Made by a program: the position numbers and the translations under genes. The notes beneath the pieces are model-generated. The model had not been told where the DNA came from. It did no database searches and saw nothing but the letters and a program-made list of their open reading frames with translations. DNA of 64,000 bases from Candidatus Limnocylindrales bacterium. GTDB taxonomy: Bacteria > Chloroflexota > Limnocylindria > Limnocylindrales > CSP1-4. The stretch lies in NCBI GenBank assembly GCA_049967415.1, contig JBMFSS010000007.1, positions 6,629-70,628 on the forward strand, given 5' to 3'. Shown piece by piece: positions 1-64,000 of this stretch (positions within the stretch are counted from its first letter, which is position 1; each line of letters begins with the position of its first letter).

Positions 1-804
1 GCGGTCGCGCAGCTGGCGGTCGAAACCCGCGCGGGCCAGCGAGATGTCGCTGAGCACGGAGAGCATGTAGATGACAAACGGTTCGCGCTTGGCGCGGTTG
101 AGGGCCTCGCGCCGCGTCCGGTCGACCAGTGTGAGCAGGTAACCGGCCGTCTCGATCGAGGCCGGATCGCGCCCGGCCGCCAGGGCCGCCTGGTCGAGGC
201 GCTCCAGGATGCCGCGCAGCGACGGGATCGACTCGGCGGGCCGGGCCAGGTAGCCATCGGCCTTCTGGCCGGCCAGCGCCACCAGCTCCTTCCGGTATGC
301 GGCGATCGCCAGCGGGATCCGGTGCGGTGGCTCGAACATGGGCTGGATGGGCGGCAGGCCCGGCGTGGCCGAGGGCAGCCGCTCGCCTGCCCAGAGGGTG
401 CGCAGCTGATCCATGGCCGTGCTGACCCGGTCCACGGCCTCGTCCAGCTCATACGGGATCCCCATCTGCCGGAGGCGCAATGGAAGGCCGGTGCCCAGCG
501 CCATCACGATGCGCCCGGGGGCCATCTCGTCCAGGGCGGAGCCGGTCATGGCGAGCGCCACGGGGTGGCGCGTGTACGGGTTGACCGCCCCCAGGGCGAT
601 GCGGAACCCATCGGGGGTCTCGTCGGCGCCGAGCTGGGAGGCGATCGCGCTGACATAGGTGACGGCGTCCCGTTCGAAATAGCTGTCGTGGATCCAGACG
701 GAGTCCAGTCCCGCCGCGCGGGCGGCAGTGCTCCAGGAGACCACGGCCGAGACCTCGCCGCGGGCGGCGAGTCCGAGTCCGACGGGACGCGAGAGACGAT
801 CCAT
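1..804 (-). CDS. LLM-class (bacterial luciferase-like) flavin/F420-dependent oxidoreductase; 3' end runs off the window
   Basis: Minus-strand translation from ATG (cat at 802-804) reads MDRLSRPVGLGLAARGEVSAVVSWSTAARAAGLDSVWIHDSYFERDAVTYVSAIASQLGADETPDGFRIALGAVNPYTRHPVALAMTGSALDEMAPGRIVMALGTG... and stays open to position 1. Luciferase-like TIM-barrel signature. AAGGAA ribosome-binding site upstream. Absent from the ORF track because it has no stop inside the window. Confidence 0.75.
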   Translation of the reverse strand, partial: MDRLSRPVGLGLAARGEVSAVVSWSTAARAAGLDSVWIHDSYFERDAVTYVSAIASQLGADETPDGFRIALGAVNPYTRHPVALAMTGSALDEMAPGRIVMALGTGLPLRLRQMGIPYELDEAVDRVSTAMDQLRTLWAGERLPSATPGLPPIQPMFEPPHRIPLAIAAYRKELVALAGQKADGYLARPAESIPSLRGILERLDQAALAAGRDPASIETAGYLLTLVDRTRREALNRAKREPFVIYMLSVLSDISLARAGFDRQLRDR

Positions 805-1020
805 CAACCGTTCCTTCGTTGCCAGGGCCGGCGCGGATCGCCGGCTGGAGCATGGTACCCCGGGCCCGGCCGGCGCCCGGGCCGCAGGACCGTCTTGCGG
901 TGGGCCGCTTCCGGTCATCGTTCACGAGGGCCCGGCCGGAGGCGACGTTCGGGAGGCTTGCCGGGGCCCCGGGCGACCGCAGGCAAGTCGGAGTTTGACG
1001 CGGGGTGCTAGGGTGCACGT

Positions 1021-1497
1021 GTGGAACGAGTCGCGGAGCGCCACGATCGTGGGCTGCTGGTGGTTCTTGTGGTGGCCCTGCTCCTTCGGACGGTCCTGGG
1101 GCTGGTCGACACGGTGGCCTTGATCCAGGGCGGCGTCCCGACCATCCCGATGCCGGAGACGATCGCGGTTGCGCCCCCCTCGCCGTTCTGGCCCGCGACC
1201 TTTGCGCTGCTGGCGCTGCTGGGAGCGATCGGGTTGACGAGCCGCGTGACCCTCGGCTGGGGGCTCGGCGTGGCGGCCTGCCTCGGCTACCTCGTGTCCG
1301 GGATCGCGGATCTCGGGAGCCTGCGCCCGGGCGCGCCCCTGGGCGATGCCGGCTTCTGGCTCTTCTTTGGTGCCAACCTGGTCATTCCGGCCGCCGTACT
1401 GGCGGGGCTGCTGGCCATCCGTCGTCATTTCATGCCTCGACCCATGGCGCCTGCCCGGCTCATGGGCCGCTGGCCCCGAGCGGGGCGTCGCCCATGA
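1021..1497 (+). CDS. hypothetical integral membrane protein
   Basis: 158-aa ORF with four predicted hydrophobic helices (LLVVLVVALLL, FALLALLGAIGL, VAACLGYLVSGI, LVIPAAVLAGLLAI). Its stop overlaps the next gene's ATG (ATGA). The true start may be an internal GTG. Confidence 0.4.
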   Translation: MERVAERHDRGLLVVLVVALLLRTVLGLVDTVALIQGGVPTIPMPETIAVAPPSPFWPATFALLALLGAIGLTSRVTLGWGLGVAACLGYLVSGIADLGSLRPGAPLGDAGFWLFFGANLVIPAAVLAGLLAIRRHFMPRPMAPARLMGRWPRAGRRP

Positions 1498-1934
1498 GCG
1501 CATCGTCTGAGTGGCCGCTTCGGCCGGCCCAGGCCACGGATGCGGCGGCCATCGCGGCGCTCCTCAGCGCGGAGGGGTACCCGGCGGGGCCGGGCGATAT
1601 CCTCGAACGGCTGGAGCGGTGGAACGACGGCCGGTCGGCGGTCCTGGTCGCCACGGCCCGGGAGGAGGTCGTGGGGTTCGTGGCGGTGCACGTGATGCCG
1701 CGCTTCGAGCACGGGGACTGGATCGCACGGGTCCTGGCGCTCGTGGTGGACGAGGGGGCCCGGGAGCGCGGGGTGGGCCGCGAGCTGATGGAGGCGGCCG
1801 AGCGCCATGCGCTGGAGAGTGGGTGCGCCTTCATCGAGGTGACGGCCGGACGGCACCGCCCCGGCGCGCTCCAGCTCTACGAGTCGGTCGGGTACGAGCA
1901 AGGGGTCGCCGTCTACCTGCGTCGGCGACTCTGA
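1494..1934 (+). CDS. GNAT family N-acetyltransferase
   Basis: MSASSEWPLRPAQATDAAAIAALL...VVGFVAVHV...RGVGRELMEAAERHALESGCAFIEVT...ALQLYESVGY: acetyl-CoA binding motif (RGxGxxL) and GNAT fold topology. Confidence 0.8.
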   Translation: MSASSEWPLRPAQATDAAAIAALLSAEGYPAGPGDILERLERWNDGRSAVLVATAREEVVGFVAVHVMPRFEHGDWIARVLALVVDEGARERGVGRELMEAAERHALESGCAFIEVTAGRHRPGALQLYESVGYEQGVAVYLRRRL

Positions 1935-2311
1935 GCGGCGGCGCGGCCGGAGGGGCGTGGCGAAACCTTTACCTCCTCGCCGCAGCCGCGCAACGTGGCA
2001 CTGCCAGACTGCTCCGACCCGCAGCAGGAGATCAGGCGTTGGCACGTTCCCGTCGAGGCAACCGGCAACCATTCGGCACGCCGAGGGAAAGCGGTTTGCC
2101 CGCCGGCTCCGCGGCTCCCGAAAGCGGCTCGGCCCTTGCAGGCTCCTCGGCTTCAGGCGCCCAGTCTGTGCCCGGTCCGGCCCGTTCTCCGGCCGCGCCG
2201 AGCCCAGCGGCGCTCTCTCGGGTGCCGCCCACTGCCCCCGCGCCGCGCGGCGCTGGATCGCGGCCAGGGGCACAGGATCTGCACCGGGGGGCGCGAGACG
2301 CCGCCCCGGGG

Positions 2312-3394
2312 GTGACCGAAGCAGGCCGCTCCGGGGCCGCGGGGTGGGTACGCTCCTCCGCGCTTCTGCCCCTCCGGTTCTTCGTCGGTTTCACCTTCGT
2401 CTTCGCCGGGGTCGACAAGCTCGCCCTCGATCCGGGCTTCCTTGACCTCTCGTCGCGCACCAGCATCCTGGTGCAGCTCCAGGGCTACGCGCACACGTCA
2501 CCGCTGAGCCCGCTCATCACGGCGGTGGCGATCCCGAACGCGTGGCTGATGGGGATGCTCATCGCCGTCTCCGAGATCGCGGTGGGGCTGGGGCTCCTGT
2601 CGGGGCTCGCGTTCCGACTCGCCGCCGCCGGCGGCGCCGCGCTCTCGCTCCTCTTCTTCCTGACCGCCTCGTGGAACGTGCACCCGTACTACTTCGGGCA
2701 GGACCTGCCGTACGGGTTTGCCTTTCTGACGCTGGCGCTTGCCGGCCACGGCGACCGGTACGTCCTGGGCCCCTGGGTGGAACGACAGCTCACGCCGCAC
2801 CCCGCGCGGACGCGCCGCGCGCCGGTTCCAGCTCCGATGTCGCCGGGGCGGCGAGAGGCACTGCAGATCGGGACCCTGGCAATCGCCGCGTTCGTGCTGG
2901 CGGCCGTGGTGCGCCCGTTGCACGACCTGTTCCTGCCCGCCACGGCGTCTCCGGCGGGCGCGACCTCGGGCAGTGCGCCTTCGGTTTCGGCAGGTGCAGG
3001 CACGGGGGCCGCAGCGTCCGCAGGGGCGCCTGCCTCGAGCGGAACTGGCCGGGCCGGGCCGGCGGGCCCGCTGGCCATCGCGTCGGCTGCAGCAGTGGCG
3101 CAGGCGGGGGCCGTGGCGTTCCAGGTGCCGGTCGCGATCGGCAACGCCGCCCCGGGAGATCCGGGGATCGTGGTCTCCCTCGGCGCCGGCACGTTCGTCG
3201 CGTTCGACGCCGTCTGCACGCATGCCGGCTGCACGGTGGGTTTCGATCCGCAGTCGCAGATGCTGGTCTGCCCCTGTCACGGCGCGACATATGATCCTCG
3301 GCACAACGCGCAGCCGGTGGCAGGCCCCACGAATATCCCGCTTACGGCGCTGCCGATTTCGATCCAGTCGGGCGAGATCACGCTCCGGGCCTGA
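2312..3394 (+). CDS. DoxX-family membrane protein fused to a C-terminal Rieske [2Fe-2S] domain
   Basis: C-terminal part of the 1511..3394 ORF. N-terminal region is DoxX-like with four TM helices (LLPLRFFVGFTFVFAGVDKL...). C-terminal region has a Rieske motif (CTHAGC...17 residues...CPCHGATYD). The two are joined by a Gly/Ala/Ser-rich linker. The start was chosen at GTG 2312, just before the first TM helix; it could lie a little upstream. Confidence 0.6.
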   Translation: MTEAGRSGAAGWVRSSALLPLRFFVGFTFVFAGVDKLALDPGFLDLSSRTSILVQLQGYAHTSPLSPLITAVAIPNAWLMGMLIAVSEIAVGLGLLSGLAFRLAAAGGAALSLLFFLTASWNVHPYYFGQDLPYGFAFLTLALAGHGDRYVLGPWVERQLTPHPARTRRAPVPAPMSPGRREALQIGTLAIAAFVLAAVVRPLHDLFLPATASPAGATSGSAPSVSAGAGTGAAASAGAPASSGTGRAGPAGPLAIASAAAVAQAGAVAFQVPVAIGNAAPGDPGIVVSLGAGTFVAFDAVCTHAGCTVGFDPQSQMLVCPCHGATYDPRHNAQPVAGPTNIPLTALPISIQSGEITLRA

Positions 3395-3429
3395 AGCCGC
3401 GCGGCCTCCGGTCGCGCCCCGGTAGACTC

Positions 3430-4812
3430 GTGGCGATGGTCGCACTCTCCATCCGCCTGCGCGGCGCCTCGGCGCCCATGCTGTCGCTCCCGTGGGGGCG
3501 ACCGCTCGCCGACTGGTCGCACGAGGCAGTCACGCTCCGCGAGCGGCCGGTGGGAGCCAGCCGACACGTGGTCCGTTTCGTCGAGCTCGCGGGGACGCTG
3601 TACGCGCTCAAGGAGATGCCGGTCGGAGTGGCTCGCCGCGAATACGAAACGCTGCGCGAGTTGGAACGTCGCGAGTTCCCGGGCGTGCGGCCCCTCGGCC
3701 TGGTGGAACGGGGCGGTGACGAGCCGGCGGTCCTGGTAACCGAGTACCTCGCCGGCTCATTCCAGTTCCGCCGCCTCTTCCAGCGCCTGCCTGCAGGCGC
3801 GCGCAAGCACCGCGACCGGCTCCTGGACGCGATGGCGTGGCTGATGGTGGACCTGCATCGGAACGGCGTGTACTGGGGCGATTGCTCCCTGGCGAACACC
3901 CTGTTTCGGCGCGACGGCCAGGCGCTGCAGGCGTTCCTGGTCGACGCGGAGACGAGCGAGGTGCATCCCTCGCTCAGCGATGGGCAGCGGGCGCTGGACG
4001 TGGAGATCCTGGTGGAGAACGTGGCCGGCGACCTGGCCGACATCGGCGCCCAGATCGGCCGGCCCAGCGAGCTGATCGACGAGGACTTCGAGGCCGCCGA
4101 GCGGGTTGCCCAGCGCTATGCCGCGCTGTGGGAGGAGCTCCACCGCGAGGAAACCATCGGCCCGGGCGACCAGTACCGGGTCGAGGCACGCGTGCGCCGG
4201 CTCAACGAGCTCGGCTTTGCGGTGGACGAGCTCTCGTTCGATCCGGGTGCCGAGGAGAGCGGGTCGGGCGCCGGAGGCACGGAGGCGTGGCCCGCGACGA
4301 GCCCGGCCGGCGAGGGGGCGGCGGGCCGTCTGCGGCTGCGGGTGGTGGTGGCGGGACGCCGGTTCCACGCAAGCGAGCTGCGTCGCCTCACCGGGCTGGA
4401 GGTCGGCGAGGGGCAGGCCACGATCTTGCTCAACGACCTGCGCGCGTGCCGCGGCCGTCTGGAACGTCAGGTCGGGGGCTCGGTCTCCGAAGCAGAGGCC
4501 GCGGACCGCTGGCTGACGGAGATCGTTCGCCCCACCCTGGCGCGCCTGGCTACCCTGCGCCTCGCGACGCCCGATCCGGTGCAGGCGTACTGCGACCTGC
4601 TCGAAGTGCGCTGGCTGCTCTCCGAGGAGGCCGGGCACGACGTCGGGGACGAGGCGGCGATCGAGGCGATCCGGCAACGACGGATGCCCACCGAGTCGGC
4701 GGCCGGGATGGTGGTGGTGGAGGAACCCACTGCGATCTACGACGTGGTCGGGTGGCATCCCGCCCCGCCCGAGGCCGCGCCGGCGGCTGAGCGGACGGAC
4801 GACGCTGGCTGA
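3430..4812 (+). CDS. DUF4032 domain-containing protein (lipopolysaccharide-kinase-like N-terminal domain)
   Basis: 460-aa ORF with a TAGACT -10-like element immediately upstream. Conserved protein matching, from memory, the DUF4032 family; kinase-like N-terminal region (HRNGVYWGDCSLANTLFRRDG, LVDAETSEVH). Confidence 0.65.
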   Translation: MAMVALSIRLRGASAPMLSLPWGRPLADWSHEAVTLRERPVGASRHVVRFVELAGTLYALKEMPVGVARREYETLRELERREFPGVRPLGLVERGGDEPAVLVTEYLAGSFQFRRLFQRLPAGARKHRDRLLDAMAWLMVDLHRNGVYWGDCSLANTLFRRDGQALQAFLVDAETSEVHPSLSDGQRALDVEILVENVAGDLADIGAQIGRPSELIDEDFEAAERVAQRYAALWEELHREETIGPGDQYRVEARVRRLNELGFAVDELSFDPGAEESGSGAGGTEAWPATSPAGEGAAGRLRLRVVVAGRRFHASELRRLTGLEVGEGQATILLNDLRACRGRLERQVGGSVSEAEAADRWLTEIVRPTLARLATLRLATPDPVQAYCDLLEVRWLLSEEAGHDVGDEAAIEAIRQRRMPTESAAGMVVVEEPTAIYDVVGWHPAPPEAAPAAERTDDAG

Positions 4813-4908
4813 CCCGCCGTTCCCCGGTGCGAGCGTCCCTGGCCCGGTCCGGCGGCCTTCGGGCCCCGCGGGGCGGGCCGACCGGCGCGGCGCTCCCGGG
4901 CCCGGAGC

Positions 4909-5769
4909 TCAGCGCCCGCCCGGCTTTCGGCCCAGCACGGAGTGAAACCCGCGTCGCACGACGAACGCCTGGCGGGGGAACGGCGCGAGCTCGGCGAGCA
5001 GGGCTTCACGGAGCGCCGTTCGTTCCGCGCCGTCCAGGGCGGCCCGACGAAGGTCGCGTTCAGCCCGCGAGAGCATGGCATCCACGAACCAGGCCGCGCC
5101 GACGTAATCCGCATCGAAGTGGTGGGCCCGCAGCTCGACCCCCTCGAACCCCGCGCGCTGCATCAGTCGGGCGATCCGATCGGGGCGCCCGTTCCGGCTC
5201 GAGAGCCGGCCGAAGGCTTCCTCGTGGCCGGCCCCTCCCTCGGCCACAGCCGGCACGAGCTGCAGCAGCCGCTCCTCGAACCGCCGGAGGACGGAGGGTG
5301 AGAAGGCTCCCCACACGGTAAAGCCGGCCAGACCTCCCGGGGCCAGCACGCGCAGGATGCCGCAGAGGGCTCGCATCGGGTGGGGGAAGTGGCTGAACCC
5401 GAAGCCGCACCCCACGCGCTCGAAGGCTCCCTCCGGGTAACCCAGTTGCTCCGCGTCCATCACGCGGAGGTCAATGGCCGGCATGCCCGCGGCCTCGCAC
5501 GCCGCCCTCGCCTCCCTGACCTGCAACGGCGCGAAGTCGCAGGCGGCCACCCTGGACGCGCCCACCCTGGCCGCAAAGGCCCGCGCGACGAGCCCCGTAC
5601 CGCAGGCGAGGTCGAGACACCGCTCGTCCCGCTCCGGTTCCAGGTCGGCGACCAGCTGCTCCGCGGGAATCCGGAAGTAGGGACCCATGTGCGGCTCCCA
5701 GCCGGCGGCTGCCGCGTCGTAGTCCTCGCGGATGTACGCCTTCAGCGCGCTGGGGGTGACCCGGGCCAT
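4909..5769 (-). CDS. class I SAM-dependent methyltransferase
   Basis: LDLACGTGLVARAF SAM-binding motif I, ACDFAP motif II, MDAEQLGYPEGAFERV motif III. Confidence 0.8.
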   Translation of the reverse strand: MARVTPSALKAYIREDYDAAAAGWEPHMGPYFRIPAEQLVADLEPERDERCLDLACGTGLVARAFAARVGASRVAACDFAPLQVREARAACEAAGMPAIDLRVMDAEQLGYPEGAFERVGCGFGFSHFPHPMRALCGILRVLAPGGLAGFTVWGAFSPSVLRRFEERLLQLVPAVAEGGAGHEEAFGRLSSRNGRPDRIARLMQRAGFEGVELRAHHFDADYVGAAWFVDAMLSRAERDLRRAALDGAERTALREALLAELAPFPRQAFVVRRGFHSVLGRKPGGR

Positions 5770-5833
5770 GGCCGGATCGTACGTCAGGGGCCTGCGATGC
5801 AGGCTGCGGCGCCTTCCGGTACGCTCCTGACGA

Positions 5834-6586
5834 ATGCCCCAGCTGACGTTTCACGGCGACCCCTATCAGGTGCTCGGCCTCCCCGGCGACGCGTCGAACG
5901 CGACCATCAAGCGCCGCTGGCGAGAGCTGGCCCGCGAACACCACCCGGACCGGGCGAACGATCCCGCGGAGGCCGCCCTGCTCACCAGGCAGATGGCCAG
6001 GATCAACGCCGCATACGATCTGCTGCGGGACCCGGCACGCCGCGCGCGCGTGGATGGAGCGGCCCATCCGGACCAGCCGGATGCGCACGGGCCGGCATTC
6101 CGCCCCCGGCAGGACGACGCGCCGGCCGGTCCCCCGAGGCCGCGCCCAACTCGCCCGGTGACGGCGCGCTTCGATACCACGCCGGTCTTTCACCGCCGGA
6201 ATGCGACCCTGAGACGGACGAAGATCCCGCTCGACGGGCTCCGGCCGGTGCCGACCCGCGAGCGGCGCGCCAGCCAGGAACCGCTCCGCTCGAGTGACCC
6301 CTGTGGGCCCATCCTGCGGCACCGTGTCCCCGCCCGTCCGCTGCGGCTTCCCTCGCTCGAGGAGGCACGCGCCACGGTCCTCGCCTTTGGCAAGTTCCAT
6401 GGCCGGACGCTGGGCGACGTGGAGCGGTCCGAGCCCACCTACATCGACTGGATCGCCCGCACGATCACCCGGGACCACGGCCTGGTCGTGCGGGCGCGGG
6501 TCATCCGTGACGACATGGATGCGCGCGGGGTGCGCCGGGAGGTGCGCACGACGACGCCCGGGTTCGGGAGCTCGAGCCCGGACTGA
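5834..6586 (+). CDS. J-domain (DnaJ-like) protein with a DUF3820-like C-terminal domain
   Basis: N-terminal [30 protein letters not shown] with HPD tripeptide (J domain). C-terminal [25 protein letters not shown] resembles the DUF3820 motif. Pro/Arg-rich linker between. Confidence 0.75.
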
Positions 6587-6959
6587 GACACGGACGCGGG
6601 CCACCCGGCCTCGAGACGCGCGGGCTGGCGGCCGCCGACCCGCGCGTCCGGCCCGTCGGCCGGAGTGCCTGTCACTCGACTCGTTGCCGCGCGGCCCGCG
6701 TCCTCTGCTGCGGTGGAGCCCACCGCCCCTGAAGTGCGAGGGCAGCGACGCCATGCGGCCCGGTGGTCGACGCCTCGGGTATGTTCCGGACCCCTGGATC
6801 GGCGGCCATGTCGATCTTCGGCGCCGGGGCTCGCTCCCGCCATGGGCCTTGGGTACCGCCGCGGGGGCACGAAGGAGCGTGGCGGCCGTGCACCACGTCA
6901 CGCGGAAGGCCACCTGCAGGCGGTTCGCGTCCGCCAGGCAGCGTGCTACAGTCGCCGCG

Positions 6960-8639
6960 ATGGACGAGGGCTGGCGCGCCGCCCGGGAGCGCTGGGAGCG
7001 CGAGCGACTCGATCCCGAGATCCGGCGCGTCCCCGAGCGCGGGCCGCGGTTCCGCACCCTCGGCGAGATCCCGGTGCGCGGCCTGTACACGCCGCTGGAC
7101 CTGGAGGGGCGTGACCCGCTGGAGACCGTGGGGTTCCCCGGGTGGCCACCGTTCACCCGAGGTATCCACGCCAGCGGCTACCGCGGTCGGCTCTGGACGA
7201 TGCGCATGTTCGCCGGCTTTGGCTCGGCGGAAGACACCAACGCCCGCTTCCATGAGCTGCTGGCCGCCGGGCAGACCGGGCTCTCGATCGCCTATGACAT
7301 GCCCACGCTGTACGGCTACGACACCGACGATCCGCAGGCGGAAGGCGAGTTCGGCACCTGCGGCGTGGCGGTCAGCTCGCTGGCGGACATGGAGATTCTG
7401 CTGGAGGGGATCCCGCTCGACCGGATCTCCACCTCCATGACCATCAACGCGCCGGCCGCGCCGATCTGGGCCATGTACATCGCGGCGGCCGAGAAGCGTG
7501 GCTATCCGCGGGGCAGCCTCGAAGGTACGCTCCAGAACGACATCCTGAAGGAGTACATCGCCCAGAAGGAGTTCCTCTTCCCCATCGAGCCCTCCCTGCG
7601 ACTGGTCACCGACACGATCGAGTTCGGCACCCGGGAGCTGCCCCGCTGGAACACCGTTTCGATCAGCGGCTACCACATCCGGGAGGCGGGGGCCACGGCG
7701 GTCCAGGAGCTCGCCTTCACCATCGCCGACGGGATCACGTACGTCGAGCGGGCGCTCGAGCGGGGCTTGCAGGTGGACGAGTTCGCGCCCCGCCTCTCGT
7801 TCTTCTTCAACGCCCATTCCGACTTCTTCGAAGAGATTGCCAAGTACCGTGCCGCTCGCCGCATCTGGTATCGGCTGGTGACCGAACGCTGGCACGCCGC
7901 CCACGAACGATCCGCCTGGCTGCGCTTCCACGCCCAGACGGCAGGCGCCTCGCTCACCGCCCAGCAGCCACTCAACAACCTGACCCGGGTCGCGGTCCAG
8001 GCGCTGTCGGCGGTCCTCGGGGGCGCGCAGTCACTGCACACCGATGCGTACGACGAGGCCTGGGCCGTGCCGTCGGCGGAGGCCGCGCTGCTGGCGCTCC
8101 GCCAGCAGCAGGTGCTGGCGGCGGAGACGGGCGCGACCAGCACCGTGGACCCGCTGGGGGGCTCCTGGTACGTCGAGTGGCTGACCGACGAGGTGGAACG
8201 CCAGGCCTTGCGCTACCTCGGCGAGATCGATGCCTTGGGCGGGATGCCATCGGCCATCGATGCGGGCTTCCCCCAGCGTGAGATCGCGGATGCCGCATAT
8301 CGGTACCAGCGGGCCCTCGACGCGGGGGAGCGGGAGGTGGTCGGTGTCAACGCGCATGCCGACCCGGACGAGCAACTGGCGATCCCACTGCTGGAGGTGA
8401 GCGAGGAGAGCCGGCGGCGCCATCTCGCGCGCCTCGAACGGGTCCGCCGGACCCGCGATCCCGTCGCGGTGGCGGCCGCGCTGGATCACCTGCGCGACAT
8501 GGCCGCCCGTCCCGGCTCGAGCGCGACCAACGTGATGCCGGCCCTGCTCGAGTGCGCCACCGCCTACGCGACCCTGGGCGAGATGTGCGGCGTGCTGCGC
8601 ACATGCTTTGGCGAGTATCGCGAGGGCGTCGCGGTCTGA
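6960..8639 (+). CDS. B12-dependent acyl-CoA mutase large (catalytic TIM-barrel) subunit, lacking a fused B12-binding domain; specificity residues look isobutyryl-CoA-mutase-like
   Basis: [18 protein letters not shown]...[30 protein letters not shown]...SIAYDMPT...[17 protein letters not shown]...[13 protein letters not shown]...: methylmalonyl-CoA mutase family substrate-binding domain. The ATG at 6960 was chosen over the 222-aa N-terminal extension in the ORF track, which is low-complexity and overlaps the reading context of the upstream gene. No C-terminal DxHxxG B12 domain. Confidence 0.9.
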
Positions 8640-8690
8640 GCCCTGCGAGGCATCGCGACCGGCCGCGGGGTGCGGTCGGCCTCGGTCGCG

Positions 8691-9416
8691 TCACATCCCG
8701 GGATCGGGCGGCAGCCTCCGCAGGAGTTGTTCCGCGAACCGCTGGGCCGACTGCAGCGACCCACCGGCCCAGTCCACCGGGAGACGCGCCAAATCAGGAC
8801 CCAGGGCATCGAACGCGCGGCCGCCCAGCATGATGGCCGGCGGATTGGGCATCGCCCGCAGGGCGGCCACTGCGGCACGCACCGTCTCGAAGCGGTCGGC
8901 GAGGGCGGCGCTGAGCGCCACCAGCCGGGCCTGCTCCCGCGCGACATAGCGGACCAGGTCGTCCACCGGCACACTCTGGCCGAGGTACGCGACCGACCAG
9001 CCGCTCTCGCGCAGGACGTGCTCGAGCAGGATCAGCCCGATGGCATGCTCCTCGCCTTCGGCCGCGGCGAGTACCGCCAGGGGGCCGATCCGGTCGCTCA
9101 CGGCAACCTCCGGCGCCAGGTCCTCCAGCGCCCGCGCCAGCGCCTGGCTCGCCCGGTGCTCCTCGCTGATGGTCCAGCGGCCGCCGCGCCACCCGTCGCC
9201 GACCTCGCGCATCGCGTCGCGGACCAGGGAGTCGTACACCACGGCGCGGGAGGGCCCCTGCAGCGCGACCCGGAGCGCCCAGGTGACGAGGTCCTGGTCG
9301 CCCTCCACCAGCAGGCCGGCCAGCACCTCAGGCGTCACCACGTCGGGCGCGACCGTGCCGGCCAGTCGTGGATCAACCGGCGGCAGGGACGGGACCGACT
9401 TGTCTTCGTCACTCAC
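8691..9416 (-). CDS. stand-alone cobalamin (B12)-binding domain protein: helical cap plus Rossmann B12-binding domain, no DNA-binding domain
   Basis: Cap region has a W-x9-E-H motif (GWRGGRWTISEEHRAS). Rossmann region has the His-on B12 ligand motif ExHxxG (EGEEHAIGLILL) followed by GWSVAYLGQSVPVDDLV. Convergent with the mutase gene. Confidence 0.7.
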   Translation of the reverse strand: MSDEDKSVPSLPPVDPRLAGTVAPDVVTPEVLAGLLVEGDQDLVTWALRVALQGPSRAVVYDSLVRDAMREVGDGWRGGRWTISEEHRASQALARALEDLAPEVAVSDRIGPLAVLAAAEGEEHAIGLILLEHVLRESGWSVAYLGQSVPVDDLVRYVAREQARLVALSAALADRFETVRAAVAALRAMPNPPAIMLGGRAFDALGPDLARLPVDWAGGSLQSAQRFAEQLLRRLPPDPGM

Positions 9417-9488
9417 GGCCGCACGATAGCACGGCCTGCCGGGGGGCAGAGGTTGCCCTGAGCGTAGACTGCGGGGTGGGAGGTCCGC

Positions 9489-9824
9489 ATGGGCGCGCCG
9501 GGAGAACTGGGTACCAGGATCGAGCTGGCGGCCTCGTCAATCGAGGGGGTCGAGCGCCGGGCCGAGGTCGGTGGCTTCCGCTACGCGCTGGCTGGTGTCG
9601 ACTTCGCTCTGGTATCCGGCGCCCGTTGCGCGTTTCGGCTCCGGCCCGAGCTGGCCGAGGCGGCACTGGGCACGCCCGACGTCCGGCCGAGCGCCGTCGG
9701 CGAGGGGTGGGTCGAGCTGGCGCCTGCCGAATTCGACCGGTTTGCCCTGGACCGGGCCACGAGCTGGTTCGCGGCTGCCGCTCGTTATGCGGCGGAGACC
9801 GGGCCGGGGCGCAGGCTCCACTGA
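9489..9824 (+). CDS. small conserved protein, TfoX/Sxy N-terminal-domain-like
   Basis: 111-aa ORF ...FRYALAGVDFALVSGARCAFRLRPELAEAALGTPDVRPSAVGEGWVELAP... matches the TfoX-N pattern (FGGxaf..nG.mf..v.d..l.lR...e....al....rp....G..mkGWv.v). Assignment is from memory of the family pattern. Confidence 0.4.
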   Translation: MGAPGELGTRIELAASSIEGVERRAEVGGFRYALAGVDFALVSGARCAFRLRPELAEAALGTPDVRPSAVGEGWVELAPAEFDRFALDRATSWFAAAARYAAETGPGRRLH

Positions 9825-9827
9825 ATG

Positions 9828-11087
9828 TCATGAAGACGGGCCTCGCTGGTGGCAACGTTGGGTTGTCAAAGCAACCAGCACCAGGAGGCCCACGTGATGT
9901 TGTACGCCGGATTGGACCTGTCGCGCCAGAGGGTGGATGTGCACGTGCTCGATGCGTCGGGTCGGACCGTGGAGGTGACCGCCGTGCACCCCGATACCGA
10001 CGGCCTTCGGTCATTGGTCGATCGGATCGGTCGATACGGTGAGCCGGTGGAGGCGGCCATCGAGTCGATGAACGGCGCGCGCTTCGTGCACGACCAGCTC
10101 GAGTTCGCCGGCTGGGATGTGGCGATCGCCGATGCCCTGCGGGCCAAGGGCTTGGCGCCATTGGTGGCCAAGACGGACAAGATCGATGCCTGGGTGCTCG
10201 CCGAGCTTGCTCGCCGGGAGCTGGTGCCCGCCATCTGGCTGCCCGACCCCGAGGTGCGCGCGGAACGGGAGCGGGCCCGCTTCCGGCTGCACCTGGTGCG
10301 CCACCGGACCGCCCTGAAGAACCGGACCCACGCGATCCTCATCGCCTTCGGCTACCCGGTCCCGGTGTCCGATCTCTTCGGGACCGCCGGACGCGAACTG
10401 CTCGGTCGGCTCGCGATCCCCGAGCCCTGGGCCACCACCCTCGCCACGGGCCTGCGCTTCGTCGACGAGCTGGACGCCGAGATCGATCGCTGCGAGGCCG
10501 AGCTGCGGCGCATGGGGGCCGACCACCCCTACGTCCCCTTGCTCATGACGGTCCCCGGGGTTGCCTGGGTGCTGGGCTACACCATCGCCGCCGAGATCGG
10601 CGACATCGGGCGCTTCGCCTCACCCAAGAAGCTCACCGGGTACAGCGGCCTCTGCCCGATCGTGCGCCAGTCGGGCGGCCGCGATGACCGGGGACCCCTC
10701 GCCAAGAACGGCCCCAAGTACCTGCGCTGGGCGTTGATCGAGGCCGCCACCCACGCCGCTCGCCATCCCGCCTACCGGGACCACTACGAGCGCACCGCCC
10801 GCCGCCTCGGTCGCCAGCGCGGCTCCAAGGTCGCCCGGGTCGAGCTTGCCCGCGAGCTCGCCGGCGCGATCTGGCACATGCTCACCAAGAACGAACCGTT
10901 CCGTTCCGGCAGGCCCCCCGTGGGCCCTCTGGTCGCGTGACGACCCTGTACTGAGATGGGCCGCCGGAGCATCCGATCCAACCTGATCCTCCCTCAAGGA
11001 GGCGATAAAGAGATGAGCGCAGCTCCACCCAACGCAGCGATGCGCAACCAGAGTCGTCAGCACTTGACGGCCGGCCCGTCTTCATAA
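9828..11087 (+). mobile_element. IS110-family insertion sequence (about 1.26 kb) with 15-bp sub-terminal inverted repeats
   Basis: Left end TCATGAAGACGGGCC (9828-9842) and right end GGCCCGTCTTCATAA (11073-11087) are reverse complements with one mismatch. They bracket a single IS110-type transposase gene. The right end shows a local GC drop (ataaagag). Confidence 0.7.
9896..10940 (+). CDS. IS110 family transposase
   Basis: AGGAGG ribosome-binding site then ATG. MLYAGLDLSRQRVDVHVLD (DEDD N-terminal domain) ... KTDKIDAWVLAELAR ... C-terminal LMTVPGVAWVLGYTIAAEIGDIGRF...KLTGYSGLCPIVRQSGG (IS116/IS110/IS902-family C-terminal domain). Confidence 0.9.
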
Positions 11088-11163
11088 AGAGGGCGCGCCG
11101 CAGGCAGTGCCGGGGCACCGGAGCGGGCACCGGCGCCCCGCCGGGCGCGGCAGGGGAGGAAGC

Positions 11164-11655
11164 ATGTACGTTGATGCGCTCTCGTTCCTGGAAGACGAAC
11201 GCGAAGCGTGGGCTCCGTTCGAGGCGCTTGGCGCGCTCTCCGACGCGGACCTGGAGCGCACCACGGCCGAAGACGGACCGGCGCATGGCTGGACCGGTCG
11301 CGACCTGGTGGCGCACCTCGTCGCCTGGCAGGAGCTGGCGCAGCAGTCCGCACGTGAGCTCGCGCTCGGGGACTCCAGCCCCACGATTGAGCGGATCGAG
11401 GCCGAACGGGCGTCCGGTGGCGATGATGTGCGGAGCGCGGCCATCCAGGCTGAGTGGCGGAGCCTGCCCCTGGACGAGGTACGGCACCGGCTGGCCACGG
11501 TGGCCGGCGAACTGCGCGGGTACCTGACGGTGGTGCCGGAGACGCGCTGGGTGAAGAACCCGAAGCGTCTCGCGTTCTTCCTCGAGTGCACGCTGGACCA
11601 TTACCCCGAGCACCAGCCGGAGCTGGAGGCGATCCTGGCGGCCGCCCGCGGCTGA
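11164..11655 (+). CDS. DinB/ClbS-like four-helix-bundle family protein
   Basis: GGGGAGGA ribosome-binding site then ATG. MYVDALSFLEDEREAWAPFEAL...GWTGRDLVAHLVAWQE... C-terminal DHYPEHQPELEAIL is typical of the DinB/DUF1706 (ClbS/DfsB) bundle. Confidence 0.55.
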   Translation: MYVDALSFLEDEREAWAPFEALGALSDADLERTTAEDGPAHGWTGRDLVAHLVAWQELAQQSARELALGDSSPTIERIEAERASGGDDVRSAAIQAEWRSLPLDEVRHRLATVAGELRGYLTVVPETRWVKNPKRLAFFLECTLDHYPEHQPELEAILAAARG

Positions 11656-11671
11656 AACAGGGTTCGCGGAG

Positions 11672-11719
11672 CGAATCGAAACGGCCCGGCTCTGCGGGGA
11701 GCCGGGCCGTTTCGATTCG
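11672..11719. terminator. bidirectional hairpin terminator (21-bp perfect stem, 6-nt loop) between convergent genes
   Basis: CGAATCGAAACGGCCCGGCTC-tgcggg-GAGCCGGGCCGTTTCGATTCG. It sits between the stop of the DinB-like gene (11655) and the stop of trxA (11730). Confidence 0.6.
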
Positions 11720-11729
11720 GGGGCGAGGA

Positions 11730-12077
11730 TCAGGAAGGCTGGGGGACCGGCGCGTACTTCGCGAGTCCGAACGCCTGCTCCAGCTGATCAGCGGGCCGGA
11801 AGCCCACCACGCCCACCGGGGTCTCGCCGGGGCGGAAGAACGCGATGGTGGGGATGCTCATGATCCCGAACGTCTGGGACACCATGGGGTTGGCATCCAC
11901 GTCGAGCTTGACGAAGTCGACGGCGTCCCCGTACTTGGCGGCCAGCTTCTCGATCTCCGGGGCGACCAGCTTGCAGGGGCCGCACCACGCCGCCCAGAAG
12001 TCGACGAGGACCGGCTTGTCGTTGTTCAGCACGGCCTGCTCGAAGTCGGCGTCCGTGACGTGCTTGATGTTGGACAT
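11730..12077 (-). CDS. trxA: thioredoxin
   Basis: MSNIKHVTDADFEQAVLNNDKPVLVDFWAAWCGPCKLVAPEIEKLAAKYGDAVDFVKLDVDANPMVSQTFGIMSIPTIAFF: WCGPC active site. AAAGGA ribosome-binding site upstream of the ATG at 12077. Confidence 0.95.
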   Translation of the reverse strand: MSNIKHVTDADFEQAVLNNDKPVLVDFWAAWCGPCKLVAPEIEKLAAKYGDAVDFVKLDVDANPMVSQTFGIMSIPTIAFFRPGETPVGVVGFRPADQLEQAFGLAKYAPVPQPS

Positions 12078-12151
12078 GACCTGGATGGATCCTTTCCCCC
12101 CGCCGTGCGGGGCCTCCACGCCCGGCCTGCTCGGCCGGGGCCGTTGTGCCC

Positions 12152-12448
12152 TCAGCGGGCGAACGTCTGGATGAGCCGGTACGCGTCCAGGACCCGAGGG
12201 TCCGTGAGCCGGTAGTACACGGTGTTGCCCTGCCGCCGCGTGGACACCAGGCCCGCGCCGCGCAGCACTGCGAGGTGCTGGCTCATGTTCGGCACCTGAC
12301 ACCCGATCTCGTGTGAGAGCTCCGAGACCGAACGTTCGCCAGCTGCCAGCACCTCGAGGACACACAGCCGCTTCGCGTCGGCAAGGGCCCGCATGACCGC
12401 GGTATACCGCTGCAGGTCCTGGTCAGCCGATAGCGTCAGCGTGTTCAT
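12152..12448 (-). CDS. ArsR/SmtB family metalloregulatory transcriptional repressor
   Basis: MNTLTLSADQDLQRYTAVMRALADAKRLCVLEVLAAGERSVSELSHEIGCQVPNMSQHLAVLRGAGLV: winged helix-turn-helix of the ArsR family. Start chosen at the ATG at 12448 rather than the 36-aa low-complexity extension. Confidence 0.8.
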   Translation of the reverse strand: MNTLTLSADQDLQRYTAVMRALADAKRLCVLEVLAAGERSVSELSHEIGCQVPNMSQHLAVLRGAGLVSTRRQGNTVYYRLTDPRVLDAYRLIQTFAR

Positions 12449-12466
12449 CTCCGCTAGGATGTCACA

Positions 12467-12486
12467 ACTTGCGCAAATGCGCAAGT
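12467..12486. promoter_or_regulatory. putative ArsR-type operator: 8-bp perfect inverted repeat ACTTGCGC-aaat-GCGCAAGT
   Basis: Seen directly at 19-38 bp upstream of the arsR-like start codon, in a local low-GC promoter patch. Confidence 0.45.
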
Positions 12487-12524
12487 ACCAACCGGGACGG
12501 CGGCGCGTCCGGCCGAAGGACGCC

Positions 12525-13400
12525 CTAGTCGAGGGCCGCCGCCCGGCCCGGCGCAATGATCAGGCGCCCTGCTCGGTTCCGCCCGGTGAGCCACGGTCCG
12601 AGCACAAAGCGACCGGCCAGGTAGCAGGCAAAGCTCAAGGATGTCACGAAGACACTCACCGGCACGTTGGTCAGCAGCGAAAGCAGGATGCCCCCGAGCA
12701 CGGAGAAGAGGGCGATTCCCACGCTCCACGCAGTGGCGCGCCCGGGTGCTGCAGCCAGTTGCTCGGCCGTGGCACCGGGCGTGATCAGGAGGGCCAGGAT
12801 GAGGAGGACGCCCACCACCTGGACCGCCTCTGCGACTGCGGCCGCCATGATCACCAGGAAGACCACCGCAAGTGCCCCCACCGGGACCCCGCGCGCTTCG
12901 GCCACTTCCGGGTCGACCGTGGCGAACGTGAGCGGTCGGTAGACCAGCGCCAGTGCGACCAGCGTCACGATGCCCATCGCGATCAGGAGCACCACGTCCC
13001 CGGCGCTCACTCCGGTGATGGTGCCGAACAGGATCGCGAATGCCTGCGTCCCGAAGCCCGAGTAGAGCGAGAGGAACAGGACCCCCAAGCCGAGGCCGAA
13101 CGCCATCACGACGCCCACCACGGAGTCGCGCTCCCGCACCCGAACCCCCAGGGCGCCGATGAAGAGGGCCGTGACTAGGGTTGCGGTGAGCAGCCCAAGT
13201 ACCGGGGAGACGCCCACCAGGAGCGCCCCGGCCGACCCGGTGAAGCCCAGCTCGGCGAGGGCGTGCACGGCAAAGGCCATGTTCCGCGCCACCACGAAGC
13301 GGCTCACGATGCCGGAGACGATGGCGATCACCGCGCCTGCCTCGATGGCATGCTGGACAAAGCTGTAACCCAGCAGGTGCAGCACCTGGTCGAACATCAC
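12525..13400 (-). CDS. znuB: metal (Zn/Mn) ABC transporter permease
   Basis: 291-aa protein with 8-9 TM helices, ABC-3 family (TroC/ZnuB-like), in an operon with an ATPase and a substrate-binding protein. Confidence 0.85.
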   Translation of the reverse strand: MMFDQVLHLLGYSFVQHAIEAGAVIAIVSGIVSRFVVARNMAFAVHALAELGFTGSAGALLVGVSPVLGLLTATLVTALFIGALGVRVRERDSVVGVVMAFGLGLGVLFLSLYSGFGTQAFAILFGTITGVSAGDVVLLIAMGIVTLVALALVYRPLTFATVDPEVAEARGVPVGALAVVFLVIMAAAVAEAVQVVGVLLILALLITPGATAEQLAAAPGRATAWSVGIALFSVLGGILLSLLTNVPVSVFVTSLSFACYLAGRFVLGPWLTGRNRAGRLIIAPGRAAALD

Positions 13401-14242
13401 CGCTCCTTCGTCTTGTCAGGCGCGACGTACTCGGCGATCGGCAGGTGGTGCGGGTCCTCCATCTCGAACCCCGAGTCCAGCGTCTCGCCGACCACCAGGA
13501 TCCGTCCGCGTACCCGGACCACGTCCACCTGGGACCCATAGAGATCCGACAGCCGTTCGGAGGAGAGCACCTCGTCCGGCGTGCCGGCCGCCCAGCGCCC
13601 GTTGACCACGAAGAGCACCCGGTCGACAAATGGGAGGACCGGGTTGATGTCGTGGGTCACGAAGAGGACGGTTCGCTGGGTCTGCCGATGCCAGCCGCCG
13701 ATCAGTTCCGTGATCTCGCGCTGGTGGTGCGGATCCAGGTGGGCCAGCGGCTCGTCGCACAGCAGGAGCTGCGGGTCCCCGACCAGGGCCTGGGCGATGC
13801 GCAGGCGCTGCTGCTCGCCGCCCGACAGCCGCCCGATGGGGGCGTCGGCGTAGGCGCCCGACCCGACCGATGCGATTGCCTCTGCCACGCGCCTCCGGTG
13901 CTCGCCACCCGGGCGGCCGATCCCCCAGCGGTGGCCGTCGATTCCCAGCCCCACCAGGTCGCGGCCGCGGAGTGGCAGATCGCGCTCGAAGAGCTGCCCC
14001 TGCGGGACGTAGCCGATTCCGGGGTTGCCCCGCCGCGGTGGTCCGCCCAGGACTTCCACCGAGCCCGAAGTGAGCGGGCTCAGGCCCAGCACCACTCGCA
14101 GAAGCGAAGTCTTGCCCGATCCGTTCGGGCCAAGGATGGCCACGAAGTTTCCCGAGGCGCACGCGAGGGACAGGTCACGCCAGACCTCGCGGCCGTGGAA
14201 GGAGAGGGTGGCGTGCTCGAAACGGAGAATGGGTTCCGCCAT
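13397..14242 (-). CDS. znuC: metal ABC transporter ATP-binding protein
   Basis: Walker A GPNGSGKTSL, ABC signature LSGGEQQR, Walker B LLLCDEP. 4-bp overlap with znuB. Confidence 0.9.
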   Translation of the reverse strand: MAEPILRFEHATLSFHGREVWRDLSLACASGNFVAILGPNGSGKTSLLRVVLGLSPLTSGSVEVLGGPPRRGNPGIGYVPQGQLFERDLPLRGRDLVGLGIDGHRWGIGRPGGEHRRRVAEAIASVGSGAYADAPIGRLSGGEQQRLRIAQALVGDPQLLLCDEPLAHLDPHHQREITELIGGWHRQTQRTVLFVTHDINPVLPFVDRVLFVVNGRWAAGTPDEVLSSERLSDLYGSQVDVVRVRGRILVVGETLDSGFEMEDPHHLPIAEYVAPDKTKER

Positions 14243-14246
14243 CAGC

Positions 14247-15251
14247 TCACGCTCCCTTGGCCAGGGCCTGGCCGAGCTGTTCCAGCTGGGCTAGTTGCCA
14301 CGCCTGGTAGGTCGTGTATTCGGGCGGCATCGTTTCCGCTACGCCCACCACGGGGACCCCGTTGGACACCGCGAGGTCGTGCATCTGCTGGGTGATGGGC
14401 GTGATGACCTGGCTGTTGTAGAGCAGGACGCGCACCTTCTTCCCGGTCAGCAGGTCGCGCTCTGCCGCCACGTCGGCCGGCGATGGGTCGGTCCCGTTCT
14501 CGATCGCTCGCTGGAAGCCCTCGGGGGTGAGCACCCGGAGGCCGATTGCCTCGGCCAGGTAGCCCGCCACGGGCTCGGTGAACGCAACCGGCGCACCCGC
14601 GTACTTGGCTTTGAGTGCGGCGATCTGCGCGTTGATGGGCGCCAGGGAGGCCACGTACGCCTGCTCGCGGGCAGCGAAATAGGCGCTGTTCGCTGGCTCG
14701 AGTTTGGCCAGCGCCGCTTCGGCCGCCGCCGCCACCTTGGGCATGGTGCCCGGGTCATACCAGACATGGGCGTTGGCCGTGTCGGGCAGCCCGAGGAGCT
14801 GCTGCACATCAATGACCACGCGGGTGGAGCTCGGAGAGGCGCTCAGCAGGTGCTGCATGAAGTCGTCGTAGCCCAGGCCGTTGATCACGACGAGCTGGGC
14901 GTCCGCGACGACCGCGGCGGCCTGCGTGCTTGCCTCGTAGGCGTGGGGGTCCGCGTTGGGATTGTTGAGCAGGCTGGTGGCGGTCACCCGAGCGCCTCCC
15001 ACCTGCGCGAGCAGGTCAGCGTAGAAGTTCTCGGTGCCCAGCACCGGGATCGGCGGGCCGGCGTTGACCGGGCTCGGAAAGACCGCGCTGGACCCGGGGA
15101 TCACGGCCGCCGCGGCCGACGTGGCACCGGGCGTTGCGGCGGTGCCGCTGCACCCGGAGGCCAGGAGGGCAGACGCGAGCAGCCAGGGGGCCAGCCGTTT
15201 CAGGCTGATGGTCGGGCGGGATGGAGCAGGGGGGGTTGCTGGTTCTGACAC
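14247..15251 (-). CDS. znuA: metal ABC transporter substrate-binding lipoprotein (ZnuA/TroA family)
   Basis: GTG start at 15251 preceded by AAGGAGAG. Lipobox LLASGCSG. TroA-like fold motifs (PHAYEAS, HVWYDP). The 516-aa ORF in the track is an upstream frame extension. Confidence 0.8.
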   Translation of the reverse strand: MSEPATPPAPSRPTISLKRLAPWLLASALLASGCSGTAATPGATSAAAAVIPGSSAVFPSPVNAGPPIPVLGTENFYADLLAQVGGARVTATSLLNNPNADPHAYEASTQAAAVVADAQLVVINGLGYDDFMQHLLSASPSSTRVVIDVQQLLGLPDTANAHVWYDPGTMPKVAAAAEAALAKLEPANSAYFAAREQAYVASLAPINAQIAALKAKYAGAPVAFTEPVAGYLAEAIGLRVLTPEGFQRAIENGTDPSPADVAAERDLLTGKKVRVLLYNSQVITPITQQMHDLAVSNGVPVVGVAETMPPEYTTYQAWQLAQLEQLGQALAKGA

Positions 15252-15748
15252 GGTCTCTCCTTGGGATGGTTCGGTCCGTGCGGCGCGTCGGGCAGCGCCG
15301 AGGTTGCTGCCGGGGCGGAAGCAGCCTCGGCCCTGCAGGCAGGGCACAGACCGAAGATCTCGATGCGGTGAAAATCGACGAGGTAACCGGTGCGTGCCTC
15401 GAGATCGCGCGCCACCGGGTCGAAGCCCAGGTCGCCCACCTCGACGGTACGGCCGCAGCGCTCGCAGACCAGGTGGTGGTGATGCACCGGCTTGCAGGCC
15501 ACGTACGCATGTTCGCCGCTCGGCAAGTGCAGGCTCTCGACAAGGCCCAGCGACTCGAGCAGCTCCAGGGTGCGGAAGACAGTTGCCCGGCCCACGTCCC
15601 GGCGGCTGTGTTGCGCGTCGAGGATCAGGTCGTGGGCCGAGAAGCGCCCGTCCCGGGCGGCTACCAGCTCTGCCACCGCGCGGCGCGGCGAGGTGATGTG
15701 GTACCCGGCGTGTTCGAGCGCCCGGATGAATCGGGCCGGATCGTCCAT
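15200..15748 (-). CDS. zur: Fur family transcriptional regulator (likely Zur)
   Basis: MDDPARFIRALEHAGYHITSPRRAVAELVAARDGRFSAHDLIL...HHHHLVCERCGRTVEV...FGLCPACR: Fur fold with both CxxC pairs. It heads the znu operon. The annotated 3' end overlaps znuA by about 50 nt, so one of the two boundaries is uncertain. Confidence 0.8.
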   Translation of the reverse strand: MDDPARFIRALEHAGYHITSPRRAVAELVAARDGRFSAHDLILDAQHSRRDVGRATVFRTLELLESLGLVESLHLPSGEHAYVACKPVHHHHLVCERCGRTVEVGDLGFDPVARDLEARTGYLVDFHRIEIFGLCPACRAEAASAPAATSALPDAPHGPNHPKERPCQNQQPPLLHPARPSA

Positions 15749-16030
15749 GGCCGGGCATGATACTCGGTCTCAGTCTGGGGCGCAAGCCAGGGCGCAAGAG
15801 AGGCCGCCAGGCGCAGCATTCTGCCCCAGGCGCAAGACAGGCCGCCCCAGGCAGGACGGGCCGCCCCAGGAGGGCCCGCGAGACCGCCGGCCGATTCGGA
15901 TATCATCCCGATCAGCCGGGCTGTTCGAGCGGATGTGCCCCCGCGCGGACGGCGGATCGCCGGCGGGGATGGTCGGGCTGGCGCCGATCGGCCCCGCCAT
16001 GGAGGACGCCTGCTGGATGTCGGGAGCCTC

Positions 16031-17371
16031 ATGCCGCGCTCGGACCTGACCCGCCCGCGTTTCTGCCTCCGGGTGTGCATCGTCGCGGCCCTCCTGTGCG
16101 GGCCGTTGCTCGCCTCCAGCGTCGTGCGGCCGGCGGGGGTGCGCGCTGGCGATGCGCTGCAGGGAGCCCTGGCGGCGCAGCGCGCACTGCAGTCGGAGAT
16201 CAGCGCGCAGCGGCAGGAGGTGGCGCGTCTGCAGGAGGACGCGGCCCGGGTGAGCGCTCAGATCGCCGCGACCGAGCACGCGCTGACCGGGATCAACGTC
16301 GACCAGGCCAGCGTGCAGGTGCGTCTCGCGCGCGCGACCGCCAGCCTCGCGGCGGTGCGCGCCCGCTACCTCGCGCTGGTCGCCCAGATGCAAACCCTTG
16401 ACGCGCAGGTGACCAACCTGGGGTCCGACCTGGCGGCGGCGCAACAGCAGCTGGCCGGAACGCGGGAAGCTCTCGCCAGCGACATCGGGGAGGCGTACCT
16501 GGCGGCACAGACGCCGCTCTGGGTGCAGCTGGTGAGCGCGCACTCGCTGCTCGACGTCCTGGCGGACGTGGGCAACTTCCTCGCGGCCGGCAATGACGAG
16601 GCGGCGCTGGCGGGACAGATCGCGGCGCAGGGCGCGTCCATCGGCCAGCTGCTCGCCGCCACCGAAGCCTCCCGTACCGGGGTCGAGCAGGCCCGGCTGG
16701 CGGTGTCTGCCGAGCAGACCGCGCTGACGGGGCAGCAGCGGGCGCTCGCCGAGTCGCGACAACGGCTGGCGGCGCTGGCCGCGCAGGCCTCGGCCGAGCG
16801 AGCAGCGCAGGTCTCCGCAGCCGCGGCCCTTGGGCACGACAAGGCCAAGGCGACCACCGTGCTGTCAGAGGAAGAGGCCGCCCTGGGCAGGCTGCAGAAC
16901 CAGATCAGCGCCCTGCTCAGCACGGCCGCGGTCCCTTCCGCCTACAACGGTACCCTCGCGTGGCCCATGGAGGGTGCGGTCACCCAGGAGTTCGGGTGCA
17001 CCGGGTTCCCCCTGGAGGCGCCCCTGGGCAACTGCGCGCACTTTCACCTGGGGATCGACATCGCGGCCCCCATGGACACACCGGTCCGGGCGGCCGCGGC
17101 TGGCGTGGTGCTCTTCGAGGGGCCGAACCCGTACGATCCGCCGGGGGAGCGTGCCTGGATCGTGATCATCGCCCATTCGCAGCACCTGGCCACCTGGTAT
17201 GCGCACCTGGATGACGGTGCTCACGCTCCGCTGGTGGCCAAGGGCCAGGAAGTGCAGCAGGGCCAGATCATCGGTTACGAGGGGAACACGGGGATCAGCA
17301 CGGGACCCCACCTGCTCTGGATGGTGCAGCTGAACGGGCAGTTCGTGAACCCCCGGCTCTTTGTGCCGTGA
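16031..17371 (+). CDS. M23 family metallopeptidase with N-terminal coiled-coil (EnvC/murein-hydrolase-activator-like)
   Basis: Signal-anchor helix LRVCIVAALLCGPLLASSVV, long Ala/Gln-rich coiled coil, C-terminal LytM domain (HFHLGIDIAAP...GNTGISTGPHLLWMVQLNGQFVNP). Confidence 0.85.
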   Translation: MPRSDLTRPRFCLRVCIVAALLCGPLLASSVVRPAGVRAGDALQGALAAQRALQSEISAQRQEVARLQEDAARVSAQIAATEHALTGINVDQASVQVRLARATASLAAVRARYLALVAQMQTLDAQVTNLGSDLAAAQQQLAGTREALASDIGEAYLAAQTPLWVQLVSAHSLLDVLADVGNFLAAGNDEAALAGQIAAQGASIGQLLAATEASRTGVEQARLAVSAEQTALTGQQRALAESRQRLAALAAQASAERAAQVSAAAALGHDKAKATTVLSEEEAALGRLQNQISALLSTAAVPSAYNGTLAWPMEGAVTQEFGCTGFPLEAPLGNCAHFHLGIDIAAPMDTPVRAAAAGVVLFEGPNPYDPPGERAWIVIIAHSQHLATWYAHLDDGAHAPLVAKGQEVQQGQIIGYEGNTGISTGPHLLWMVQLNGQFVNPRLFVP

Positions 17372-17445
17372 AGGCACGGTGCGTGCAGATGCGTCACCCG
17401 GGGCGCCCGGTTGCGCCCCGGGCCGCCAGCCGCCAGACTTCGGGC

Positions 17446-18429
17446 ATGCATTTGGGGCGGATTCGCGGCGGTGCTGCGCTCGTCTTGGGGCTGGCTCTCC
17501 TGCTGGCGGGCTGCACGGCCGCTGCGCAGACGCCGACCCACGCCCCAGGCGCGCCGGCGAGTCCCGGCAGCGGCCTGGCCGTGACCGCGGTCCCGTCCGG
17601 CCTCCCCGCGACCCCGGCGTCCGCAGCGCCCAGCCCCGGCGCGACCCCGGGTCCGGCCTCGACCTCCGGGGGACGGGCCGCGCAGGTCGCGATCCGCTGG
17701 CCGAGCCCGATCCCCGGCCTCCAGCCCAGCCCCTCGTTCTTCCTCCGGATCCCGATCCTCATGTATCACCGGATCGTGCCGGCCGGGCTGGCGGGCGATT
17801 CGCTTCCCGGGTTGGTGATCTCCCCGGCCTTGTTTGACGCGCAGCTCGCGGCGTTGCATGCCGCCGGCTGGCACACCGTCACGGTGGCGCAGATCAGCCA
17901 GGCGCTTCAGCTGCGCCGGTCCCTGCCGCCTCGCACCTTCGCGATCTCGATCGATGACGGCTGGAATGACGGCTATACGTACGCGCTGCCGATCCTGCAA
18001 CGCTACGGGTTCCACGCCACCTATTACGTGATCGCGGGCCGGGTGGGGGTCTGGAAGAACGTCCTGTCTCCCGCGCAGCTGCGAGCGCTGGTCGCGGCCG
18101 GGATGGAGATCGGCGACCACACGCTGAACCACCGGCAGTTGCCGTCCCTCTCGGCTGCCCAGATGCACGTCCAGGTGGCGACCGCGGCGCGGCTCCTGGC
18201 GGGGTTCGTCGGCCAGCGGCCGGCCACCTTTGCCTACCCTTCGGGCCGGTACAACCTGGCGTCCGAGCAGGAGATCCAGGCCGATGGCTTCGGTATGGCG
18301 GTGATCGAGGGATCCGGGGCCTGGGAGGCGGCGGCCGACCGGTTCGCCGTGCCGCGGGTGCGCGTGAGCCCATCGACGACCCCTGCCCAGCTGCTGGGGA
18401 CGCTGCGTGCCCTGGAGCCCGGCTCCTGA
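17446..18429 (+). CDS. polysaccharide deacetylase (NodB-homology) family lipoprotein
   Basis: Lipobox LLLAGCTAAA, Pro/Ala-rich linker, NodB motifs (SIDDGWNDGY, HTLNHRQL). Confidence 0.8.
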   Translation: MHLGRIRGGAALVLGLALLLAGCTAAAQTPTHAPGAPASPGSGLAVTAVPSGLPATPASAAPSPGATPGPASTSGGRAAQVAIRWPSPIPGLQPSPSFFLRIPILMYHRIVPAGLAGDSLPGLVISPALFDAQLAALHAAGWHTVTVAQISQALQLRRSLPPRTFAISIDDGWNDGYTYALPILQRYGFHATYYVIAGRVGVWKNVLSPAQLRALVAAGMEIGDHTLNHRQLPSLSAAQMHVQVATAARLLAGFVGQRPATFAYPSGRYNLASEQEIQADGFGMAVIEGSGAWEAAADRFAVPRVRVSPSTTPAQLLGTLRALEPGS

Positions 18430-18517
18430 GCGGTCCGGGCGGGCATTCCAGGCCGCCGGCTGCCACTCTCGGTTAGCATGCCGCGGTTCCGCTGATCCGC
18501 ACGAGGTATCCGGTTCC

Positions 18518-19696
18518 ATGGTCGCTTCGCACCAGTCGCAGGAATCCCAGCTGCGCCAGGACCGGCGGATTGTCCTGTACGGACTGGGGCTGATCCTGCT
18601 GACCGGCGCGCTGCTCTTTCTGCCCAACCTGGTCCCCTCGTCCACGCGGCAGGTGGTCTCCGAGCTGGTCCACGCGCGGATCGTGTCGGTGGCGACGGCG
18701 CAGAGCGGCGCCCAGCCGACCGCCACGGTAGTCGTGGTCGGCGGGTCGCAGGCCGGGATGCGCGTGACGGCCGCGCTGCAGGGGCCGAGCAGCCAGCTCC
18801 AGCTTCCGGACTACCGGCCCGGAGACGAGGTCGTCCTGTCCGTCGACCATCAGCCGGGCGCTCCCATCACCTACACGGTGGTCGACCGCTGGCGCCTGCC
18901 GCTCCTGGAGGTACTGGCGGTGGCGTTCGTGGTGACGGCGGCGGCGATCGCTGGCTGGCGCGGGCTGCGTGCCGTGGTGTCGCTGGTACTCACCGTGGGC
19001 TTCACGATCCGCCTGCTCATCCCGCTGCTGCTGGTGGGCTGGAACCCGGTGCTCCTCGCCGTGGCCTTCGGGATCGCCGTGACGGCCCTCAGCTTCCTGC
19101 TGACCCAGGGCGCTTCGCGCACCACGCTGGCCGCGCTCATCGGAACCGGTGCGGGGCTGCTCGTCACCGGGGTCCTGGCCATGCTGGTGACCGCCGCCGC
19201 GCAGTTCACCTCTGCCCAGGGCTCCGAGGAGGTGGTGACCCTGGGGCAGCTGGTGGGCAACCGGATCGACCTGAGTGGGCTGCTGCTGGCGGCTGTGATC
19301 TTTGGTGGCCTGGGCGTGCTGAACGACGCGGCCATGAGCCAGGCCGCCACGGTAGAGGAGCTCGCCGCGGTGGACCCGACGCTGGGCCGGCGCGAGCTGT
19401 TTGCCCGGGCCATGAACGTGGGCGTGGCCCACCTGGCGGCCACCATCAACACCCTCGTCTTCGCCTATCTGGGGACCGCCCTCCCGCTCCTGGTGATCCT
19501 GGCCATCCAGGTGAGTGCGTTCAGCGTGGCGATCAACCAGGAGGTGATCGCAGTGGAAGTGGTGCGCACGCTGGTGGGCAGCCTGGGCATTCTCGCCGCG
19601 GTGCCCTTCACCACTGCGGTGGCCGCTGCCTGGCAGGGGCCGGAGGCGCGTGCGGCGCGGGTTGCGCTGGACCCCACGGCGAACGCCGCGGGCTGA
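18518..19696 (+). CDS. YibE/F family membrane protein
   Basis: N-terminal extracytoplasmic region then 6-7 TM helices. Conserved RTLVGSLGILAAVPFTTAVAAA C-terminus typical of YibE/F. Confidence 0.7.
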   Translation: MVASHQSQESQLRQDRRIVLYGLGLILLTGALLFLPNLVPSSTRQVVSELVHARIVSVATAQSGAQPTATVVVVGGSQAGMRVTAALQGPSSQLQLPDYRPGDEVVLSVDHQPGAPITYTVVDRWRLPLLEVLAVAFVVTAAAIAGWRGLRAVVSLVLTVGFTIRLLIPLLLVGWNPVLLAVAFGIAVTALSFLLTQGASRTTLAALIGTGAGLLVTGVLAMLVTAAAQFTSAQGSEEVVTLGQLVGNRIDLSGLLLAAVIFGGLGVLNDAAMSQAATVEELAAVDPTLGRRELFARAMNVGVAHLAATINTLVFAYLGTALPLLVILAIQVSAFSVAINQEVIAVEVVRTLVGSLGILAAVPFTTAVAAAWQGPEARAARVALDPTANAAG

Positions 19697-19768
19697 TCGC
19701 GCCAGACCGGGAACGCCCCGGCGCGCGCCGCGAGGCGCGGCCGGCGCCGCCGCGCTGAACGCAGCGGA

Positions 19769-21076
19769 TCAGGGACGGACCGCCGAGGCGGGCGCCGTCG
19801 GCGCAGCCAGGCGGCCCGTGCGCGCGACCTGGCCCAGCAGGCGCGCCGAGGGCCGGACGATGCGCTGCTGTGTCGCGCGCTCCACGCCGATCAGGCCGAA
19901 GGTCATCCGGTAGCCACTGGTCCACTCGAAGTTGTCGAGCAGGCTCCAGTGGATGTAGCCGCGCAACGGGATCCCCTCGGCCACAGTCGCATGCAGCGCC
20001 GCCAGGCCCCGCTCGATGTACTCCACCCGGTCCGCGTCGTCGGCGGTGGCCACGCCATGCTCGGTCACCACGATCGCCTTGCCGGGGTAGAGGGCGGCCG
20101 CCCGGCGCACGGTCACGGCCACCGCCTCGGGCCGGAACTCGTAGCCCATCTGCGTGAGGCGTGCGCCGTTCCCCGCCACTGCGGCCGGGGCCCGGCGCAT
20201 CTCGCGCCGCACGAGCCAGGGCACCAGCACCGTCTCCGCCCGGGGGATGGCCAGCGCCAGACGGGTGAGCGGCCCCAGGATCGCCGGTGCCTCCAGGCGG
20301 GCCACGGTATAGGTCTGCACCCCGATGAAGTCGTCCTCCGCGCACGCCTCCAGGAAGACGTCCTCGTTCATGCGGCGCAGGTACTCCAGGGCCGGGCGGC
20401 CGCCCGCGTTCCACTCCCAGGCCTGCATGGAGTGCGTGGCGCCCACCCGTGCCGCCGGGCGTACCTCTTTCACGGCCGCGCGTGCCCGCCGATGTCCTTC
20501 CACCAGGCCGTGGATCGCGCGCTTCCAGGTTGCCACGTCGGTGGTCCCGGGCGGAAAGCCGAACGCACCCAGGTAGCCGCCGAAGGCCACCACCCCAGGC
20601 TCGTTGATGGTGCAATACCAGTCCACCGTGTCGCCCAGCGCCGCGGTCACGCGCCGGCAGTACCGCTCGAAACGTGCCGGTGCCTCTGGCGCGCACCAGC
20701 CGCCCCGTTCGGCCAGCCAGGCCGGCAGGGTGAAGTGGTTGAGCGTCACCATGGGGGTCAGACCGTGCTGCCGCACGGTCTCCGTCATGCGCCGGTAATG
20801 GTCGATCTCGGCCTCGGCGAAGGCGTCCTCGCCGGGCTCCACGCGGGCCCATTCCACGGAGAACCGGTAGGTGTTCAGACCCAGGTCGGCCAGCAGTGCG
20901 ACGTCGGCCGGATAGCGATGGTAGTGGTCACAGGCGATCCCACTCGGTTCGCGGCAGGGCGATCCGGGCCGCAGCTCCCAGGCCCACCAGTCGCTGTGCG
21001 TGTTGTTGCCCTCCACCTGGTGGGCGGCGGTTGCCGCACCCCACAGAAAACCGGCCGGGAAGACCAGTTCGTTCAT
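19769..21076 (-). CDS. GH1 family beta-glucosidase
   Basis: MNELVFPAGFLWGAATAAHQVEGN...YRFSVEWARVEP...TLNHFTLPAWL...(T)INEPGVVA (acid/base Glu)...IVVTEHGVA (nucleophile Glu)...WSLLDNFEWTSGY. It is the C-terminal 435 aa of the artefactual 1373-aa ORF. Confidence 0.9.
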   Translation of the reverse strand: MNELVFPAGFLWGAATAAHQVEGNNTHSDWWAWELRPGSPCREPSGIACDHYHRYPADVALLADLGLNTYRFSVEWARVEPGEDAFAEAEIDHYRRMTETVRQHGLTPMVTLNHFTLPAWLAERGGWCAPEAPARFERYCRRVTAALGDTVDWYCTINEPGVVAFGGYLGAFGFPPGTTDVATWKRAIHGLVEGHRRARAAVKEVRPAARVGATHSMQAWEWNAGGRPALEYLRRMNEDVFLEACAEDDFIGVQTYTVARLEAPAILGPLTRLALAIPRAETVLVPWLVRREMRRAPAAVAGNGARLTQMGYEFRPEAVAVTVRRAAALYPGKAIVVTEHGVATADDADRVEYIERGLAALHATVAEGIPLRGYIHWSLLDNFEWTSGYRMTFGLIGVERATQQRIVRPSARLLGQVARTGRLAAPTAPASAVRP

Positions 21077-22023
21077 GCGCCGCAGGAGGCGCGGGCGGTG
21101 CCAGCCCAATGCGCGAGCCACCGCACCTCTCGCGGGGCCTCGGCCACCGCCCAGTACGAGGCGGTGGCGTAGGCGATCCCCCCGAGCACGTCCACCAGGT
21201 AGTGGTCCCCCAGGTAGATGATCGCGAACCAGGCGGCCACCGAGTAGGCCAGGACAGCCCAGCGTGCGCGGCCCAGGACGCGGCGCGCCACCAGGAAAGC
21301 CAGGAACGGGTAGGCGGCGTGGATCGAAGGGAACGAGGCGATCTGGTCGGGGCTGATGTTCCCGAACGCGAGGCTGAAGATGGCGCGGCCATCCAGTCCG
21401 GCGCTGTCCACGATCCCGGCAAAGGCGCTCGGCTGGAGGTACGTGATCAGCGGGTGCCCGCCCGGCCCGGGTACGTACCCATGCGCAGCCGCCCACCAGG
21501 GTGGTGCCACCGGGACCAGCAGGTACGTGCAGAAGGCCGCCATCGAGAGCACCACCAGCGCCCCGACGAAATCGTAGAAGACGGACCGGTCTCGGAACCA
21601 GAGAAACGCGGCCACGGCCAGGGGGAGCGGCACGTGCAGGATGTAGATGACGGTGGCCGCCAGGGCCACAGGGTCCACGCCGTGCAACGGGTGGAAGGCC
21701 GATTGCAGGATGGCGGTGGCCAGCTGGCCACCCAGCAGCGTGCGCTCCAGGTCGATCACTCCGGCAACGTGTACCATCGCGTCGAGCGTCGCGCGGTAGC
21801 CACGGATCAGCTCGTAGGCCAGGGCGATGGCGGCGAGCGGCACCCAGTCGCGGAAGGGGAGGCGGCGGCGGAGGGCCAGCACCGCAACCAGCAGCAGCGC
21901 GACCCCGAGCACGGCCGGCGTCAGGTCCACGCCATCGAGCAGCGCCATGCCGCCCAGCACCGCCCCGTAGACGGCCATGCTCCCGAGGAGGATGCGGTCG
22001 TTCCGTGACCGTGCGTCGCGCAT
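21073..22023 (-). CDS. PAP2-superfamily integral membrane protein (phosphatase/phosphotransferase)
   Basis: Multi-TM protein with PAP2 motifs SFPSIHAAY and YLGDHYLVDVLGG. ATGA overlap with the GH1 start. Start chosen at the ATG at 22023; it could be 22089. Confidence 0.6.
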   Translation of the reverse strand: MRDARSRNDRILLGSMAVYGAVLGGMALLDGVDLTPAVLGVALLLVAVLALRRRLPFRDWVPLAAIALAYELIRGYRATLDAMVHVAGVIDLERTLLGGQLATAILQSAFHPLHGVDPVALAATVIYILHVPLPLAVAAFLWFRDRSVFYDFVGALVVLSMAAFCTYLLVPVAPPWWAAAHGYVPGPGGHPLITYLQPSAFAGIVDSAGLDGRAIFSLAFGNISPDQIASFPSIHAAYPFLAFLVARRVLGRARWAVLAYSVAAWFAIIYLGDHYLVDVLGGIAYATASYWAVAEAPREVRWLAHWAGTARASCGA

Positions 22024-22351
22024 CGGGCGTGCGTCGCCGTTCGGTCGCCCGACGGGCAAGACAGCGCGACGCGTCACGTGGGCTTTCATCCTCCTGGGCC
22101 ATGCTCCCCGGCCGTTCGCCGCGGATCGTACCGCGTTGACGCGGTGCCCCATGGCACGAGGGCCACGGTATGGCAGCCAACTGAAGGCAACCTGAACCGT
22201 CCGTGACGAACTGGGCGGGGCCGAGCGGCCCCTGGCCGCTTCCGCCGGCCGCGCCCCCGCGGCAGGCGGAAGCGGCGCCGTGGGGAACGGGGGCCGGGCC
22301 TTGGTTCCACGGCGGTGGGCGGCGGGCCGGCGTTGCTGCGATACTCGGCGC

Positions 22352-23416
22352 GTGGAACAGGATCGTGACCAGCTCACGGCCTCGCCCGGCCTGGACATAC
22401 CCCTCGCGCGATTTCGGGAGGCGGCCGACCGGATCCGTGGCCGTGTGCGGCGCACCCCCGTCCTGTCCTCGCGGACCGCGGGCCAGGTCGTCCGGGACGT
22501 GCAGGCCGTGGCGCTCTCGCCCGGGCCCCCGGCCGACGGTCAGCCGCGGGTTTTCGTCAAGGCCGAGCACCTGCAGCTGACCGGCTCGTTCAAACCGCGG
22601 GGCGCGACCAACAAGGCCGATCAGCTGACCGACGACGAGCGGCGTCGCGGGCTCATCGCGTTGTCCGCGGGCAACCACGCCCAGGCCGTGGCCCAGGTTG
22701 CGGCCAGCCGTGGCATCCCGGTCACCGTGGTGATGCCCGCTGGCGCCTCGCAGGCCAAGGCCGCCGCCGCGCGCAAGTACGGCGCTGAAGTCGTCCTGTA
22801 TGGCGAGCATGTCGGCGACGCATATCGGCGCCTCGAGGAGATCCGCGAGGCCCGGGGCCTGGTCTACGTCCACCCGTTCGATGACCCCGCCATCATTGCC
22901 GGGCAGGGAACCACTGGCCTCGAGATTCTGGAGGACCTCCCCCAGGTCGACGTGATCGTGGTGGGTGTGGGCGGGGGCGGCCTCGCGACGGGGATCGCGG
23001 CGGCGGTCCGGCAGCTGCGCCCGTCGGTGCGCGTGTACGGCGTGGAACCGGTGGCAAGCAACGCGCTGAGCCTCGCGCTCGAGGCAGGGCGCGTGGTGGA
23101 GCTGGACCCGGTCAGCATCGCCGATGGGCTTGGCGCGCCGTTTGCCGGACCGTGGGTGATGGCGCTGGCGCGAAAGTACCTGGAGGGGATCGTGCTCCTC
23201 GAAGACCATGAGATCGCGGCCGGAGTCCGGTTCGCCCTGGAGCGCATGAAGCAGCTCCTGGAGCCGGCCGGCGCGGCGGCCCTGGGAGCCGTGATCGCGG
23301 GTCGCATTCCGCTCCGGGACGGCGACTCGGTCTGCGTGGTGGCCTCGGGGGGCAACGTTGACCTGGACCGGCTGCCCGGGATCCTGGCGCTCGCGGCGGA
23401 CGTGCGGTGGCCGTGA
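22352..23416 (+). CDS. threonine/serine dehydratase (PLP fold type II, catabolic type without ACT domain)
   Basis: GSFKPRGATNK (PLP-binding Lys), SAGNHAQAVA, GVGGGGLATGIAAA glycine loop. GTG start at 22352. Confidence 0.8.
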   Translation: MEQDRDQLTASPGLDIPLARFREAADRIRGRVRRTPVLSSRTAGQVVRDVQAVALSPGPPADGQPRVFVKAEHLQLTGSFKPRGATNKADQLTDDERRRGLIALSAGNHAQAVAQVAASRGIPVTVVMPAGASQAKAAAARKYGAEVVLYGEHVGDAYRRLEEIREARGLVYVHPFDDPAIIAGQGTTGLEILEDLPQVDVIVVGVGGGGLATGIAAAVRQLRPSVRVYGVEPVASNALSLALEAGRVVELDPVSIADGLGAPFAGPWVMALARKYLEGIVLLEDHEIAAGVRFALERMKQLLEPAGAAALGAVIAGRIPLRDGDSVCVVASGGNVDLDRLPGILALAADVRWP

Positions 23417-24483
23417 GCGGGACGCGGCACCGGCGCCTGGCGCTGGCGGGCTACGGCGCCGTTGCCCAGGCCCTGGTCGCCTTGCTGGCGCAGACGGCCG
23501 GCGAGCTGGCGGTGCGCTATGCCGTTGCCTGCGATGTGACCGCCGTGGCCACGCGCCGGGGTGGGCTGGTGGCCGATGCAGGCGGCCTGGACCCGGAGCG
23601 GATCGCGGCGGCGTCACATCCATCGTCCGGCTCCCGGAGCGGTGCGGAGGCCGCGCCGTGGCCCGACCTCGTCGCCTTCCTGGCCGACCCCGGGGCGCCG
23701 TATGACGTCCTGGTCGAGGTGACCACGCAGTCCCCGCGTGACGGCGAGCCGGCGGCGCGGCACATTCGGGCTGCCCTCGGTTCGGGCCGCGATGTGGTGA
23801 CCGCCAACAAGGGCCCCATCGCGTGGCACGAGGCGGAGCTGCGGCGCCTGGCCGAAGCGTCAGGCGCGCGCCTTCGGTACGAGGCGGCATTGATGGACTG
23901 TCTGCCCACCCATGCGATCCGCGAGACGTTGCTGCCGGTCGGGCGGGTGGAGCGTTTCGCCGGCGTCGTCAACGCGACCACCAACGCGATCCTCTCGGCG
24001 ATGGCCGAGGGCCGCAGCGCAGCCGAGGCCCTCGCCGAGGCGCAGCGTGCCGGCCAAGCAGAGGCGGACCCCCGCAACGACACCGAGGGCCACGACGCGG
24101 CCCTGAAGGCGACCATCCTCGCGAACCTGTTGCTGGACCCGCCGGAGCTGATCACGCCCGACCGGGTCGAGCGGCGCGGCCTGGAGGCGGTGCCCGATGG
24201 CTGGCCGGCCGAAGCCGTGGGTCGAGCGGCGCGGGTGCGGCTCGTGGCAAGGGGCGAGCGGTCGGGGGAGGGCCCGGGGGATACCGTCCGCGTGCGGGTC
24301 GGCCCGGAAGAGCTGCCCCTCGGGGACTCCCTCGCTGCGGTCGGTGATCACTCCATGGCGCTGCGCGTGACGTCCGAGTACGGCGGCGACCTCCAGCTCA
24401 CGCTCCTGGGCGCACCGGTCCAGGCGACCGCCTACGCGATCCTGATGGACCTGGTCGCGCTGGAGCGGACGGTGCGGCGGTGA
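23407..24483 (+). CDS. homoserine dehydrogenase-like NAD(P)-binding oxidoreductase (no ACT domain)
   Basis: LAGYGAVAQALVALL Rossmann start, DVVTANKGPIAWH. Overlaps the previous gene by 10 nt. Confidence 0.65.
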   Translation: MAVSGTRHRRLALAGYGAVAQALVALLAQTAGELAVRYAVACDVTAVATRRGGLVADAGGLDPERIAAASHPSSGSRSGAEAAPWPDLVAFLADPGAPYDVLVEVTTQSPRDGEPAARHIRAALGSGRDVVTANKGPIAWHEAELRRLAEASGARLRYEAALMDCLPTHAIRETLLPVGRVERFAGVVNATTNAILSAMAEGRSAAEALAEAQRAGQAEADPRNDTEGHDAALKATILANLLLDPPELITPDRVERRGLEAVPDGWPAEAVGRAARVRLVARGERSGEGPGDTVRVRVGPEELPLGDSLAAVGDHSMALRVTSEYGGDLQLTLLGAPVQATAYAILMDLVALERTVRR

Positions 24484-24588
24484 GGGGCTACCGGGGCCGA
24501 GGCGCCTCTGGGGGTTGACGCGCCCGGGGAACCGAACCGCCGGCCGGGACGAAGCGGCCGCGGAGGCGCACTTCCGGCGGTCACCCGG

Positions 24589-25023
24589 TCAGCCGACACC
24601 CAGCTCCGTCAGGCGGTCCTCGTCGAAGCCGGCGTGGTGTGCCAGCTCGTGGACCAGGGTGATCCGCACCTCCTCTGCCAGGTCGATGGGGTCCGGAAAG
24701 TCCTCCTCGAGGGGGAGCCGGAAGAGGGTGATCTTGTTGGGAAGCACGGCCCAGTCGGAGGCGTACTCAGTGGGGGGAACCCCTTCGTACAGGCCGTAGA
24801 GCATCTCCCCCGGCCGGAGCCCGGCTGTGCGCCGCTGCTCCGCGCTGGGGACGTCGTCGACCACCACTGCCACCTCGTCAAGAAGCGGGCGGAGTTGTGC
24901 TGGAAGCGTGTCCATGGCGTGCTCCAGCGCCTGCTCGAAGAGCGACTGCCTGAACGAGCGCGGCGGCTGGTGCGGACGGCGACGGGCCTGACTGCCACGG
25001 CGACGGAGCGGCATGCGCTCCAT
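24589..25023 (-). CDS. zinc metallopeptidase family protein (zincin-like, HExxH)
   Basis: C-terminal TLVHELAHHAGFDE has the HExxH motif. Resembles the small MJ0611/DUF1025-type metallopeptidase family. Confidence 0.65.
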   Translation of the reverse strand: MERMPLRRRGSQARRRPHQPPRSFRQSLFEQALEHAMDTLPAQLRPLLDEVAVVVDDVPSAEQRRTAGLRPGEMLYGLYEGVPPTEYASDWAVLPNKITLFRLPLEEDFPDPIDLAEEVRITLVHELAHHAGFDEDRLTELGVG

Positions 25024-25067
25024 CCTACCCTGCCGGGCGCTCGCGGTGGCCGTCGTACCATGTGGCA

Positions 25068-25250
25068 ATGGACCTTGGCCTGCTGCTCGTGGTGATCCTG
25101 ATCGCGGTCTTTGTGTGGCGCGGCCCCCGGACGCTTCCGGAGCTCGGCCGGATGTTCGGCGAGGGTGTGCGTGCGGTCCGGCGGGAAGCGCGACGTGACC
25201 CCGGCCATGACAGGGACTCGTCCCTGCCGCCCGAACAGGACGGTCGCTGA
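25068..25250 (+). CDS. tatA: twin-arginine translocase subunit TatA/E
   Basis: MDLGLLLVVILIAVFVWRGPRTLPELGRMFGEGVRAVRR: one TM helix followed by the conserved PELGR amphipathic helix. 60 aa. Confidence 0.7.
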   Translation: MDLGLLLVVILIAVFVWRGPRTLPELGRMFGEGVRAVRREARRDPGHDRDSSLPPEQDGR

Positions 25251-25253
25251 GGC

Positions 25254-25985
25254 GTGGAACGGCTGCCCGAGCACGTCCGCGCGCTGGTGAGCGAGATCGA
25301 GACCGAGATCGGCGAGGACGGGGCCGAGCCGCCCGAGCCGGTTGGGCCCACGCCGGCCGAGATCATCGAGGGTCAGCCGGCGGGACCGGACGGGCAGGCG
25401 CCGCAACTGGAGGGGGATGCGCTGGCCGTGGAGGCCGCGGTCCGCCAGATCCTGGTCGAGATCGGCGAGGATCCCGATCGCCCGGGGTTGGTGGCCACGC
25501 CGCGGCGCGTGCACCGGATGTATGCCGAGCTGACGGCGGGCTACCACGTGGACCCCGCGCGGCTCATCAACAATGCCATCTTCGACGTCGACTACAGCGA
25601 GATGGTGGTCGTCAAGGAGATCCCCTTTTACAGCCTCTGCGAGCACCACCTGCTCCCGTTCTTCGGGAGTGCTGCGGTCGCCTACGTCCCGAAGGGCCGC
25701 GTGATCGGGCTCTCCAAGATCCCGCGGATCGTCGAGATGTACGCCCGGCGTCTCCAGGTGCAGGAGCGGATGACCCAGCAGATCGCCGACTTCCTGATGG
25801 AAACGGTGGATCCAATGGGCGTTGCCGTGGTGCTGGAGGCCACCCACCTGTGTGCCGTCATGCGGGGCGTCAAGAAGAGCGGGACCGTGATGACGACCAG
25901 CGCAGTGCTGGGGGTCTTCCGCCGCAGCGACCGCACGCGGGCGGAGTTCTTCTCGCACCTCGATCGGCGCCCGCCGGGCGAGTGA
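25254..25985 (+). CDS. folE: GTP cyclohydrolase I
   Basis: [17 protein letters not shown]...[14 protein letters not shown]...[11 protein letters not shown]...[14 protein letters not shown]: FolE signature. A 50-aa acidic N-terminal extension. GTG start 4 nt after the tatA stop. Confidence 0.9.
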
Positions 25986-26048
25986 CGGCCGGCGCGTCTC
26001 GCCCTGCGACGTATGATGCGCGGCGATGAACAGGCGAGAGCACGCTGG

Positions 26049-26459
26049 ATGACCGAACGCCCCATCAAGGTCCTCATCGCGAAGCCCGGGCTCGACGGCC
26101 ACGACCGGGGCGCGAAAGTGCTGGCGCGCGGGCTGCGGGACGAAGGATTCGAGGTGGTCTACACCGGGCTTCGGCAGACGCCCGAGATGATCGCATCGGC
26201 CGCGCTCCAGGAGGACGTGGACGTGGTGGGACTGTCGATCCTCTCCGGAGCCCACATGACGCTGCTCCCCCGGGTCTGCCGGGCGCTGCGCGAGGAGGGA
26301 CTTGGCGACGTGCTGGTGACGGCGGGCGGGATCATCCCGGACGACGATATCCCCGCCCTGCGAGAGGCTGGCGTGGACCGTGTGTTCGGTCCCGGCACCA
26401 CCATCGGCGAGGTCGCGGAGTACCTGCGCGCCAACGTCCGTCCGCGTGACGGGGCCTGA
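26049..26459 (+). CDS. acyl-CoA mutase B12-binding small subunit
   Basis: [40 protein letters not shown]: DxHxxG His-on cobalamin motif and Rossmann fold. About 135 aa; an alternative ATG at 26013 adds 12 aa. Confidence 0.85.
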
Positions 26460-26562
26460 CGTCCGCGTGACCCGGCCTGACGGCGCGCGGGACCGGCCCT
26501 CCCTGAACCCCCCGCCGCTGCCCGCCGGCCGGCCCGGGCAGGGCGCCCAGGAGGTCACCGTG

Positions 26563-27648
26563 ATGTCCCGCGGCGTGGCACTGGCGGAGCGCGCGCGGTC
26601 GGGCGATCGGCGAAGCCTGGCGCGCCTGCTGACCGAGATCGAGAACCGGACGCGCGTTGCCGAGACCGCGCTGCGCTTCCTCTACCCGGCCGCCGGACAG
26701 GCGCAGCTGGTCGGGATCACGGGGGCGCCGGGTGCCGGCAAGTCGACCCTGGTGGCGGCCCTGGTGCGTGCCGTTCGCGCGTCGGGACGCGCGGCGGCCG
26801 TTCTCGCCATCGACCCATCCAGCCCCATCACCGGCGGGGCCATCCTGGGCGACCGGATCCGCATGCAGGAGCATGCCGGTGACCCGAACGTCTTCATCCG
26901 CTCCATGGCCTCTCGCGGGCATGCCGGCGGTCTTGCCGCGGCCGCGGCGGATGCCGCCGCGGCGCTCGACGCGGCCGGCTTCGACATGGTCTTCCTGGAG
27001 ACCGTGGGGGCCGGGCAGAGCGAGGTGGAGGTGGCCTCCATTGCGGACACGACTCTGGTGGTGGAAGCGCCTGAGATGGGCGACGAAGTGCAGGCGATCA
27101 AAGCGGGCCTGCTCGAAGTGGCCGACATCGTGGTGGTCACCAAGGGCGACCGGCCCGGGGCCCAGCGGACGGCTGCCCAGCTGCGGGCGATGCTGACGAT
27201 CGGGGCGGATGGCGACGCGACGGCGCGGGCACGTGCAGCCGCGTCCGGCCGGCGGCAGCCCAAGCGGCCGCAGGTGCTGCTGGTCACCGCGCCCACCGGA
27301 GACGGGATTCCGGAGCTCGTGGCGGCCCTCGAGCGGCGGGCCCCCGAGCGTGACCTGGGGGCATTCGAGATGGCACGGCTGGCGCGGGCCGCGGTGCAGC
27401 TCGACACCGTGGTGGCCGAGCGGCTGCACGCGCAGCTGCACGCCCCGGCCCGGGCCGCGGCGTTCCAGGAGACCGTGCATGCGATCGCTCATCACGAGCT
27501 GGATCCCTACGCGGCGGCGGATCGGGTGCTCTCGTGGCTGGAACGGGAGCCGGGCGCCCAGGAAGGGCGGGAGCCGAACCGCGTGGCGGGCGAGCGGCGG
27601 CGGCCCGTGCCCGGGGGCAACCGGCGGGAAAGCACCACGGAGGGCTGA
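26563..27648 (+). CDS. meaB: methylmalonyl-CoA mutase-associated GTPase (MeaB/ArgK family)
   Basis: GGAGG ribosome-binding site then ATG. P-loop GITGAPGAGKST, LETVGAGQSE (switch), VTKGD (NKxD-like). The track ORF starts upstream inside the B12-subunit gene. Confidence 0.9.
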   Translation: MSRGVALAERARSGDRRSLARLLTEIENRTRVAETALRFLYPAAGQAQLVGITGAPGAGKSTLVAALVRAVRASGRAAAVLAIDPSSPITGGAILGDRIRMQEHAGDPNVFIRSMASRGHAGGLAAAAADAAAALDAAGFDMVFLETVGAGQSEVEVASIADTTLVVEAPEMGDEVQAIKAGLLEVADIVVVTKGDRPGAQRTAAQLRAMLTIGADGDATARARAAASGRRQPKRPQVLLVTAPTGDGIPELVAALERRAPERDLGAFEMARLARAAVQLDTVVAERLHAQLHAPARAAAFQETVHAIAHHELDPYAAADRVLSWLEREPGAQEGREPNRVAGERRRPVPGGNRRESTTEG

Positions 27649-27683
27649 CGGGACCATCCCGTGGTGCAGTACCCTTCGGGTCC

Positions 27684-28559
27684 ATGAGCATCAGGACGGT
27701 CCTTGTCTGCGGCGCGGGGCTGATGGGGCACGGCATCGCCCAGGTTTGCGCGGTGGCCGGTCGTGACGTCTTCGTCTACGAGCCCGATCGATCCAGGTCG
27801 GAGGCCGGGCTGGCCCGCATCGCCGGCAACCTCGAGCGCGCGGTCCAGAAGGAGCGGATGACTGCGCAGGATCGCCAGGCGGCGCTGGGGCGGATCCGCA
27901 TCGCCGACGCTCTGGGCGGAGCGGTGGCCCAGTGCGACCTGGTGATCGAGGCGGTGTTCGAGGACGAGGCGGTGAAGCGCTCCCTGTTCGCGGAGCTGGA
28001 TCAGCGGGCGCCCGAGCATACCGTCCTGGCCTCCAACACCAGCTCCATCAGCATCACCCGGTTGGCCTCGGCGGTCCGGCCACCGCGGCGGGCGTCGTTC
28101 GTGGGCATGCACTTCTTCAGTCCAGTCCCGGTCATGCCGCTGATCGAACTGGTGCGCGGCGCGGAGACCTCGGACCGCGCCGAGGCCGAGGTGCGGGCAC
28201 TGGCGGCGGACCTGGGCAAGCAGGTGATCGTCAGCCGGGACCGCCCGGGGTTCGTCGTGAACCGGGTCCTGATGCCCTACCTGGTGGAAGCCATGCGCGC
28301 CTACGAGGAGGGGCTCGGGACCCTGGAGGACATTGACGCGGGCGTTCGCCTGGGCCTGAACCACCCCATGGGACCGCTGGAGCTTGCCGACTTCATCGGG
28401 CTCGACGTGTGCCTGCACGTGATGGAAGTCCTGTACGAGGGCTTCCATGAGCCGAAGTTCGCGCCCCCGCCGATCCTGCGCCAGCTGGTGGACGCGGGCT
28501 ACCTGGGCCAGAAGTCGGGGCGCGGCTTTTACACGTATCCGCGACCGGCCAGGGTCTAG
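27684..28559 (+). CDS. hbd: 3-hydroxybutyryl-CoA dehydrogenase
   Basis: MSIRTVLVCGAGLMGHGIAQV NAD-binding, ...ASNTSSISIT...GFVVNRVLMPYLVEAMRAYEEG...HPMGPLELADFIGLDV. Confidence 0.9.
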   Translation: MSIRTVLVCGAGLMGHGIAQVCAVAGRDVFVYEPDRSRSEAGLARIAGNLERAVQKERMTAQDRQAALGRIRIADALGGAVAQCDLVIEAVFEDEAVKRSLFAELDQRAPEHTVLASNTSSISITRLASAVRPPRRASFVGMHFFSPVPVMPLIELVRGAETSDRAEAEVRALAADLGKQVIVSRDRPGFVVNRVLMPYLVEAMRAYEEGLGTLEDIDAGVRLGLNHPMGPLELADFIGLDVCLHVMEVLYEGFHEPKFAPPPILRQLVDAGYLGQKSGRGFYTYPRPARV

Positions 28560-28574
28560 CGGCGGGAGCGGCCG

Positions 28575-29747
28575 GTGGCGGACGGCGCGCTCAGCGGAGA
28601 GGAGCGGCTGCTCCGGGACACGGTGCGCGACTTCGCGGACCGGGAGCTGGCGCCTGGCGCCGCCGACCGCGACGAGCAGGAGCACTATGAGCGGCGGCTC
28701 TTTGACGCGCTGGCCGGGCTGGGGCTGACGGGCGCTCCTTTTCCCGCGTCGATCGGCGGCGGCGGCCTGGCCTATCGCGCCTGGGTCCTGGTCATGGAAG
28801 AGCTGGGTGCGGTGGACATGGCGCTGGCCGTGTCGCTCAGCGTCCACGTTCTCTCGCAGGCCCCCGTGGTCCGCTGGGGCACGCCAGAGCAGCAGTCGCG
28901 CTGGTTGGCGCCCATGCTGCGCGGCGAGCGGATGGGCGCGTTTGCGCTGACCGAACCGGGCGCCGGATCCGACGCGGCCGCGATCCGGCTGCGGGCGAGC
29001 CGGATCGGGCTAGCCGACGCGCCGGAGGCGTATCGCCTGGACGGCACCAAGATCTGGATCAGCAACGCGCCGGAGGCTGAGCACTACCTGGTTTTTGCGA
29101 CCCTCGACCCGGATGCCGGACCTCGGGCGATCACGGCCTTCCTGGTGGAGAAGGGCACGCCGGGGTTCGAGTTCGGGCGCAAGGAGCGGAAGCTCGGGCT
29201 CCGGGCGAACCCGGCCTCCGAGCTGGTCTTTCGGGCCGCCCGGGTGCCGGTGGAGAACCGCCTCGGCCGCGAGGGGGACGGGTACCGGATCGCACTGTCC
29301 GCGCTCGGGGAGGGGCGAATCTCGATCGCGGCCGCGTGCACTGGGCTCGCGCGTGCGGCCCTGGAGTCGGCCGCCCGATACTGTGCCGAGCGGCAGGCCT
29401 TCGGCGGGCCACTCACGGGGCAGGAAGGGGTCCGGTTCATGCTCGCTGAGATGCAGCAGCAGGTGGCCGCCGCCCGGGCCCTCACGCGCGCGGCAGCCGA
29501 GGCCCGGGACCGCGGCGAGCCGATCGCCGAGGCCTCCTCGCTTGCCAAATGGACCGCGTCCGACGCCGCGATGCGCGTGGCCAGCGACGCGGTGCAGCTT
29601 TTTGGTGCGGCCGGGTACAGCCGCGAGAACCCGGTGGAGCGCTACCTGCGGGACGCGAAGGGCGCGCAGATCTACGAGGGCACCAACCAGGTGCACCGGC
29701 TGATCGTTGCCCAGCAGCTGCTCCGGGGACTGGGGCTGCCGGGGTGA
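28575..29747 (+). CDS. acyl-CoA dehydrogenase (short/branched-chain type)
   Basis: ACAD motifs: ALTEPGAGSD, GTKIWISNA, C-terminal QLFGAAGYSRENPVERYLRDAKGAQIYEGTNQV. Confidence 0.9.
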   Translation: MADGALSGEERLLRDTVRDFADRELAPGAADRDEQEHYERRLFDALAGLGLTGAPFPASIGGGGLAYRAWVLVMEELGAVDMALAVSLSVHVLSQAPVVRWGTPEQQSRWLAPMLRGERMGAFALTEPGAGSDAAAIRLRASRIGLADAPEAYRLDGTKIWISNAPEAEHYLVFATLDPDAGPRAITAFLVEKGTPGFEFGRKERKLGLRANPASELVFRAARVPVENRLGREGDGYRIALSALGEGRISIAAACTGLARAALESAARYCAERQAFGGPLTGQEGVRFMLAEMQQQVAAARALTRAAAEARDRGEPIAEASSLAKWTASDAAMRVASDAVQLFGAAGYSRENPVERYLRDAKGAQIYEGTNQVHRLIVAQQLLRGLGLPG

Positions 29748-29814
29748 CCAGCGTGCCGCGCGCGCTGGCAAAGGACGGCGGCAGCCGCTGACGTCCAAGC
29801 GCTAGCATGCCGGG

Positions 29815-31068
29815 ATGGAAAGCCAGCCGCTTGCGCCGGATGGGCCCTCCGGCCGCGTCTACCTCGTCTCGGCCATGCGCACGCCGATCGGGAAGTTCGC
29901 CGGCAGTCTCGCCGACGTCCCCGCCACGGTCCTTGGCGGCATCGCGATCCGGGCTGCCGTGGAGCGGGCGGGCGTGCCCCCCGAGGCGGTCGAGGAGGTG
30001 CTGATGGGGCAGGTGCTGCAGGCGGGGGCGGGGCAGGCCCCCGCGCGCCAGGCGGCCCTGAACGGCGGGCTGCCGGTGGGTGCCAGCGCCACGACCATCA
30101 ACCGGGTGTGTGGGTCCGGTCTGAAGTCGATCATGCTCGCCGCGGCCGAGATCCGCGCGGGGGACGCCGAGGTCGTCGTGGCCGGTGGCATGGAGAGCAT
30201 GAACCAGGGACCGTATCTCCTCCGGAAGGCGCGCTTCGGCTACCGGCTGGGCGGCGGCGAGCTGGTGGATGCGACCGTTTCGGACGGCCTGTGGTGCTCC
30301 ATCGAGGGGTGCCACATGGGGACCCTGGCCGAGCGGGTGGCCGGCCGTTCCGGGGTCAGCCGGGCGGACCAGGACCGGTTCGCGCTGGAGAGCCACCGGA
30401 AGGCGATCGCTGCCATCGATGCGGGCCGGTTCGCGGACGAGATCGTGCCGGTCTCGATCCGGCGCGGCCGCGAGGAGACGCTCTTCGCCACCGACGAAGG
30501 CCCTCGTCGGGATACCACGCCCGAAGCGCTGGCCCGGCTCCGGCCCGCGTTCGAGTTGCCGACCGGCGAGGATGCGCCGCCGGGCGGGGTGGGGACGGTC
30601 ACCGCCGGCAACGCGCCCGGAATCACCGATGGCGCGGCGGCCACGGTGGTGGCCAGCGAGCGGGCGGTGGAGCGGTACGGGCTGGCGCCGCTCGCGCGGA
30701 TCCTGGGGTACGCGGAGGCCGACGTGGAGCCGAAGTGGCTCTTCCTGGCCCCGATTGCCGGCGTGCGCCGCCTCCTGGAGCGCGTGCGGCTGCCGCTGGA
30801 CGCGTTCGACCTTCTGGAGATCAACGAGGCGTTTGCCGCGCAGGTGCTGGCGGACGGGCGCGAGCTGGGGTTCGACTGGTCGAGGGTCAACGTGAACGGT
30901 GGGGCGATCGCGCTGGGGCATCCGATCGGAGCGAGCGGGGCGCGGATAGTGGCCACGCTGCTGCACGAACTGGCGCGCCGCGAAGGGCGTTACGGGCTGG
31001 CGACGCTCTGCCTGGGAGGCGGCGGCTCGGTGGCCATGGCGTTCGAGCGAACGTTCGAGCGGAACTGA
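29815..31068 (+). CDS. acetyl-CoA C-acetyltransferase (thiolase II)
   Basis: NRVCGSGLKSI (active Cys), GNAPGITDGAAA, NVNGGAIALGHPIGASGARI, CLGGGGSVAMAFE. Confidence 0.9.
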   Translation: MESQPLAPDGPSGRVYLVSAMRTPIGKFAGSLADVPATVLGGIAIRAAVERAGVPPEAVEEVLMGQVLQAGAGQAPARQAALNGGLPVGASATTINRVCGSGLKSIMLAAAEIRAGDAEVVVAGGMESMNQGPYLLRKARFGYRLGGGELVDATVSDGLWCSIEGCHMGTLAERVAGRSGVSRADQDRFALESHRKAIAAIDAGRFADEIVPVSIRRGREETLFATDEGPRRDTTPEALARLRPAFELPTGEDAPPGGVGTVTAGNAPGITDGAAATVVASERAVERYGLAPLARILGYAEADVEPKWLFLAPIAGVRRLLERVRLPLDAFDLLEINEAFAAQVLADGRELGFDWSRVNVNGGAIALGHPIGASGARIVATLLHELARREGRYGLATLCLGGGGSVAMAFERTFERN

Positions 31069-31131
31069 GCGGCGCCGATCCGGCCGATCGACGCCGGTAT
31101 CATGCGTCGATACTTCGTGCGAGAGGGGACC

Positions 31132-31995
31132 ATGCGCCGGGTGGCGATCATCACTGACAGCGGGTCGGATCTCGATCCTGCCGTGGCTGCCGCCGCCGGG
31201 ATCGCGCTGGTCCCGCTCCTGGCGATCTTTGGCGACCAGGAGTTCCGGGCCGGGGTGGATCTCTCGGCGCGCGAGTTCTGGGAGCGCTTCTCCGCCCCTG
31301 GGGCTCCGTTTCCGCGCACGTCCGCGGCGAGCGCCGGGACCTTCCAGGCTGCCTTCGAGGACGCGTTCCGGGACGGCGCCCGGGCAGTGGTCTGCGTGAC
31401 GCTGGCCGGCACGCTTTCGGCCACCCTCAGCAGCGCGGAGATGGCGCGGGACGCGCTCCCCAATCGCGAGATCCACATCGTCAACAGCTGGAGCGCGAGC
31501 ATGGTCGAGGGGATCCTGGCGCAGCTGGGCGCCGAGATGGCCGACCGGGGCGTCTCCGCCGCGGAGATCGCGGCCACACTCGCAGGACGGACCCGCGACC
31601 TGCAGCTGCTCTACGTGATGGACACGCTCGAGCACCTGGTGCGCGGGGGTCGCATCGGCCGGGGCCGCGCCCTGGTGGGCGCCATGCTGTCGACGAAGCC
31701 GATCATGACCATCAACGAGGGGATCGTTGACATCGTGGACCGGCCGCGAACCCGGACGCGTGCGAGGCAGCGGCTGGTCGAGCTGGTCACTGCCCGTCCG
31801 GTGGAGCGCCTGGCGGTCCTGTACACGCCCCGGACGGAGGATGTGGACGGGCTCACAGGTCAGCTGGCGGCAGCCGCGCGGATCCCGCCAGCGGCCGTCA
31901 GCCGGCAGTTCATCGGCCCGACGATCGGCCCGCATGTGGGCCCCGGCGCGTATGGCGTGGCGGTTCTCTGGCGGGCCGAGGCGCCCGCGCAGTAG
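31132..31995 (+). CDS. DegV family fatty-acid-binding protein
   Basis: MRRVAIITDSGSDL...; DegV EDD fold. Confidence 0.8.
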   Translation: MRRVAIITDSGSDLDPAVAAAAGIALVPLLAIFGDQEFRAGVDLSAREFWERFSAPGAPFPRTSAASAGTFQAAFEDAFRDGARAVVCVTLAGTLSATLSSAEMARDALPNREIHIVNSWSASMVEGILAQLGAEMADRGVSAAEIAATLAGRTRDLQLLYVMDTLEHLVRGGRIGRGRALVGAMLSTKPIMTINEGIVDIVDRPRTRTRARQRLVELVTARPVERLAVLYTPRTEDVDGLTGQLAAAARIPPAAVSRQFIGPTIGPHVGPGAYGVAVLWRAEAPAQ

Positions 31996-32290
31996 GCCGG
32001 CCGCAGGCCGGCGCCGGGTCTCTTCCGTTGACTGCGCCAGCTGCCGCGATTCGCGGCCCTGAGCGCCTGTCCATGGCGCGGCGAAGATCGTGCGGCGCCC
32101 CGCCCCGCGAGTGGCGTGCACGCCCCGGAGGTCCACATGAGCGGGAGCCGTCTGGCCCTTCGGTATCCGAGTACCCGGCGTATAGTCCCAACCGAGACGA
32201 CCATGCGACCACGCACCGGCGCCCTGTGGGATGTTCTCCTGCCTCACGGGCGGGCCGGGCGAGTCCCAGTTTTGTCGCAGGGCGTCGGCC

Positions 32291-33571
32291 ATGGAGGACG
32301 TTCGCCAGATGGCGACAGAGCAAGTAGGCGCGATCAACGCCTGGGCGGTCGCTCAGCAACAGTTCGATCTCGCCGCCGAGAAGCTGGGGCTCGATCCGGG
32401 AATTCGCGCGGTACTCCGGGAGCCCCGACGCGAGCTGACGGTCCACTTCCCGGTCAAGATGGACGACGGGACGGTGCGGGTCTTCACCGGCTACCGCGTC
32501 CAGCACAACCTCTCGCGGGGCCCCGCCAAGGGCGGGATCCGCTACCACCAGGACGTCACCCTCGACGAGGTCAAGGCGCTCGCCATGTGGATGACATGGA
32601 AGTGCGCCGTGGTGGGGATCCCCTACGGTGGCGGCAAGGGCGGCATCATCGTCGACCCGAAGAAGCTGTCCCGGCGCGAGCTGGAGGGGATGACCCGCCG
32701 GTTCGCGACCGAGATCAGCATCATCATCGGTCCCGAGCGCGACATTCCCGCCCCGGACGTCAACACCAACGCCCAGACCATGGCCTGGATCATGGACACC
32801 TACTCGATGCACGTCGGGTACACCGTGCCGGCCGTAGTGACGGGCAAGCCGATCAGCCTGGGCGGCTCCGAGGGCCGCAATGAGGCCACCGCTCGCGGCG
32901 CCGTCTACTGCGTTGCCGAAGCGGCCAGGCATCTCAGCCTTGACCTCCACGGCGCGAAGGTCGTGGTCCAGGGCTTCGGGAACGCCGGCTCCATCGCGGC
33001 GCAGCTGATGGTGCAGGAAGGCTCGACGGTGATCGCCGTCTCCGACTCGCAGGGCGGCATCCACAACCAGGCGGGCCTGGACGTCGAGCGCGTCATCGCC
33101 TGGAAGCAGGAGCACGGCACCGTCGTGGGCTTCCCCGGCGCGCAGCCCGTCTCCAACCAGGAGATCCTCGAGATCCCGTGCGACGTGCTCATCCCGGCCG
33201 CACTGGAGAACCAGCTCACCGCCCGGAACGCCGGGCGCGTCCAGGCCAAGATCGTGGCCGAGGCCGCCAACGGCCCCACCACGCCTGAGGCGGACGCCAC
33301 GCTGTACGAGCGGGGCATCTTCCTGATTCCGGACATCCTCTGCAACGCAGGGGGCGTGACCGTGAGCTACTTCGAGTGGGTCCAGGACCTCAACCGGGAC
33401 CACTGGAGTGAGGCCCAGGTCAACGCCAAGCTCAAGGAGATCATGACCAAGGCCTTCAACGAGACACTGGCGCTCTCGGAACGGCACGAGGTCAACATGC
33501 GGACCGGCGCCTATCTGCTGGCCGTGGACCGGGTTGCCAGCGCCACCGCGCTGCGCGGTCTGTACCCCTGA
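32291..33571 (+). CDS. gdhA: NAD(P)-dependent glutamate dehydrogenase
   Basis: GPAKGGIRYH (catalytic Lys loop), GGGKGG, GFGNAGS Rossmann. Confidence 0.9.
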   Translation: MEDVRQMATEQVGAINAWAVAQQQFDLAAEKLGLDPGIRAVLREPRRELTVHFPVKMDDGTVRVFTGYRVQHNLSRGPAKGGIRYHQDVTLDEVKALAMWMTWKCAVVGIPYGGGKGGIIVDPKKLSRRELEGMTRRFATEISIIIGPERDIPAPDVNTNAQTMAWIMDTYSMHVGYTVPAVVTGKPISLGGSEGRNEATARGAVYCVAEAARHLSLDLHGAKVVVQGFGNAGSIAAQLMVQEGSTVIAVSDSQGGIHNQAGLDVERVIAWKQEHGTVVGFPGAQPVSNQEILEIPCDVLIPAALENQLTARNAGRVQAKIVAEAANGPTTPEADATLYERGIFLIPDILCNAGGVTVSYFEWVQDLNRDHWSEAQVNAKLKEIMTKAFNETLALSERHEVNMRTGAYLLAVDRVASATALRGLYP

Positions 33572-33670
33572 TCGTCGGACGGCCGTTCTGGCCGTCGCAC
33601 CTTGCATCGTGGCGATCGCCGCCGGCCTGGCCGGCGGCGATCGCGTTCCCGGGTGCTACCATCCGCTTCG

Positions 33671-34282
33671 ATGCTCGACCACGAAGAGAAATTCCTGTTC
33701 AAGGAAGAGATCCTGCAGCTTTCCAACGCCCTGTCGGAACCGGGCGCGCTGGACAACGTCGAGGATCTGCTCACCGACGTGATCACCAGCCCTCGTTTCG
33801 ACTCCGAGGTCTTCACCCTCGAGCGCTCCCTGCAGGTGATGCTGGGGTCGCGCGCCGGCACCACCCTGGTCGGGCTCCTCACGGTTGCCCCCGAGGTGTT
33901 CGATGAGGTTTCCGAGGTCCGGATCACGCCCGAAGTCCAGGAGCGGCTGGTGGCCTGGAGAGCGCGGTTCGGGCTTGCCATCGACAATGCCCTGAACTTC
34001 CTGAACAACCCGGATGGGATACAGGGGCACAACTTCAGCACGCAGATCGTGCACGTCGATGACCGCCGCGTGCTGCAGGGCCGGCTGACGCTGGTCCGCT
34101 ACAACAACGAGCCGCAGTTCTTCGTCGCCGACGCGAGCGTCCTCTACAGCCTGGTGGCCGATGTGCTGGAACGGCTCGGGCCGCACACCGAGGTGGACAC
34201 CGTGGACCCCGAGACCGTGACGCGGCTCAAGGACGCGGTGGCGCTGGTTGAGCGCCGTGCGCTCCCGAGGGAACGCGCCTGA
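33671..34282 (+). CDS. conserved hypothetical protein
   Basis: 203-aa ORF with non-biased composition (K/F/N-rich for this genome). No family recognised. Start at the ATG for MLDHEEKFLFKEE. Confidence 0.5.
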   Translation: MLDHEEKFLFKEEILQLSNALSEPGALDNVEDLLTDVITSPRFDSEVFTLERSLQVMLGSRAGTTLVGLLTVAPEVFDEVSEVRITPEVQERLVAWRARFGLAIDNALNFLNNPDGIQGHNFSTQIVHVDDRRVLQGRLTLVRYNNEPQFFVADASVLYSLVADVLERLGPHTEVDTVDPETVTRLKDAVALVERRALPRERA

Positions 34283-34290
34283 GCGGCCCC

Positions 34291-35517
34291 GTGCCAGGCC
34301 CGGACCAGGCGGGCGACCCGCGGAAGAGCGGCCATCCGGCCGGGGCCGGCGCGCTCCCCGGGCGGCCGGTCCGCCGCATCTACCTGGCGGCAACCGGCAT
34401 GAACCGCGGCAAGACCACGACCTCGCTCGGCCTGCTCGCCGCGCTGATCGGCGGCGGTCTTGCAACCGGGTTCATCAAGCCGGTCGGGCAGCGGTACGCG
34501 ATCGTGGACGGGGTGCCGGCGGACGAGGATGCCATCCTGGTCCGGGCCGTCTACGGGTTGCCGGACGCGCTCTCGGCCATGAGTCCGGTGCACATCCCCC
34601 GCGGGTTCACCCGCTCCTACATCCGCGGCGAGGTGGTGGAGGACCTGGGGGCCCGAATCGGGACCGCCTTCCGCGACGTGGCCGAGGGCCGGGACGTTGT
34701 CCTGGTCGAAGGGACGGGCCACGCGGGGGTGGGCGCCGTGATCGGCCTCTCCAACGCCGAAGTCGCCCGGATGCTGGGGGCGCCCGCGGTGATCGTCAGC
34801 GAGGGCGGGGTGGGCCGCCCGATCGACGAGATCGTGCTGAACCGTGCCCTCTTTGCCCGGCATGGCGTTGAGGTGGTGGGGGCCATCGTGAACAAGGTGG
34901 ACGTGGAAGCGCAGCCATCGCTGCCGGAGATCCTGGATGCCGGGCTGGCGCGCCATGGGATCCCGCTGCTGGGCGTGCTGCCGTTCCGGCCGCTGCTGTC
35001 GAACCCGACGCTCTCCATGCTCTGCCAGCAGCTCCAGGGCGAACTGGTTCACCCGGGGCCGGATCTGGACCGCCCGATCGGACGCATCGACATCGGTGCG
35101 ATGCAGGCGGGGCACCTGCTGGAGCGACTGGGACCGGGCAGCCTGCTGATCGTGCCGGGCGACCGGGAGGATCTCGTCCAGGCCCTGGTGACGGTCAGCC
35201 TGATGGGCCAGCCAGGGGGCGGCCGAGGCGAACCGCGGGGCGCAGGCGGCGGACCGGGCCCCGGGGCGCCCGACGTGGTGGGCCTGGTGCTGACCGGCGA
35301 ACATGCGCCGCCTCCGCGAGTCATCTCGGCCATCCGCGCCGCCGACCTGTTCGCCTACCGCGTTGCGGAGGACACCTACCAGGTGGCCTCGGAAGTCCAC
35401 GACCTGCTGGTGAAGACGCACCCGGAGGACCACGAGAAGATCGCGCTGATCCAGGCACTGGTGGCGGAGCATCTCGACGTTGGCCGCATCCTGGACCTGG
35501 CGACGCCGGCCCCATGA
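34291..35517 (+). CDS. phosphotransacetylase N-terminal-like protein (BioD-like P-loop domain plus DRTGG domain), no catalytic Pta domain
   Basis: P-loop AATGMNRGKTTTSLGL, VLVEGTGHAG, C-terminal LIVPGDREDLVQALV (DRTGG-type). Confidence 0.65.
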   Translation: MPGPDQAGDPRKSGHPAGAGALPGRPVRRIYLAATGMNRGKTTTSLGLLAALIGGGLATGFIKPVGQRYAIVDGVPADEDAILVRAVYGLPDALSAMSPVHIPRGFTRSYIRGEVVEDLGARIGTAFRDVAEGRDVVLVEGTGHAGVGAVIGLSNAEVARMLGAPAVIVSEGGVGRPIDEIVLNRALFARHGVEVVGAIVNKVDVEAQPSLPEILDAGLARHGIPLLGVLPFRPLLSNPTLSMLCQQLQGELVHPGPDLDRPIGRIDIGAMQAGHLLERLGPGSLLIVPGDREDLVQALVTVSLMGQPGGGRGEPRGAGGGPGPGAPDVVGLVLTGEHAPPPRVISAIRAADLFAYRVAEDTYQVASEVHDLLVKTHPEDHEKIALIQALVAEHLDVGRILDLATPAP

Positions 35518-35563
35518 CGCCGGCCGCATGACGCCGGCCCCATAGGGCTGGACCGGCCAGCCG

Positions 35564-36436
<873 letters not shown>

Positions 36437-36440
36437 CGGA

Positions 36441-37349
36441 CTACAGGTCTCGATCCAGGGGGATGCCGGCGTAGTTCTCCGCTCCGCGATCGGCTTCGCC
36501 CCGGCCCAGGACCTGGTCGAGGACCGATGCGTCCATCGTGCTGGACTCGGCCGGCCCGGGGAAAGCGCCGCTGGTCACGTCCAGGGCGTATGCGCGGGCG
36601 GCCTCGAGGATGGTCTCCCGCAGGTGCGCGTACGGGCGGGCGTGTCGCGGCACGAAGGAACCCAGCCCGAGCAGGTCCGTGACCACCTGTACCTGGCCGC
36701 TGCATGCCGGCCCCGCGCCAATCCCGATGGTGGGGATCCGGAGCCGCGCCGTGATCGCCGCGGCCAGCTCCTGGGGGACCAGCTCCAGCACCACCGCGAA
36801 GGCGCCCGCGTCCTGTACGGCGAGCGCGTCCGTCAGCAGGCGCCGCGCCGCTTCGCGCGTCCTGCCCTGCACCCGGACCTTGCCGCCCATCCCGTGCTTG
36901 GCCTGAGGCGTCCATCCGATGTGGCCCATGACCGGGATGCCGGCCCGCACCATCGCCTCGATGCTGCGGGCGGACCGGACACCGCCCTCGGCCTTGACGG
37001 CCTGGGCGCCTCCCTCGCGGAGGAAGCGGCCGGCGTTCTCGCGGGCCTGTTCGGCGGTCTCGTAGGAGAGAAACGGCAGGTCGGCCACCACCAGCGCGTG
37101 CTCGGTGCCGCGCGCCACGGCCTTGACGTGGTGGAGCATCTCATCCATCGAGATCCGGACCGTCGAGTCGTACCCGAGCATCACCTCGGCCACCGAGTCG
37201 CCCACCAGTAGGATCGGGATCCCTGCCTCGTCGAGGATTCGGGCGGTCGGGTAGTCGTAGGCGGTCAGCATTGGGATCCGCTGTCCATCGGCGTGGAGCC
37301 TGGCGATGTCCTGGATCGTCAGCCGGCCGGGGCTGCTCGTTGCATGCAT
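36441..37349 (-). CDS. panB: 3-methyl-2-oxobutanoate hydroxymethyltransferase
   Basis: MLTAYDYPTARILDEAGIPILLVGDSVAEVMLGYDST...VVADLPFLSYE...VKAEGG...GIPVMGHIGWTPQ. It is the C-terminal 302 aa of the 754-aa track ORF. Its ATG shares one base with the coaBC stop (TGATG). Confidence 0.9.
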   Translation of the reverse strand: MHATSSPGRLTIQDIARLHADGQRIPMLTAYDYPTARILDEAGIPILLVGDSVAEVMLGYDSTVRISMDEMLHHVKAVARGTEHALVVADLPFLSYETAEQARENAGRFLREGGAQAVKAEGGVRSARSIEAMVRAGIPVMGHIGWTPQAKHGMGGKVRVQGRTREAARRLLTDALAVQDAGAFAVVLELVPQELAAAITARLRIPTIGIGAGPACSGQVQVVTDLLGLGSFVPRHARPYAHLRETILEAARAYALDVTSGAFPGPAESSTMDASVLDQVLGRGEADRGAENYAGIPLDRDL

Positions 37350-38662
37350 CACGGCATCTCCTGGGGGGAGCTTGAAGCTGCCTGTTGCGCCGCCTCGCTC
37401 GCGGCTTCTCCGTCGGGCTGCGCCGGCAGCAGCGCCGCGATCCGGTCGAGCAAGCGGTCGGCAACCTCGCGTTTGCTCATCAGCGGCCACGGTTCGGGGT
37501 CCCGGCCCGGGGCCAGGATCGTGACCCGGTTCGTGTTGACACCGAAGCCTGCCCCGGGCTCCAGGACGTCGTTGGCGACCAGCAGGTCCACCTGCTTGCG
37601 CCGTGCCTTGTCGGCCGCCCGCTCCAGTGAGCCGGTCTCGGCCGCGAAGCCCACCAGGACCGGCCGGGGCTGCCGGGAGGTCACGAGCTGGCCCACCTCG
37701 GCGAGGATGTCTTCGGTCGGCTCCAGCTCGAGCGTGAGGGCAGCTTCTCGGGGCAGCTTGAGGGACTGGGGGTGGCGCGGCCGGAAATCCGCCACCGCCG
37801 CTGCCATCACCAGTGCATCCGCGTGCGTGAGCCCATCGAGGACCGCTTGCCGCATCTGCGCCGTGGTGGGCGCCTGCACCACGGATGCACCGGCTGGCAG
37901 TGCCACCGAGGTCTGGCCGACGATCAGCGTCACCTGGGCCCCGCGATCGAGGGCGGCCTGCGCGACGGCCACGCCCATGCGGCCCGACGAGCGGTTGCCG
38001 ATGAAGCGCACCGGGTCGATCGGCTCGACGGTGCCGCCGGCGGTGACCACCAGGCTGCGGCCGGCCAGGTCCCGGTGGGGCGCGGGGCGCTCGCCCGCCG
38101 CGATGGCCCGCGCCACGGCATCGACGATGGTATGCAGTTCTGCCAGCCGCCCGCGTCCCATCAGCCCGGACGCGAGCGGGCCCGTTTCGGGCTCCACCAC
38201 CCAATAGCCGAACTGCTGCAGGCGCCGGACGTTGGCCTGGGTCGCGGGGTGGGCGTACATCCCCGCGTCCATCGCCGGCGCTATTAGCACCGGCGCCGTG
38301 CCGGCCAGGCACGCGGCGGTGATCGTGTCGCCCGCCAGCCCGGCGGCCATGGCAGCCATCCAGTGCGCGGTTGCCGGGGCCACCAGGATCGCGTCGGCCT
38401 CGCGCGCGGCGACGATGTGCGCGATCCGCCGGTCGGCCAGGAGTTCGAGCGGATCCTGCAGGACGGGCCGGCCGCTCAGGGCCTCGAACGTGAGCGGGCC
38501 CACGAAGGCCGCGGCCGAGCGCGTCATCAGGACCTGCACGGTCGCCCCCTCCGCCGAGAGGCGACGCAGCAGTTCCACGGCTTTGTACGCGGAGATGGAG
38601 CCGGTGACGCCAAGGAGGACGCGGCGACCCTGCAAGCGCCCCCCGCCACCCGGGGCGTTCAC
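37349..38662 (-). CDS. coaBC: bifunctional phosphopantothenoylcysteine decarboxylase / phosphopantothenate--cysteine ligase
   Basis: VLLGVTGSISAYKA flavoprotein domain, and CoaB domain (VTAGGTVEPIDPVRFIGNRSSGRMG, AAVADFRP). Confidence 0.9.
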   Translation of the reverse strand: MNAPGGGGRLQGRRVLLGVTGSISAYKAVELLRRLSAEGATVQVLMTRSAAAFVGPLTFEALSGRPVLQDPLELLADRRIAHIVAAREADAILVAPATAHWMAAMAAGLAGDTITAACLAGTAPVLIAPAMDAGMYAHPATQANVRRLQQFGYWVVEPETGPLASGLMGRGRLAELHTIVDAVARAIAAGERPAPHRDLAGRSLVVTAGGTVEPIDPVRFIGNRSSGRMGVAVAQAALDRGAQVTLIVGQTSVALPAGASVVQAPTTAQMRQAVLDGLTHADALVMAAAVADFRPRHPQSLKLPREAALTLELEPTEDILAEVGQLVTSRQPRPVLVGFAAETGSLERAADKARRKQVDLLVANDVLEPGAGFGVNTNRVTILAPGRDPEPWPLMSKREVADRLLDRIAALLPAQPDGEAASEAAQQAASSSPQEMP

Positions 38663-39549
38663 GCCGCGCCCCCGGAAGGCGTGCTCCAGTCGGACGGCGC
38701 GGCAACGGCGGCCAGGATCGCCAGCCCCTTCAAGGTGAGGTCGGGGTCGATCACGTCGATCCCGGGCAGCTCGTCGATCCAGGGGAGCTGGCTCACGCCG
38801 CCGGTCAGGATGACCCGGACCATCGGTGCGCCCGAAGCGTTGTCCGGGGAGTCCGACGGCGTGCCGCCGCCGCCCTGCGCCGCGCGTGGGACCGCCGGAG
38901 CCCCGCCCCGCATCTCCGCCAGCAACTCCTCCCGGATCCGACCCAGCAGCTCGCGCGCCAGGCCCACCGCCCCGTACACGGCGCCGCTCCGGATGGCGTC
39001 CACCGTGTCCCGCCCGATGGCCCGCGCGGGGCGAAGCGGCTCCACGCGGGGAAGCTGCGCGGTTCGCGCGGCCAGCGCCTCGAGCCCGAGCTCCAGGCCC
39101 GGCGCGATCGCCCCACCCACGAACGCGCCGTCGGCCGCGACCGCGTCCACCGTGGTCGCGGTGCCGAAATCGAGGACCATGGCCGGAGTGCCGTAGAGCC
39201 GGCCCGCCGCGAGGGCGTTGACCAGGCGATCGGCGCCCACTTCACGGGGCTGGCTGACCCGGATGGGCATGGGCATGATCCCTGCAGTGGCTTCGAGCCA
39301 CCGAAGGCCGCGACGGGCCACGGCGCCCGCCAGGGCGCGGCCCACCTGGGGGACCACACAGGCAAGGACCACCCCATCCAGGTCGGCGATCCGGACCGAG
39401 TCCAGCTCCAGCAGGCTCGCGAGCAGCAGTTCCGCCTCGTCCACGGTGGACCGGATCGGAGTGGCCGCGCGCCGGGTCCCGGTGACCTGGCCGTCGCGCA
39501 CCAGGCCCAGGGTGATATTCGTGTTGCCGACGTCGATGGCAAGCAGCAT
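38659..39549 (-). CDS. coaX: type III pantothenate kinase
   Basis: MLLAIDVGNTNITLGL, DRLVNALAA, VLDFGTATTVDAV. ATGA overlap with the coaBC start. Start at the ATG at 39549 (MLLAID); alternative at 39558. Confidence 0.85.
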   Translation of the reverse strand: MLLAIDVGNTNITLGLVRDGQVTGTRRAATPIRSTVDEAELLLASLLELDSVRIADLDGVVLACVVPQVGRALAGAVARRGLRWLEATAGIMPMPIRVSQPREVGADRLVNALAAGRLYGTPAMVLDFGTATTVDAVAADGAFVGGAIAPGLELGLEALAARTAQLPRVEPLRPARAIGRDTVDAIRSGAVYGAVGLARELLGRIREELLAEMRGGAPAVPRAAQGGGGTPSDSPDNASGAPMVRVILTGGVSQLPWIDELPGIDVIDPDLTLKGLAILAAVAAPSDWSTPSGGAA

Positions 39550-39643
39550 CCGGGCCATGATACGCGGCGCTTCCCCACGCCCCTCGCAGGGCTTGCTACC
39601 ATCGTCTGGTCCCCGGCCCTCGGGGCCCACGCTGGAGTCGCAC

Positions 39644-40105
39644 GTGGCCGCCCTTCCGCCCGCCAAGTTCTTCGTCAACCGAGGGGTTGTCGGCAGCCCG
39701 GCCGACCGCTACCACCTGCTGCGCCCGCTGCTGCGACAGACCGTCGCCTACGCGTACCTGCGCGACCGGGAGGTGGTGGCGCACGGGTACGGCCCGGTTG
39801 AGCGCATCGTGATCGACCGGCCGGACGTCTCGAGCTACTTCACGCCACTCTCGGTGTGCATCAACGTGGACTCCTTCGAGTACGTCGAATTCGACACGTA
39901 CGCTGACGGGCTGGTGACGTACGCGCTCGTCCAGGGGAACGAGCGGGTGCTCCTCACGTACGTGCCGGCGGGCGCCGAGACGGACGATCCGATGGCCGGT
40001 CAGCCGACGCTCCGGCTGGCCGATGACGCCTACGTCCAGATGGAGCTGGGTGGGCTTCGCGCTCCCGGGATGGGTGGTGAGCCGGACCGGGACGCGCCGG
40101 GTTGA
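39644..40105 (+). CDS. conserved hypothetical protein
   Basis: GGAG ribosome-binding site then GTG. ...YFTPLSVCINVDSFEYVEFDTYADGLVTYALVQGNERVLLTYVP is non-biased. The upstream 142 codons of the track ORF are antisense to coaX. Confidence 0.4.
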   Translation: MAALPPAKFFVNRGVVGSPADRYHLLRPLLRQTVAYAYLRDREVVAHGYGPVERIVIDRPDVSSYFTPLSVCINVDSFEYVEFDTYADGLVTYALVQGNERVLLTYVPAGAETDDPMAGQPTLRLADDAYVQMELGGLRAPGMGGEPDRDAPG

Positions 40106-40131
40106 CGTCGGCAGCGTGTACCATCCCCGCA

Positions 40132-41442
40132 ATGTTTGAGCGCACCCTGCTGCCGGGCGGGCCGCGCGTCCTCACCGTGCGGCTTCCGGAGGCCCGGTCC
40201 TTCACCGCGGTCGCCATCGTCCGGGCCGGCTCGCGCATGGAATCCCGTGCCGAGTCGGGCATGGCGCACTTCATGGAGCACCTCGCCTTCAAGGGGACCG
40301 CCAGCTGGGCGTCGACCCGGGCGGTCTCGGAGGCCATCGAGGGGATCGGTGGCACCAGCAACGCGGCCACCGACCGCGAGTCCACCACCTACTGGGTGCG
40401 GGTCCCGGCCCGCGACGCCGGGGTCGCGATGCGGATGGTCGGCGAACTGGTCACTCGACCGCTGCTGCGCGAGGAGGACGTCGCCCACGAGCGCACGGTG
40501 GTGATCGAGGAGATCCGCTCCTACCGGGACGACCCCGGCGAGTACGTCTTCAACCTGCTCGACCAGGCGGTTTTTGGCGATACGCCGCTCGGCTGGGAGA
40601 TCGCCGGCGACGAGGAGAGCGTGGCCGGCCTGACGGCCGCCGGACTGCGGGCGTTCTGGGAGCGCTGGTATCGGCCCTCGAACGTGGTGGTGGCCGCGGC
40701 CGGGGATCTGGACCACGAGGCGCTCTGCGCGCTGGCAGCGGACGCGTTCGGTTCGAGCGGGGATGGCGCAGGGGCCGATGGGCCGGGTTCTGAGCCTGCG
40801 GGCCCACCAGCCCGCGGCCGCTTCGAGCCCGCGCCACCGCTCCCATCGCCGGAGCGCGTGCGGGTTGTCAACCGGCCGGGCAGCCAGGCCCACCTGGCCG
40901 TCGCGATCCCGGCCCTGCGCCGCGACGACCCCGAGCAGTGGGCGCTGGAACTGCTGGATACCGTCCTGGGCGAGGGGATGAGCAGCCGCCTGTTTCTCCA
41001 CCTGCGCGAGGAGTCCGGACTCGCGTACGACGTGCATTCATTCATTTCGGACTATGCCGACTGCGGCATGCTCGGGGTGTACGCCGGCGTCGATCCGCAT
41101 CTCCTGGACCGTGCCCTTGACGGGATCCTGGCCGAGCTGTCGGCGCTCCGCGAGCACCTGGTTCCCGACGCCGAGCTGGCGCGCGCCAAGGCCTATGCCT
41201 GCGGGCGCCTGGAGCTTCGGCTGGAGGAAGGGCACAACCTGGCGTCGTGGCTGGGTGCGCAGGAGGCCCTGCACGAACAAACGCTGACGCTGGAGGAGGC
41301 GATTGAGGCGATCCGGGCGGTCGACGCGGCGCAGATCATGGCGCTGGCGGGTCGGCTGTTCCGGGAGGAGGCGCTCTCGCTGGCGGTCATCGCGCCCGGC
41401 AGGCGTGGACGGGCGCTGGAAGGGCGGCTGCGGCTGCGATGA
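40132..41442 (+). CDS. M16 family (pitrilysin/insulinase-like) zinc metallopeptidase
   Basis: Inverted zincin motif HFMEHLAFKGT (HxxEH) plus the downstream Glu (EEIRSYRDD). Confidence 0.85.
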   Translation: MFERTLLPGGPRVLTVRLPEARSFTAVAIVRAGSRMESRAESGMAHFMEHLAFKGTASWASTRAVSEAIEGIGGTSNAATDRESTTYWVRVPARDAGVAMRMVGELVTRPLLREEDVAHERTVVIEEIRSYRDDPGEYVFNLLDQAVFGDTPLGWEIAGDEESVAGLTAAGLRAFWERWYRPSNVVVAAAGDLDHEALCALAADAFGSSGDGAGADGPGSEPAGPPARGRFEPAPPLPSPERVRVVNRPGSQAHLAVAIPALRRDDPEQWALELLDTVLGEGMSSRLFLHLREESGLAYDVHSFISDYADCGMLGVYAGVDPHLLDRALDGILAELSALREHLVPDAELARAKAYACGRLELRLEEGHNLASWLGAQEALHEQTLTLEEAIEAIRAVDAAQIMALAGRLFREEALSLAVIAPGRRGRALEGRLRLR

Positions 41443-41452
41443 CGCTGCGGTG

Positions 41453-42721
41453 ATGGACGACTTCGGGGGCGACCGTCCGGCGAGCGCCGCGCCGCGGCTG
41501 GCTGACGGGCGCGATGCCGGCTCGGGGGCGCTGACTCCATCGGTGGACCGGGCGGGTCTGGTGGCGGTGGGGCCCGGGCGTCGCCCGCTGGATGGCGCGC
41601 CGGACGCGGAGGACGGGCTGGTGGCGGGGCTCGGCGCGGAAGGCGAGCGTCCGCCCGGCGTTGCACCGTCGTCAGGCGTGGCGCCTGCAACGGACGGCGG
41701 CCAGCCAGGCGAAGCGGCGCTCCCGCCGGAAGGAGAGCGTCCACCGGAGGACGCAACGCTGTCGCCTGAGATCACACCGCCTGGCGCGGCAGCGCCGCCG
41801 CAGATCACGCCGTTGGGTGACATGGCTCCCCCGCTCGGGCCGGAGCCGGAGCCTCCCGTGGGTCCCGGGGTGGCCCCGGAGGTCGCGGAGCCGGAGCCTC
41901 CCATGAGCTCCGGGGTGGCCCCGGATCGCGCGGTGGCGGTGGCGCCCGTGACGGCGCCACCGCCTCTGGCAGCACGTGCCGCGCGCACCGAAGCCCGGCT
42001 TGCCCATCTCCACCTGCAGGCCCGGATGTTGGCCCTCGCCCGAGCCGAACTCGAAACCCTGGCCGCCCTCGATGCGCTCGACGTCCCCGCGCTCTCGGAC
42101 CTGGCCGAGGTGCGCTGGCGCACCGGTGACCTCGTGGGGGCTGGCCAGGCCGCGGAGGCGCACCTCGAGGCGGGTGGTGAGGAACTGGTGGCCATGTGCG
42201 TGGCGGCCGAGGCCGCGACCGCCATGGGCCGCACCGCCGAGGCGCGGGAGCTTGCGGCGCGTGTGCTGGCTCGTGGGCGCGAACGTGTGGACGAGCTGTT
42301 CGCGGGCCAGGCGCGAAGCGCCGTGTGGCCCCGCGACGTCTTCTCCCCCGGTCCGCTCACGGCGGCTCCGGCAGCCGCCGGTGACGGATCCACGGCGGTG
42401 ACGCCGGTTGCGTCCCGTCTCGCAGCCGTCGCATCCGGCGACTTGGCGGACGTGCAGGCGCACATCGCACGGGGCGAGATGTCCGGGACCGGGACCCGCC
42501 TGGCGCTGGTCCTGCGGGACCGCCCGGCGCTTGCGCCGGCGGTGCTCGCGGTCGCCGACGAGGCCCTGCCGCTGGCTCCCAGCGGCGCCGAGGTGGCGTC
42601 GCTCCACCTGGCGCGCGGCGACGCATACCGCCTCATGGGCCGCGAAACGGAGGCCGCCGAGGCGTTCTGGCAGTCCAGCAAGGCGCTGCATGGCGCCGTC
42701 AATCGCGAGGAGACCCAATGA
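41453..42721 (+). CDS. Pro/Ala-rich repetitive hypothetical protein with Ala-rich helical C-terminal half
   Basis: Begins just after the M16 peptidase stop. Its stop overlaps the ndk ATG. Internal repeats PEPEPPVGPGVAPE / PEPPMSSGVAPD. Confidence 0.45.
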   Translation: MDDFGGDRPASAAPRLADGRDAGSGALTPSVDRAGLVAVGPGRRPLDGAPDAEDGLVAGLGAEGERPPGVAPSSGVAPATDGGQPGEAALPPEGERPPEDATLSPEITPPGAAAPPQITPLGDMAPPLGPEPEPPVGPGVAPEVAEPEPPMSSGVAPDRAVAVAPVTAPPPLAARAARTEARLAHLHLQARMLALARAELETLAALDALDVPALSDLAEVRWRTGDLVGAGQAAEAHLEAGGEELVAMCVAAEAATAMGRTAEARELAARVLARGRERVDELFAGQARSAVWPRDVFSPGPLTAAPAAAGDGSTAVTPVASRLAAVASGDLADVQAHIARGEMSGTGTRLALVLRDRPALAPAVLAVADEALPLAPSGAEVASLHLARGDAYRLMGRETEAAEAFWQSSKALHGAVNREETQ

Positions 42722-43182
42722 GCGAACGCACCCTGGTTCTGGTCAAGCCGGACGGTGTCCAGCGCCTGCTGGTGGGCCGCATCCTCGCGCGGTACGAGGA
42801 GCGCGGGCTCAAGATCGTCGGTCTGAAACTGGTCCAGGTCGATCGCGAGCTCGCGGAGCGTCACTACGCGGTGCATCGCGACAAACCCTTCTTCGCCGGT
42901 CTGGTGGACTTCATCACGTCGGGACCGTTGGTGGCACTCGCGCTCGAGGGCCCGGACGCGGTCGCGCTGGTTCGGGCCATGAACGGGGCGACGCGACCTG
43001 GGCAGGCCGATCCGGGCACGGTCCGTGGTGACCTTGCCCTGGAGACCGCGCAGAACCTGGTGCACGCGTCGGATAGCCCCGAAACGGCTCGGACGGAGCT
43101 CGAGCTCTGGTTTCGGGAGGCAGAGCTGGTGGAGTACACCCGCGACATCGACCGCTGGGTGCTGGCGCCCGGCGACTCCTGA
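42718..43182 (+). CDS. ndk: nucleoside diphosphate kinase
   Basis: MSERTLVLVKPDGVQR...NLVHASDS (active His). Confidence 0.95.
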   Translation: MSERTLVLVKPDGVQRLLVGRILARYEERGLKIVGLKLVQVDRELAERHYAVHRDKPFFAGLVDFITSGPLVALALEGPDAVALVRAMNGATRPGQADPGTVRGDLALETAQNLVHASDSPETARTELELWFREAELVEYTRDIDRWVLAPGDS

Positions 43183-43192
43183 ACCGCCGCTC

Positions 43193-44803
43193 TCAGTCGA
43201 CCGCGACCGGCGCCCCGCCCACCGTCAGGGAAACCGCTACCGCCAGCAGCCCCGCGAGGAGCGCGGCCGTCGCTGCCAGGAGCGCGCCATTCGCGACCAG
43301 CGTGGCCGCCGTTCGTTCCACGGCTGCGCGCGTCCTGGAACCAGCGACAGCGCGACGGGGGCCCAGTTCCGGCCGTGTGGTCGAGGATCTCGACGACGGG
43401 AGCCCGGGAGCGGCGCGCGCGATGCGTTCCCCCCGCCCGGCCTGGACGGTCGCGGTGGGCCGCTGCAGGCCGATCCACGCGAGCCGCAGAAAGGGCAGGA
43501 GCCCCAGCCAGGCCGCCGCGAGGGCCAGGATCTCGAAGGATCCTCCGCCGGCCCGGGCGAGTGACGCGCGGAGGGCGAAAATCCCCCAGCCGGGGAGACC
43601 GAAGGTGGCCAGCGCGACCGCCACCAGCCCAAGGGCCAGCACGGGCGCGCGCCGGGCCCACCCCCCGAGATCGGCCACCCTTGAGGTCCCCCATGCCGCA
43701 GCACAGGCGGCGATCCAGGCCGTGAACGCGGTGCGAGCCAGCGCGTTGGCCGGGAGCCACGAGCTGGCGGCAGCGGCGCCGGCCGGATCGGCCGCCGACA
43801 GCGCCAGGAGTGCCAGTCCTGCGTCCGAGATGAGCACGTAGGCGAGGACGTGCCGGAGGTCGTCGTGCAGCCAGGCGACGATGGCGCCGCCCGCGATGGA
43901 GACGAGCGCCACCGCCAGGATCAGGAGCCGCACTCCGCCGACCAGCGAGGCATCGCCGGCCGCGCCCAGCGCCACCGCCGGCGCAAAGAGGCGCTGCTCC
44001 CAGGCGATCACCCCCAGCGCGAACACCGTCGGCAGCCAGACCGCCCGCGCGCCGACCAGCGCGAGCGGGCCGGTGACTGCCGCCCGCGCGGCCACCGAGT
44101 GGACGGGGATCGCGCCCATGAAGAGGGCGAGTGCACCTGCGCCGAGCAGGAGTGCCGCTGCCGCGCCCGCCGGGTCCGGGGCCACCGGGCCGGAGGGTCC
44201 CAACAACCAGGCCGCGCCCACGATGCCGAGCGCCCCGGCCACCGTCGTGATGCGGAGCAGGCGGCCGGCCGTCCCCGCCGCAGGCGTCTCCTGCCCGCTT
44301 CCGGAGCCGGAGACCACCAGCGGCGCCAGCAGCGCGGCGGTGGCCACCACGATCGCGATGACGAGCGGGGGACCGGCTGTGCCGGCCACCTGGAACTGCG
44401 CATTGCTGCCGGATGGCGGCGTCATCAGCGATCCGTTCAGCGCCGCCAGGCTCGCCGCCACGGCCGCCAGCGCGAGCGCCGGGGCCGCTGCGACCCTGGG
44501 CTCGAGCGGCGTCGCGCGGGGTCGCGCGGGCGACGGACGGCCCGTCTGCGCGGCTGAGAGCCCCGAGACTGCCACCAGCAGGAGCGAGATCGCGCTGACC
44601 GCGGTGATCTGGGCGCCGCGCGGTACGAGGGCAAATGTCGCGCCGCCCAGAGTCAGGGTGGACAGAGAGGGCTCCCATGCTGCGGCAAGCGCGCAGGCGG
44701 CGAGCCCGACCAGGGCGACGAACGTGGCGGTCCAGCCCCGGCGGGCGTTCGAGGCGACCAGCGCCACGAGGAGCGCGATCGCCACCACGATCGCCGCGCT
44801 CAT
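43193..44803 (-). CDS. NuoN/MnhD-like (complex I antiporter-like subunit family) polytopic membrane protein, divergent
   Basis: About 14 TM helices. LRHVLAYVLISDAGLALLALSAA resembles the conserved K/RxLAYSSIxHxG helix of NuoL/M/N-MrpA/D proteins. Confidence 0.55.
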   Translation of the reverse strand: MSAAIVVAIALLVALVASNARRGWTATFVALVGLAACALAAAWEPSLSTLTLGGATFALVPRGAQITAVSAISLLLVAVSGLSAAQTGRPSPARPRATPLEPRVAAAPALALAAVAASLAALNGSLMTPPSGSNAQFQVAGTAGPPLVIAIVVATAALLAPLVVSGSGSGQETPAAGTAGRLLRITTVAGALGIVGAAWLLGPSGPVAPDPAGAAAALLLGAGALALFMGAIPVHSVAARAAVTGPLALVGARAVWLPTVFALGVIAWEQRLFAPAVALGAAGDASLVGGVRLLILAVALVSIAGGAIVAWLHDDLRHVLAYVLISDAGLALLALSAADPAGAAAASSWLPANALARTAFTAWIAACAAAWGTSRVADLGGWARRAPVLALGLVAVALATFGLPGWGIFALRASLARAGGGSFEILALAAAWLGLLPFLRLAWIGLQRPTATVQAGRGERIARAAPGLPSSRSSTTRPELGPRRAVAGSRTRAAVERTAATLVANGALLAATAALLAGLLAVAVSLTVGGAPVAVD

Positions 44804-45447
44804 GATCCTGGACCAGGCTTGATCGGCCCCCCAAAGTCGGGGCGGCGGGATTCCGGGTCCGGGCCGACCCGGGCCGACCGCTCTGTTTCCTGGACCAGCA
44901 CCTCGCGGGCTGCCTCCGCCGCGCCCAGGATCGCGAGCGCCAGGGCCGCGATCTCGGCCTGCCCGGGGTTGCCGGTGAATGCAGTCGCGATCAGGCCGGC
45001 GGCGTCGAGGACCAGGATGGCGCCGACGCCGGCCCGGAGCGTGTCACGACTGAAGAGCAGCAGGGGAAGCGATGCGGCTCCCACGGCGACCCCGGCCGCC
45101 AGCGCGCTCGCCGGTCCCCGTGACGGCCCCAGCGCCGGCGCGACCAGCCAGCCGGCCACAAGTCCAAACGCGACGAAGGCGATCTCGGTCCACCCTGCCA
45201 GCGGGAGTGGCGCGAGCAGGGATGGCGTGGCCCGCGTGCCGAGCAACAGCAGGTACGTGGCCAGGAGCGCGCCGGTCAACCAGAACGCGAGCGGCAGGGC
45301 CGGCGGCAGCGAGGGAAGAGCGAGTGGCGAGAGCACCAGAGTCGCCGCCAAGCCCAGGATTGCGGCATGTGCGGTGCGCGCCCGGAGGACTTCAGCCGCC
45401 GCAACGGCCGTGACGATCGCCCCGGCCGCGGCCAGCGCGGGCTCCAC
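44800..45447 (-). CDS. hypothetical polytopic membrane protein, translationally coupled to the NuoN-like gene
   Basis: 215-aa ORF with 5-6 TM helices. ATGA overlap with the downstream gene. Confidence 0.45.
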   Translation of the reverse strand: MEPALAAAGAIVTAVAAAEVLRARTAHAAILGLAATLVLSPLALPSLPPALPLAFWLTGALLATYLLLLGTRATPSLLAPLPLAGWTEIAFVAFGLVAGWLVAPALGPSRGPASALAAGVAVGAASLPLLLFSRDTLRAGVGAILVLDAAGLIATAFTGNPGQAEIAALALAILGAAEAAREVLVQETERSARVGPDPESRRPDFGGPIKPGPGS

Positions 45448-45460
45448 GGCCGAGCCGGCT

Positions 45461-46290
45461 TCAGGCCGCCCGCGCGAGGGCCGCCCTGCGCGAGGCCGCC
45501 GGCGCGGGATCCCGTTCCGGGAAGGAGGCGGGGCTCGCGGAGTCAGACAGCCCAGCCGGAAGGGCCGAGACGGGCGAGAGGAGCCGTCCCGTGCGAGTGG
45601 CGGACGCGGCCGCGCCGCTCCCGCCGGCCGCGCCGCCCGGCAGGTTGGCGCCGCTCCCCGGGTCTGCGCCGCCCGGCAGGTTGGCGCCGCCGTGGACCAA
45701 CCCGGAGGGCGGGATGGAGGGCAGCAGGAGCGGACTCAGGTCCGGGTAGGTGGGCGTGGCAATGACCTCGAAGTCACCCAGCGGCCAGTAGCGCAGCCAG
45801 GCTCGGCCAATCACGTTCTTGAGAGGCACGGGCCCAAAGACCCGCGAGTCGGTGGAGTTCTCCCGGTGGTCGCCGAGCACGAAGAGGGTTCCCTGGGGCA
45901 CCACCCAGTGATCCTGGCCGCTCAGCGGTTCGGTGGTCTGTCCTGGGTAGACGTACGGCTCGCTGATCTCCTGGCCGTTGATCACAACGTGCCCGTTGCG
46001 CAGATCCACGATATCGCCGGGCAGGCCGATGACGCGCTTGATGTAGGGCGTTGTTCCCGCCGGCTGCCCAGGCGGCGTGAACACCACGATGTCTCCGCGC
46101 TGGTATCCATCGAAGCGCGGGGTGAGCTTGTCCACCAGCACGTACTGATTGGGCAGCAGGGTGTTCTCCATGCTCTGCTGCTCAACCTGGTACGGCTGGG
46201 CGATGAAGGTCTGGATGACCAGGAAAATGATCAGGGTGAGGACGAGGGTCTCGACCGCCTCCAGCAGGCAGCCGCGTACACGCTGGGTCA
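45461..46290 (-). CDS. lepB: signal peptidase I with low-complexity C-terminal tail
   Basis: TM anchor TLVLTLIIFLVIQTF, catalytic Ser box SMENTL, Lys box (KRVIGLPGD), GDHRENSTDSR. GTG start at 46290 chosen just before the anchor. Confidence 0.8.
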
Positions 46291-46415
46291 CGCGGGACGG
46301 ACGTCTCGGATCACAAGGCGGGAGTATAGGGCCAAGCGGCGCATGCAGCGGGGGACGGTCCGGGGGGCCGCACGTCCGTGCCGTGGTAACGTCATGGACA
46401 GTGTCACGGTTGTCA

Positions 46416-48425
46416 GTGTCACGCCGCACCGCCGAGCTCATCGGACGCATCGTCGCCATCGCGGCGCTCCTGTTGATCCTGGCGAATGCGACGCTGGTGG
46501 ATCGGGTCCCGCCCGCCGTCCAGTCGATCTCCCTCGGGCGCACCAACGGCGACCCGCACATCGGTCTGACCCACAGCACGGTCGACGTGGAGTTCACCAA
46601 GGCGGTCGACCCGGCGTCCGCGCAGCTGCACTTCGGAATCGTTCCCGCCGTGCAGGGCAGCTTTACGTGGGACGGTGGCCGGACCATGATCTTCACGCCC
46701 GCCCAGAAGCTCCCTGTGGCCACTCGGTTCACCGTGACCGTCTCGCCCGGGTTCCGGGATGTCCACGGCAACGTTTCCGACCAGGGGGCGGTCACGTTCG
46801 CGTTCCAGACCGTGACGCTGCCCTCGCTGGCCTCGAGCGACCCGGCCGCGGGTGCCTCCGGCGTGCCCGTGAACGCGGCCATCAGCCTGACCTTTGATCG
46901 ATTGATGGACGTGGGGACCACGCAGGCTGCGATCGGCCTCACCCCTTCGCTGCCGTTCCGCACGACCTGGAGCGGTCCCACCGTCACCATCACCCCCCTC
47001 CTGCCGTTGGCGTACGGGACCAGCTACGTCGTGACGGTGGCCGGAGGGGCAACGGACACGGACGGCAACTCGCTGCCGGCGCCCGCTTCCGTCCAGTTCA
47101 CGACCGTGGCGGCCGGTCTTGGGCTGTCGCAGGTGGTGCCGGCCGACGGCTCCGCGGGCGCGCCGGTCAATGGGCCCATCGCCATGCAGTTTGATGGCCC
47201 GGTCGACCCGTCCAGCGTGTCCGGCAAGCTGACCGTCACGCCTCCCGCGCCGGGCGATCTGCGGGTGGAGGCGCCTCCGGACGACGTGCCTGGCGAGACG
47301 CCCGCGGCCAGCGTGCTGGTGTACCAGCCGGCGTCGCCGCTCGCGCCCCACACCACCTACACCGTCCAGTTACAGCCCGGCATCGCGCGGGCAGGCAACC
47401 CGCAGGAGGTGGCCGGCGGGCGGACGTGGTCCTTCACAACGGGCGCGCCGACCGATTCGCTGCAGAACCAGATCCTGTTCCTCTCATCCCGGACCGGGGT
47501 CTCGAACCTGTGGGCCATGAACCCCGATGGCAGCAACCCCCGGCAGCTCACCGACGAACTGGTGCCGGTCACCGCCTACGACGCCACCGCCGACGGCAGG
47601 CGGGTGGTCTATGCGGCAGGCGGGCTGGTCAAGACGTTCCGCCTGGGGGACGCCAACCCCACCCTGCTGACCCCGAACGACGCCTTCGACTATGCCCCCC
47701 GACTGCTCCCCGACGGATCCGCGGTGATCGTGGGGAGGCGGGACCGGCTCGATGGTGCGGACCAGGGGATCTGGTTGCTCCCCATCGACTCGGGGCAATC
47801 CCCGCGACAGCTGCTGCCGAGCGGGGCGCCCCCCACCGGCTCGATACGGGTGGCCCCCGGGGGCGTCGACGGTCTTGTGCCGGGCCCCTGGACCACCGTG
47901 GCGGCCGTCTCGTCGGACGGGAGCGTGGCCCTGCTGCGGAGTTCCGGCGGGGAGATCAGCCGGGTTGCCCTCGCCAGCGGCAGTGTCACACCCACCGGAC
48001 TGCGAAACCCCGCCGGCCCCATGCGCTGGTCGGACCGCGAGGGGGGCTTCGTGGTGGAGGCGACCGCGGATTCGGGGGGTGCTCCTGGGCCCTGGAGGGT
48101 GCCGCTGGTGGGACGAATCGTCCCTCTGCCCCGCGGCGGGCCCTGGCTGGATGCGTCGGCGCGGGGCGACCTGGTCTGGCTGGGCGGAACAGGCAGCCAG
48201 CACGCCACGCTGGAATCGTCCGCCGGAGGCGCCCCCGTGACGTTGACCGCAGCGGCTGACCTGGCCGATCGGCAACCCTCGTTCTCGCCGGCCGGCGATC
48301 TGGTGGTGTTCGTGCGGATCCCGGTCTCCGGCGGCCCCAGCGCCGGGATCTGGCTGGTCCGCACCGACGGCCTGGAGCTGCGCCAGCTTTCCGCCGACGG
48401 TTCCGATCCCGGCTGGCTGCCGTAG
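46416..48425 (+). CDS. secreted/anchored protein with tandem Ig-like (SbsA/BIG-type) domains and a C-terminal TolB-like beta-propeller
   Basis: GTG start then signal-anchor RIVAIAALLLILANA. Repeated blocks (PAAGASGVPVNAAISLTFD..., ADGSAGAPVNGPIAMQFD...). C-terminal ILFLSSRTGVSNLWAMNPDGSNPRQLT PD40-like repeats. Confidence 0.7.
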   Translation: MSRRTAELIGRIVAIAALLLILANATLVDRVPPAVQSISLGRTNGDPHIGLTHSTVDVEFTKAVDPASAQLHFGIVPAVQGSFTWDGGRTMIFTPAQKLPVATRFTVTVSPGFRDVHGNVSDQGAVTFAFQTVTLPSLASSDPAAGASGVPVNAAISLTFDRLMDVGTTQAAIGLTPSLPFRTTWSGPTVTITPLLPLAYGTSYVVTVAGGATDTDGNSLPAPASVQFTTVAAGLGLSQVVPADGSAGAPVNGPIAMQFDGPVDPSSVSGKLTVTPPAPGDLRVEAPPDDVPGETPAASVLVYQPASPLAPHTTYTVQLQPGIARAGNPQEVAGGRTWSFTTGAPTDSLQNQILFLSSRTGVSNLWAMNPDGSNPRQLTDELVPVTAYDATADGRRVVYAAGGLVKTFRLGDANPTLLTPNDAFDYAPRLLPDGSAVIVGRRDRLDGADQGIWLLPIDSGQSPRQLLPSGAPPTGSIRVAPGGVDGLVPGPWTTVAAVSSDGSVALLRSSGGEISRVALASGSVTPTGLRNPAGPMRWSDREGGFVVEATADSGGAPGPWRVPLVGRIVPLPRGGPWLDASARGDLVWLGGTGSQHATLESSAGGAPVTLTAAADLADRQPSFSPAGDLVVFVRIPVSGGPSAGIWLVRTDGLELRQLSADGSDPGWLP

Positions 48426-48526
48426 CCGGGCGGAGAGCGCATGCTACACTCGCGATTGCCGATAAGCTGCGTGCTTGCCCCGCCCGCCGCGGGGCACTTT
48501 CCTTGTTCGAGGGAGGCGTGTCTGAC

Positions 48527-50752
48527 GTGAGCGGTCTAGCGGGTGTGATGCCCTGGATCATCCCGATCGCCGTGCTGGTGACGGTCCTCTTTGCCCTGTA
48601 CCTGGCTCACGACGTGCTCTCGCACGACACGGGAACCAAGGCCATGCTGGACGTTGCCGACACGATCTACGAGGGTGCCGTGGCGTTCATCCGCCGCCAG
48701 TACTCCACGATCGCGATGCTCGCCGTGGTGACGGCCGTGATCATCGCGGTGGTGATCGGGTGGGTGGAGACCAAGGCCGTGTCGGACACCGACATCTACG
48801 GCATGGACCTGGGCGTGCGAACCGGGATCGCGTTCCTGGTGGGCGCCGCCTGCTCCATGGCCTCCGGCATCATCGGCATGTATGTCAGCGTCAAGTCGAA
48901 CGTGCGAACGGCCGCCGCGGCTCGCCGCAGCCTGGTCGAGGCGGTCAAGGTGGCCATGCGCGGTGGGGCGGTGTCGGGGCTCCTCGTGGTCTCCCTCTCC
49001 CTGGCCGGCGTGTGGGCGATGTTCGTGGCCTACGGCGGCTTCCAGCACCCCGATCAGGCCCCCTTCCTGATCGTGGGCTACGGCTTCGGCGCCTCCTTCG
49101 TGGCACTTTTCGCGCAGCTCGGCGGCGGGATCTACACCAAGGCGGCCGACGTGGGCTCGGACCTGGTGGGCAAGGTGGAGGCCGGGATCCCCGAGGACGA
49201 TCCGCGGAACGCGGGTGTGATCGCCGACCTCGTGGGCGACAACGTGGGTGACTGCGCGGGCCGTGGGGCGGATCTTTTCGAGTCGACCGCGGTGGAGAAC
49301 ATTGGGGCCATGATCCTCTCGGTGGGGATCTATCTGCTGGCCGTCAAGGCCGGCTGGCCCAGCCCCGAATCGTGGATCTTCTTCCCGCTGGTGGTGCGTG
49401 CCTTTGGCCTCCTGGCCAGCATCATCAGCATCTACACGTTGGGCGGCCGCGAGGACGAGGATCCCATGAACATCCTCAATCGCGGCTACTGGCTCACCAC
49501 CGCGCTCAGCGTGGTGGGGATGCTGATCGTCACCAACGTGATGATGCAGACCGGCACCCAGACCGGCGCGTCGGGGATCCCCGCCTGGATCTGGTTCTTC
49601 GGGGCCGGCCTGGTCGGCCTTGCCACCAGCATCGCCTTCGTCTACATCACGCAGTACTACACGTCCGGCGCGTTCCGGCCCGTGCGCCAGATCGCCGAGG
49701 CCTCCAAGACCGGCCCGGCAACCAACATCATCGCGGGGACCGCGGTGGGCTACGAGACCACCTTCGCCACCGCCATCGTGATCGGGATCGCGCTGCTGCT
49801 CAGCCACTGGTTCGGATCGCAGGCGAACCTGCTGAATGCCCAGGGGCAGAACATTGGCGGCATCTTCGGGACCGCGGTGGCCACCATGGGGATGCTGATG
49901 ACCTGCGCGTATGTGCTGGCCATGGACACCTTCGGCCCCATCACCGACAACGCGGGTGGCATCGCCGAGTTCTCTCGCAGTGAATCCGGTGCCCGGGAGA
50001 TCACCGACCGCCTGGACGCCGTGGGCAACACCACCAAGGCGCTCACCAAGGGCTACGCGATCGCGTCCGCCGCGCTGGCCGCGTTCCTGCTCTTCAGCGC
50101 CTACATCGACAAGGTCAACCTGATCCTGTCCCGCCAGATCGCGGCGGGCAAGCAGGGGGTCCAGCTGATGACCTCCGTGGACCTGTCCAACGTTGGCGTC
50201 TTCGTCGCGGCGCTGATCGCGGCCATGCTGGTCTACTTCTTCAGCTCGCTGGCGATCCGCGCCGTGGGGACCACCGCGCAGTCGATCATCGTCGAGGTGC
50301 GCCGCCAGTTCCGCGAGATGCCGGGCATCATGGACTACACCCAGCGCCCGGACTACGCGCGGGTCGTGGATATCACGACGCGGGCCGCACTTCGCGAGAT
50401 GGTGGCCCCGGGCGCGGTGGCGATCCTGACCCCCATCATCGTGGGACTGCTGCTGGGCTACCAGGCCGCGGCCGGCCTGCTCATGGTGGGGACCATCGCC
50501 GGTGTGATGTTGGCCTCGGTCCTCAACAACGGCGGCGGCGCGTGGGACAACGCCAAGAAGTACATCGAGTCGGGGCACCTCACCGACGCCGACGGCAACG
50601 TGCTGGGGAAGAAGACGCCGGCGCACGCCGCGGCCGTGGTGGGCGACACCGTGGGGGATCCGTTCAAGGACACGGCGGGTCCTTCGCTGCACGTCCTGGT
50701 CAAGCTCCTGGCCACCCTGACCCTGGTCTTTGCCCCGCTCTTCATCCGCTGA
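48527..50752 (+). CDS. hppA: membrane-bound proton/sodium-translocating pyrophosphatase
   Basis: About 740 aa, 16 TM helices. Signature GGIYTKAADVGSDLVGKVE, DNVGDCAGRGADLFES, DNAGGIAE, DTVGDPFKDT. Start GTG at 48527 or ATG at 48548, downstream of GGGAGG. Confidence 0.9.
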   Translation: MSGLAGVMPWIIPIAVLVTVLFALYLAHDVLSHDTGTKAMLDVADTIYEGAVAFIRRQYSTIAMLAVVTAVIIAVVIGWVETKAVSDTDIYGMDLGVRTGIAFLVGAACSMASGIIGMYVSVKSNVRTAAAARRSLVEAVKVAMRGGAVSGLLVVSLSLAGVWAMFVAYGGFQHPDQAPFLIVGYGFGASFVALFAQLGGGIYTKAADVGSDLVGKVEAGIPEDDPRNAGVIADLVGDNVGDCAGRGADLFESTAVENIGAMILSVGIYLLAVKAGWPSPESWIFFPLVVRAFGLLASIISIYTLGGREDEDPMNILNRGYWLTTALSVVGMLIVTNVMMQTGTQTGASGIPAWIWFFGAGLVGLATSIAFVYITQYYTSGAFRPVRQIAEASKTGPATNIIAGTAVGYETTFATAIVIGIALLLSHWFGSQANLLNAQGQNIGGIFGTAVATMGMLMTCAYVLAMDTFGPITDNAGGIAEFSRSESGAREITDRLDAVGNTTKALTKGYAIASAALAAFLLFSAYIDKVNLILSRQIAAGKQGVQLMTSVDLSNVGVFVAALIAAMLVYFFSSLAIRAVGTTAQSIIVEVRRQFREMPGIMDYTQRPDYARVVDITTRAALREMVAPGAVAILTPIIVGLLLGYQAAAGLLMVGTIAGVMLASVLNNGGGAWDNAKKYIESGHLTDADGNVLGKKTPAHAAAVVGDTVGDPFKDTAGPSLHVLVKLLATLTLVFAPLFIR

Positions 50753-50818
50753 CCGTCAAGCCGGGGCGGCCGTGCACGGGCGCGGTCGTCCCGCTCGGAG
50801 CTTCGCTCGGGAAACGCC

Positions 50819-51646
50819 ATGCCGCTCCTGCTCCAGGCGCTGGTCATCGGGATCCTGCAGGGCCTGACCGAGTTCCTGCCCGTCTCCTCGTCGGCCCACC
50901 TGATCGTGGTGCCACAGTTCCTGGGCTGGAAGGATCCGTTCCTCAACAGCGCGAGCTTCGACGTGATGCTCCACGCCGGTACGCTGATCGCGTTGCTGCT
51001 CTATTTCTGGAGTGACCTGCTGCAGCTGCTGGCGGCCTGGGTGGCATCCCTGCGCGAGCAGCGGATCGGCGCCGACCCCGACCGCCGGCTGGCGTGGTTG
51101 ATCCTGGTCACCATGCTCCCCGGCGCCCTCCTGGGGGTGGCCTTCGAGAGCCTTTTCGACATGTTCTTCCGGGACCACATCATCCTGGTCGCGGTCTTCC
51201 TCGCGCTGGGCGCCGGCATCCTCTGGCTGGCGGAGCAACTCGCGTTCCTCCAGCGCGGCCTTGACGATGTCACGGTCCGCGATGCCATCGTGATCGGGGT
51301 TGCGCAGGCCTTCGCGCTCTTCCCGGGGTTCAGCCGCTCGGGGATGACCATCGCGGCCGGGCTTTACACCGGGCTCCCGCGCGAGGCGGCGGCCCGGTTC
51401 TCGTTCCTGATGGGAACGCCGATCATCGCCGGCGCCGCCGCCTGGAAGGCCCGCGAGCTGCTGCAGAGCGGCCTCCCCGCGGCCGACCGATTGCCCCTCC
51501 TGGCGGGGATGCTGGGCGCCGCTGCGGCTGGGCTGATCGCCATCGCAGCGCTCCTGGCATACCTGCGCCGCAACACCACGCGCCCGTTCATCGCCGAACG
51601 GCTCCTCTTGGCGGGGGTGGTGGTGGTCTTCGTCCTGGCGCGCTGA
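50819..51646 (+). CDS. uppP: undecaprenyl-diphosphate phosphatase
   Basis: ILQGLTEFLPVSSSAHL and FSRSGMTI signature (BacA/UppP). Confidence 0.9.
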   Translation: MPLLLQALVIGILQGLTEFLPVSSSAHLIVVPQFLGWKDPFLNSASFDVMLHAGTLIALLLYFWSDLLQLLAAWVASLREQRIGADPDRRLAWLILVTMLPGALLGVAFESLFDMFFRDHIILVAVFLALGAGILWLAEQLAFLQRGLDDVTVRDAIVIGVAQAFALFPGFSRSGMTIAAGLYTGLPREAAARFSFLMGTPIIAGAAAWKARELLQSGLPAADRLPLLAGMLGAAAAGLIAIAALLAYLRRNTTRPFIAERLLLAGVVVVFVLAR

Positions 51647-51759
51647 CGGCGGCGCATCGCGGGCCGTGCGGGGGGATGCCGAAGACCGGATGCGGCGCCC
51701 CGTCAAGCGGCACTGGCGGCCGCTGTGAACGGCAGTGGCGGCCGCCCGTCGGCTGCGCT

Positions 51760-51789
51760 TTGACAGGGCCATTGGCGGCGCCCTAGAAT
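51760..51789 (+). promoter_or_regulatory. sigma-70-type promoter TTGACA-N18-TAGAAT upstream of greA
   Basis: Consensus -35 at 51760-51765 and near-consensus -10 at 51784-51789, in the 218-bp uppP-greA intergenic region. Followed by a perfect tandem 12-mer in the leader. Confidence 0.5.
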
Positions 51790-51864
51790 CCGGCGCTGGT
51801 CGGAACTCCTGACGTGCGCCAGGGCGTGCGCCAGGGGTTCTTTCTCTTGCAGCCTGTCATCCCA

Positions 51865-52341
51865 ATGGAGCGGTCTGTGAACAACAAGCCCGGTTACCTG
51901 ACCCACGATGGGCTCGAGAAGCTGCGCGCTGAGCTCGACCACCTGGTCAACGTCCGTCGTGCGGAGGTCGCGGCCCGGATCCACGATGCCAAGGAGCACG
52001 GTGACCTGGCGGAGAATGCCGAATACGAGGACGCCAAGAACGAGCAGGCGTTCGTGGAGGGCCGCATCCAGACCGTGGAGACGCTCATCCGCAACGCCGT
52101 CCTGATCGACGAACACCACTCGACGGAGCACGTCCAGATCGGCTCCACCGTGGTGGTGGACTCGCCGGATGGTCACGAGACGTTCCACATCGTGGGCTCC
52201 GCAGAGGCCGACCCCGAGGCCGGTCGCATCTCCAACGAGTCGCCGGTCGGACGCGCGCTGCTCGGCCACCGGAAGGGCGAGAAGGTCGTCGTGCACGTCC
52301 CCAGCGGAGACTTCACGTACGAGATCCAGGAGATCGACTGA
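51865..52341 (+). CDS. greA: transcription elongation factor GreA
   Basis: MERSVNNKPGYLTHDGLEKLRAELDHL... coiled-coil, C-terminal FKBP-like GSTVVV...GEKVVVHVPSG. Start at internal ATG 51865 of the track ORF. Confidence 0.9.
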   Translation: MERSVNNKPGYLTHDGLEKLRAELDHLVNVRRAEVAARIHDAKEHGDLAENAEYEDAKNEQAFVEGRIQTVETLIRNAVLIDEHHSTEHVQIGSTVVVDSPDGHETFHIVGSAEADPEAGRISNESPVGRALLGHRKGEKVVVHVPSGDFTYEIQEID

Positions 52342-52368
52342 CGGATCTCGCCACCGCCGGAGGGAACG

Positions 52369-54006
52369 GTGTACTGGGCCGATGAGCTCGCCGCGCGCCT
52401 GAGCGGCCCGCAGGTTGTCAACGACTCCAAGACGCCCTCCGGCACCGTGCACGTGGGGAGCCTGCGGGGTCCCGTGGTGCTGGACGCGATCTGGCGAGCG
52501 CTCCGCGAACGAGGGGTGCCGGTGCGCCTGCTCTACGGCGTGGACGACCTGGACCCGATGGACGCCCAGGCCCTGCTCACCCCGGACGCCGTGGAGCGCT
52601 TCATGGGCGTGCCGCTGGCGCGCGTGCCGGCGCCCGAGGGGAGCGGGGCGGCGAGCTACGCGCGGCATTTCGCCGGCCTCTTTCTGGCGACCTTCGCGGG
52701 ACTCGGGATTCACCCCGAGACCTACTGGATGAGCGAGGTCTATGCCACTGGCGCGGTGGACCCGTACGTGCGCCTGGCTCTGGACCGCGCCGACCGGGTG
52801 CGTGAGATCTACCGGCGCGTCGCCAACGTGCAACACCCGCCCACCTGGCATCCCGTCAGCGTGATCTGCGAGGTCTGCGGGAAGGTGGGAACCACCATCG
52901 TCACCGACTGGGACGGTCAGCGGGTCTTCTACGAGTGCCGTCCGGACCTGGTTGGCTGGGCCCGCGGGTGCGGACACTCGGGCTGGGTGGAGCCCTTCGG
53001 TGGCCGGGCCAAGCTGCCCTGGAACCTGGAGTGGGCTGCGCAGTGGAGCATCTTCGGTGTCACCGTCGAGCCGAACGGCAAGGATCTCGCCACCGCCGGT
53101 GGATCGCGCGATCGCTCCGATGCCATTGCCCGCGAGGTTTTCGAGCGCGAGCCGCCGCTCAACGTTCCGTACGAGTTCGTGAACGTCGGCGGGCGCAAGA
53201 TGAGCACCAGCAAGGGGCAGGGGGCCGCCGCGCACACCATGGCCGAGGTTCTCCCCCCGGACCTGCTGCGCTTCCTCTTCCTCCGCCACCGGCCCACGCA
53301 CGCCATTGACTTCGACCCGTCGGGGGAGACCATTCCGCGCCTCTTCGACGAGTTCGACCGCGTCGCGGCTGCCACGGCGGGGCGAACGGTGAAGGGCGAG
53401 CTCCCGCCTGACCACGATCGGATCTTCGCCCTGAGCCTCCTCGACCCCGAGGCGGACGCGGTCCTGGAGGCGTCCCACTTCCGGCCCGACTTCACCCAGG
53501 TCGCGATGCTCGCGCAGATCCCGGGGGTCGATCTGGACGCACGGGTGGCGGCGGAGAAGGGGGCGCCCCTGGACTTGGCCGAGCAGGTGATCCTGGCGGA
53601 TCGCGTCCGCTCCGCACGGGCCTGGCTGGAGGCGTACGCGCCGGACCGGGCACGGGTGGCAGTCCGCGACCAGCTCCCCGAGGAGGCGCGCCACGGCCTG
53701 GCGGAGGAGCAGCGGGCCTTCCTGGGTGCCCTGGCACTGGCCGCGGAGGTGTCTCGCCCGGGCTCCGGCGACGCCTGGCAGGACCTCATCTTCCGCGTGG
53801 CCGAGGAGGCGGCGCTGCCGGCGGGCCGGGCCTTCGCGGCCATCTATCTCGCGTTCCTCGGACGGACCAGCGGGCCGCGCGCCGGCTGGCTGCTGGCCGC
53901 GCTGGAGCGCGAGTTCACCATCGAGCGACTGCGCGGCGCGGCGGGCTGGGGCCCCGAACCGGAGGGTGAGGGATTCCCGGACCCGGCAGAGGAGGGGACC
54001 GTATGA
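52369..54006 (+). CDS. lysS: class I lysyl-tRNA synthetase
   Basis: HVGS (HIGH-like) at PSGTVHVGSLRG, KMSTSKG (KMSKS), zinc-binding CEVCGKVGT...CGHSG. Class I LysRS architecture (LysRS-I/archaeal type). GTG start. Confidence 0.85.
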   Translation: MYWADELAARLSGPQVVNDSKTPSGTVHVGSLRGPVVLDAIWRALRERGVPVRLLYGVDDLDPMDAQALLTPDAVERFMGVPLARVPAPEGSGAASYARHFAGLFLATFAGLGIHPETYWMSEVYATGAVDPYVRLALDRADRVREIYRRVANVQHPPTWHPVSVICEVCGKVGTTIVTDWDGQRVFYECRPDLVGWARGCGHSGWVEPFGGRAKLPWNLEWAAQWSIFGVTVEPNGKDLATAGGSRDRSDAIAREVFEREPPLNVPYEFVNVGGRKMSTSKGQGAAAHTMAEVLPPDLLRFLFLRHRPTHAIDFDPSGETIPRLFDEFDRVAAATAGRTVKGELPPDHDRIFALSLLDPEADAVLEASHFRPDFTQVAMLAQIPGVDLDARVAAEKGAPLDLAEQVILADRVRSARAWLEAYAPDRARVAVRDQLPEEARHGLAEEQRAFLGALALAAEVSRPGSGDAWQDLIFRVAEEAALPAGRAFAAIYLAFLGRTSGPRAGWLLAALEREFTIERLRGAAGWGPEPEGEGFPDPAEEGTV

Positions 54007-55331
54007 GCATCGGTCTGCAGCGCCTGCGGGAGGATCCGGACCGGGTTCGCCAGGGAGCCATCGACAAGGGCGAGGACCCGGCGCTGGTGGATGCCGCCCT
54101 GCAGCTGGATGCGCGGCGGCGCGCGCTGCTGGGCGAGGCGGATGCCCTGCGCGCCGAGCGGAACGTCCACTCCCGGGAGATCGGTGACGCGATCCGGGCG
54201 GGCGCATCACCCCACGGACCCGAGGTGGAGGCGCTCCGGCGGTCGTCGACGGTCGCAGGCGAGCGGATCGCCGCCCTGGATGCCGAGCTGGCCCGAGTGG
54301 AGGGCGAGCTGGAAGAAGCCCTGCTCCGGATCCCCAACCCGCCGGACCCGGATGTGCCCGTGGGCGGCGAAGAGGCCAGTGTCATCGTGCGGACCTGGGG
54401 AACGCCGGCGCCCCACCGGGAGGCGCGCGGCGGTGGGCAGGACGGCTCGGCGCCCTGGACCCGGCGGCCGCACTGGGAGATCGGCGAGCAACTGGGGATG
54501 CTGGACCTGGCGGCGGGCGCCAGGATCACCGGCTCGGGCTTCCCTGTCTACCGGGGCGCCGGGGCGGCCCTCGAGCGCGCCCTGATCGACTGGTTCATCG
54601 GCGTTCATACCAGCGAGCACGGGATGACCGAAATCTGGCCGCCTGCCCTGGTCAACGCCGCCTCGGCCCGTGGCACGGGCCAGATCCCGGACAAGGAAGA
54701 CCTGATGTACGTGGTGGGCCGGGATGACCTGTACCTGGTCCCGACCGCCGAGGTCCCCGTCACCAACCTGCACCGCGACGAGATCATCGAGGCGGCCCGG
54801 CTCCCCATCCGGTACTGCGCGTACACGCCCTGCTTCCGGCGGGAGGCCGGTGCGGCGGGCAAGGACACCCGGGGGATCCTCCGCGTCCACCAGTTCGACA
54901 AGGTGGAGATGGTCCTCTTCGAGCGCCCGGCCGACTCCGGCGCGGCCCTGGAGTGGCTGACGGGTGCCGCGGAGGCGCTGCTGCAGCGTCTGGGGCTGGC
55001 CTACCGGGTCAAGCTCATGGCCACCGGAGACATGGGGTTCGTGCAGGCCAAGAAATACGACCTGGAGGTCTGGGCTCCCGGCGTGGAGCAGTGGCTCGAG
55101 GTCAGCTCGGTCTCCAACTTCCGCGACTACCAGGCCCGGCGGATGAACATCCGCTGGCGCCCGGAGCCCGGGGCCAAGCCCGAGATCCTGCACACGCTCA
55201 ACGGCTCAGGCCTCGCCCTGGCCCGCACCTTTGCGGCCATTCTGGAGGTCTATCAGCAGCCGGACGGTTCGGTGGAGGTGCCCGGGCCGCTGCGGCCCTT
55301 CCTGGGCGAGAGGATCGTCGCGCGGGGCTGA
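54003..55331 (+). CDS. serS: seryl-tRNA synthetase
   Basis: N-terminal coiled-coil arm. Class II motifs (YCAYTPCFRREAG, FDKVEMV, GSGLALARTFAAILE). ATGA overlap with lysS. Confidence 0.9.
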   Translation: MSIGLQRLREDPDRVRQGAIDKGEDPALVDAALQLDARRRALLGEADALRAERNVHSREIGDAIRAGASPHGPEVEALRRSSTVAGERIAALDAELARVEGELEEALLRIPNPPDPDVPVGGEEASVIVRTWGTPAPHREARGGGQDGSAPWTRRPHWEIGEQLGMLDLAAGARITGSGFPVYRGAGAALERALIDWFIGVHTSEHGMTEIWPPALVNAASARGTGQIPDKEDLMYVVGRDDLYLVPTAEVPVTNLHRDEIIEAARLPIRYCAYTPCFRREAGAAGKDTRGILRVHQFDKVEMVLFERPADSGAALEWLTGAAEALLQRLGLAYRVKLMATGDMGFVQAKKYDLEVWAPGVEQWLEVSSVSNFRDYQARRMNIRWRPEPGAKPEILHTLNGSGLALARTFAAILEVYQQPDGSVEVPGPLRPFLGERIVARG

Positions 55332-55376
55332 CTTCGGCTCGGCGGCGTAGGCTGGGGGCGCCAAGGAGGTGCCCCG

Positions 55377-55865
55377 ATGCTCTCGGTCGGCGATCCGGCC
55401 CCCGACTTCACCCTTCCCGACCAGGACAAGCAGCCGGTCACCCTGCACGATCTGCGGGGCAAGCCGGTCATGCTGGTCTTCTTCCCGCTCGCCTTCAGCT
55501 CCATCTGCACCCGAGAGCTGTGCGAGCTTCGCGACGATTACGCAGCCTACGAGCGGCGCGGCGTGACGGTGCTCGGGATCAGCGTCGATTCCACTTACGC
55601 CTTGCGCGCCTGGCAGCGAGACCAGCACTACACGAACCGGTTTCTCTCCGATCGCTGGCCGGCAGGGGAGGTGGCACGGCGGTATGGCGTCTGGAACGAG
55701 ACGCTTGGCCACGCGGACCGCGGGACGTTCATTCTCGATGCCGACGGGATCGTGCGCTACCTGGTGCACAACCCGCCGAACGTGGCCCGGGACGAGGCAG
55801 CCTACCTTGCCGCGCTCGATGCGATGGGCGCAGGGCCCAGCGGGAGCCCGGGCGCCGGCGCCTGA
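55377..55865 (+). CDS. peroxiredoxin (AhpE/Bcp-like thiol peroxidase)
   Basis: AAGGAGG ribosome-binding site. PAPDFTLPDQDK...VMLVFFPLAFSSICTRELCEL (peroxidatic Cys). Confidence 0.85.
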   Translation: MLSVGDPAPDFTLPDQDKQPVTLHDLRGKPVMLVFFPLAFSSICTRELCELRDDYAAYERRGVTVLGISVDSTYALRAWQRDQHYTNRFLSDRWPAGEVARRYGVWNETLGHADRGTFILDADGIVRYLVHNPPNVARDEAAYLAALDAMGAGPSGSPGAGA

Positions 55866-55991
55866 GGGTCGCCGCTGCGGCTGGTGCCGTCTCCCGGCCC
55901 ACCCTTCCGGGGAGGGCCGAATGGGGCATGGTGGTGAGGTATCGGGGACGTTCGGCCCTGTCCGCGTGCGCGCCGGGTTGCCGACACTGCC

Positions 55992-56261
55992 GTGTCAATG
56001 GGAACGGTGACGCCCGCCCTTGCTGGTCCACGCCACGCACGGATCGAAGAGGTCTCCACGGATCACCTCATCCGGCGCATCCGGTGGAACCGTGCCGTCA
56101 AGCGCGCCCGCACGCCGGGATCGCCACTTTGGCAGGCGGCCGACGCGCGAGAGCGGCGGCTGGTGGCCGCGTTGCAGGGTCGCTTTGGCGTGACCACGAT
56201 CACGCCAGACGGACTCGACTGGCTCCTCCTGGGTGAGCGTCGGGGGGACCGAATCGCCTGA
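55992..56261 (+). CDS. hypothetical small protein
   Basis: 89-aa ORF, GTG start, composition not obviously junk (…HLIRRIRWNRAVKRARTPGSPLWQAAD…ITPDGLDWLLLGERR). No family recognised. Confidence 0.3.
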   Translation: MSMGTVTPALAGPRHARIEEVSTDHLIRRIRWNRAVKRARTPGSPLWQAADARERRLVAALQGRFGVTTITPDGLDWLLLGERRGDRIA

Positions 56262-56303
56262 CTTCGGGGCTGTCGCCTGACTTCGGGGCCGCGGAGCCGG
56301 GGG

Positions 56304-56699
56304 TCAGTCCAGGCGCTCGAGCCGGTCGACCAGCTCGCCCCGGGCACAGGCCAGTGCCGCGGCGTCCACGGTCTCGATCTCGGTGACCAGGGGCCGCAGC
56401 CCGAGACTGGCGAAGCGATCGTATGCGCCCTGCCCCATGCCACCGGCGATCAGCACCGAACAGTCCGCAATCGCCTGGGCCATGGCGTCATGGCGGGGTT
56501 GTGCGGCCGGGTCCGTGCCGTGACGTCCGGATGCGCTCTGCTCCTCGCGCGGCCCTTCAGTCATGTGCGGCGCAAACTTTGGCCGCAGCTCGCGGTTGAC
56601 GATCACGTTGTCCTCGACCGTCAGGACCGCGTAATACGGAGCCCGGCCGAAATGCTGGCTGACCGTGCGGCCGTCCTGGGTGGCGATAGCGATCTTCAT
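56304..56699 (-). CDS. NifX/NifB-family (dinitrogenase FeMo-cofactor-binding domain) protein
   Basis: MKIAIATQDGRTVSQHFGRAPYYAVLTVEDN...CSVLIAGGMGQGAYDRFASLGLRP: typical Nitro_FeMo-Co fold (MTH1175-like). AGGAGC ribosome-binding site upstream. Confidence 0.8.
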   Translation of the reverse strand: MKIAIATQDGRTVSQHFGRAPYYAVLTVEDNVIVNRELRPKFAPHMTEGPREEQSASGRHGTDPAAQPRHDAMAQAIADCSVLIAGGMGQGAYDRFASLGLRPLVTEIETVDAAALACARGELVDRLERLD

Positions 56700-57039
56700 G
56701 GACGCCTGTGCTCCTGGAACTGCGGCTGGGGAAATCCAAAACCCATCTATCGCAATCTATCGCACGCGCAGCAATGGTCGCGCAGGGCCAAGCGTCCCGT
56801 TTCCGGGGGGCCGCCGGCCGCTTGTCAGGACGGCGCGCGGATTCCATCGCAGACACCGTGGATGAGGTAGCCTGTCACCGAAACGATAGGCGCGATGAAG
56901 CTCGCGCGGCATCCCGCCCGGCGGGTGATGGCTTCTGGTCGGTGGGCCGGAAGCCATTGCTGTTTTTCCGGGCCTTCCATGGCCCCCTGCGGGTGGACCT
57001 GAAACCAGCGGTGCCGGGCGCGTTCGAGGCGACAGGAAG

Positions 57040-58473
57040 ATGGGTCGACAGGGAATCGGACCAACCGCGATCCCGGCGGACGCATGGCCGTCGGGCGCGC
57101 CGCAGGCGACGGGGAGCGCGCCGGCGCTGCGCAGGCCCAAGACGCAGGTGCCCGCGGGGGTGCCGCAACGGTCCGATGTGGCGTGCGAGGTCTGCAGGTT
57201 CCAGGCCGACTCGGTCGAGCGGCGCATCGGCTGGGTGGAGGCCGAAGGGGTCAACGACGGCCCCTTCCTGCGCCGGTTCGTGGCCGCCGGCGGGTACTGC
57301 CCGCGGCACATGCGCCGGGTCCTGGCCGGGGTGGAGCGCCAGCGCTGGACCATTCCGATCCGCCTGGCGCTCCACGAGGTGGGCCGGCAGGTGGCGGGAA
57401 CGGGCGCCGGCCTGCAGCTCGAGCCGTGTTCGCTCTGCGAGCTGGAGCGCTGGACGGGCGCGTACGGGGTCTCGATCCTCGTCTCGGGTCATCCGCCGGT
57501 CCTTGGAGGTGCGCGCTGGCTTGGCCCCGAGGCGTTCGTCTGCCTCCGGCACGCCGCCGAGGTCGTCCAGGCGGGAGCAGGGGTGGATGCGCTGCAGCGC
57601 CTGGAGCGTGCCATGGAGGTCGCGTCGCAGGCGGATCTGCGGGGCGCGCTGTGTGCCCTGGCCGGGTCCGATCCCGCGGCCCGGGTGCGGTCGCCGTCAG
57701 GGCAGGTGTCCCCCGAGGGTCCGGGCCGGGCGACCGGGAGTCGGCCGCCCGCCATCCCGTGCCCTGGGTCCGGCGAGGTGTCCCCGGACTGGCTGCGGGG
57801 GGAGATCGAGGCGGGCCGCTGCCCGGCCTGCTCGGCGGCGGCATGCGCCGAGCACGCCCTCTTCGAGCGTGACGAGCCACGTGCGAACGCCGTGTTGTGC
57901 CCGGCCCACGCCTGGGACGCGGTGGATGCCGCCCCGGATCTCCTGCGGGCCGGGCTGGAGGGCACGCTTTCGGATGCCCGCGGCTGGCTGTCGGCGCAGG
58001 CAGTTGCCGCCGGCTCCGGGCATGCCCGGGGCGCTTCCGGCTGGCCCGGCGACCGAGGCACGTCCCGGGGCACCGGCATTCTCCAACGGCTTGCCGGCCG
58101 TCGGGCTGCCCCCCGGCCAGGTGGGTCCTGTTCCGTCTGCGTGGCCCAGGAGGCGGCCGTGGGCGCGGTCCTGCGCCTGCTCGCGGCTCGCCCGGAGACA
58201 TCCGTCCTGCCGCCGGGCTGGCCGGGTCTCTGCGCCCGGCACCTGGCGCGAGCCGGACGCGAGGTGCCGGGCGCTCGCAGCTGGCTGGCGGCGCTGGCGC
58301 GGTCCGCCAGCGCCCGCCTTGAGCAGAGCCTGGAGCCGGGACCCATGCCGGGCGACGAGGGGGAGCGGATCCTGTGGGAGGCGGCCGCCTACCTCGCCGG
58401 GGATGGGATTGGACGCGATCCCTGGCGCGCTCCTGATCCGGGCGTGGCCGGCAACACGATCTGGCTGCTCTGA
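57040..58473 (+). CDS. cysteine-rich repeat protein A of unknown family (four CxxC...C-x-x-H modules)
   Basis: AGGAAG ribosome-binding site then ATG. Modules: CEVCRF...(32 residues)...CPRH; CSLCEL...(33 residues)...CLRH; CPACSAAAC...(21 residues)...CPAH; CSVCVA...(28 residues)...CARH. Each is followed by a hydrophobic L/F-x-R-x-x-A segment. No signal peptide or TM helix. Confidence 0.6.
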   Translation: MGRQGIGPTAIPADAWPSGAPQATGSAPALRRPKTQVPAGVPQRSDVACEVCRFQADSVERRIGWVEAEGVNDGPFLRRFVAAGGYCPRHMRRVLAGVERQRWTIPIRLALHEVGRQVAGTGAGLQLEPCSLCELERWTGAYGVSILVSGHPPVLGGARWLGPEAFVCLRHAAEVVQAGAGVDALQRLERAMEVASQADLRGALCALAGSDPAARVRSPSGQVSPEGPGRATGSRPPAIPCPGSGEVSPDWLRGEIEAGRCPACSAAACAEHALFERDEPRANAVLCPAHAWDAVDAAPDLLRAGLEGTLSDARGWLSAQAVAAGSGHARGASGWPGDRGTSRGTGILQRLAGRRAAPRPGGSCSVCVAQEAAVGAVLRLLAARPETSVLPPGWPGLCARHLARAGREVPGARSWLAALARSASARLEQSLEPGPMPGDEGERILWEAAAYLAGDGIGRDPWRAPDPGVAGNTIWLL

Positions 58474-59204
58474 TGGAGCGCGCCATGGCACTGCCATCGG
58501 TCCCCGTGCCGGCGGCCCTCCGGAGGGAAGCGCGCCACCCACTCGGGGGTCTGGAAATCCAGTACTTCTGCTGGTTCGGGGCCGGGGAGATTGACAAGCC
58601 CGAAACCCGGGTGCAGCTCGCAGAGGCCTGGGGCATGTGCCACCGGCACGCTCTCGGGTTCCTGGCGGTGGAGGCGGCGGTGAACCGCGGCTGGCTCTTT
58701 CGGCCGGCGGTGGTCTACGACGATGTGCTCGATCGGGCGCGGAGCGCACTGGGGCGGCACCGGATCTTCGGCCGGCAGCGGATGATCGCGGACCTGCGGG
58801 CGGCGGAGCCCTGTGCACCGTGCGCTCTCGGTCTCTCGCCCGCGGATCCGGCCGCCCCAGCTGCAGCGGCCATCGTGGACGAAGGCGGGAACCTGGAGCC
58901 GTTGCGGGCGTTCGCTGCCGCCACGCGCGACCACTGGGGGCGATGGATCTGCGGGCGCTGCGCTGGCACCGCATCGCCGGCTCGCTGTCGACTGCATCTG
59001 GCGGACGACCTGGCTGCCGGCCGCCTGGTGGACCTCCGCGGGCAGCGCCAGCTGGTCGAGACGGTCTCGTCGCACCTCGCCACCTACGCCCGCTCCTTCG
59101 GCTGGTTGGGACGCGGGACCGATGTGCCGGCCGACCGCGCGGCGCTGATCGGCGCTGTCGGCTGGTGCGGGGGGTGGGAAAGCATCCTGCGGTATCTCGG
59201 CTGA
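58473..59204 (+). CDS. cysteine-rich repeat protein B of unknown family (paralogous half-size version of A)
   Basis: TGATG start-stop overlap with A. Modules C...CHRH and CAPC...(39 residues)...CGRC...(9 residues)...CRLH. Same spacing logic as A. Confidence 0.6.
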   Translation: MERAMALPSVPVPAALRREARHPLGGLEIQYFCWFGAGEIDKPETRVQLAEAWGMCHRHALGFLAVEAAVNRGWLFRPAVVYDDVLDRARSALGRHRIFGRQRMIADLRAAEPCAPCALGLSPADPAAPAAAAIVDEGGNLEPLRAFAAATRDHWGRWICGRCAGTASPARCRLHLADDLAAGRLVDLRGQRQLVETVSSHLATYARSFGWLGRGTDVPADRAALIGAVGWCGGWESILRYLG

Positions 59205-59211
59205 GACCGCG

Positions 59212-60627
59212 TCAGCCGGTCCCGCTCAGCCCCACCGCTGCTCCCACGCGGCGCGTCTGGCTCGAGAGCGCCTCGTCCGGCCGGGCGCCGGTCGAAGCCC
59301 GGTCGGCCCAGGCATGCCGCAGGACCCGAAGGACCGCCGTGGCGTTGGCCGAGACGGTTGCCGGGTAAGTGAACGTGACCGATCGCGCGGCCGCCGCGGC
59401 GGCCGGCTGGCTCAGCTCAACCCGGCCGATCAGGGGCGAGAGCGTGATCGAGATCGCCCGCAGGAAGCCCAGATCGAGGGTGCGGCATTCGCCGGCCACC
59501 AGGATGGCGAACCGCGTCGCAGTCAGGCCGACCGCGGCCGCCTGGGGTGTTCCATCTCTCCGCGGTGCGTAGAACGCCGCCAGCAGCGGCTCCGGGTCCA
59601 GATGCTCGCGCAGCGCAGCGACCGCCTGCAGGGCGTCGTCCTGCTGGTGGAAGAGGGCCGCAGGAGCGGGGTCGAAGTCGAGCGCCCGGGGAGCATAGCG
59701 GCGCACCATGGCCCGGCTCCCCTCCGCGGGAAGGAACCGCGCGAGCAGGTCGCGCATCACCTCCGCCTCGGGTCGAAGCTCCTCCGGCAGCGGGAAGGTG
59801 GCGCCACCTCCCCGGGTCTGGACCTGCAGCTCCACCACGTCGCCTCCCGACAGGCGGACGGCCTGCAGTGCCTCAACGGCCACCAGCCGCGCGTCGACAC
59901 CCCAATCCATCAGGTAGCGGTCGGGGGCCATGTGGTCCACCATCCAGATCAGCTGCCGGTCGGAGAGAACCAGCAGGCCGGCGCGCCGCTCCGCTCCCCG
60001 TCGTGACAGCCCCAGCAACCCGCCGCGGATCGCGTCCGGCGGCCGTTCGATGGCGTACAGCAGCCGCTCGTCGTCATCCAGGAGCCCCTCCAGCCCACGG
60101 ATGAAGCGAGGAGGCAGCCGATCCAGGCGATACTCGGGACGGGAATGCGGGGTGGTGAACCGCGCCTGGCCGGGATCGGCTGCCGCCGAGCGCCAGGCGC
60201 GGCCGCCCAGCAGCCTCCCGGCCTGGCGGCGCACCCGGAATCGCTGGCGCGCTTCCAGCGCCAGCCGGTCGGCGCCAGCCGCATCGACCCATCGCGCTTC
60301 CGGGGCGCGTGCCACCGTCCGGATCACCGACTCGGGTGGAAGGGGCTGGCCGGGCAGGTTCGCGACCAGCACGGTTCGATCGGGCGCCATGAGGGCCCCC
60401 GCCAGTTCGGCCGTCACGCGACAGCCCGCGAAACTGGATGCGGGAAGCGCGATCACTGCCGGCAGCGCGCTGCCGTCGCCCGCGTCCGAGTCGGCAAGGT
60501 GGGCGCGGTCGAGCCCCAGCCAGAGCCCGCCTTCGCGGCCGGCCGTGGCGCGCGCCAGGCCGTCCTCGACGCTCACCTCGAGGCCGGGTCCGAGGGCTTC
60601 ATCGACCACCAGGTCCACGCGGTTCAT
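59212..60627 (-). CDS. hypothetical protein (472 aa)
   Basis: Start at the ATG for MNRVDLVVDEALGPGLE, ATGA-coupled to the upstream HEAT protein gene. No recognisable motifs. Confidence 0.5.
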   Translation of the reverse strand: MNRVDLVVDEALGPGLEVSVEDGLARATAGREGGLWLGLDRAHLADSDAGDGSALPAVIALPASSFAGCRVTAELAGALMAPDRTVLVANLPGQPLPPESVIRTVARAPEARWVDAAGADRLALEARQRFRVRRQAGRLLGGRAWRSAAADPGQARFTTPHSRPEYRLDRLPPRFIRGLEGLLDDDERLLYAIERPPDAIRGGLLGLSRRGAERRAGLLVLSDRQLIWMVDHMAPDRYLMDWGVDARLVAVEALQAVRLSGGDVVELQVQTRGGGATFPLPEELRPEAEVMRDLLARFLPAEGSRAMVRRYAPRALDFDPAPAALFHQQDDALQAVAALREHLDPEPLLAAFYAPRRDGTPQAAAVGLTATRFAILVAGECRTLDLGFLRAISITLSPLIGRVELSQPAAAAAARSVTFTYPATVSANATAVLRVLRHAWADRASTGARPDEALSSQTRRVGAAVGLSGTG

Positions 60628-61088
60628 CTTCGTTCCGCCGCGACACGGGGCAAGCCTCCGGGACCGGCCGCCGCGCGCCGGACGATCACCGAAGGATGGG
60701 CTCGTGCGGCTGCCAGGTAGCCGTCCGCGACCGGATCGCCGATAAAGGCACGCAGGGCCCGTGCCGCCGCCGCCGCCCGATACGGGTCGCCCTGCCTTGC
60801 CAGCAGCCTGCCCAGCGGCTCGATGGCCCGCACCTCCTGCCGCCGGGCCAGCAGCATTGCAGCGAGGATGGCGGTGGCCGTGTCGGGGTGATCGAGCGCC
60901 CACAGCAGGCCGGCCTCAAAGTCGCGTGGCGCGTCCAGGGTGGCCCCGCACCGGGCGCAGGTTGTGCGCTCCCAGGCGTTCAGGGCGTAACAGGAAGGAC
61001 AGACCCGGGTCGGTCGTTCCCCGCGACCGGTCAAAGCCGGCCGGGGAACACCCGGAGGCCCGAGGAGATCCGAAGGCGAACCGGGCAT
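60624..61088 (-). CDS. zinc-ribbon plus HEAT-repeat (PBS-lyase-like) protein
   Basis: CPSCYALNAWERTTCARCG zinc ribbon followed by two or three HEAT-like repeats (ILAAMLLARRQEVRAIEPLGRLL..., DPYRAAAAARALRAFIGDP...). Confidence 0.5.
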   Translation of the reverse strand: MPGSPSDLLGPPGVPRPALTGRGERPTRVCPSCYALNAWERTTCARCGATLDAPRDFEAGLLWALDHPDTATAILAAMLLARRQEVRAIEPLGRLLARQGDPYRAAAAARALRAFIGDPVADGYLAAARAHPSVIVRRAAAGPGGLPRVAAERR

Positions 61089-61366
61089 CTTCCACCTCTC
61101 GAACAGTTCGAACAAGGTAGAAGCCGTCAGCGGATCCGCAGGTCGTCGCGCTCGCGACGGGCGGGCCTCATCACCCGGACTCATTTTAGCGCGATGGCCC
61201 GGGCCGCCCCGGCGGAGCCAGGGCCTGGGCGGGCAACCCGGGCCGTCTGGCCGATGACAGATCGCACGGGACGCGTACCCTTGAGGCCAATGTGCCGCCG
61301 CGTCGCCGCAAGGGCCCTGGGCCCCGGACTGGCGCGCGACCTCCGGCTGGCTGTGGAGGTTCTTGA

Positions 61367-62671
<1,305 letters not shown>

Positions 62672-62765
62672 TTCGCGGGTAACGGCCACGTCGGCGAGCG
62701 TGGCGAGCGTCGTCGGGTCGAGCCGTCTGCCCGGTTGGCCTGGCCGACAATCTGCGCCGTCTGCT

Positions 62766-62800
62766 GACAGCCTCTGCACCGTTCGGGTGCGGAGGCTGTC
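62766..62800 (+). terminator. stem-loop (15-bp stem, one G-U) about 95 nt downstream of eno
   Basis: GACAGCCTCTGCACC-gttcg-GGTGCGGAGGCTGTC followed by a T-containing tract (atggtttc). Confidence 0.45.
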
Positions 62801-62950
62801 ATGGTTTCGGAGGGTGGCAAGCGAGCGATATGCGCGCCGAGGGGCGGAGCGGCGCGCAGCGCCCCGCGGGAAGGGGCGCGGCGCGCTGTGGCCCGCGCAT
62901 CATGGCCCCGTCGACTAACAGGGCAGGAGGGACGCGTGGCTGGCAACGGG

Positions 62951-63433
62951 ATGGAGATCGAGCGCAAGTGGCTGCTGGCCGCGGCGCCAACGGCGGCGGA
63001 GCTGCAGCGGCTCGGTGACCGGCCGATCAGGATCGAGCAGGTCTATCTGCGGCCCCTGCCGGCCGCGCCCGTGCGTCGCGTGCGCCGGAGCGAGCAGGCG
63101 GGGCGGATCGACCACACATACACGGAGAAGGCACCGCTCGGGGGGATCGTGCGCTCGGAACGCGAGCACCCGATCGATGCGGCCGAGTACGCGCGGCTGC
63201 TCGGCGAAGCGGACCCGGCGCTGCACCCCATCCGCAAGACCCGCCACGTCTTCCCCTACGCGGGCAACACCCTGGAGCTGGACGTCTTCGATGAGCCCGC
63301 CGGGCTCGTGATCCTGGAGATCGAGTTCGACCGAGCCGACGCACCGGAACCAGCGCTGCCACCTGCGCTGCGGGTGGTCCGCGAGGTGAGCGAAGTCCCG
63401 GCGTACTTCAACGTCAACCTGGCTCGGGGGTAA
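62951..63433 (+). CDS. CYTH-domain protein (class IV adenylyl cyclase / triphosphatase-like)
   Basis: MEIERKWLL (ExExK motif), later ...ELDVFDEPAGLVILEIEFD acidic motifs. Confidence 0.75.
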   Translation: MEIERKWLLAAAPTAAELQRLGDRPIRIEQVYLRPLPAAPVRRVRRSEQAGRIDHTYTEKAPLGGIVRSEREHPIDAAEYARLLGEADPALHPIRKTRHVFPYAGNTLELDVFDEPAGLVILEIEFDRADAPEPALPPALRVVREVSEVPAYFNVNLARG

Positions 63434-64000
63434 TGGCCCGGCCGAAGATCCGGCGGTAGACGTCCTCGCCGTAGCTGGTCGTCAGCGGCTCACCCGGGAC
63501 CACCCGGAAGGTGCGCTCCCCGTCGGACCGACGTTCGGCGCGCAGGAAGAGGGCGCGCTCCGGGAGCAGCCGCTGGAAGCTGTCGGCCAGATCGAACATG
63601 TGTGTTACGTACAGGACCTTGACGCCGCTGTCGAGCAGCGCACGCACGACCTGGCGGGCGATCTCGGACCCCTCGCGCTCGCTGGTCGAGGCAAACGACT
63701 CGTTGAAGAACACCACGCCCTGTGGCGTGAGGCTGTCCACGATGGCGCTCATCCGCCGCAGCTCTTCGTCCAGCTTGCCGCTCCGCATGCTGGCGTCCTC
63801 TTCGCGCTTGAAGTGCGTGAAGATGCCGCTGCAGGCGTTGGCCCGAAAGGCCTCGGCGCCCACGAACATCCCATCCTGCAGCCCCGCTGGCTGGCGTAGC
63901 CGCGCGGCGCCCGCGCCGGATGCGCATCCTTGGCGGCCGCGGGCTGGGCCGGCGGACCGGGCTGCGCCACCCTGCCGCGCAGGGTGGCTACACTCGCCCT
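63414..64000 (-). CDS. MutS-family ATPase domain protein (C-terminal part; 5' end runs off the window)
   Basis: ...KLDEELRRMSAIVDSLTPQGVVFFNESFASTSEREGSEIARQVVRALLDSGVKVLYVTHMFDL resembles MutS domain V (ABC signature, Walker B and the D-loop/ThHyxEL segment). The frame stays open upstream of the first ATG to the window end. Confidence 0.45.
   Translation of the reverse strand, partial: GECSHPARQGGAARSAGPARGRQGCASGAGAARLRQPAGLQDGMFVGAEAFRANACSGIFTHFKREEDASMRSGKLDEELRRMSAIVDSLTPQGVVFFNESFASTSEREGSEIARQVVRALLDSGVKVLYVTHMFDLADSFQRLLPERALFLRAERRSDGERTFRVVPGEPLTTSYGEDVYRRIFGRAITPEPG

Follow-up and report, generated by a model that had tools for sequence, protein, structure and literature searches.

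A predicted two-subunit isobutyryl-CoA mutase of the IcmA type in a Limnocylindria genome

The 64,000-nucleotide stretch of DNA analysed here (the window) comes from a genome of the Chloroflexota lineage Limnocylindria, which are abundant in fresh water and soil and are known mostly from metagenomes. At positions 6960–8639 on its forward strand lies a gene with an ATG start and a TGA stop that encodes the 559-residue large (catalytic) subunit of an acyl-CoA mutase, and the question that it raises is which acyl-CoA this enzyme rearranges. The more than 120 orthologues in Limnocylindria carry generic names only, “methylmalonyl-CoA mutase family protein” or “acyl-CoA mutase large subunit family protein”. 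A first-pass annotation of the locus had proposed an isobutyryl-CoA mutase (ICM) rather than a methylmalonyl-CoA mutase (MCM), and had warned that a blanket MCM label would probably be wrong. The specificity pocket and the phylogeny described below are indeed not those of MCM; the public names, however, contain no outright MCM call. We conclude that the protein is probably the large subunit of an IcmA-type ICM, a two-subunit enzyme that depends on adenosylcobalamin. This is a known kind of enzyme, and the finding refines its annotation without adding new chemistry.

The protein consists of the MM_CoA_mutase barrel alone: Pfam PF01642 spans residues 33–551 (696.6 bits), and there is no fused B12-binding or G-protein domain. 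It matches TIGR00641 at 709 bits. Its score against the MCM equivalog model NF006944 (591 bits) is under the cut-off of 876, and that against the IcmF model NF045497 (316 bits) is far under the cut-off of 1500. A search of the PDB gave HcmA, the 2-hydroxyisobutyryl-CoA mutase (HCM) large subunit, as the best match (4r3u_A; 556 bits, about 49% identity), with MCM chains at about 445–454 bits; HcmA ranks first because the PDB holds no stand-alone IcmA structure. An IS110 transposase gene is located 1.2 kb downstream of the large-subunit gene.

Alignment with phmmer against PDB chains places Phe84 (codon at 7209–7211, forward strand), which is part of the motif MRMFAGFG (residues 81–88), at residue 89 of P. 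shermanii MCM (5req, a Y89F mutant), at the Tyr of RQYAGF in the human and M. tuberculosis MCMs, and at Ile90 of HcmA. Gln202 (7563–7565, forward strand), contained in the segment [14 protein letters not shown], corresponds to the Arg of MVRNTY in all the MCMs (Arg207) and to the Gln of MAQKEY in HcmA. Alignments made with MAFFT gave identical columns for both residues. A third specificity residue, Ala111 (7290–7292, forward strand), occupies the column of HcmA Asp117, where Ala is also found in MCM and IcmF. The three columns read Phe/Ala/Gln in our protein and in IcmF, Tyr/Ala/Arg in MCM, and Ile/Asp/Gln in HcmA. In IcmF (4xc6_A) the Phe and Gln are at SEQRES positions 618 and 762, which after subtraction of a 20-residue tag become Phe598 and Gln742. 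The first-pass annotation had mapped the two positions correctly: the computed alignments against MCM, HcmA and IcmF put Phe and Gln in just these columns, with no Tyr/Arg. The residues of the radical chemistry, at MCM Gln197, Tyr243, His244, Glu247, Gln330 and Glu370, are conserved.

Phe and Gln at these positions are reportedly the determinants of ICM, according to work by Ratnatilleke in 1999, Cracan in 2010 and Jost in 2015. The premise rests on this literature and on our alignments to the structures of IcmF and MCM; a full-text literature search for the names of the specificity residues returned unrelated papers only. The IcmA of S. cinnamonensis, which we take to be 566 residues long with Phe80 and Gln198, was represented by 566-residue Streptomyces orthologues (GTDB loci L023, L026, L042, L076 and L095), located by scanning GTDB genomes with a degenerate DNA pattern. 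These proteins have Phe80 and Gln198 in the columns of MCM Tyr89 and Arg207, with the same 118-residue spacing as in our protein, and the first-shell residues at MCM positions 89, 116, 139, 207, 332 and 333 are Phe, Ala, Cys, Gln, Ala and Gly in both. Both positions are thus ICM-like, as had been suggested. The Streptomyces proteins differ from ours in belonging to another phylum, with 53–54% identity, and in reading RQF rather than RMF, with Met before the Phe in our sequence. IcmF of Cupriavidus metallidurans (4xc6) has RMFAG as in our protein, but it is a single chain of about 1090 residues that combines B12 domain, G-protein and barrel, against three genes at two loci here, and its barrel is only about 37% identical.

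The Streptomyces IcmA/IcmB system (EC 5.4.99.13) combines a stand-alone large subunit of about 560 residues with a small subunit of about 136 residues encoded elsewhere, and the window has the same arrangement. A small B12-binding subunit of the IcmB type, 136 residues long, is encoded at 26049–26459 on the forward strand (TIGR00640, 176.6 bits), and this is the only open reading frame of its type in the 64 kb. It has the DxHxxG (here DGHDRG, with His18), SxL and GG motifs, matches 2yxb and the HcmB chain 4r3u_C in the PDB, and is 53–72% identical to small subunits encoded beside Phe/Gln large subunits in other phyla. We presume that it partners the large subunit. The first-pass annotation had pointed to a separate subunit of about 135 residues; such a subunit exists, although it has 136 residues and its gene is not adjacent. 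Because the gene is 17.4 kb downstream of that for the large subunit, we infer rather than observe the pairing of the two proteins. The split organisation had also been read as support for ICM. This argument is weak, because there are split enzymes with Tyr/Arg, and the architecture is consequently not diagnostic.

The small-subunit gene belongs to a single row on the forward strand. It is followed by genes for a MeaB-type G-protein chaperone (26560–27648, start codon approximate; TIGR00750, 307.6 bits against a cut-off of 240.75), a 3-hydroxybutyryl-CoA dehydrogenase (27684–28559; NF004474/NF005875, 331–363 bits), a short-chain acyl-CoA dehydrogenase (28575–29747; its best NCBIfam models are acyl-CoA dehydrogenases, all under their equivalog cut-offs) and an acetyl-CoA C-acetyltransferase, or thiolase (29815–31068; TIGR01930, 438.7 bits, above cut-off). 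The genes around the small subunit are a butyryl-CoA β-oxidation set. No epimerase, carboxyltransferase, propionyl-CoA carboxylase or second large subunit was found in the 64-kb window. We propose that the large subunit would pair with the unlinked small subunit and interconvert isobutyryl-CoA and n-butyryl-CoA by a radical 1,2-shift, with MeaB loading or protecting the cofactor. Phe84 and Gln202, in place of the carboxylate-holding Tyr and Arg of MCM, would suit an uncharged alkyl group. The dehydrogenases and the thiolase may then convert butyryl-CoA to two acetyl-CoA, giving a possible route for the carbon of valine or isobutyrate, or, in reverse, a supply of isobutyryl-CoA.

The wider family was compared by profiles and trees. 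Our protein scores 820 bits against a profile of Phe/Gln proteins, and 807 bits when the signature residues are masked, compared to 707–728 bits for profiles of split Tyr/Arg enzymes; the HCM profile gives 671 bits and that of canonical MCM 566. A narrow actinomycete IcmA-like profile gives 672 bits, under the split Tyr/Arg profiles, which indicates that our protein is no particularly close relative of the characterised enzyme from Streptomyces. Among its named homologues, all the closest ones carry Phe/Ala/Gln, over an identity range of 93% to about 55%. Deep nodes were unresolved in an earlier neighbor-joining tree of 133 unnamed representatives. A neighbor-joining tree with named sequences separates our protein from the canonical fused MCMs with 100% bootstrap support, and groups all 82 stand-alone Phe/Ala/Gln proteins, including ours and those of Streptomyces, with weak support (bootstrap 18%).

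About 100 proteins, spread over many phyla, have the Phe/Ala/Gln pocket. A pattern scan of GTDB suggests that stand-alone Phe/Gln large subunits are present in Actinomycetota, Chloroflexota, Deinococcota, Gemmatimonadota, Acidobacteriota and haloarchaea; the member names of ten representative clusters were uninformative. In 16 of 104 Phe-type GTDB loci the large subunit has beside it a gene homologous to at least one of three in the window, those for 3-hydroxybutyryl-CoA dehydrogenase, acyl-CoA dehydrogenase and thiolase, and the same is seen on a haloarchaeal plasmid (L009). In Ideonella the gene for IcmF (L006) likewise precedes genes for 3-hydroxybutyryl-CoA dehydrogenase and acyl-CoA dehydrogenase. 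In Anaerolineae and Thermus the Phe/Gln large subunit is followed directly by an orthologous small subunit. Using as queries the epimerase half of a Brevibacillus fusion protein and a Brevibacillus carboxyltransferase, we found an epimerase-like gene near five of the 104 loci, in other phyla and including an Anaerolineales relative (L029), and a carboxyltransferase near five. The gene context is therefore not uniform across the group, and does not provide a clean negative control.

The same Phe/Gln pocket might instead serve mainly another uncharged acyl-CoA, such as isovaleryl-CoA/pivalyl-CoA, valeryl-CoA or 2-methylbutyryl-CoA, a reading that we regard as unlikely. IcmF, with the same two residues, slowly turns over isovaleryl-CoA/pivalyl-CoA too. 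Second-shell residues of our protein differ from those of both IcmF and the Streptomyces proteins, with Tyr for Phe at MCM position 117, Asp for Asn at 366, Val for Leu at 374, and Ala for Val or Arg at 334; His is found at position 75, where the proteins under comparison vary. More than 40 residue combinations occur at the specificity columns across the family, implying that specificity evolves readily, and the carboxyltransferases beside some Phe/Gln loci could fit leucine/isovalerate metabolism. Against this, our protein and the Streptomyces IcmA orthologues have the same first-shell residues, and the cluster that holds the partner gene in the window is a C4 set (3-hydroxybutyryl-CoA dehydrogenase and thiolase) with no carboxylase. 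A pivalyl-CoA mutase pocket was considered and rejected: Xaut_5043, presumably the characterised enzyme, has Leu at 89 and Asn at 207, a much altered pocket, neither residue being found in ours. Ethylmalonyl-CoA mutase is expected from its substrate to have a carboxylate-binding Arg at 207, and its absence here would argue indirectly against that activity.

That the enzyme is a genuine MCM, as its family name suggests, is highly improbable. It matches the family models PF01642 and TIGR00641, and NF006944 at a sub-threshold score; it shares the fold and the radical machinery of P. shermanii MutB, human MMUT and M. tuberculosis MutB, together with MeaB as a chaperone encoded in the window; and in one 64%-identical Anaerolineales relative an epimerase-like gene and the large-subunit gene are about 2 kb apart. 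However, it lacks the Tyr89/Arg207 pair and the fused B12 domain, is 40–45% identical to these enzymes, and is separated from them in the tree, and the window yielded neither epimerase nor propionyl-CoA carboxylase. Split Tyr/Arg enzymes are found in Brevibacillus, Acetoanaerobium and on Streptomyces plasmids; that of Brevibacillus adjoins a small-subunit/epimerase fusion (annotated “mce”) and a carboxyltransferase. This split enzyme, with its clear MCM context, is a separate type. The Streptomyces plasmid homologues H5, H86, H88 and H99 had been candidates for IcmA and were rejected as all being of the Tyr/Arg type.

There is very little to recommend an HCM. HcmA/HcmB of Aquincola tertiaricarbonis (4r3u) has the same split architecture and leads the PDB matches, its large subunit shares with ours the Gln at the Arg207 column and an AQKE motif, and a 3-hydroxybutyryl-CoA dehydrogenase gene adjoins MeaB in our window. 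However, our protein has Phe for Ile90 and Ala for Asp117, and the HCM profile scores well below the Phe/Gln profile. Ile or Val together with Asp is retained in HcmA, Xaut_5021, Sinorhizobium H38 and P0134; Xaut_5021 and H38 are encoded beside a CoA ligase gene, and no gene for a 2-hydroxyisobutyryl-CoA ligase was found near ours. The proposal of an ICM-type rather than MCM-type enzyme is borne out in the pocket, which has neither the Asp of HCM nor the Leu/Asn of Xaut_5043, and in the profiles, among which Phe/Gln is best even when masked.

That the large subunit is an orphan or in decay, lacking a functional partner, as the absence of an adjoining small-subunit gene and the nearby transposase might suggest, is scarcely credible, given an intact reading frame with codon-position GC typical of real genes, conserved catalytic residues, more than 120 orthologues of equal length at 72–93% identity, and the fact that the two subunits are, as a rule, unlinked in the sampled Streptomyces loci and are also unlinked in a relative (L003).

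In place of a small subunit, the gene directly adjoining that of the putative IcmA encodes a CarH-like B12-binding protein (8691–9416, reverse strand, convergent with the large subunit), composed of B12-binding_2 and B12-binding domains with no DNA-binding domain. This neighbourhood is conserved in the clade. The protein might respond to light or B12 as a regulator, deliver or hold the cofactor, or even be an alternative B12-carrying partner. In this reading the mutase gene of Limnocylindria is always flanked by a stand-alone AdoCbl-binding protein of this sort, functionally tied to the mutase, with the small subunit encoded elsewhere; we consider such a tie very unlikely. Scanned for Rfam families and tRNAs, the window gave no matches, so no cobalamin riboswitch precedes the mutase gene. 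If the association were real, the role of the CarH-like protein would represent an undescribed way to control an acyl-CoA mutase.

The right substrate assignment alters metabolic reconstructions. An MCM label implies a step from propionate to succinate or in the 3-hydroxypropionate cycle, and an ICM supplies neither; it joins the valine/isobutyrate and butyrate pools. Since stand-alone Phe/Gln large subunits seem to be present in many phyla, a specific rule for annotation that draws on two or three alignment columns would be useful.

The large subunit of the acyl-CoA mutase is encoded by an intact open reading frame at 6960–8639 on the forward strand (ATG to TGA, 559 amino acids), with G+C distributed over the codon positions as in real genes, in a window of 72% G+C. 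The protein consists of one MM_CoA_mutase barrel (PF01642, 696.6 bits; TIGR00641, 709 bits), and falls below the curated cut-offs of both the methylmalonyl-CoA mutase (MCM) equivalog NF006944 (591 bits, cut-off 876) and the model for IcmF, the fused isobutyryl-CoA mutase (316 bits, cut-off 1500). It has more than 120 orthologues at 72–93% identity, which, wherever the source names an organism, come from Chloroflexota ‘Candidatus Limnocylindria/Limnocylindrales’ or CSP1-4. Their labels are generic only: ‘methylmalonyl-CoA mutase family protein’, ‘acyl-CoA mutase large subunit family protein’ or ‘methylmalonyl-CoA mutase N-terminal domain/subunit’.

Both motifs quoted in the first-pass annotation are present in this protein, and its mapping of the substrate-specificity residues proved correct by computed alignment (phmmer to PDB chains, and MAFFT). 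In the phmmer alignments Phe84 (in RMFAGF) lies opposite residue 89 of P. shermanii MCM (chain 5req, which is the Y89F mutant), the Tyr of RQYAGF in human and M. tuberculosis MCM, and Ile90 of the 2-hydroxyisobutyryl-CoA mutase (HCM) subunit HcmA; at Gln202 (in IAQKEF) the three MCMs all show the Arg of MVRNTY, and HcmA a Gln; and Ala111 corresponds to HcmA Asp117 and to Ala in MCM. The signatures at the MCM Tyr89, HcmA Asp117 and MCM Arg207 columns are Y/A/R for MCM, I(V)/D/Q for HCM, and F/A/Q for both IcmF and the query. The residues at MCM positions Gln197, Tyr243, His244, Glu247, Gln330 and Glu370 are all kept. At MCM position 75, a column variable among the compared proteins, the query has His (H70, codon 7149–7151); its Ala330 (7947–7949) is Val in the 93%-identical orthologue.

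The suggestion that both specificity positions are isobutyryl-CoA mutase-like is borne out by two references. An Ideonella plasmid protein, named IcmF by PGAP, is near-identical to the solved fused enzyme 4xc6_A, whose Phe598/Gln742 (F618/Q762 in SEQRES, after a 20-residue tag) align with query Phe84/Gln202 in MAFFT. Five Streptomyces loci, among those listed by the GTDB pattern scan described below, encode 566-residue proteins that start MDADAI and carry Phe80 and Gln198, matching the published length and residue numbers of S. cinnamonensis IcmA (566 residues, Phe80/Gln198). These are 53–54% identical to the query, and the pocket at MCM positions 89/116/139/207/332/333 is F/A/C/Q/A/G in both. 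At MCM positions 117/366/374 the query has Tyr/Asp/Val (Y112, 7293–7295; D362, 8043–8045; V370, 8067–8069), against Phe/Asn/Leu or Thr in the Streptomyces IcmA orthologues and in IcmF; D362 is common to the Thermus/Deinococcus Phe/Gln proteins. Streptomyces plasmid homologues were ruled out as an IcmA reference, being Tyr/Arg types. Xaut_5043 of Xanthobacter autotrophicus, presumably a pivalyl-CoA mutase (PCM), has Leu/Asn at the specificity positions and a reshaped pocket, unlike the query. HcmA is the top structural match of the query because there is no stand-alone IcmA structure in the PDB.

All named homologues that are between 93% and about 55% identical to the query are F/A/Q; beyond Limnocylindria the closest are other Chloroflexota (64%), Armatimonadota (63%) and Thermus/Deinococcus (about 60%). 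In a tree built by neighbour joining from 110 sequences and 514 columns, with 200 bootstraps, the Limnocylindria clade has 100% bootstrap and the Chloroflexota clade 68–76%. All 82 stand-alone F/A/Q proteins cluster together, at a bootstrap of only 18%, with HCM, IcmF and PCM branching next to them, and the split that sets the canonical fused MCMs apart, with the query outside them, has 100%. Against profile HMMs built without Chloroflexota sequences, the query scored 820 bits for the Phe/Gln group, 707–728 for split Tyr/Arg groups, 671 for HCM and 566 for canonical MCM, a ranking unchanged after masking the signature residues; a narrow actinomycete IcmA profile gave 672 bits. Together with the low equivalog score, these results uphold the suspicion that an MCM label would probably be wrong. 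As judged from sequence, tree split and profile scores indicate that the query clearly falls outside MCM sensu stricto and is best placed in the broad Phe/Gln group, a placement that does not narrow to a sister of Streptomyces IcmA.

This group appears widespread. Of the 120 loci listed when GTDB genomes were searched with a degenerate DNA pattern encoding R-[QLKM]-F-A-G-F-G, about 105 encode mutase large subunits; among these loci, most ORFs that are long enough show AQKE[WFY], or a motif close to it (AQH.., AQNEY), exactly 118 residues past the Phe. Phe/Gln large subunits were seen in Actinomycetota, Chloroflexota, Thermus/Deinococcus, Gemmatimonadota, Acidobacteriota, Nitrospira and haloarchaea. 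One Phe-type subgroup, with AQHAW or AQHSW after the Gln (loci L043, L046, L068, L094 and L126 from Gemmatimonadota; L020 and L100), may have a different substrate specificity; in L046, L094 and L126, genes for a small subunit, a carboxyltransferase and the G-protein chaperone MeaB come after that for the large subunit. Among the best 150 family representatives at 50% identity (P0121–P0270), 72 are Y/A/R, 36 are F/A/Q, and the remainder show more than 40 other combinations (besides I/D/Q, for example V/V/G, I/V/C, L/T/C and Q/D/H), implying many acyl-CoA-mutase-like proteins without an assigned substrate.

A separate B12-binding subunit of about 135 residues, as claimed in the first-pass annotation, does exist (26049–26459, forward strand, 136 residues, DGHDRG, TIGR00640 176.6 bits), but its place is 17.4 kb downstream of the large-subunit gene rather than beside it. 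It is the sole mutase-type B12-binding ORF in the window, and heads a same-strand row encoding MeaB (TIGR00750, above cut-off), 3-hydroxybutyryl-CoA dehydrogenase, acyl-CoA dehydrogenase, acetyl-CoA acetyltransferase and, directly 3′ of this thiolase, a DegV/FakB-like fatty-acid-binding protein (31102–31995, forward strand), which could point to a connection with the handling of (branched-chain) fatty acids. Except for crotonase, the row is the set needed to convert butyryl-CoA to acetyl-CoA, and the Ideonella IcmF is likewise followed by the two dehydrogenases. The 64-kb window contains no epimerase, carboxyltransferase or second large subunit, and no riboswitch or tRNA was found in it; its remaining genes are ordinary chromosomal ones.

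In the comparison loci (8 kb each, gene not centred), a small subunit 53–72% identical to that of the window lies beside the Phe/Gln large subunit in 33 of the 104 Phe-type loci listed, directly after it in Thermus and in the order large, small, MeaB in the Anaerolineae locus L048. Homologues of the window dehydrogenases or thiolase adjoin it in 16 of the 104 and in the haloarchaeal plasmid locus L009. No nearby small subunit was found in the 8-kb Streptomyces stretches, so unlinked subunits are not unusual. Epimerase-like and carboxyltransferase genes each occur near five of the 104, including one Anaerolineales relative, which qualifies the use of context. Nor is the split organisation diagnostic of isobutyryl-CoA mutase, because split Tyr/Arg enzymes exist: in Brevibacillus, a small-subunit/methylmalonyl-CoA-epimerase fusion and a carboxyltransferase are encoded after such a large subunit. 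On the B. laterosporus plasmid (locus L017) the fusion, annotated ‘methylmalonyl-CoA epimerase’, comes directly after the large subunit at 6631–7473 of that locus; its first ~135 residues correspond to a mutase small B12-binding subunit (DGHDRG) and the other half to the epimerase.

A reverse-strand gene (8691–9416), convergent with that of the mutase, encodes a stand-alone CarH-like protein of 241 residues (B12-binding_2 and B12-binding domains, E-x-H-x-x-G) without a DNA-binding domain; in the PDB it matches ‘Cobalamin-binding protein’ (8j2x/8j2w) and CarH best. Limnocylindria loci L001, L003 and L110 keep this gene together with the mutase gene and a DnaJ-domain gene, a trio absent in the roughly 100 other Phe/Gln loci listed, the CarH-like neighbour being seen only in Limnocylindria; this conserved neighbour could be of greater interest than the mutase itself. 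An IS110-family transposase (9849–10940, forward strand) lies between ORFs of 111 (9489–9824) and 182 (11107–11655) residues, whose counterparts are 74 bp apart in L001 (mutase 93% identical); about 1.2 kb has thus been inserted in the window.

We consider it probable that the query, the 26049–26459 small subunit and MeaB form an IcmA/IcmB-type isobutyryl-CoA mutase system, a reading in which pairing, substrate and direction are inferred from the residues and genes observed. The large-subunit barrel would bind substrate and CoA, the small subunit would carry His18-ligated AdoCbl, and MeaB would aid cofactor loading. After Co–C homolysis, a hydrogen would be abstracted and the thioester carbon would undergo a 1,2-shift, interconverting isobutyryl-CoA and n-butyryl-CoA, with Phe84/Gln202, in place of the carboxylate-binding Tyr/Arg, shaping a pocket for methyl rather than carboxylate. 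The main alternative, a related uncharged substrate, is made plausible by second-shell differences at MCM positions 117, 334, 366 and 374, and we regard it as unlikely. As a probable isobutyryl-CoA mutase, the query represents a known kind of enzyme in a poorly studied phylum, and the gain is a useful annotation rule rather than new biology.

Follow-up and report, generated by a model that had tools for sequence, protein, structure and literature searches.

The gene at positions 8691 to 9416 (minus strand) of the window, i.e., the whole 64-kb stretch of DNA that was analysed, encodes a 241-aa protein which we propose, with moderate confidence, to be a stand-alone CarH-type light sensor that depends on AdoCbl and has no output domain of its own. 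The CarH-type assignment of the preliminary description is predicted alike by the NCBIfam match, the closest solved relatives, and the signature motifs. Gene regulation by this protein probably proceeds via binding to a partner.

Domain make-up and conserved motifs

The gene, its subdomains, and its motifs are located as follows.

8691 to 9416, minus strand: gene of the stand-alone B12-binding protein (241 aa, GTG start; open reading frame and translation)
9120 to 9332, minus strand: four-helix cap subdomain, residues 29–99 (Pfam B12-binding_2; helices 29–38, 41–51, 57–77, and 83–99 in the AlphaFold2 model)
8715 to 9080, minus strand: Rossmann B12-binding subdomain, residues 113–234 (PF02310; strands 113–118, 141–146, 165–169, and 194–198 in the AlphaFold2 model)
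9156 to 9191, minus strand: W76-x9-E86-H87 with G73-xx-W76 (WRGGRWTISEEH), predicted 5'-deoxyadenosyl cap
9036 to 9053, minus strand: E122-x-H124-xx-G127 with G121-xx-H124, predicted lower axial His ligand (His-on, base-off)
8967 to 8981, minus strand: G146-xxx-P150 loop, part of the dimer interface in CtMerR and CarH
9369 to 9386, minus strand: LPPVDP motif (L11-P-P-V-D-P16), N-terminal to the cap, family-specific
9423 to 9431, minus strand: extended -10-like element TGCTATCGT, located 6 nt before the GTG

Domains: Pfam detects the cap (PF02607) at residues 32–98 with 35 bits (cutoff 23) and the Rossmann domain (PF02310) at residues 114–208 with 57.6 bits (cutoff 32.1), and no further Pfam domain in this protein. 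In the AlphaFold2 model (pLDDT 94), the four helices of the cap lead into a Rossmann fold with five strands, and the C-terminus lies 7 residues past the last Rossmann helix (221–234). A MerR-type winged-helix DNA-binding domain is absent: no HTH family was found in Pfam or NCBIfam, and 28 residues precede the cap. The earlier view of a cap and a Rossmann domain without a DNA-binding or catalytic domain was thus borne out by Pfam and the model. The open reading frame is maximal with an in-frame stop codon upstream; hence, there is no hidden N-terminal domain.

Family: A protein with 100% identity is present at NCBI and comes from a Candidatus Limnocylindrales MAG. The homologues, about 100 in number, are stand-alone proteins of 218–284 aa, all from MAGs of uncultured Limnocylindrales-type Chloroflexota. 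We rejected the possibility that the gene is a full-length CarH truncated by an IS110 element, as these homologues are similar in length, none has a MerR domain, and IS-free relatives share the same gene start and promoter.

Gene start: The extended -10 element (TGCTAnnnT) is kept at 6–7 nt before the start of the B12-domain gene in 9 related loci and supports the predicted GTG start. A conserved extended -10 this close to the start implies a leaderless mRNA. The same element is found 7 nt before the ATG of the convergent mutase gene described below. Besides this element, the divergent intergenic region contains no conserved operator, and the region between the convergent genes contains no terminator or RNA structure beyond chance. 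No Rfam families or tRNAs were found in the 64-kb window, and likewise no cobalamin riboswitch.

W76, E86, and H87: The W-x9-E-H motif named in the preliminary description is found at W76...E86-H87, to which W131, E141, and H142 of TtCarH are equivalent; the W...EH of CtMerR and of the photocobilins aligns here as well. W-x9-EH arises in 0.4% of composition-preserving shuffles of the 241-aa protein, and its occurrence is more than chance. According to reviews, AdoCbl photoreceptors can be told apart from MetH-type domains by Wx9EH (PMC8156234, PMC9304148).

H124: The ExHxxG motif, also named earlier, is found as E122-E-H124-A-I-G127 and aligns with E175 and H177 of TtCarH. Further equivalences are G192 with G139 and P203 with P150. 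The classic pattern D/ExHxxG-x41-SxT/V-x22-27-GG reads ExHxxG-x41-S169-A-A171-x26-G198-G199 in this protein and fits in its spacing. The third position of SxT/V is Ala (A171) here and Ser in most of the family.

Signature: Light-responsive cobalamin-binding domains are recognized by SignatureFinder from GxxW, EH, GxxH, and GxxxP (PMC11796333). All of these motifs are present, as G73-D-G-W76, E86-H87, G121-E-E-H124, and G146-Q-S-V-P150. Among 104 homologues with 44–89% identity, no substitution occurs at W76, H124, or P150, E86 and H87 are retained in 103, and G73, G121, and G146 are conserved at 99%, 97%, and 94%, respectively.

LPPVDP: Every position of this motif is kept in 90–96% of the 104 homologues. 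It lies outside the stretch that matches CarH in the NCBIfam alignment, and its region is non-helical in the AlphaFold2 model (mean pLDDT about 80 over residues 11–20). The motif is a candidate partner-docking peptide.

Relatives among the B12 photoreceptors

By sequence, profile, and fold, the closest solved relatives are B12 photoreceptors, namely, the photocobilins (8j2w, 8j2x, and 8j2y), CtMerR (8jbs), and TtCarH. The sequence and profile scores are 68–80 bits for photocobilins, 52–81 for CtMerR, 52–63 for CarH, 39–58 for MetH, and 25–35 for AerR. Profile comparison against CarH, AerR, and MetH, as had been suggested beforehand, therefore put the photoreceptors on top and AerR as the weakest significant match. 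Foldseek with the AlphaFold2 model returned CarH, photocobilin, and CtMerR at the top and also MtmC (3ezx) and MetH. In NCBIfam, the CarH equivalog NF052513 scores highest with 76.1 bits; this partial alignment covers only the B12-binding part (model positions 73–252 of 274) and falls short of the cutoff of 400 bits. In a profile search of the full library, the nearest outgroups combine this module with signalling output domains, i.e., HTH_3, MEDS plus GGDEF, and HisKA/HATPase.

CarH/LitR: TtCarH (PDB 5c8d) has the same cap and Rossmann module with Wx9EH, the ExHxxG His, and the GxxxP loop, and is about 29–30% identical to the 241-aa protein in the structural alignment. CarH, however, contains a MerR DNA-binding domain, which the 241-aa protein lacks; hence, the latter cannot be a repressor by itself. 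The residue after the Trp is His in TtCarH and Arg in the 241-aa protein, which makes a bis-His light state of the TtCarH type impossible; CtMerR and the photocobilins also have a residue other than His at this position. The dimer salt bridge R176-D201 of TtCarH is not kept but replaced with E123 and S148, and CarH-like tetramerization should therefore not be assumed.

Photocobilins and CtMerR: All signature motifs are common to the 241-aa protein, the photocobilins (SasPcob 8j2w/8j2x and AbDPcob 8j2y), and CtMerR (8jbs), for which the light response was shown experimentally (PMC10979010, PMC11796333). The photocobilins have a C-terminal globin-like domain that binds biliverdin, some of them together with enzyme domains, whereas the 241-aa protein ends after the Rossmann fold; the alignment with 8j2x accordingly ends at residue 198 of 341. 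CtMerR has a DNA-binding domain, unlike the 241-aa protein. No globin-like gene was found beside the gene in the window; the neighbouring genes encode a DinB-like domain and an alpha/beta fold resembling YjbR.

AerR/PpaA: These proteins are likewise stand-alone cap and Rossmann modules and act via a partner transcription factor, CrtJ/PpsR; the analogy which we propose is functional. By sequence, they are distant and belong to a different phylum. AerR (7te2) reaches 25.5 bits with the single sequence and 34.6 bits with the profile, the lowest values among the cap-containing matches. Thus, of the earlier label AerR-like, the part that refers to the stand-alone architecture holds, and the part that refers to sequence does not. 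A CrtJ/PpsR gene or a photosynthesis gene cluster was not found within the 64-kb window.

Proposed mechanism and candidate partners

We infer AdoCbl binding, photolysis, and both the existence and the identity of a partner. In the dark, AdoCbl would be held base-off/His-on with His124 as the lower ligand, and Trp76, Glu86, and His87 from the four-helix bundle would form a cap over the 5'-deoxyadenosyl group. Near-UV to green light would break the Co-C bond and rearrange the cap. The oligomeric state and/or the grip on a partner protein would then change. The output would be a protein–protein interaction, as for AerR and CrtJ, and not DNA binding.

Regulation via a partner is suggested by a sister clade whose genes sit directly behind an ECF sigma gene. 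The partner is most likely a transcription factor and possibly a sigma factor. For this genome, we consider as candidates either an orthologue of that sigma factor encoded at an unlinked site or the products of two divergent genes.

9489 to 9824, plus strand: gene of a 111-aa candidate partner with a YjbR/TfoX_N-like fold, divergent to the B12-domain gene
11107 to 11655, plus strand: DinB/MDMPI_N-like gene (Pfam MDMPI_N, 30.4 bits), second of the conserved divergent pair

In most main-clade loci, the 111-aa gene is adjacent or next-but-one to the B12-domain gene. The 111-aa protein has no significant match in Pfam, NCBIfam, or PDB profile searches; its AlphaFold2 model (pLDDT 87.6) gives E. 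coli YjbR (2fki) as the top Foldseek match with TM 0.66 and E 5.6e-3, which weakly indicates a YjbR/TfoX_N fold. Of the 29 main-clade species representatives, 26 have the DinB-like gene on the upstream side of the B12-domain gene; in the window, an IS110 element sits between it and the 111-aa gene. Fusion proteins that might reveal a partner were also considered and rejected: P0128 (709 aa), P0123 (351 aa), and P0139 are truncated B12 domains with unmatched sequence and most likely represent frameshift read-throughs in GC-rich long-read assemblies.

Sister clade: In an NJ tree, the sigma-linked proteins are sister to the main clade, and the window protein, which is 41–43% identical to them, belongs to the clade without sigma linkage. 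The sister-clade gene is directly downstream of the ECF sigma gene in 6 of 6 loci examined; in L042 and L063, the sigma stop overlaps with the start of the B12-domain gene. The six loci lack a conventional anti-sigma gene. The sister-clade gene is in the usual position of an anti-sigma factor and is predicted to be co-transcribed and translationally coupled with the sigma gene. The loci lie beside amine-oxidase/DUF1365/CMAS genes, which match UfaD/UfaO/UfaM of furan fatty acids, and one locus also has a heliorhodopsin gene.

Both the position of an anti-sigma gene and the UfaD/UfaO/UfaM homologues resemble the singlet-oxygen regulon of Sigma-E/ChrR (PMC7380195). In Rhodobacter, loss of the anti-sigma factor ChrR leads to higher furan fatty acid levels (PMC7380195). 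ChrR is, however, a zinc/cupin anti-sigma factor without a B12 domain, and there is no sigma gene near the B12-domain gene of the window. The family, window protein included, could act as an anti-sigma factor or sigma co-regulator that depends on B12 and is gated by light, a reading that we put forward tentatively and consider rather improbable. The dark AdoCbl-loaded module would then sequester the ECF sigma factor, and photolysis would free it to turn on defences against photo-oxidative stress, e.g., furan fatty acids; in the clade of the window protein, the sigma gene would have become unlinked. The 64-kb window contains no sigma-factor homologue and no carotenoid, photolyase, or rhodopsin genes. 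A sigma-dependent promoter common to the window and the sister-clade regulon was rejected, as the sigma genes carry a housekeeping-like TATACT -10, and no meaningful match to the palindrome GTTCGCTTCGAAC, which precedes UfaD-like genes, occurs near the locus of the window. If the anti-sigma reading is true, it would add a new class to the anti-sigma factors and a novel mode of output to the B12 photoreceptors.

Less likely roles: light-independent, mutase-related, or carrier

The 241-aa protein could instead be a light-independent co-regulator that informs a transcription factor of the available cobalamin form or of the redox state, similar to AerR/PpaA. The stand-alone architecture is common to AerR with its partner CrtJ (PMC9144470), and a PpaA/AerR-like protein of Rhodospirillum rubrum is reported to respond to the redox state inside the cell (PMC10734443). 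The conserved neighbours (DinB-like, thioredoxin, and ArsR) are redox-flavoured as well. Against this stand the strong conservation of the adenosyl-specific Wx9EH cap, the photo-oxidative-stress and heliorhodopsin genes adjoining the sister clade, and AerR being the most distant significant relative. We regard a light-independent role as unlikely.

A second group of genes in the window concerns the mutase, with which the gene had been described as convergent.

6960 to 8639, plus strand: large subunit of an acyl-CoA mutase without a B12 domain (PF01642, 695 bits; TIGR00641, 707 bits; ATG at 6960)
26049 to 26459, plus strand: canonical small B12-binding mutase subunit, 136 aa, without a cap (PF02310 only, 93.7 bits)
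26617 to 27648, plus strand: MeaB G-protein chaperone (PF03308, 273 bits; coordinates from the MeaB domain to the stop codon)

The convergence was confirmed, with 51 bp between the stop codons of the MM_CoA_mutase-domain gene and the B12-domain gene. We treat the large subunit as a context gene only. As an escort, buffer, or store, the protein would exchange AdoCbl with the B12 subunit of the neighbouring mutase and perhaps shield it from light. In 24 of the 29 species representatives of the main clade, the mutase gene is the convergent neighbour, and the 3' ends of the two genes often overlap. This leaves room for a B12-metabolic role; moreover, the motifs predict binding of AdoCbl, the cofactor of the mutase. 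Convergent genes, however, are not co-transcribed, and the adjacency means little because synteny in these genomes extends over the entire region, including DnaJ, Kdo/DUF4032, Trx, and ArsR, among others. In the other 5 of the 29 genomes (L015, L023, L025, L029, and L035), and also in L007, the gene and its upstream neighbours are kept with no mutase there, and none was found near the sister-clade genes. The mutase already has its own B12 subunit, without a cap, and MeaB at 26.0–27.6 kb, 17 kb from the gene of the 241-aa protein. We know of no cobalamin chaperone that uses the cap and Rossmann module, which also counts against an escort. The chaperone or storage role offered as an alternative in the preliminary description has therefore lost ground and is, in our view, quite unlikely. 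We rejected the idea that the 241-aa protein is the missing B12 subunit of a split mutase, as it has a cap and the canonical 136-aa subunit exists beside MeaB; this subunit is 81–93% identical to the 134-aa subunit that adjoins MeaB in relatives.

An MtaC/MtbC-like corrinoid methyl carrier of a methyltransferase system is highly improbable and close to refuted. The two-domain fold is the same, Foldseek also matches MtmC and MetH, and NCBIfam gives weak matches of 27–41 bits, but TIGR02370 scores 40.7 bits against a cutoff of 215.3 and the others at most 39 against 310–450, neither the surroundings of the gene in the window nor those in the related loci yielded a corrinoid-dependent methyltransferase gene, all gene contexts are aerobic-heterotroph housekeeping, and the closest carrier (4jgi) has no W...EH. 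The best matches were thus not corrinoid methyltransferase proteins, and no cognate methyltransferase is nearby in the window. The statement that the cap motif also occurs in such proteins found no support; 4jgi has F...DL at the W...EH positions, and according to a review MetH lacks the motif (PMC8156234). The automatic JGI name of many homologues, "methanogenic corrinoid protein MtbC1", would favour a carrier; as an annotation, it is wrong.

We return to the stand-alone CarH-type light sensor as the preferred reading. B12-based photoreception is a young field, and the characterized B12 receptors either include a DNA-binding or enzyme output in the same protein (CarH, CtMerR, and photocobilins) or are of the distant AerR type. 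Here, a CarH-type module without an output is conserved in Limnocylindrales, a widespread uncultured lineage of soil and freshwater. It may represent a new signalling route from light via B12 to a sigma factor, and such a compact switch of protein–protein interactions by green light would have potential for optogenetic use.

The gene product and its B12-binding motifs

The ORF at 8691-9416 on the minus strand, a maximal reading frame in a window of 72% G+C, encodes 241 residues. The databases hold a protein that matches it at 100% identity, derived from a MAG of Candidatus Limnocylindrales (Chloroflexota). Pfam recognises two domains and no others, a B12-binding_2 cap (residues 32-98) followed by the Rossmann domain B12-binding (residues 114-208). 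The AlphaFold2 model, built from 105 sequences, is confident (pLDDT 94) and predicts four cap helices, then a five-stranded Rossmann fold ending a few residues short of the C-terminus. This agrees with the preliminary description, in which a cap and a Rossmann domain stood without DNA-binding or catalytic domains. The loci L002-L010 (related loci from other genomes) were compared for an element preceding this gene and the neighbouring mutase gene:

9423-9431, minus strand, extended -10-like TGCTAnnnT, 6-7 nt before the B12-domain start codon, kept in nine related loci
about 6944-6952, plus strand, extended -10-like TGCTAnnnT, 6-7 nt before the mutase start codon, conserved in relatives

Its conserved position before the B12-domain gene speaks for the start codon as annotated and for an mRNA without a leader. 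Leaderless mRNAs seem to be common in the lineage of this organism.

Both motifs read earlier were located, as W76-x9-E86-H87 and E122-x-H124-xx-G127. W-x9-EH arises by chance in 0.4% of same-composition shuffles. No exception to W76 or H124 occurs among 104 homologues (44-89% identity), and 103 of them retain E86 and H87. SignatureFinder defines light-responsive B12 domains by GxxW, EH, GxxH, and GxxxP, and this signature was experimentally validated (PMC11796333). All four motifs are found (G73xxW76, E86H87, G121xxH124, G146xxxP150) and are 94-100% conserved across the family, which gives the protein, at the sequence level, the published signature of light-responsive B12 domains. In a residue-level alignment, W76, E86, H87, and H124 are equivalent to W131, E141, H142, and H177 of Thermus CarH (TtCarH). 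At the aligned positions, CtMerR and the two photocobilins also read W...EH, whereas the corrinoid carrier structure 4jgi has F...DL. Reviews describe Wx9EH as the cap over the adenosyl group and as missing from methionine synthase, MetH (PMC8156234; PMC9304148). A family-specific N-terminal motif, L11-P-P-V-D-P16, is at least 90% conserved at every position and falls outside the CarH-homologous region.

Relatives and alternative roles

Scores of the protein in a phmmer search against PDB
SasPcob (photocobilin), 68 bits
AbDPcob (photocobilin), 59 bits
CtMerR B12 domain, 52 bits
TtCarH, 52 bits
Methionine synthase, at most 40 bits
Corrinoid carriers, at most 37 bits
AerR, 25 bits

Against solved structures, the family profile gave 81, 80, and 80 bits for photoreceptors, 71 for 4jgi (a Desulfitobacterium carrier), 63 for CarH, 58 for MetH, and 35 for AerR; the order is that of the phmmer search, although the score spread is modest. 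Foldseek matched CarH, photocobilin, and CtMerR best, with MetH and MtmC close after because they share the fold with the photoreceptors. Hence, overall similarity favours photoreceptors without settling the type of B12 domain, and we take the motifs to be the real discriminator.

The stand-alone homologues form about 100 clusters, with lengths of 218-284 aa and identities of 44-89%, and the 32 loci in GTDB species representatives all come from Chloroflexota/Limnocylindrales MAGs. The family is small and distinct: when its profile was run against 1.84 billion representative proteins, only 46 representatives scored below 1e-30, and further out the hits level off into thousands of related modules of cap and Rossmann domain. 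Those closest to the family either stand alone or carry an HTH_3, MEDS+GGDEF, or histidine-kinase output, which is the range of architectures of a sensor module. Many family members (P0002, P0006, and others) bear the automatic JGI names "methanogenic corrinoid protein MtbC1" or "MerR family light-induced transcriptional regulator". Both are unsuitable, as there are no methanogen or methyltransferase contexts and no MerR domain.

We consider it rather probable that the protein senses light by means of AdoCbl and acts through a partner. Most likely, AdoCbl would be bound with His124 beneath the corrin ring and W76, E86, and H87 over the adenosyl group. Illumination would lead to loss of this group, and the resulting cap movement would be passed on to the partner protein. 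An AerR-type co-regulator that reports B12 or redox status in the dark is unlikely, as AerR is the lowest of the solved relatives by phmmer and by profile. Of the CarH/AerR-like label given initially, the photoreceptor part held in the profile and structure comparison, within a modest spread; the AerR part (25-35 bits) holds for the architecture only.

The preliminary description had also offered a B12 chaperone or store for the mutase, whose genes are as follows:

6960-8639, plus strand, acyl-CoA mutase large subunit (ATG 6960), substrate-binding barrel only, without B12 domain
26049-26459, plus strand, cap-less 136-aa B12 subunit of the split mutase (PF02310, 93.7 bits)
about 26617-27648, plus strand, MeaB (PF03308, 273 bits)
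28560-31068, plus strand, acyl-CoA dehydrogenase and thiolase genes, after MeaB

The reported convergence was confirmed, the two stop codons lying 51 bp apart, and it recurs in 24 of the 29 species representatives of the main clade (this protein and its relatives), which would suit an escort delivering B12 to its neighbour. However, the mutase has its canonical small B12 subunit and MeaB 17 kb from the large-subunit gene (the same 134-aa subunit adjoins MeaB in relatives), and in the other five representatives, as in L007, the B12-domain gene and the genes upstream of it are present but the mutase is missing from the locus. As the whole region is syntenic among relatives (DnaJ, Kdo/DUF4032, thioredoxin, and ArsR genes in unchanged order), the adjacency alone carries little meaning. 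An escort role is thus quite improbable, and nothing in the evidence requires a mutase-accessory function. The large subunit reads RMFAGF, at a position held by Tyr in methylmalonyl-CoA mutase, and this we take to suggest isobutyryl-CoA-mutase-like specificity. A methyl carrier, finally, is highly improbable: 4jgi outscores CarH with the family profile but lacks the W...EH of the family.

Divergent neighbours of the B12-domain gene

Upstream of the B12-domain gene lies a divergent two-gene unit, one gene encoding a DinB/MDMPI_N-like protein and the other a small protein (111-141 aa). Of the 29 main-clade representatives, 26 have the DinB-like gene, and the pair is also present in the other contigs examined. 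Its order varies, the 111-aa gene coming first in the subclade of this window and the DinB-like gene in more distant members.

9825-11106, IS110-family element between the 111-aa and DinB-like genes; transposase ORF 9849-10940, plus strand (NF033542, 236 bits)
11751-12077, 12152-12556, and 12525-14242, minus strand, thioredoxin and ArsR-family regulator genes, then ABC-3/ZnuA-type metal-transporter genes, flanking the DinB-like gene

Pfam, NCBIfam, and PDB profile searches gave no significant match for the 111-aa protein. Its model is confident (pLDDT 87.6) and, by structure, most resembles E. coli YjbR (TM 0.66, E 5.6e-3), with further YjbR/TfoX_N-type proteins next in rank. The NCBI name for the YjbR-type family, DNA-binding, was given on structural grounds only. 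The YjbR-like protein is a weak candidate for the partner. In L008-L010, which have no IS, the YjbR-like and DinB-like genes are 65-80 bp apart; the IS110 insertion may uncouple their co-transcription. The thioredoxin/ArsR/ZnuA surroundings of the DinB-like gene are a redox and metal homeostasis neighbourhood. The thioredoxin/ArsR/metal-transporter order is conserved in relatives, and L008 has a FUR-ZnuA-ABC cluster.

Sigma-linked homologues and known systems

Three of the 32 GTDB loci (L039, L040, L042) have another context, with an ECF sigma gene immediately upstream of the B12-domain gene on the same strand; in L042, the sigma stop and B12-domain start codons overlap. No conventional anti-sigma gene was seen at these three loci, and their B12-domain gene is convergent with an amine-oxidase/DUF1365/CMAS operon. 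The gene of P0106 (L059) likewise follows a sigma gene. The search was also reversed, starting from the sigma factor, with two homologues picked solely for long contigs. Both loci have the sigma gene, then a 234-237-aa B12-domain gene, with SRPBCC, amine-oxidase, and CMAS genes alongside; DUF1365 and heliorhodopsin genes are further members of the L064/L065 locus. An ECF sigma gene followed by a stand-alone CarH-type B12-domain gene, without a conventional anti-sigma gene, occurs at six of six loci:

L039 2136-3664, sigma and B12-domain pair
L040 2343-3817, sigma and B12-domain pair
L042 5218-6700, sigma and B12-domain pair
L059 840-2223, sigma and B12-domain pair
L063 6001-7493, sigma and B12-domain pair
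L064 6001-7466, sigma and B12-domain pair
L064 7495-8310 (also L065), minus strand, heliorhodopsin gene, convergent with the sigma-linked B12-domain gene, 29 bp apart

The sigma-linked proteins retain Wx9EH, ExHxxG, and GxxxP and form, in an NJ tree, the sister group of the clade holding the 241-aa protein. The sigma factors belong to a large family, with 1236 proteins at E <=1e-20. The pairs adjoin UfaD/UfaO/UfaM-like furan-fatty-acid genes and SRPBCC/SDR genes, the amine-oxidase/DUF1365/CMAS trio matching UfaD, UfaO, and UfaM. These make furan fatty acids in Rhodobacter sphaeroides, where loss of the anti-sigma factor ChrR raises furan fatty acid levels (PMC7380195). ChrR is part of the singlet-oxygen-responsive RpoE-ChrR system. 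No description of a B12 domain as anti-sigma factor was found in the library of literature searched, to which this absence is limited. With heliorhodopsin and B12-domain genes adjoining, L064/L065 encodes two different light-related proteins in one locus; the CMAS-DUF1365-amine-oxidase operon follows.

Four sigma factors have a conserved C-terminal extension past a low-complexity linker (L039 about 2690-2951, L040 about 2890-3104, L042 about 5800-5998, L063 about 6560-6783), with a segment of approximately GL(I/A/L)R(C/F)AIR(F/L)xSIIEQA and a tail end of approximately TAP(F/V)DA; the shorter L059 and L064 factors are without it. About 50-100 nt before the sigma start codon, the same four loci share a conserved block, CCGATATACTCGA...GATACGGCGGC...CTGCCGCC, with a TATACT -10-like hexamer and then a GGCGGC/GCCGCC inverted repeat. 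The block could serve as a regulated leader. In two loci (minus strand; L063 about 10870-10900, L064 about 12085-12110), the start codon of the UfaD-like amine oxidase is closely preceded by GTTCG-CTT-CGAAC, a perfect inverted repeat; near the B12-domain gene in the window, it has no meaningful counterpart.

Given the sister-clade context, the model with most support for the family is a sigma/transcription-factor partner and an output in photo-oxidative stress. That an ECF sigma factor is the partner of the 241-aa protein itself is doubtful. The preliminary description proposed a search for a partner transcription factor and light-regulated genes; the 64-kb window has no sigma homologue and no carotenoid, photolyase, or rhodopsin genes.

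Compared with TtCarH, His132 is replaced by Arg77, so that the bis-His light state cannot form; CtMerR and the photocobilins likewise have a residue other than His there. The R176-D201 dimer salt bridge of TtCarH corresponds to E123/S148, and the SxT/V element carries Ala in place of T/V. CarH/LitR membership (MerR domain absent; score of 76 bits, cutoff 400), photocobilin identity (no bilin-binding domain), AerR/PpaA identity (distant, no CrtJ/PpsR), and corrinoid methyl carrier identity were all rejected. The protein would be CarH-like in sensing and AerR-like in the logic of its output. We regard it as a CarH-type module that lacks an output domain, has its own N-terminal motif, and is confined to Limnocylindrales-like Chloroflexota. 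A demonstrated sigma-factor link, if true, would considerably raise its significance.

Follow-up and report, generated by a model that had tools for sequence, protein, structure and literature searches.

A locus in a 64,000-nucleotide window of a Candidatus Limnocylindrales genome probably belongs to a fluoride response that involves new protein families, with a pair of convergent operons, each turned on by a fluoride riboswitch of its own; placed behind a fluoride-sensing RNA switch, both operons look like new parts of the bacterial fluoride-stress response. On the forward strand lie gene A (57040–58473), encoding 477 aa with four CxxC...CxxH (Cys3His) modules, and gene B (58473–59204), encoding an all-alpha protein of 243 aa with nine invariant Cys/His residues, joined via a 1-nt overlap (TGATG). 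On the reverse strand, a zinc-ribbon plus HEAT-repeat gene (60624–61088; 154 aa; HEAT_2 31.2 bits, cut-off 27.7) overlaps a 471-aa gene (59212–60627) through ATGA and is thereby translationally coupled to it. All five genes of a preliminary description, including a NifX-like gene discussed below, are found in the sequence, as are the ATGA overlap and a stop-codon hairpin; its 472-aa protein is real, but has 471 residues, the larger figure counting the stop codon. The functional link it proposed between the Cys-rich pair (genes A and B) and the facing operon holds because each operon begins with a fluoride-riboswitch variant, and the gene families are recurrently adjacent in several arrangements.

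The fluoride riboswitch model (crcB motif, RF01734) scores 24.5 bits (E 1e-4) on the leader of the HEAT operon and 15.8 bits (E 0.04 in 251 nt) on that of genes A and B, both below the Rfam gathering threshold of 34 bits. R1, a model built from the source lineage that takes in a promoter-like flank, gives 89.9 bits and 22.3 bits (E 0.003 over 1.2 Mb), respectively. The HEAT-operon leader (61111–61190, reverse strand, the riboswitch itself being given as 61111–61184) is preceded by a TAAAAT -10-like box and contains an extra hairpin between P1 and P3. Directly 5′ of the HEAT gene, RF01734 is the top or sole Rfam match in the window and in 8/8 relatives scanned (23.5–29.9 bits), and the 18 pairs that make up P1, P3, the inserted hairpin and the pseudoknot of these leaders are formed in 99.4% of cases, with compensatory changes. 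The expression platform is predicted to be translational, as the aptamer 3′ strand CUUCUACCUU can mask the ribosome-binding site by pairing with the Shine-Dalgarno region GAGGUGGAAG in the minimum free energy fold (61089–61123, reverse strand).

The leader of genes A and B (56882–56944, forward strand) is a divergent, fluoride-riboswitch-like aptamer of ‘type III’, consisting of GCGCGAUGAAGCUCGCGC, a P3 hairpin and UGAUGGCUUCU. It is ~90% conserved in two relatives (L001, L002) and the flanks diverge; its core is identical in 24 type III elements, every one with an overlapping terminator. In the window, a terminator scan places an intrinsic terminator with a 17-bp stem and a U-run at 56924–56969 on the forward strand. 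The 3′ pseudoknot strand of the aptamer doubles as the 5′ arm of this terminator, and the MFE is -58.6 kcal/mol (z -4.13). This predicted overlap of aptamer and terminator corresponds to the layout of an ON-switch expression platform. Fluoride binding by this aptamer is not assured, as UGG replaces the UAC of the consensus and the linker also differs.

Both leaders belong to a class that extends well beyond the window. In a set of 94 elements, pairing is seen in 97.5% of cells, 10/12 pairs show double changes and 0/500 shuffles score as high; pair counts from alignment A8 lean towards the structure, since A8 was fitted to the model. The genes downstream of the 94 elements include MutS_V (21), HEAT (13), Cys-rich (12), NUDIX (8), enolase (8), 471-aa (8) and MoxR (3), and the class left as ‘unknown’ takes in CrcB, Na_H_Exchanger and DUF190+CBS. 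Relatives thus carry the same riboswitch class ahead of HEAT, DUF6062-like, 471-aa and NUDIX-MoxR-DUF58-DUF4129 genes, as well as ahead of MutS-like pairs, enolase, CrcB and Na+/H+ antiporters. Gathering-score riboswitches stand directly 5′ of a 471-aa homologue (L018, 37.4 bits), of a NUDIX-MoxR-DUF58-DUF4129-471-aa series (L045, 40.4 bits), of a MutS-like pair (L005, 49.4 bits) and of CrcB (L058, 46.7 bits).

These elements share P1, P3, the pseudoknot and the GAUG and UGAUGG motifs with RF01734, together with a 5′ UTR position, an overlapping terminator or masked Shine-Dalgarno, and ON-switch logic. They differ in that the window copies are sub-threshold, that P1 and P3 are separated by an additional covarying hairpin in one subtype, and that P1 is GCGCG and the tail CUUCUGG in another. 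Variants with altered specificity are known to arise within riboswitch classes. The leaders could accordingly be real RNAs derived from fluoride riboswitches that have decayed or bind another ligand, with proteins that serve a MoxR-chaperone pathway unrelated to fluoride. The sub-threshold scores of both window aptamers and the type III tail (CUUCUGG in place of CUCCUAC) would fit such a change, which is nevertheless improbable: these RNAs retain the pseudoknot as well as the GAUG and UGAUGG motifs, and divergent subtypes precede the same families (MutS_V, NUDIX-MoxR, 471-aa and DUF6062) as threshold-passing elements do.

Fluoride remains the likely ligand of both divergent aptamers in the window. 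Fluoride riboswitches typically control pyrophosphatase, enolase, HAD and mutS genes, and overlapping terminators are ON switches (PMC11139923; PMC2864571). The related loci likewise resemble the fluoride ‘super-regulon’ in carrying crcB, Na+/H+ antiporter, enolase, mutS-like and HAD genes (PMC2864571; PMC11139923). DUF6062-like, zinc-ribbon/HEAT, pyrophosphatase-like/PH and MoxR-DUF58-DUF4129 genes are not mentioned as such cargo in the literature searched.

The same association is seen in an independent sample, 48 loci with canonical DUF6062 genes from unrelated metagenomes (GC 45–71%). A same-strand riboswitch heads the operon in ~26/48, and among 20 of the loci Rfam gives 14 gathering-score fluoride matches, of which four lie directly 5′ of the DUF6062 gene. 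HEAT homologues adjoin DUF6062 in at least 12/48. On the Thermomicrobium roseum megaplasmid, a riboswitch-like leader (Rfam 29 bits) is followed by DUF6062, HEAT, MoxR, DUF58 and DUF4129, and the MoxR-DUF58-DUF4129 core also directly adjoins homologues of the window genes in 17/58 loci anchored on the 471-aa gene. The arrangement of the families varies: gene B converges with the 471-aa gene, A-like genes lie directly 5′ of it, and the orders HEAT-DUF6062-471-aa and riboswitch-HEAT-DUF6062 also occur. It is therefore very unlikely that the genes are adjacent merely by synteny inherited in one narrow lineage, with no common function. The whole region, housekeeping flanks included, is indeed syntenic in L001, and in most 471-aa-anchored loci no Cys-rich or HEAT gene lies within 10 kb (present in only 21/58 and ~18/58, respectively). 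This explanation is already disfavoured, however, by associations that recur in varied order and orientation on phylogenetically distant, compositionally different contigs, and by the same class of riboswitch recurring separately at each unit.

Genes A and B are divergent members of the DUF6062 superfamily. DUF6062 (PF19538) proteins, for which searches of the literature and the PDB gave neither a function nor a solved structure, consist of two CxxC...(V)ND...G(F/Y)CxxH modules and a C-terminal helical hairpin, features recognizable in A and B. The Pfam model matches neither protein. Gene A carries four modules instead of two, the Cys/His residues of which are invariant; its N-terminal module matches a Pfam-DUF6062 protein by BLASTP (E 7e-8) and its profile retrieves true DUF6062 proteins in 7/7 cases tested, identifying it as a tandemly duplicated relative of the family. 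In gene B, loss of the first CxxC is accompanied by gain of a CGxC. Its AlphaFold2 model (pLDDT 87.5) has no fold match in the PDB, while an iterated HMM matches the DUF6062 protein of L002 (4e-26), as expected of a DUF6062-superfamily paralogue. Gene A is absent from L013–L016, where an orthologous type III element precedes gene B.

The partner proteins are no less unusual. The zinc-ribbon/HEAT protein keeps its CxxC...CxxC ribbon in relatives. The AlphaFold2 model of the 471-aa protein (pLDDT 86.6) matches PDB 4z70_B over residues ~1–160 (Foldseek E 1e-6, TM 0.53) and also the tandem PH domains of Rtt106; its profile reaches E 0.028 against the PDB. The N-terminal region resembles Family I inorganic pyrophosphatase in fold, but most catalytic residues are gone (equivalents of D67, D70, D97, D102, K104, K29 and Y55 are missing), leaving the R43 equivalent and some acidic positions, and the threshold of PF00719 is not reached. 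Unlike the pyrophosphatase, this domain is fused to two PH-like domains. The modelled structure thus suggests a pyrophosphatase-like fold with a degenerate active site.

A mechanism can be proposed for both operons, one with a terminator-overlapping riboswitch ahead of the DUF6062-superfamily genes A and B, with their putative Cys3His metal sites, and one with a riboswitch that would mask the ribosome-binding site ahead of the HEAT and 471-aa genes. Without fluoride, the aptamer 3′ strand would pair downstream, with the terminator arm in the former and the Shine-Dalgarno in the latter; with fluoride-Mg2+ bound, the pseudoknot of the aptamer would sequester this strand and so allow expression of the genes. 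The four proteins would be members of a Chloroflexota fluoride regulon that elsewhere forms a single unit, ordered DUF6062-like, NUDIX, MoxR AAA+, DUF58, DUF4129, (A-like) and 471-aa, and adjoining riboswitch-controlled enolase, MutS-like pairs, CrcB and Na+/H+ antiporters. They may serve the MoxR-DUF58-DUF4129 chaperone module as adaptors or client-binding partners, and that module would protect or restore phosphoryl-transfer enzymes that depend on Mg2+ and are poisoned by metal-fluoride complexes. The domain derived from pyrophosphatase would be a binding module, not an enzyme. MoxR (MRP subfamily)-DUF58-transglutaminase/DUF4129 operons with the same three-gene core and order include the bifidobacterial PFNA cluster (aaa-atp/duf58/tgm; PMC8430577). 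In contrast to that cluster, the loci described here have no kinase or FN3 partner, and the core is absent from the window and in relatives is fused into fluoride-riboswitch units with DUF6062-like, NUDIX and 471-aa genes. Neither MoxR, DUF58 and DUF4129 genes nor a fluoride exporter occur in the window; in L001, NUDIX-MoxR lies ~7 kb beyond the 471-aa gene.

The NifX-like gene (56304–56699, reverse strand, 131 aa) was previously suggested to form, with the other four, one system for handling metal clusters. In such a system, for Fe-S or other clusters, NifX would be a carrier and the Cys-rich proteins scaffolds. The gene has a true PF02579 Nitro_FeMo-Co domain (57 bits, cut-off 26.3), like stand-alone NifX/NafY/NifB-C-like proteins, Cys3His sites are conserved in genes A and B, and MoxR-family ATPases of the kind linked to this gene set insert metal cofactors elsewhere, e.g., NorQ/NorD (PMC9976466). 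Such a system is nonetheless highly unlikely, as the common regulator is a riboswitch that senses fluoride, not metal, and in the wider setting the genes form a classic fluoride regulon (CrcB, Na+/H+ antiporter, DUF190-CBS, enolase and MutS-like). The NifX-like protein falls far under the NifX and NifB equivalog cut-offs (28.7 bits against 112 for TIGR02663) and has no nif context; the reported lack of nitrogenase genes is borne out within ~10 kb in the annotated relative L001, where Fe-S assembly genes are also missing nearby. Cys-rich and HEAT genes do co-localize elsewhere. NifX does not: it occurs only in L001, the nearest relative, and L073 among ~118 related loci, in 0/58 species-level loci anchored on the 471-aa gene and 1/48 anchored on DUF6062 (L073, unrelated, 1.5 kb upstream), and it is missing from L002, L003, L013 and L014 though the other genes persist together there. 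Encoded on the opposite strand and not part of the riboswitch-controlled transcript, it is probably a neighbour outside the system and looks like a recent, lineage-specific insertion beyond both regulated units. An anti-phage or conflict system around a MoxR-type ATPase is hardly credible: MoxR/VWA modules do occur in conflict systems (PMC7159879), but PADLOC gives no match except one at chance level, nuclease and effector domains are absent, and the genes are set among housekeeping and fluoride-resistance genes.

The stop codons of gene B and the 471-aa gene do lie inside one 7-bp inverted repeat, CGGCTGA-N7-TCAGCCG (59198–59218), which had been read as a mark of co-evolution. It appears incidental: the repeat is at chance level, since both genes merely end in GGC-TGA, and four inverted repeats of at least 6 nt fall within the same 121 nt. 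Folding z-scores are just -1.97 and -0.94, no T-run accompanies the hairpin, and the spacing between the facing genes is not conserved, being 7 nt in L001 and ~68–85 nt in L002 and L003.

The Cys-rich pair and the convergent operon that faces it, in a window with a GC content of 72%, are headed by leaders of the same riboswitch class. Gene A (477 aa; 57040-58473, +) and gene B (243 aa; 58473-59204, +) overlap by a single base (TGATG). The opposing operon consists of a gene for a 154-aa zinc-ribbon/HEAT protein (60624-61088, -) followed by a gene for a 471-aa protein (59212-60627, -), joined by an ATGA overlap. Upstream of the pair lies the NifX-like gene (56304-56699, -), preceded by lysS, serS, a peroxiredoxin gene and a conserved 89-aa ORF, all on the forward strand. 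Beyond the operon follow enolase (61367-62671, +), CYTH (+) and the start of a MutS_V gene (63414-64000, -) that runs off the end of the window, so that its leader is out of view. The locus features reported in the preliminary description were confirmed. The 89-aa ORF (55992-56261, +), placed after the peroxiredoxin gene, is kept in L001, L002, L013 and L014 and has no family match.

When the locus was scanned with Rfam, one sub-threshold match stood out, to the fluoride riboswitch (RF01734), at 61111-61184 (-), 23 nt before the HEAT ATG. The score of 24.5 bits falls short of the gathering threshold of 34, and orthologous leaders score 23.5-29.9 bits; copies of this leader have one more hairpin, placed between P1 and P3, and the shortfall coincides with this 13-nt insertion. 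In eight related loci the fluoride riboswitch was the only Rfam match, each time directly upstream of HEAT. The leader has P1, P3 and the pseudoknot, all of which covary, and keeps the GAUG and UGA(U/C)GG motifs, the second with one U>C change. Across a nine-sequence alignment of P1, the extra hairpin, P3 and the pseudoknot, the 18 pairs are 99.4% paired and include two double changes. In the MFE fold the 3' strand of the aptamer is base-paired to the Shine-Dalgarno region, which gives the 5' UTR an expression platform competing for this strand, and a -10-like box lies upstream of the aptamer. A CRISPR-DR29 match was at chance level.

A covariance model built from the nine-sequence alignment (R1) was searched against the window and 71 loci, where it found 94 elements, all but two with a GGCGAUG...UGAUGG core. 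In the 94-element alignment, which was fitted to the model and whose pair counts favour the structure, double changes occur in 10 of 12 pairs, and none of the shuffles equals the covariation seen. The gene directly downstream belongs to a MutS_V pair at 21 of the 94 elements, to the HEAT family at 13 and to the DUF6062 type at 12. NUDIX (followed by MoxR), enolase and the 471-aa gene account for eight each, MoxR for three and MFS for one, while the 20 unassigned elements include ones before CrcB, a Na+/H+ exchanger, DUF190+CBS and a dynamin-like GTPase. The Rfam gathering score is passed before a 471-aa homologue (L018), before a NUDIX>MoxR>DUF58>DUF4129>471-aa unit (L045), before a MutS-like pair (L005) and before CrcB (L058). 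A TA(G/C/A)AAT -10-like box is conserved 8-10 nt upstream of most elements (61183-61190, -, in the window), a position suggesting that transcripts may start right at the aptamer. R1 matches at 31884-31956 (-) in the window (E 0.067) and at L068 1981-2054 are without the GAUG core and were judged spurious, in the case of the window match probably so.

R1 also recovers the leader of gene A (56882-56944, +; E 0.003), which scores 15.8 bits against RF01734 (E 0.04), below the gathering threshold. This leader has P1, P3 and pseudoknot-capable strands with an overlapping intrinsic terminator (z -4.13), and it lies inside a non-coding block of ~110 nt that is ~90% conserved in L001, the closest, syntenic relative, and in L002. 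It is one of 24 elements of a divergent aptamer subtype (type III) whose cores are identical and whose P3 varies; in all 24 a terminator overlaps the element and is followed by a U-run, and the terminator sequences vary. The orthologous element precedes gene B in L013-L016, where gene A is absent, which indicates that an ancestral riboswitch stood before gene B and that gene A was inserted between the two. The analysis shows both leaders to be of one riboswitch class, and shows their conservation, covariation and platforms. The two sub-threshold aptamers probably still sense fluoride, and both platforms fit the ON-switch logic known for the class (PMC2864571). The 64-kb window contains just these two riboswitch cores and no CrcB gene.

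The four protein families of this locus recur with one another, with MoxR-DUF58-DUF4129 and with classic fluoride-resistance genes. The 471-aa gene served as anchor for a comparison of neighbourhoods in 58 species-representative loci, every one from a Chloroflexota-type MAG, and the ORFs of these loci were searched by iterated HMMs. Within 10 kb of the 471-aa gene, a zinc-ribbon/HEAT gene is present in about 18 of the 58 loci and a DUF6062-superfamily gene in 21. In 17 of the 58, MoxR>DUF58>DUF4129 stands directly upstream on the same strand, and the 471-aa gene is last in a tight co-directional unit, DUF6062-like>(NUDIX or MFS)>MoxR>DUF58>DUF4129>(A-like)>471-aa. A four-module A-like gene lies directly upstream and co-directional in eight loci, gene B is convergent with the 471-aa gene in L003, L013-L017 and L024, and L002 has the order HEAT>DUF6062>471-aa. 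MoxR, DUF58 and DUF4129 are absent from the window; in L001 they lie ~7 kb away. On the megaplasmid of Thermomicrobium roseum DSM 5159 (NC_011961.1, 661065-666235; L071), a riboswitch-like leader (29 bits in Rfam) is followed by a three-module DUF6062 protein (WP_012642625), HEAT (WP_012642737), MoxR, DUF58 and DUF4129, with locus tags TRD_RS12225-12245. A 153-aa HAD-like protein also recurs (L005 7350-7811, L007, L032, L039, L057 and L058), and its gene sometimes sits between gene B and the 471-aa gene.

An independent set of 48 canonical DUF6062 loci was gathered from unrelated metagenomes (GC 45-71%) in a scan with a four-sequence DUF6062 alignment. A same-strand riboswitch element heads the DUF6062 operon in about 26 of the 48. 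Rfam at its gathering score, applied to 20 of these loci, returned 14 fluoride riboswitches and nothing else, four of them directly before the DUF6062 gene. HEAT homologues adjoin DUF6062 in at least 12 of the 48, sometimes in the order riboswitch>HEAT>DUF6062, and tandem DUF6062 pairs are common. Other neighbours are Na+/H+ antiporters, DUF190-CBS, CrcB, enolase, MutS_V pairs and NUDIX; the set holds one 471-aa homologue and one DUF58 neighbour.

These recurring associations, and the presence of the same riboswitch class on both units, uphold the functional link between the Cys-rich pair and the convergent operon that the preliminary description had proposed. The same proposal counted the NifX-like protein as a partner and assigned the whole a role in metal-cluster handling, and neither part was borne out. 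The NifX-like protein matches PF02579, a generic domain, and nothing more specific: it reaches 28.7 bits with the NifX equivalog TIGR02663 (cut-off 112) and is far under the NifB equivalog cut-off too. Nif genes are absent within 10 kb in the syntenic L001, and a NifX-like gene occurs within 10 kb of the 471-aa gene in none of the 58 anchored loci. Among 118 related loci it is found in two lineages only, L001 and L073, and it was rejected as a syntenic partner. The entire region of L001 is syntenic with the window, including housekeeping flanks, and L002 has gene A without NifX. The order serS, Prx, 89-aa ORF, gene B and convergent operon in L013 and L014 indicates that gene A and NifX were inserted in the lineage of the window. 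The sole other co-occurrence found is in L073, with NifX upstream of the riboswitch. There, on an unrelated metagenome contig (1291-2990), the NifX-like gene, which has the same His-rich insertion, stands ahead of a 273-aa gene and a 138-aa gene; a riboswitch and a tandem DUF6062 pair come next.

The inverted repeat at the facing stop codons (CGGCTGA-N7-TCAGCCG) does exist, but it does not hold as the mark of co-evolution it was taken for, nor as a bidirectional terminator: it arises from the GGC-TGA ends that the two genes share, its folding does not stand out from that of shuffled sequence (z = -1.97 and -0.94), the terminator scan found no T-run, and its spacing varies among relatives.

Searches of Pfam, NCBIfam and PADLOC gave no match to the products of genes A and B or to the 471-aa protein. 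Gene A contains four invariant CxxC...CxxH modules in the alignment, the first of which matches a Pfam-DUF6062 protein of the related contig L002 (E 7e-8). Its profile finds only 80 clusters among 1.84 billion representatives; seven matches of ~240 aa were tested and all pass PF19538, and A has a single named database copy, which belongs to a Candidatus Limnocylindrales MAG in the phylum Chloroflexota. Gene B has nine invariant Cys/His residues (C56, H59, C114, C117, C160, C163, C172, H175 and C232) and a confident all-alpha model (pLDDT 87.5) without a fold match in the PDB (best E 0.42). PF19538 (gathering score 27 bits) matches neither protein even at E <=10, and hhalign, applied directly to A and B, gives only a weak match (E 0.096). 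Starting from either protein, iterated HMMs arrive at the same DUF6062-like ORFs, the link between gene B and DUF6062 running solely through the iterated HMM (4e-26), and A and B share the CxxC...ND...GxCxxH module. On this sequence-level convergence we place A and B in the DUF6062 superfamily, although the Pfam model misses both. Canonical DUF6062 proteins have two Cys3His sites, whereas gene A has four modules. A literature search found no papers on DUF6062.

The 154-aa protein combines a conserved CPxC...CxxC ribbon with HEAT repeats (HEAT_2, 31.2 bits; gathering score 27.7). The 471-aa protein has over 180 homologues, and no Pfam domain occurs in any of them. In its model (pLDDT 86.6, pTM 0.82), the N-terminus adopts a family I inorganic pyrophosphatase fold (Foldseek against the PDB, E 1e-6, TM (target) 0.53-0.56; profile against PDB sequences, E 0.028), followed by two PH-like domains. 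An active or fluoride-insensitive pyrophosphatase was rejected, since most catalytic residues are missing. When the E. coli residues E20, K29, E31, R43, Y55, D65, D67, D70, D97, D102 and K104 were traced through alignments and a conservation table, counterparts proved to be retained for E20 and R43 alone, together with a partial acidic cluster (D40, D/E46, D48), and the alignments show the D97-K104 loop to be absent.

Enzymes of Mg2+-dependent phosphoryl transfer are poisoned by fluoride. Genes that fluoride riboswitches often control include those for pyrophosphatase, enolase and HAD phosphatases (PMC11139923), and MoxR ATPases act as chaperones in protein-complex maturation (PMC8430577). Taken together, these points lead to the proposal that the window proteins could be fluoride-induced adaptors or clients of the MoxR AAA+ module, with the pyrophosphatase-derived domain, more speculatively, serving as a binding module. 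We put forward tentatively, as a possibility more doubtful than probable, a hitherto unrecognised machine that responds to fluoride damage, built from DUF6062-superfamily Cys3His proteins, the zinc-ribbon/HEAT protein, the pyrophosphatase-derived/PH protein and MoxR-DUF58-DUF4129. Its AAA+ module would actively remodel or re-metallate enzymes trapped by Mg- or Al-fluoride, its degenerate pyrophosphatase domain would recognise the lesion or ligand, and the fluoride regulon would be widened, within Chloroflexota and outside it, by at least two riboswitch subtypes that the Rfam threshold misses.

Current understanding of fluoride resistance centres on export (CrcB/Fluc, CLC-F) and on over-production of the enzymes that are inhibited. 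Further responses bear in practice on the degradation and biosynthesis of organofluorines (PMC11139923). Neither the riboswitch class nor the notion of a fluoride regulon is new. The two variant subtypes, which escape standard annotation, were not found in the searchable literature. The regulon membership of DUF6062-type, zinc-ribbon/HEAT, 471-aa and MoxR-DUF58-DUF4129 proteins is likewise absent from it, though supplementary lists of Baker et al. (2012) may already hold some of these. By tying DUF6062, a small HEAT protein, a pseudo-pyrophosphatase and the MoxR AAA+ module to a fluoride switch, the locus gives each family a concrete, testable phenotype, and Thermomicrobium roseum, a cultured carrier, is a ready experimental model.

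Several element cargoes deserve separate mention. The commonest are MutS_V-domain gene pairs of ~500 aa each (e.g., the element at L005 5555-5614), in agreement with the old 'mutS' association of the crcB motif. The element at L045 15544-15627 (-) stands before the gene of a dynamin-family GTPase (PF00350), a cargo atypical of the class, and those in L033 and L016 precede a 180-190-aa protein without assigned function. In L001 an element (15648-15728, +) and two small ORFs (62 and 72 aa) occupy a gap of ~870 nt between enolase and CYTH, whereas the corresponding gap in the window (62672-62950) is only ~280 nt and contains no element; this small riboswitch-regulated unit thus appears to have been lost from the window.

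Follow-up and report, generated by a model that had tools for sequence, protein, structure and literature searches.

Profile comparisons show that the two adjacent cysteine-rich genes A and B of a Candidatus Limnocylindrales contig encode, on grounds of homology, divergent proteins of the DUF6062 (PF19538) superfamily, with the domain doubled in tandem in A and a single, rewired one in B. In the 64,000-nucleotide stretch that was analysed (the window), structure-based RNA searches show that the A-B operon lies behind a leader with the predicted P1 and pseudoknot architecture of fluoride riboswitches and a putative competing terminator, and that the convergent operon of a zinc-ribbon-HEAT gene and a gene for a 471-residue protein (p471) lies behind a second such aptamer, predicted to be able to hide its ribosome-binding site. 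We consider it likely that A and B are fluoride-induced, zinc-stabilised DUF6062 proteins in a fluoride-riboswitch-like operon cluster. The two genes are as follows.

57040 to 58473, plus strand: gene A, 477 aa, a tandem pair of DUF6062-like domains that contains four CxxC...CxxH tetrads
58473 to 59204, plus strand: gene B, 243 aa, a single divergent DUF6062-like domain

Both reading frames were found as originally predicted, coupled by a TGATG junction in which the TGA of A (58471-58473) and the ATG of B (58473-58475) have one base in common. Stop-start overlaps are also present in the relatives L001 (1 nt) and L002 (4 nt). Since the GC content by codon position follows the pattern of the nearby serS and eno genes (0.86 in A and 0.84 in B at the third position, lowest at position 2), both frames look coding. 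An annotation of gene A exists in a Candidatus Limnocylindrales MAG at NCBI, and a metagenome scan with the A-family alignment returned three short contigs. The 19-residue hydropathy maxima are 1.55 for A and 1.25 for B, with all windows below the usual transmembrane level of 1.6, and the proteins look cytoplasmic, as had been proposed.

The original prediction assigned the repeated unit to no recognisable family. Pfam and NCBIfam searches of A and B returned no family, and Pfam's own PF19538 model (gathering score 27 bits) did not match A, its halves or B even at an E-value of 10. The unit is nevertheless the hallmark of DUF6062. A neighbouring protein in L002 (P0015) passes the PF19538 threshold with 37.2 bits against the cut-off of 27, and the first unit of A matched the L002 DUF6062 neighbour in BLASTP (E 8e-8). 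In hhalign comparisons with verified DUF6062 members (50 single-domain sequences, 50/50 of them PF19538 matches), the A family scored 99.2% (E 1.9e-19), the C-terminal half of A 97.1% and the B family 98.9% (E 3.4e-17, 189 columns). A local family HMM gave 84.5 bits on A (60.5 for the N-terminal and 24.4 for the C-terminal domain), which is, to judge from these matches, a tandem duplication of a domain of about 240 aa. A profile built from the N-terminal half of A and the L002 protein recovered 1,320 clusters, which fall into two groups by length (about 240 aa and about 470 aa); at 50% identity the DUF6062 family comprises about 1,300 clusters, and relatives with four units and about 470 aa already bear the NCBI name "DUF6062 family protein". 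When A and B were compared directly by hhalign, the similarity was not significant (E 0.047), and none of the direct unit-versus-unit profile comparisons was; the kinship of the repeats appears solely through the family profile. The two proteins were predicted to be a paralogous pair, and they are best described as distant paralogues because each one is homologous to DUF6062.

DUF6062 is functionally uncharacterised, without literature or a solved structure. A literature search on DUF6062 and PF19538 found no papers, the L002 DUF6062 protein, used as a query for homologues, retrieved nothing but itself, the DUF6062 profile had no significant match among PDB sequences (best prefoldin and bS18, E about 0.1), and the PADLOC defence models gave nothing credible. 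The proposal of an undescribed system is therefore partly fair as far as function is concerned.

A and B share with DUF6062 the domain of about 240 aa, helical in the model of B, and the family has two CxxC...(about 35 residues)...CxxH tetrads at invariant columns. The N-terminal domain of A aligns to these columns as CCCH-CCCH and retains the (E)xVND...R motif; in its C-terminal domain all eight ligands are present and six are aligned by the profile, the third unit being shortened, with a 23-residue spacer and without the ENVND segment. A contains exactly the four units that had been predicted (C49/C52/C87/H90, C130/C133/C168/H171, C261/C264/C287/H290 and C364/C367/C398/H401). Seven A-type sequences, with identity down to 30%, agree in every one of the 16 ligand positions, and none of 20,000 shuffled versions of A had two or more units. 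The "two or three" units expected in B were not found at the described spacing. B and its relatives lack the first CxxC (12/12 family members), keep C56/H59, C114/C117 and C172/H175 at family columns and add C160/C163. The resulting eight ligands (C56xxH59, C114xxC117, C160xxC163 and C172xxH175) and C232 are invariant in 12 sequences, C33 is not conserved, and the C-terminal IRKxDYR motif of the family is replaced. Eight ligands would be enough for two tetrads, differently arranged from those of A. The 219 domain matches to the DUF6062-family profile show next to no variation in the ligand columns, and 160 of them have the full CCCH-CCCH pattern; the remainder are partial alignments or carry a change of His to Asp, the sole recurrent one. 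The Cys3His module was proposed as a metal-ligand set, and it does look like a conserved metal site.

The AlphaFold2 model of B is all-helical (pLDDT 87.5), matches nothing in the PDB by fold, and places the ligand pairs at helix starts (56/59 at H57, 114/117 at H115, 160/163 at H161 and 172/175 at H173). The model of A, built from three sequences, has a pLDDT of 35, too low to be of use. In each tetrad a single structural Zn2+ probably sits between the N-termini of two helices, the metal being inferred as zinc from the motifs, and C160xxC163 probably stands in for the missing CxxC pair of B, so that B would keep two sites. ZAS domains and other helical Cys/His zinc proteins are likewise small and helical, with Cys/His pairs at helix ends clamping a metal; the logic shared with them is that of a zinc-stabilised protein-binding module. 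A and B are not ZAS proteins, as had been recognised: the ZAS motif is HxxxCxxC and theirs has the reverse order, CxxC...CxxH, Pfam zf-HC2 did not match, and a sigma factor gene was found in none of the neighbourhoods examined.

The leader of the A-B operon carries two predicted elements.

56882 to 56944, plus strand: RS-1, fluoride-riboswitch-like aptamer (below threshold in Rfam RF01734; custom covariance model)
56924 to 56969, plus strand: intrinsic terminator (terminator scan), a 17-bp stem followed by GUUUUUCC

RS-1 consists of P1 (GCGCG/CGCGC), the loop AUGAAGCU, a short second hairpin and a pseudoknot strand from UGAUGGCUUC; its linker is atypical and G/C-rich. It matched RF01734 over the full length with 15.8 bits (E 0.016-0.057), short of the gathering score of 34. 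A custom covariance model, trained without any A-type element, gave 24.2 bits (E 1e-5 over 302 kb, E-values coming from a shortened calibration) and 20.6-27.6 bits on A leaders generally. The element is kept upstream of A in L001 and L002 and before a B-like gene in L026. Since the pseudoknot strand GGCUUC is part of the 5' arm of the terminator, folding of the aptamer and formation of the terminator would be mutually exclusive, as in an ON-switch design; overlapping terminators have implied an ON switch for the crcB motif as well (PMC2864571). The minimum-free-energy fold has -51.5 kcal/mol (z -4.1), and the differences in the 3' arm of the terminator across four lineages preserve pairing (U-A to U-G).

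The convergent operon is composed of the following features.

61111 to 61184, minus strand: RS-2, fluoride-riboswitch-like aptamer directly upstream of the HEAT gene (RF01734, 24.5 bits, E 0.002)
60624 to 61088, minus strand: gene for a zinc-ribbon and HEAT_2 repeat protein, 154 aa, start MPGSPSDLL, Pfam HEAT_2 match
59212 to 60627, minus strand: p471 gene, 471-aa protein, 4-nt overlap with the upstream HEAT gene, translationally coupled

RS-2 has a hairpin of 13-16 nt inserted after P1. Its 3' tail, CUUCUACCU, could pair with the ribosome-binding site AGGUGGAAG beside the AUG, and the predicted fold contains a helix that hides this site. RF01734 matches at the same position in relatives reach 23-29.9 bits. 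Homologues of the zinc-ribbon-HEAT protein adjoin DUF6062 genes in L012, L018 and L019. In Thermomicrobium roseum a gene annotated as HEAT-repeat stands beside a DUF6062-like gene, its likeness to the window protein being by annotation alone. No match to p471 was found in Pfam, NCBIfam, PADLOC or PDB sequence searches, and the gene is conserved adjoining B-type genes in L001-L004 and L026-L029. The idea that its N-terminus is a degenerate pyrophosphatase was dropped, since phmmer with an E. coli PPase sequence matched solely a true PPase in L026.

The link between DUF6062 and the fluoride riboswitch was found in other genomes, where RF01734 reaches its gathering score directly upstream of five DUF6062 operons (L010, a Handelsmanbacteria MAG, and L016, both 49.9 bits; L013, 47.9; L015, 46.6; L012, 35.8) and gives sub-threshold, full-length and correctly placed matches in L018, L019, L023 and the relatives of the window, counts that are inflated by shared ancestry because many of the loci are related (Chloroflexota). 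The custom model added elements before stand-alone B-like genes in L005 and L028 and, as its only support there, one upstream of the DUF6062-like gene of T. roseum (35.1 bits). It gave no match of at least 15 bits in the remaining 55 kb of the window, and no element was detectable upstream of the DUF6062 genes of L017, L021 and L022. P1 and the pseudoknot form in each of 16 aligned elements, RS-1 and RS-2 included; over all of them these positions are 98.3% paired, against 42-50% in shifted controls, and compensatory changes occur in 8 of the 11 pairs. For the pseudoknot alone the pairing is 100%, with 5/6 pairs changed on both sides. A scan for the hallmark pattern gave 37 matches in 362 kb, compared with about 0.5 in shuffles. 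Like RF01734, these elements have a P1 closing an 8-nt AUGxxxxx loop, a 6-bp pseudoknot between this loop and the tail after UGAU/UGAC, and a terminator or an RBS-hiding helix that competes for the pseudoknot strand. In both RS-1 and RS-2 the P1 loop contains GAUG and the pseudoknot strand is preceded by UGAU/UGAC, and both stand in leader position with a competing expression platform (GGCUUC shared with the terminator at 56924-56961, and AGGUGGAAG paired by the RS-2 tail, respectively). They differ from typical members in scoring below the gathering threshold, in the hairpin insert of RS-2 and in the G/C-rich linker of RS-1.

Beyond RS-2 the window ends with four further features.

61367 to 62671, plus strand: enolase gene, a conserved neighbour of DUF6062 genes
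62712 to 62780, plus strand: RS-3, a third fluoride-riboswitch-like element, between the enolase and CYTH genes (custom model, 29.0 bits, E 2.5e-7)
62801 to 63433, plus strand: CYTH-domain gene (triphosphate tunnel family), Pfam CYTH at 21.8 bits, just below the cut-off of 23.2
63414 to 64000, minus strand: gene for a MutS domain V-only ATPase, running off the window end, with homologues in L001, L013, L015 and L019

Enolase is a classic fluoride target. Its gene lies within the DUF6062 gene string in L017 and L019, with overlapping gene ends; directly upstream of the enolase gene of the window no riboswitch was detected. RS-3 keeps its 3' half and a hairpin hiding the ribosome-binding site and has intact counterparts in L001, L002, L026 and L029. 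It was not picked up by the strict hallmark scan and may be decayed, because its 5' half has lost GAUG. A fusion of CYTH and DUF6062 is on record (P0020). Conservation of the gene neighbourhood was among the checks originally proposed, and what is conserved are fluoride-riboswitch elements and fluoride-regulon genes. Enolase, MutS-like ATPase, pyrophosphatase and MFS genes are neighbours here as in known fluoride regulons, where enolase and pyrophosphatase are frequent (PMC11139923) and the crcB motif is found upstream of mutS genes (PMC2864571). The cluster differs from them in that no exporter gene was seen: phmmer with an E. coli CrcB sequence as the query, a weak test, found none in the window or the other loci. 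As far as could be searched, DUF6062, zinc-ribbon-HEAT and p471 are absent from the fluoride literature, and a search for fluoride riboswitches with HEAT or cysteine-rich proteins found nothing relevant.

The MutS-like genes could be read differently, with DUF6062 proteins as nucleic-acid- or ribosome-binding partners of these ATPases that handle fluoride-induced DNA damage or stalled translation and not enzymes such as enolase. The order riboswitch, MutS_V, MutS_V, DUF6062 in L013 and L015, the mildly basic pI of A (8.4) and B (8.7) and the first link of the crcB motif to mutS and DNA repair (PMC2864571) are in agreement with this. We regard it as improbable, as the family has a median pI of 7.4 (range 4.8-11.2) and many DUF6062 operons, such as those of L010, L012, L018 and L030, are without a MutS-like gene.

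Metal storage or delivery, cofactor assembly and redox sensing, as originally suggested, would make A and B a multi-metal module with no role in fluoride. Such a module would fit the 24 conserved Cys/His ligands of A and B together, the divergent NifX-like gene (PF02579) upstream of A and the peroxiredoxin gene nearby, and, given that disturbed metal homeostasis and oxidative stress are among the reported effects of fluoride stress (PMC11139923), it could even overlap with the fluoride reading. The gene neighbourhood, however, lends these roles no support. The NifX-like gene is missing from L002, L026 and L028 and was rejected as a part of the system, the peroxiredoxin gene belongs to a housekeeping string, and the conserved neighbours are riboswitch elements, enolase, MutS-like ATPases and the HEAT protein, with no metal transporter, metal regulator or cofactor-assembly gene among them. 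The ligand pairs of the B model also stand at helix starts, which is typical of structural sites. We therefore hold a metal module independent of fluoride to be quite unlikely.

We give equally little credit to the view that the A-B leader is a decayed relic or a mere terminator, with A and B independent of fluoride and the neighbourhood an inherited gene order. The 15.8 bits of the A leader in Rfam, the apparent decay of RS-3 in the same window and the related lineages of the loci with A-type leaders speak in its favour. On the other hand, the leader core is invariant in four lineages whose A proteins are merely 51-66% identical, so the leader RNA is more strongly constrained than the coding sequence; compensatory change maintains the pseudoknot, and the link of DUF6062 to the riboswitch recurs in another phylum (Handelsmanbacteria, L010) and in Thermomicrobia (L030).

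Least probable of all, and in our opinion very unlikely, is that the tetrads bind iron-sulfur clusters instead of zinc and that A and B are electron or cluster carriers: the NifX-like gene adjoins, the last His is an Asp in 9/219 domain matches, and other proteins are known to ligate Fe-S clusters through Cys3His, with Asp also a known cluster ligand, but the two-plus-two arrangement is typical of single-metal sites, we know of no standard Fe-S motif that matches a CPxC-type knuckle, about 35 residues and a CxxH at a helix start, Pfam and NCBIfam returned no Fe-S family, and conserved Fe-S assembly genes are not nearby.

On the best reading, A and B are thus helical proteins that zinc stabilises and fluoride induces. 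Rising cytoplasmic fluoride would switch on all four genes, A, B, HEAT and p471, and DUF6062 would therefore join enolase and the MutS-like ATPases in the fluoride stress response. It is probable that A and B associate in a hetero-complex, because of their conserved stop-start overlap, the tandem DUF6062 pairs of other Chloroflexota and the fused double-domain forms. What they would do is a matter of speculation. It is conceivable, at rather long odds, that they are non-catalytic adaptors acting with the HEAT protein and ATPases (MutS-like or MoxR-type) in protecting or reactivating fluoride-poisoned Mg-dependent enzymes, e.g., enolase, a role for which the gene neighbourhood is the sole support. 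Somewhat more doubtful still is a previously unrecognised fluoride damage-repair machine made of DUF6062, zinc-ribbon-HEAT, p471 and an ATPase module (a MutS-like pair or MoxR-DUF58-DUF4129), for example, an ATP-driven reactivase stripping dead-end Mg-fluoride-phosphate complexes from enolase or pyrophosphatase. If true, the cell would have a second line of defence that works separately from the export of fluoride.

The fluoride riboswitch controls not only exporters and additional copies of inhibited enzymes but also MutS-like genes and others with roles that have been puzzling since 2010-2012, and the presence of MutS-like genes, DUF6062 and the HEAT protein in one conserved cluster suggests that they act jointly. 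The riboswitch variants described here, with a hairpin insert or a G/C-rich linker, could widen the Rfam model. Our results suggest that the DUF6062 family takes part in the way bacteria respond to fluoride poisoning, a role that had gone unnoticed. In Chloroflexota and Handelsmanbacteria its genes follow fluoride riboswitches, and in Thermomicrobia they follow a riboswitch-like element. This placement is the first testable clue to the function of the family, and the link can be tested directly in culture, since Thermomicrobium roseum DSM 5159 has the same arrangement.

The two cysteine-rich genes of the original prediction are both real open reading frames, and their junction is the TGATG that it described, in which the TGA of gene A and the ATG of gene B have one base in common.

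57040-58473, plus strand: gene A, 477 aa
58473-59204, plus strand: gene B, 243 aa

The GC content at codon positions 1/2/3 is 0.79/0.64/0.86 in gene A and 0.75/0.58/0.84 in gene B, the coding pattern of the flanking serS and eno. The gene A product is annotated as a hypothetical protein in a Candidatus Limnocylindrales MAG. The exact protein B sequence is absent from a collection of 15 billion proteins in which the A of the same MAG is present; gene B may be unannotated in the source record, or called from another start. Gene A carries the four predicted CxxC...CxxH units, with 16/16 ligand positions conserved without exception in seven A-type proteins whose identity falls as low as 30%, and none of 20,000 shuffles of A had two or more units. 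The "two or three" units expected in gene B stood only in part: Cys and His ligands are conserved in the 12 proteins of its family (C56xxH59, C114xxC117, C160xxC163, C172xxH175, and C232), but none of these invariant motifs forms a CxxC...CxxH unit at the predicted spacing. As predicted, neither protein has a stretch with transmembrane-level hydrophobicity.

Pfam and NCBIfam searches with A and B found no family, and A compared directly with B, or unit with unit, gave no significance. The bridge was a 248-aa gene in the adjoining convergent operon of a syntenic relative (L002/L003), which scores above the threshold of Pfam DUF6062 (PF19538). Its first unit matches the first unit of gene A (BLASTP E 8e-8), and the bridge protein aligns colinearly with the N-terminal half of A with all eight ligands in register. 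A family profile built from this alignment was run on 1.84 billion representative proteins and matched 1,320 clusters (E of 0.001 or better) in two length classes, two-unit proteins of ~210-270 aa and four-unit proteins, such as A, of ~440-510 aa. PF19538 was confirmed in all 50 of the 50 single-domain matches tested, and "DUF6062 family protein" is the existing NCBI name for some four-unit relatives. The CCCH-CCCH pattern was found in 160 of 219 domain matches, the remainder being partial alignments and nine His to Asp changes. In profile comparisons with verified PF19538 members, the A family reached 99.2% (E 1.9e-19), the B family 98.9% (E 3.4e-17 over 189 columns), and the C-terminal half of A 97.1% against DUF6062. 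From these profile scores and the CCCH-CCCH pattern, gene A is classified as a tandem double DUF6062 and gene B as a single DUF6062 domain, which has acquired C160xxC163 and no longer has the first CxxC. The claim that the proteins belong to no recognisable family is thus refuted at the superfamily level; A-B is a divergent pair out of a large orphan family.

The AlphaFold2 model of B (pLDDT 87.5, pTM 0.84) is all-helical, with every ligand pair at a helix start. We infer that the metal of the tetrads is zinc because the ligand pairs are arranged two-plus-two and strictly conserved. As a curiosity only, the weak best matches of the DUF6062 profile in the PDB include the mycobacterial ribosomal protein bS18 across a CxxC...CxxH stretch, at a non-significant E of 0.14.

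The spacer upstream of gene A is 340 nt long and holds a segment of ~115 nt that is almost unchanged among lineages with A proteins of only 51-66% identity; the same segment lies upstream of the B-like gene of L026, another Limnocylindria-type locus. This leader and two other places in the window carry riboswitch-like elements.

56882-56944, plus strand: RS-1, before gene A, a sub-threshold full-length match to Rfam RF01734 (15.8 bits)
56924-56961, plus strand: strong terminator followed by a U-tract, in the ~115-nt segment
61111-61184, minus strand: RS-2, just upstream of the HEAT gene (RF01734, 24.5 bits)
62712-62780, plus strand: RS-3, after the enolase stop codon and before the CYTH ATG at 62801 (custom model, 29.0 bits)

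RS-1 and RS-2 are both below the Rfam threshold for RF01734, the crcB motif or fluoride riboswitch, and the RS-2 counterparts in relatives score 23-29.9 bits. In RS-1 the pseudoknot strand is contained in the 5' arm of the terminator, and in RS-2 the ribosome-binding site can pair with the aptamer tail; both arrangements match the ON-switch designs that are standard for this motif (PMC2864571). The 3' half of RS-3 is intact, as is the hairpin that masks the ribosome-binding site. Since the GAUG loop is missing from the 5' half, RS-3 may be a decayed switch; intact counterparts occur in L001, L002, L026, and L029. On a single L026 contig, a stretch of 8 kb contains five fluoride-riboswitch-like elements (10-73, 985-1038, 3928-3993 on the minus strand, 5480-5548, and 7580-7657 on the minus strand), followed by HIT, the B-like gene, HEAT-p471 (p471 being a 471-aa protein without known domain), and two small genes (130 and 175 aa); adjoining these elements are genes for a pyrophosphatase and a dynamin-like protein.

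Sixteen aligned elements retain P1 and the pseudoknot, with 98.3% pairing against 42-50% in shifted controls and double changes in 8 of 11 pairs. A scan for the hallmark pattern gave 37 matches in 362 kb versus ~0.5 in shuffles. As the loci are mostly Chloroflexota, none of these counts are independent. A custom covariance model trained without any A-type leader scored these leaders at 20.6-27.6 bits (24.2 bits in the window, at a rough E of 1e-5), and the best score in the remaining 55 kb of the window was below 15 bits. With the same model, the elements before stand-alone B-like genes reached 25.4 bits in L005 and 53.3 bits in L028, and the element before the DUF6062-like TRD_RS12225 of the Thermomicrobium roseum DSM 5159 megaplasmid reached 35.1 bits. 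Directly upstream of DUF6062 operons, RF01734 was found at or above its gathering score in five loci.

L010, Handelsmanbacteria: riboswitch, then HIT and a B-like gene
L012, Thermoflexus: riboswitch, then DUF6062, HEAT, and MFS
L013, Anaerolineae: riboswitch, then MutS_V, MutS_V, and DUF6062
L015, Anaerolineae: riboswitch, then MutS_V, MutS_V, and DUF6062
L016, Anaerolineae: riboswitch, then a short MutS_V-like remnant ORF and DUF6062

No element was detected upstream of the DUF6062 gene in L017, L021, and L022.

The conserved core of Limnocylindria-type loci is a B-type gene opposite a convergent operon of zinc-ribbon-HEAT_2 and p471, then enolase; gene A is confined to a sub-lineage (the window and L001-L004) and is absent from L026-L029. 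Eleven GTDB Chloroflexota loci were sampled by protein pattern alone. Tandem DUF6062 gene pairs are frequent there (L014, L017, L019, and L020), and DUF6062 is found beside a zinc-ribbon-HEAT protein (L012, L018, and L019), enolase with overlapping gene ends (L017 and L019), pairs of ~500-aa MutS domain V-only ATPases (L013, L015, and L019), and an MFS transporter (L012, L020, and also L005). The window has its own MutS-like counterpart at its right end.

63414-64000, minus strand: MutS domain V-only ATPase gene, running off the right end of the window
56304-56699, minus strand: NifX/NifB-type gene (PF02579, 57 bits), divergent from gene A
55992-56261, plus strand: 89-aa ORF without family match

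In NCBIfam, MutS domain V-only relatives show a weak likeness to the KamC reactivase ATPase, scoring ~63-68 bits where the cut-off is 300. The NifX/NifB-type gene is found only in the window and L001 and is therefore probably outside the system. The 89-aa ORF keeps its position in L001-L004 and has no riboswitch upstream. The window further encodes a CYTH protein, and CYTH is fused to DUF6062 in P0020, a 389-aa metagenome protein annotated as adenylate cyclase in its sources. A HIT gene is found ahead of the B-like gene in L010 and close to that of L026. Both the fusion and the HIT neighbours are hints of a connection with nucleotide or polyphosphate chemistry. In Thermomicrobium roseum DSM 5159, a cultured organism, one megaplasmid string (L030, NC_011961.1 661188-666235) holds the riboswitch-like element, TRD_RS12225 with three units, a HEAT gene, MoxR, DUF58, and DUF4129, and the latter trio is also near the B-like genes of L005 and L008.

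Among the genes most often found under fluoride riboswitches are mutS-like genes, enolase, and pyrophosphatase (PMC2864571; PMC11139923), and the conserved neighbours of DUF6062 are the same genes as in this published regulon. The functions first proposed for A and B (metal storage or delivery, cofactor assembly, or redox sensing) are unsupported by these neighbours. No fluoride exporter was found near the cluster, which is a weak test. The best-supported reading of the sequences is that cytoplasmic fluoride would turn on both operons, A-B and HEAT-p471, and that DUF6062 would take part in the fluoride stress response. The tandem and fused domains, the HEAT partner, and the recurrent ATPase modules, either MutS-like pairs with their weak KamC likeness or MoxR-DUF58-DUF4129, suggest that DUF6062 acts by protein-protein work. 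As a low-confidence guess, DUF6062 proteins might protect or reactivate Mg-dependent enzymes poisoned by fluoride. The finding is more interesting than the original prediction, since it places a pair from an orphan family in a cluster that carries several fluoride-riboswitch elements, and the link between DUF6062 and fluoride can be tested in a cultured organism.
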